Part shown: in pieces, positions 1-1,061 of the stretch
How the letters are laid out: each line of letters starts with the position of its first letter
Numbering within the stretch: the stretch's first letter is position 1
Assembly: GCF_003334335.1 (NCBI RefSeq)
Contig: NZ_QOWQ01000125.1
Length of the DNA stretch: 1,061 nucleotides
Source: Escherichia coli
Lineage (GTDB): Bacteria; Pseudomonadota; Gammaproteobacteria; Enterobacterales; Enterobacteriaceae
Direction: 5' to 3' (one strand)
Position numbers and translations under genes: made by a program
The notes under the pieces: model-generated
What the model was told of the DNA's origin: nothing
Seen by the model: the letters and a program-made list of their open reading frames with translations, nothing else
Database searches by the model: none

Positions 1-1031
1 CTCTGGTACCACTGCCATTTTTTATCCGCCTCATCAAATGCCTTCTGCGCACTGGCGAGCATATCCGCTGAGGATTCCGGACGACCGATATCCAGAATGG
101 CATCCCACATCGATTTGAACGCCTTCCCTGTTTTATCCGCCCAGGTTTCCAGCGTCCCCATGTTCTCTTTCAGGCGGCGGGTCTGCTCATCAAAGCCTTT
201 CGTGGCAGCATCGTTCGCCGCCTGTAAGGCACCGGCCTCGTCTCCGGAACGCTGCAGCTGTGCAACATACGCAATCTGCTCTGCCGTCACGTTACGGAAC
301 TGGCGCGCCATCGCCATCAGTCCCGACGTCGGGTCGGTGGTCAGTTTTCCGAAAGCCTCTGCAACCTTGTCCACTTCAACACCGGAGGCAGACGCAAAAC
401 GCGCGACACTCTGGTTAATGGCATCAAACTGTTCACCACCACGCACACCGGCATTCACCAGGGCTGCCAGTGACTCTCTCGCCTGGTTAAACGTCAGCCC
501 TGCTGCCTGCCCGGCTCTTGAGAGAGTCAGCATACGATCGGCAGTCAGTCCGGACTGATTACCGGAAAGAACCAGGGTTTTATTAAACGCTGAAAGCGTG
601 GAATCTCCCTGGTACCAGGCGTACACCAGCGCACCTGTCGCCACCGCCAGCGAGGTGACCCCGACCATCGGCAGGGTGATCGCACCGGCAAGCCCCCTGA
701 ACATGGGGATCATCCCGCCGAAGGAGTCCTTCACCTGACCGCCCTGTTGCAGCAGGATCAGCCAGGGATTCTGACCACCTGCAAGCTGCGTGGCGATATC
801 CGTAAACTGTGCGGGCAGGGTTCGCATGGCCGCTTTATACTGCCCGACGGAAATCCCGGCTTTTTGTGCAGCCAGCGCCTGGCGGCTCAGGCCCTGTTCA
901 ACAGCACTGGCGGTTTTTCTGGCGTCGGTATCCAGACCTGAAAAATGACGCCTTACCCGGCTCATCTGCTCATCGAAACGGACAGCATCCAGACTCAGGT
1001 CAATAACAAGATCACCAACCGGCTGGGACAT
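1..1031 (-). CDS. H: Phage tail tape measure protein, lambda gpH-like; 5' partial gene (about 343 N-terminal codons), continues beyond window position 1
   Basis: Seen in sequence: ATG at 1031..1029 (minus strand) directly follows an in-frame TGA (1037..1035), so the start is unambiguous. By manual translation the frame stays open for about 343 codons to the window edge. Product begins MSQPVGDLVIDLSLDAVRFDEQMSRVRRHFSG...NPWLILLQQGGQVKDSFGGMIPMFRGLAGAITLPMVG...AWYQGDSTLSAFNKTLVLSGNQSGLTADRMLTLSRAGQAAGLTFNQ...GVEVDKVAEAFGKLTTDPTSGL...AEQIAYVAQLQRSGDEAGALQAAN...TRRLKENMGTLETWADKTGKAFKSMWDAILDIGRP... Established knowledge (recalled from memory, not searched): lambda gpH starts MAEPVGDLVVDLSLDAARFDEQMARVRRHFSG... 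and shares the long identical blocks shown. A GGAGGTG ribosome-binding site sits 6 nt upstream. Confidence 0.9.
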   Translation of the reverse strand, partial: MSQPVGDLVIDLSLDAVRFDEQMSRVRRHFSGLDTDARKTASAVEQGLSRQALAAQKAGISVGQYKAAMRTLPAQFTDIATQLAGGQNPWLILLQQGGQVKDSFGGMIPMFRGLAGAITLPMVGVTSLAVATGALVYAWYQGDSTLSAFNKTLVLSGNQSGLTADRMLTLSRAGQAAGLTFNQARESLAALVNAGVRGGEQFDAINQSVARFASASGVEVDKVAEAFGKLTTDPTSGLMAMARQFRNVTAEQIAYVAQLQRSGDEAGALQAANDAATKGFDEQTRRLKENMGTLETWADKTGKAFKSMWDAILDIGRPESSADMLASAQKAFDEADKKWQWYQ

Positions 1032-1034
1032 ATC

Positions 1035-1061
1035 TCACACCTCCCGGAATCCCCGCTGAAG
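1035..1061 (-). CDS. 3' end of upstream ORF (8 codons plus stop visible: ...LQRGFREV*); by synteny the T segment of the lambda-like G-T tail assembly chaperone
   Basis: Seen in sequence: on the minus strand the frame ending at TGA (1037..1035) is open back to the window edge at 1061. Inference: in lambda the gene order is V-G-T-H, so the ORF ending just before H would be T. Only 27 nt are visible, so the identity rests on position alone, not on recognisable sequence. Confidence 0.45.
   Translation of the reverse strand, partial: LQRGFREV
1038..1044 (-). promoter_or_regulatory. Shine-Dalgarno / ribosome-binding site for the tape measure gene
   Basis: Seen in sequence: minus-strand GGAGGTG (reverse complement of plus-strand CACCTCC at 1038..1044), 6 nt upstream of the ATG at 1031..1029. 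It lies inside the last codons of the upstream ORF, an arrangement typical of translationally coupled phage late genes. Confidence 0.7.

Follow-up and report, generated by a model that had tools for sequence, protein, structure and literature searches.

A conserved apolar segment in the N-terminal part of a lambda gpH-type tape measure protein from Escherichia coli: a candidate membrane helix

Tape measure proteins of the lambda gpH type contain, within their TMP_2 domain, an apolar segment whose character is retained throughout the family. In the window analysed here (the whole stretch of 1,061 nucleotides from Escherichia coli), the segment comprises amino acids 107-140 of the product of gene H (MIPMFRGLAGAITLPMVGVTSLAVATGALVYAWY; positions 612-713, minus strand). 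As far as aligned homologs can tell, it is the apolar character, rather than the exact residues, that is conserved, identity within the segment being only average. The best explanation, given about an even chance of being correct, is that of a shielded, marginally hydrophobic, conserved TMP_2 helix which, after expulsion of the tape measure, would enter a host membrane or lie along it and so contribute to a DNA conduit. The counterpart of the segment in lambda has already been published as putatively transmembrane, and the finding, although real, is ordinary: prophages very commonly carry this gene, the feature belongs to its usual make-up, and no novel type of element is added.

The gene is a lambda gpH-type tape measure gene, of which the window holds the 5' part (positions 1-1031, minus strand): its reading frame begins with the ATG at 1031-1029 and is still open at window base 1, giving the first 343 codons. 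In the PDB, the 343-residue fragment matches the lambda tape measure (8iyk_H, E 4.6e-181, aa 1-340), the PHROG match is phrog_4498 (tape measure, E 3.6e-222), and the Pfam domain TMP_2 (PF06791; E 4.9e-70 in hmmscan, covering 2-207 of the 208 model positions) spans aa 54-256 (264-872, minus strand) and includes the segment. These matches bear out the relationship to lambda gpH proposed by the sequence-only reading. The 3' end of T, encoding the tail assembly chaperone made as the G-T frameshift product, lies directly upstream (1012-1061, minus strand; its frame ends in SAGIPGGVRYVPAGW followed by the stop codon) and shares 20 nt with the beginning of H, while a Shine-Dalgarno motif, GGAGG (1040-1044, minus strand), is located 8 nt 5' of the H start codon. 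The nearest phage record, PhiR12_1 (97.5% nucleotide identity), has the gene order V-G-T-H-M-L, with the counterpart gene annotated as H and located between T and M, and its T coding sequence agrees with the position of T in the window. H is therefore placed as expected for gpH, after the G/G-T frameshift chaperone genes and before the tip genes M and L, the M/L side being beyond the window and taken from PhiR12_1. The closest annotated full-length relative of the protein has 857 residues. Of 5426 complete E. coli genomes, 3715 contain relatives at 80% nucleotide identity or more, most often in more than one prophage, and the closest of these matches reaches 98.6%. Two short open reading frames over the segment (598-738, plus strand; 545-691, minus strand) were dismissed as by-products of a long GC-rich gene, and searching both strands of the window against Rfam gave no family above its threshold.

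Translation reproduces exactly the 34-residue apolar stretch with a single charge that had been described. R112 is the sole charged residue of aa 107-140, Ala and Gly together account for 10 of the 34 residues, and the charge-free run extends over aa 113-142 (30 residues). This run exceeds the length of at least 19 charge-free, predicted helical residues that characterizes the transmembrane class, the AF2 helix being of low confidence, and it is flanked in the manner of that class by a basic residue (R/K112) and by interfacial aromatics at positions 137, 139, and 140. The Kyte-Doolittle mean is 1.31 for the segment versus -0.17 for the whole fragment. Its 19-residue maximum of 1.83, at aa 118-136, exceeds the 1.6 threshold, and the Wimley-White octanol sum of -3.26 kcal/mol at aa 122-140 favours insertion, whereas the best 19-residue window on the translocon ("biological") scale, at +2.85 kcal/mol, is unfavourable to it (all three scales were hand-coded). 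The hydropathy signal anticipated for the segment is thus present on two scales and missing from the third. Composition-preserving shuffles reached the 19-residue maximum in 504 of 5000 cases (10%) and the 34-residue maximum of 1.40 in 170 of 5000 (3.4%); the hydrophobicity of this single sequence is marginal and only borderline against shuffles. Small-xxx-small pairs are found at A129-x3-G133, S127-x3-A131, and A134-x3-A138, while the canonical GxxxGxxxG motif is absent from the segment. The only other hydrophobic region of the 857-residue relative, a Gly-rich one at aa 686-735, lies beyond the window.

A homolog search of 1.84 billion cluster representatives returned 4891 proteins at E<=1e-3. 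The family figures refer to the best 150 of these 4891, among which 104 cover the region at less than 60% identity to the query (median 36%). A 19-residue Kyte-Doolittle peak of at least 1.28 occurs at the aligned position in all 104 of these diverged homologs (at least 1.6 in 81%), which excludes a chance origin, and in 78 of the 94 full-length homologs no other part of the protein is as hydrophobic as the segment. Charged residues (D/E/K/R) constitute 1.5% of columns 113-139 in the 104 homologs, the lowest share among all 27-column windows of the domain, and columns 123-139 are practically devoid of them. The translocon-scale energy is zero or negative in only 2% of homologs. Columns 113-139 consist to a large extent of Ala (26%), Gly (15%), Leu (15%), and Val (11%). 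The apolar character noticed in the single sequence is maintained in a family that runs to thousands. Neither a complete lack of hydropathy signal nor a lack of conservation among homologs, either of which would have overturned the sequence-only reading, was thus observed.

Individual positions of the segment are kept to different degrees. Position 112 is Arg or Lys in 85% of homologs. The best-kept columns inside the run are 129, 131, 133, 135, and 138 (e.g., A129 in 80%, G133 in 65%, L135 in 73%, and A138 in 85%), and small residues are preserved at 113, 116, 129, 131, 133, 136, and 138, with 88-95% small residues at several of these positions and 87-93% in columns 129, 133, and 138. The run closes with aromatic positions at 137, 139, and 140, where Tyr, Trp, and Phe are common; the polar Q141 and G142 come next, and then E145 (86%). 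Conservation within aa 121-140 gave no clear signal of helical periodicity, the power at 100 degrees being 0.82 of the mean.

The proposal that the stretch belongs to one of the most conserved blocks holds for its apolar character and fails for its residues: conservation in aa 107-140 averages 2.17 bits versus 2.37 for the domain, which is average. The most conserved block is instead aa 68-106 (714-830, minus strand; AMRxLPAQFTDIxTxLAGGQxPxLxLLQQGGQIKDSFGG), which adjoins the segment on its N-terminal side, has a mean of 3.41 bits per column, and contains eleven residues that are invariant in the alignment (R70, P73, Q75, D78, G86, Q95, Q96, G97, Q99, D102, and G105). Domains of the TMP_2 type are present in 1548 of 50,697 phage records, and the segment together with the neighbouring motif is kept in lambda-like, T1-like, Dhillonvirus, Klebsiella, Pseudomonas, and Ralstonia phages. 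The start of the segment varies across homologs from aa 57 to aa 482 (median about 170), and a second hydrophobic cluster is found at relative position 0.8-0.9, corresponding to residues 682-719 of lambda.

A Pro or Gly occupies position 120 in 80% of homologs and divides the segment in two. Its N-terminal part is a short piece, aa 107-119 (MIPMFRGLAGAIT; 675-713, minus strand), seen in the alignment and the AF2 model as a short helix with the conserved basic R112. The second, aa 121-140 (PMVGVTSLAVATGALVYAWY; 612-671, minus strand), is a single charge-free run of 20 residues with an aromatic end, and represents the candidate helix of membrane length. Where one or two membrane-interacting helices had been envisaged, one can be retained, and the residue at position 120 argues against the second. 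The two-part description is supported by the mosaic tape measure of the Stx1a phage Stx1_1649, which is lambda-like through ...SDSFGG and there gives way to an acidic insertion some 55 residues long, after which come the apolar run RVAAGGGVAVLAALAAAAWQ and the shared L.LTG motif. This variant is without the first sub-part (aa 107-119), and the second half alone is kept.

Similarity to lambda had been taken as an indication of functional constraint on the segment, an argument that a comparison of substitution rates shows to be weak. Nucleotide identity to lambda is 98% at gene nt 271-390 and 80.5% over the gene. In this patch, with which the 32/34 residue identity of the segment coincides, dS falls to 0.158 from 0.78 over the whole gene, and dN/dS shows no decrease (0.17 versus 0.14 overall), so the lambda match says little about protein constraint; the patch looks like the product of recombination rather than of additional constraint on the protein. 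Among eleven closer lambdoid relatives, 65% of columns vary in aa 107-140 versus 22% in aa 48-106, a count that leaves out the frameshifted representative P0009. The frameshift of P0009 lies inside the segment, and its sequence reads the frame of 545-691. In distant phages, DNA similarity ends at about codon 107, where several mosaic genes break, and the aa 68-106 block is the only part still matching such phages at the DNA level.

An AF2 model of the monomer, built from a 33-sequence alignment (mean pLDDT 72), contains helices at aa 107-117 and 120-155 and a confident helical domain at residues 160-300. As pLDDT is below 50 for aa 118-136, the model does not pack the helix confidently into a soluble monomer fold. 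A Foldseek comparison of the model with the PDB yielded no match at E<=0.001, the best (0.17) being a designed helical repeat. The tape measure residues solved so far comprise only the last 30-35 of the protein (818-849 in lambda, PMC12617516, and 921-956 in T1), leaving aa 107-140 uncovered.

The favoured explanation can be laid out as a sequence of states. In the virion, the tail tube is filled by a bundle of several tape measure copies, in which the helix would be concealed; while the tail is being assembled, the G/GT chaperones probably cover it. Once the tip has opened on the receptor, the tape measure would be expelled and refold into a trans-envelope DNA conduit, in which a helix of about aa 121-140, one per subunit, may insert into or lie against a host membrane, anchoring or lining the conduit. 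Marginal hydrophobicity fits a protein that is soluble before Sec-independent insertion, and membrane insertion of the segment is what we infer. Published data on lambda come from the 2025 Ur-lambda paper (PMC12617516), in which gpH 116-140 is the favoured transmembrane prediction, with agreement of only some programs, and gpH 691-712 a weaker one. The same work reports that gpH* is protease-resistant in LamB liposomes, data that concern gpH* as a whole, and that it forms a periplasmic channel seen by cryo-ET; the N-terminal gpH segment is placed in the outer membrane in a tentative model (PMC12617516).

Several observations weigh against membrane insertion. Besides the unfavourable translocon energy, both here and in nearly all homologs, a tenth of the single-sequence shuffles reach the hydropathy peak. 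The segment lies near the N-terminus, which in a tape measure is the head-proximal end and the last part out of the tube, so that access to the inner membrane poses a topological difficulty. Nor can six single helices by themselves line the reported lumen of 3-4 nm (PMC12617516), and in TP901-1 deletion of one hydrophobic region had no effect. Part of this evidence would suit a helix devoted to protein-protein packing, whose Ala/Gly face forms the core of a tape measure oligomer (in the tail tube or in a periplasmic tube) and never enters a bilayer. The conserved small residues are of the kind usually seen where helices pack closely against each other, those C-terminal parts of tape measures that have been resolved form coiled coils that bury hydrophobic residues, and AF3 hexamers of gpH 1-319 are reported to form a tube with no membrane in the model (PMC12617516). 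Such a helix is nevertheless judged somewhat unlikely to be the whole explanation, as no clear helical face is detected in aa 121-140, most family members reach their highest hydrophobicity in the segment, and about 27 charge-free columns with an R/K flank and an aromatic end are more membrane-like than a coiled-coil core. Packing is moreover compatible with membrane insertion after ejection and hence no strict alternative to it.

A role confined to assembly, with the segment serving mainly as a binding site for gpG/gpGT, the chaperones that cover the tape measure and bring in the tube protein, appears improbable. For the hydrophobic regions of TP901-1, chaperone recruitment was the conclusion favoured by the authors, who found the first region essential and obtained separated heads and tails on deleting both, and a role of this kind agrees with the location of the chaperone gene T directly upstream of, and overlapping, H. 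Xu, Hendrix and Duda reportedly showed in 2014 that G and GT bind gpH. On the other side, no G/GT site is known to map to aa 107-140. The segment is also kept across many phage groups, whose chaperones are expected to differ, and the viable Bas14 mutants discussed below alter the outcome of an injection-stage defence, which points to a role in entry. Least credible is a fluctuation in the composition of an alanine-rich protein that arose by chance and has no specific role, a reading that the comparison of homologs refutes. The shuffle frequencies and a dN/dS to lambda no lower than in the rest of the gene would be in keeping with it; against it, all 104 homologs are apolar and charge-free at this place while identity to the query drops to about 32%, and the non-homologous replacement in Stx1_1649 is apolar as well. 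The membrane, packing, and chaperone readings are not mutually exclusive.

Independent information on the entry step is provided by a study of the SNIPE defence (bioRxiv 10.1101/2025.11.03.685801), according to which gpH is the phage protein that TurboID-ManZ robustly labels during injection, SNIPE has its DUF4041 and nuclease domains in the cytoplasm, and the lambda gpH substitution A304V permits infection without ManYZ. The corresponding residue is likewise Ala in the present protein (codon at 120-122, minus strand) and belongs to the same gene as the segment, outside aa 107-140. In the same study, phage Bas14 (TheodorHerzl, locus tags bas14_*) escaped enhanced or mutant SNIPE by tape measure changes Q100P, A105E, V117D, and deletion or duplication of residues 144-150 (bioRxiv 10.1101/2025.11.03.685801). 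The alignment of the Bas14 tape measure to the query spans residues 47-233 with no gap, the offset being +25 (E 3e-28). Q100 thereby corresponds to the invariant Q75, A105 to A80, and V117 to I92, all in the upstream motif block, while the seven deleted or duplicated residues correspond to query 119-125 (TLPMVGV), inside the apolar segment. The identities of Q100, A105, and V117 were also confirmed in the closely related Bas84 protein. The connection between these escape mutations and the TMP_2 block is a proposal added by the present analysis; it suggests that the block may matter at the DNA-entry step, possibly near the inner membrane, the location of escape mutations being no proof of a contact site.

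Because the gapless alignment puts the escape changes on the motif block and on aa 119-125, it is conceivable, if on balance doubtful, that in tape measures of the lambda, T1, and Dhillonvirus types the TMP_2 motif and the apolar helix reach the inner membrane, become exposed at its cytoplasmic face during entry, and constitute the conserved feature sensed by SNIPE and similar membrane-anchored nucleases. If so, the broad action of SNIPE on siphophages would be explained, and the tentative placement of the N-terminal gpH segment in the outer membrane would be contradicted. As to which membrane is involved, the published model tentatively indicates the outer one, whereas the Bas14 mapping may point to the inner.

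The question matters since siphophage DNA has to pass two membranes in Gram-negative hosts, for which the tape measure is the prime candidate conduit. Within the lambda-type family, aa 107-140 are the strongest candidate for a membrane anchor. A single charge-free helix at aa 121-140 beside a near-invariant motif could guide decisive mutants or crosslinking in lambda, and the escape mutations of a distant relative on the TMP_2 block could do so likewise.

Known systems resemble the present protein to different extents. Lambda gpH is its direct ortholog (83% identity over aa 1-340), with the segment at the same position, the same flanking motif, T upstream, and 32 of 34 identical residues in aa 107-140. 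The only differences there, V125A and V136A, are conservative substitutions that raise the 19-residue Kyte-Doolittle maximum from 1.59 in lambda to 1.83 here, and the T/H overlap is 8 nt in lambda versus 20 nt here. The more distant TMP_2 relatives, T1 gp38 (PDB 9l9p_B) and bas14_0019 of the Dhillonvirus Bas14, share the PAQxTD...QQGGQxKDxFGG motif, the charge-free Ala/Gly run, and xLxLTGN, but differ in the distance from the N-terminus, and the residues of the apolar run are poorly conserved among them. The recurrence of hydrophobic stretches in siphophage tape measures, stated at the outset, holds true for lambda, T5, and TP901-1. T5 pb2 contains such a stretch, proposed to insert into a membrane after expulsion, the outer one according to its authors, and to form a DNA channel; it comprises 46 residues with two predicted helices, lies near the C-terminus just before the point of maturation cleavage, and is the first part to exit the tube. 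The present segment, a single 20-residue span at relative position about 0.13-0.18, differs from it in both length and position, and no T5 chain was found among the PDB sequence matches at E<=1. The positional analogue of the T5 pb2 stretch in the lambda-type family is rather the second, Gly-rich hydrophobic region, at aa 686-735 of the 857-residue relative. TP901-1 likewise has predicted membrane-spanning stretches in its tape measure (I390-Y460 and F591-V679), the first of which is essential for infectivity; its regions lie mid-protein with three predicted spans each, the host is Gram-positive, and the authors consider chaperone binding likelier than membrane insertion.

The apolar Ala/Gly-rich segment of the tape measure protein (aa 107-140, window 612-713, minus strand) begins exactly at a mosaic junction, located at about window 711-716 (codons 106-107). 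In several tape measure genes, from Stx phages and others, the DNA match to the window ends at about codon 106 (comparison locus L005, 3031-5643). Past the junction, the Stx1_1649 protein carries an acidic insert about 55 aa long, followed by a new Ala/Gly-rich apolar run. The conserved motif block adjoining the segment N-terminally (aa 68-106) may act as a recombination joint.

The resemblance of the segment to lambda gpH, which the sequence-only reading had considered consistent with functional constraint, coincides with a patch at gene nt 271-390 (aa 91-130; window 642-761), where nucleotide identity to lambda H reaches 98%, compared with 80.5% across the whole 1020-nt comparison. Synonymous divergence from lambda H is likewise 0.158 within aa 107-140 and 0.78 overall. 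The stretch has the look of a patch acquired by recombination, not of protein-level constraint. The apparent variability of the segment among close lambdoid relatives had been inflated by one representative, P0009, which is frameshifted within the segment (aligned to window aa 115-139) and follows an alternative minus-strand frame (window 545-691, PVR..SPCRW...); it was removed from the comparison. Opposite the tape measure gene, the plus strand contains an antisense ORF of 153 aa (window 97-558), which probably arises as a side effect of GC-rich coding sequence on the other strand.

Mutations in the Bas14 (phage TheodorHerzl) tape measure protein allow escape from enhanced variants of the defence nuclease SNIPE (bioRxiv 10.1101/2025.11.03.685801). 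In a gapless alignment (offset +25) of bas14_0019 (L003, 101-874) with window aa 47-233, the escape mutations correspond to the invariant Q75, to A80, to I92 and to residues 119-125 of the window protein; the homology of these sites to the lambda-type tape measure apparently goes unremarked in the SNIPE preprint (bioRxiv 10.1101/2025.11.03.685801). The window protein also keeps A304 (codon 304, window 120-122), a residue whose substitution in lambda, A304V, enables infection of cells without the ManYZ inner-membrane permease (bioRxiv 10.1101/2025.11.03.685801).

C-terminal to the apolar helix, AlphaFold2 confidently predicts an all-helical domain (aa 160-300, window 132-552, pLDDT 88-98), and a Foldseek search of solved structures gave no significant hit for it (best E 0.17). 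It is difficult to square so compact a fold with a tape measure stretched out in a narrow tube, so the predicted model may represent the form adopted post-ejection.

In the full-length relative (L001, 6031-8604), a second, Gly-rich hydrophobic region occurs at aa 686-735, outside the window and near the presumed gpH* cleavage site; similar hydrophobic regions across family members are clustered at relative position 0.8-0.9. By position, the T5 pb2 stretch has its analogue in this region and not in the aa 107-140 segment. At the other end of the gene, the first 20 nt of H (window 1012-1031) are overlapped by the tail assembly chaperone gene T, whereas the T/H overlap in lambda spans 8 nt (10542-10549).

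Follow-up and report, generated by a model that had tools for sequence, protein, structure and literature searches.

Gene content of the window

The window, that is, the whole analysed stretch of 1,061 nucleotides, contains the 5' part of the tail length tape measure gene H and the 3' end of the tail assembly gene T, both encoded on the minus strand (Table 1). The H frame begins with an ATG codon at 1031..1029 and continues through 343 codons with no stops until it exits the left edge of the window at base 1. The other frames offer nothing comparable, the longest alternative being a plus-strand ORF of 153 aa. GC content varies from 53% to 64% across the window, and no compositional break was found.

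Table 1. Positions of the genes and other features found in the 1,061-nt window
Feature	Position	Strand	Basis or remark
H, 5' part, codons 1-343 (tail length tape measure gene)	1..1031	minus	open frame and family matches
Pfam TMP_2 (PF06791) region, H residues 54-256	264..872	minus	E 4.9e-70, model positions 2-207 of 208
Hydrophobic segment, H residues 116-140, candidate membrane-spanning helix	612..686	minus	Kyte-Doolittle
Most conserved family motif, H residues 72-107, LPAQFTDIATQLAGGQNPWLILLQQGGQVKDSFGG	711..818	minus	kept in tape measure proteins of Klebsiella, Serratia and T1-like phages
Antisense ORF, 153 aa, ATG start	97..558	plus	judged a chance ORF, not a gene
T, 3' end: 15 sense codons SAGIPGGVRYVPAGW from base 1059 and stop TGA 1014..1012	1012..1061	minus	-1 frame relative to H
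Shine-Dalgarno core GGAGG for H (putative)	1040..1044	minus	direct reading; 8 nt before the ATG, inside the T coding sequence

The 343-residue product matched two protein families of phages, PHROG 4498 (E 3.6e-222) and PHROG 24 (E 2.1e-155), both of them labelled 'tail length tape measure protein', and carried the Pfam TMP_2 domain. In a phmmer search it aligned with lambda gpH (chain 8iyk_H, E 4.6e-181), being collinear over residues 1-340 of both proteins. Amino acid identity to the lambda protein (NP_040595.1; PDB 8IYK/8IYL/8K35) was 83.5% according to tblastn, and the TMP_2 domain, the motif QQGGQVKDSFGG, the hydrophobic stretch at residues 116-140 and Ala304 are common to both. NCBIfam returned no match for the 343-aa fragment, which we took as uninformative and not as counter-evidence for family membership. 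The window comprises 343 codons from the start of H, or 40% of a total of about 857, and they encode part of a lambda-type tail tape measure protein; the tape measure gene of the annotated relative L001 is 2574 nt long. Assignment to the lambda-type family agrees with the profile matches, collinearity with gpH, purifying selection and the position in the operon, the latter being visible in the window as T ending inside the start of H, while the downstream genes were seen only in L001 and lambda. This is a textbook gene, already known. The window is almost certainly a piece of a late (tail) operon that belongs to a lambda-like siphovirus or prophage from E. coli or a near relative, comprising the end of T and the start of H, with no second gene, RNA or accessory module embedded.

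Genes for tRNA or tmRNA (ARAGORN), tandem repeat arrays (TRF), promoter-like sites and Chi sites were all missing in the window, and the repeats present were limited to short two-copy pairs of 13-20 nt. The Rfam search (E ≤ 1) gave two sub-threshold chance matches, the best of which scored 22.5 bits versus a gathering score of 60. One terminator-like site was found against 1.0 expected, which is no excess, and predicted RNA folding relative to shuffled sequences gave z values of -0.8 for region 640-790 and +0.9 for region 960-1061. Profiles of defence families (PADLOC) had no matches in the window. Accordingly, neither a non-coding RNA nor a repeat array nor defence or anti-defence cargo was identified there. 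The preliminary description had likewise reported no repeat array, no RNA-like structure and no novel or accessory system. We came to the same result: judging by the families, the substitution patterns, the unconserved alternative ORFs and the null scans, nothing but the 5' third of H and the 3' end of T lies in the window. It can therefore be dropped from searches for accessory or defence cargo.

The T/H boundary

The window had been described as one minus-strand frame plus 30 nt of an upstream neighbour, lacking intergenic space and strand switches. The frame is indeed open over 1031..1, and positions 1032-1061 do belong to the neighbouring gene T, but the reading frame and the end of T had been missed. 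T overlaps the first 20 nt of H, and its last six sense codons and stop are read from 1012-1031. Since T (1012-1061) overlaps H and both genes are on the minus strand, intergenic space and strand switches are absent, as described. Likewise, T is the only product indicated within 1..1031 from a frame other than that of H, so the preliminary description is contradicted only in the trivial sense that the final codons of T lie there.

The T product ends in …GIPGGVRYVPAGW before its stop codon, and this C-terminus shows homology to that of lambda T, …GIAGGVRYG. In comparison with lambda gpT/G-T (NP_040594.1), the C-terminal GI(A/P)GGVRY is kept, and in both phages T ends inside the start of H; in lambda, too, H directly follows T, whose frame is likewise -1 relative to that of H. 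Judging from the 15 visible codons of T, its C-terminus is four residues longer than in lambda. The overlap is 20 nt here and 8 nt in lambda because codons 2-3 of H are TCC CAG instead of the lambda GCT GAA, which removes the T stop used in lambda; the corresponding H residues are SQ here and AE in lambda gpH.

Annotated relatives show the same arrangement. PGAP places T at 21012..21425 of L001, with the end at 21012 corresponding to window position 1012, and the 20-nt overlap is also annotated in PhiR12_1 and PhiR12_2_star; the overlap is the same in the PhiR12/PhiR5 and Stx2a-converting phages. The identification of T is based on the C-terminal homology to lambda T together with the slippery heptamer GGGAAAG in a relative (L012, positions 1056-1062), located just before the G stop at the G/T junction, a site outside the window. 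The frame in phase with H continues upstream as LQRGFREV and a TGA at 1037..1035. This TGA was considered as the end of T and ruled out, since that frame is open for just eight codons in relatives. Annotation of the T/H boundary should therefore place the end of T at 1012, with an overlap of 20 nt, and not at the in-frame TGA. The GGAGG at 1044..1040 probably represents the ribosome binding site of H.

Relatives and genomic context

DNA identity of the window was 97.5% to PhiR12 temperate phages and 95.9% to many Stx2a-converting phages. Over the whole window, the tape measure genes of the PhiR12/PhiR5 temperate and Stx2a-converting phages (XSB41634.1 of PhiR12_1; WP_106912548.1 of E. coli 07-4299) showed 95.1%-98.6% identity at the DNA level and 97%-99.7% at the protein level, the value for H of PhiR12_1 being 99.7%. 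They differed from the window by 15-52 substitutions, mostly synonymous, with patches at 120-231 and 336-387. A scan of IMG/VR yielded only very close relatives (98%-100% protein identity), which are suitable for polymorphism counts and not for deep comparison.

Among 5426 complete E. coli genomes, the best chromosomal prophage match was 98.6% identical and no identical copy of the window was found, so its genomic context was deduced from relatives. Similar sequences were present in 3715 of the 5426 genomes, with a median of two and up to eight copies per genome, and 7630 of the 7662 places were chromosomal. A prophage origin of the window, which is not readable from the window alone, appears plausible on the basis of this chromosomal occurrence in relatives.

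In every annotated relative listed, exactly two features lay under the match, namely the tape measure protein and the tail assembly protein T. In L001 the genes are arranged as V-like, G, T, H, M, L, K-like, I, J. E. coli 07-4299, the closest relative, carries the gene in a Stx2a prophage adjoining dusA, within a late operon of the lambda type that is complete (terminase, portal, capsid, U, V-like, G, T, H, M, L, K-like, I, J). The accessory genes of the closest annotated relative, encoding Stx2a, Hok/Gef (situated between J and the gene for the tail fibre), IraM and a DinI-like protein, are all found outside the region corresponding to the window, in accordance with the earlier proposal that any cargo would have to lie elsewhere in the prophage.

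Selection on the H frame and mosaic structure

Comparison with 59 distinct close relatives revealed 169 variable sites within H, 120 of which fall at third codon positions of this gene. Versus the relative L012, 28 of the 30 differences are synonymous, and the remaining two come from one codon replacement (Ala275 to Ile), in which three bases changed and one of the steps is synonymous. The dN/dS ratio (Nei-Gojobori) was 0.03-0.15 in comparisons with PhiR12_1, Stx2a phages, ev243, PhiR68_2, lambda and Phi06_2987, and 0.38 versus the mosaic 1720a-02. Since the differences are mostly at third codon positions and dN/dS is low, the H frame is the selected frame. Purifying selection is confined to it.

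An island of about 100 nt (about 664-765, H codons about 90-123) is almost identical at the nucleotide level between the window type and the lambda type, and its 5' part encodes the motif LPAQFTD…QQGGQVKDSFGG. Over H codons 101-140, dS was as low as 0.10 versus lambda and 0.03 versus ev243, compared to 0.4-1.1 in most other 40-codon windows. DNA alignments to the tape measure genes of Stx1a- and Stx2d-converting phages and Klebsiella phages begin or end at 711-715, immediately after the motif QQGGQVKDSFGG. In 1720a-02, a switch between the lambda type and the window type occurs around codon 84, and the first residues are unlike both. Stx1_1649 and Stx2d_112808 are window-like through the motif and diverged after residue about 106. 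At sites with the same residue in Klebsiella phages, the codon was identical at 14-16 of 19 sites in residues 84-107, versus 24-25 of 55-58 sites elsewhere.

We read the island and the joint at about 711-715 as an ordinary lambdoid mosaic joint. On this reading, homologous exchange takes place at the motif because the strongly conserved peptide keeps the DNA similar. The exact identity of the two lineages over the island would be explained by one past gene conversion.

Alternative interpretations

A different reading of the island is that it acts as a nucleic-acid element in its own right, for example as an RNA structure, a site of translational pausing or a 'linker' dedicated to recombination. 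The low dS over codons 101-140, the near identity of the window and lambda types, the raised codon identity even versus Klebsiella phages and the alignment breaks at 711-715 would all fit such an element. However, the exact island is common to effectively two lineages only, for which a single gene-conversion event suffices, and real mosaic switches were found in this region in 1720a-02, Stx1_1649 and Stx2d_112808. Moreover, the predicted RNA structure of the island is no better than that of shuffled sequences (z -0.8), it has neither an Rfam family match nor a conserved alternative-frame ORF, and the codon-identity counts are small. The use of preferred codons at conserved residues is, besides, a general and well-known effect. 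We consider a functional element of this kind very improbable, and marginally less probable still is that the island and the recurrent break form a selected intragenic exchange point after QQGGQVKDSFGG, with the island maintained at the DNA level; none of the observations requires a selected element of this sort. Such an exchange point would let lambdoid and even Klebsiella/T1-like phages swap the N-terminal 106-residue module independently of the remainder, which holds the hydrophobic stretch and the ManYZ-linked region.

Another possibility is a real antisense gene, perhaps clade-specific, nested in H at 97-558. The open stretch of 184 codons containing this ORF was longer than in most controls with shuffled synonymous codons (P 0.024 in its own frame), and the ORF is intact in 57 of the 59 distinct close relatives, with few amino acid changes. 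Corrected for the five alternative frames, however, the P value rises to 0.062. The third positions of the ORF coincide with the wobble positions of H (position 99 and the H wobbles are all multiples of 3), and H-synonymous changes are mostly silent in the ORF too, which explains why it is open in close relatives with only 2-7 amino acid changes; among relatives about 95%-99% identical, its persistence is to be expected. In more diverged phages the ORF is broken by one to four internal stops: lambda, ev243 and PhiR68_2 have ACC in place of the start codon and stops at 259 (plus 301 or 430), and Phi06_2987 has no start codon and four stops. Even among the close relatives, L041 carries a stop at ORF codon 54 and L077 has lost the start. 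The ORF had no PHROG, NCBIfam or PADLOC match, promoter-like sites were missing on either strand of the window, and the predicted product has the high content of Ala, Ser, Pro and Arg that a GC-rich gene is expected to give when read backwards. Based on the breaks in diverged relatives (59 close and 5 diverged ones were compared), the marginal length and the missing family match, we rejected the ORF as an overlapping or antisense gene, and its being a real one is extremely unlikely, the least probable of the readings considered here. Ribosome profiling of lambda has reportedly revealed unannotated ORFs. Two other open stretches were rejected as well. An antisense stretch of 99 codons at 119-418 (length P 0.07) has eight stops in Phi06_2987; its first codon is ATG in lambda, in PhiR12_1 and in others, and ACG in the window through an H-synonymous change. 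A sense-strand stretch of 83 codons in the -1 frame at 585-834 has no usable start codon (length P 0.31).

The sequence could also be a remnant of a defective prophage, with H cut short or inactivated somewhere past base 1. Defective copies are common among lambdoid prophages, this region is present in multiple copies in E. coli genomes, and the window covers just the first 40% of H, the intactness of the gene beyond base 1 being outside its view. On the other hand, all 343 codons are intact, and the start codon, the predicted ribosome binding site and the T overlap are preserved. Differences from the plaque-forming PhiR12-series phages are almost all synonymous, so there is no sign of relaxed constraint. 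A defective remnant is therefore unlikely, although it is less improbable than an antisense gene or a functional element in the island, and we regard the window as part of an ordinary late operon with an H gene under purifying selection.

Predicted role of the encoded proteins

The functional roles of H proposed below are transferred from lambda gpH (PMC12617516, PMC10721106 and bioRxiv 10.1101/2025.11.03.685801) at 83% identity. The tail assembly chaperones of lambda are G and G-T. By analogy, T would be made only as a G-T fusion through a -1 frameshift at GGGAAAG, located upstream in relatives and outside the window. The tube protein V would polymerise around an oligomer of H, the length of which would set the length of the tail. 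After receptor binding, the processed form H* would be ejected and make up at least part of a trans-envelope DNA channel, including at least much of its periplasmic portion.

The part of H encoded in the window would correspond to 'segment 1' (residues 1-319) of lambda gpH, including the stretch 116-140 and Ala304. A published model of residues 1-319 of lambda gpH has the form of a hexameric tube, and a possible transmembrane domain was suggested at residues 116-140 (PMC12617516). The hydropathy maximum of the window-encoded H lies in the same stretch, with a Kyte-Doolittle 19-residue maximum of 1.83 centred at residue 127. In the structure of the lambda tail, gpH was built for residues 818-849 only (PMC10721106), so the third of the protein encoded here has no experimental atomic model.

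During injection, lambda H is close to the inner-membrane permease ManYZ and the nuclease SNIPE (bioRxiv 10.1101/2025.11.03.685801). According to the same preprint, the A304V substitution in lambda H relieves the dependence on the mannose permease ManYZ, residues 300-400 vary in a ManYZ-independent relative, and ManYZ-dependent entry is tied to sensitivity to the membrane nuclease SNIPE. The window encodes the N-terminal third of a tape measure protein now implicated in channel formation and ManYZ-dependent DNA entry. Ala304 is kept in this H (codon at 120-122), and residues about 316-343 diverge from lambda gpH, within the 300-400 region that the preprint ties to ManYZ dependence. Natural H variants of this kind, with Ala304 kept and residues 316-343 unlike those of lambda, could serve as comparison material for studies of ManYZ/SNIPE entry.

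Probable mosaic structure of the tape measure gene

A nucleotide-identity island was found between the window-type and lambda-type H genes, with dS of 0.03–0.10; outside the island the two gene types are 18% diverged. Within it, directly after the conserved QQGGQVKDSFGG motif, lies a point where DNA alignments to tape measure genes of Stx1a- and Stx2d-converting phages and of Klebsiella phages start or stop. The island with this break has the appearance of a mosaic joint within the gene. Substitutions that separate the window from its nearest relatives, the temperate phage PhiR12_1 and L012, were clustered in two patches and were almost all synonymous, while positions 418–1061 contained none relative to PhiR12_1 and two relative to L012. 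Such a distribution is suggestive of short tracts of gene conversion among lambdoid prophages that share a host.

Coordinates of the features in the window and in two related sequences
Feature	Sequence	Coordinates	Strand
H residues 316–343	window	3–83	-
Antisense start position	window	119–121	+
Antisense ORF	window	119–418	+
H codon 304	window	120–122	-
First patch of differences	window	120–231	
Second patch of differences	window	336–387	
Identity island	window	~664–765	
Alignment break	window	711–715	
T/H overlap	window	1012–1031	-
GGGAAAG heptamer	L012	1056–1062	
Interval without annotation	L001	15239–16101	

Junction of the T and H genes

The T and H genes overlap by 20 nt, compared with 8 nt in lambda. 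Since codons 2–3 of H are TCC CAG instead of GCT GAA, the stop codon of lambda T is absent, and the T protein is therefore four residues longer, ending in …VRYVPAGW* rather than …VRYG*. In sequence that lies upstream of the window, the relative L012 carries GGGAAAG, a -1 slippery heptamer of the lambda type, just 5' of the G stop codon; this position fits expression of T by G-T frameshifting in this clade.

Codon 304 and the region linked to ManYZ dependence

Lambda, PhiR12_1, Stx2a phages, and others carry an antisense ATG that opens a 99-codon ORF. The window, E. coli 07-4299, and 1720a-02 (a relative with a mosaic H) have ACG at this position because of an H-synonymous change of codon 304 from GCA to GCG. 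Ala304 is conserved; in lambda H, the A304V substitution enables infection without ManYZ, the inner-membrane mannose permease, and the H region 300–400 has been linked to ManYZ dependence in a preprint on the nuclease SNIPE (bioRxiv 10.1101/2025.11.03.685801). Residues 316–343, which diverge from lambda H, fall within this region.

Observations on related records

In the Stx2a prophage of E. coli 07-4299 (L001), the closest annotated relative, an interval of about 860 nt between tail genes I and J is unannotated, and every ORF in it is shorter than 80 aa. The best single match of a 911-nt query spanning it covered at most ~43% in phage records. This stretch of the relative's tail operon may have been inserted or have decayed. 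MW057783.1 (48,361 bp), named "Campylobacter phage CJLB-4," matched the window over the same span and with the same identity as phage lambda, and its H and T genes are annotated in lambda style; this record is probably lambda DNA rather than a Campylobacter phage.
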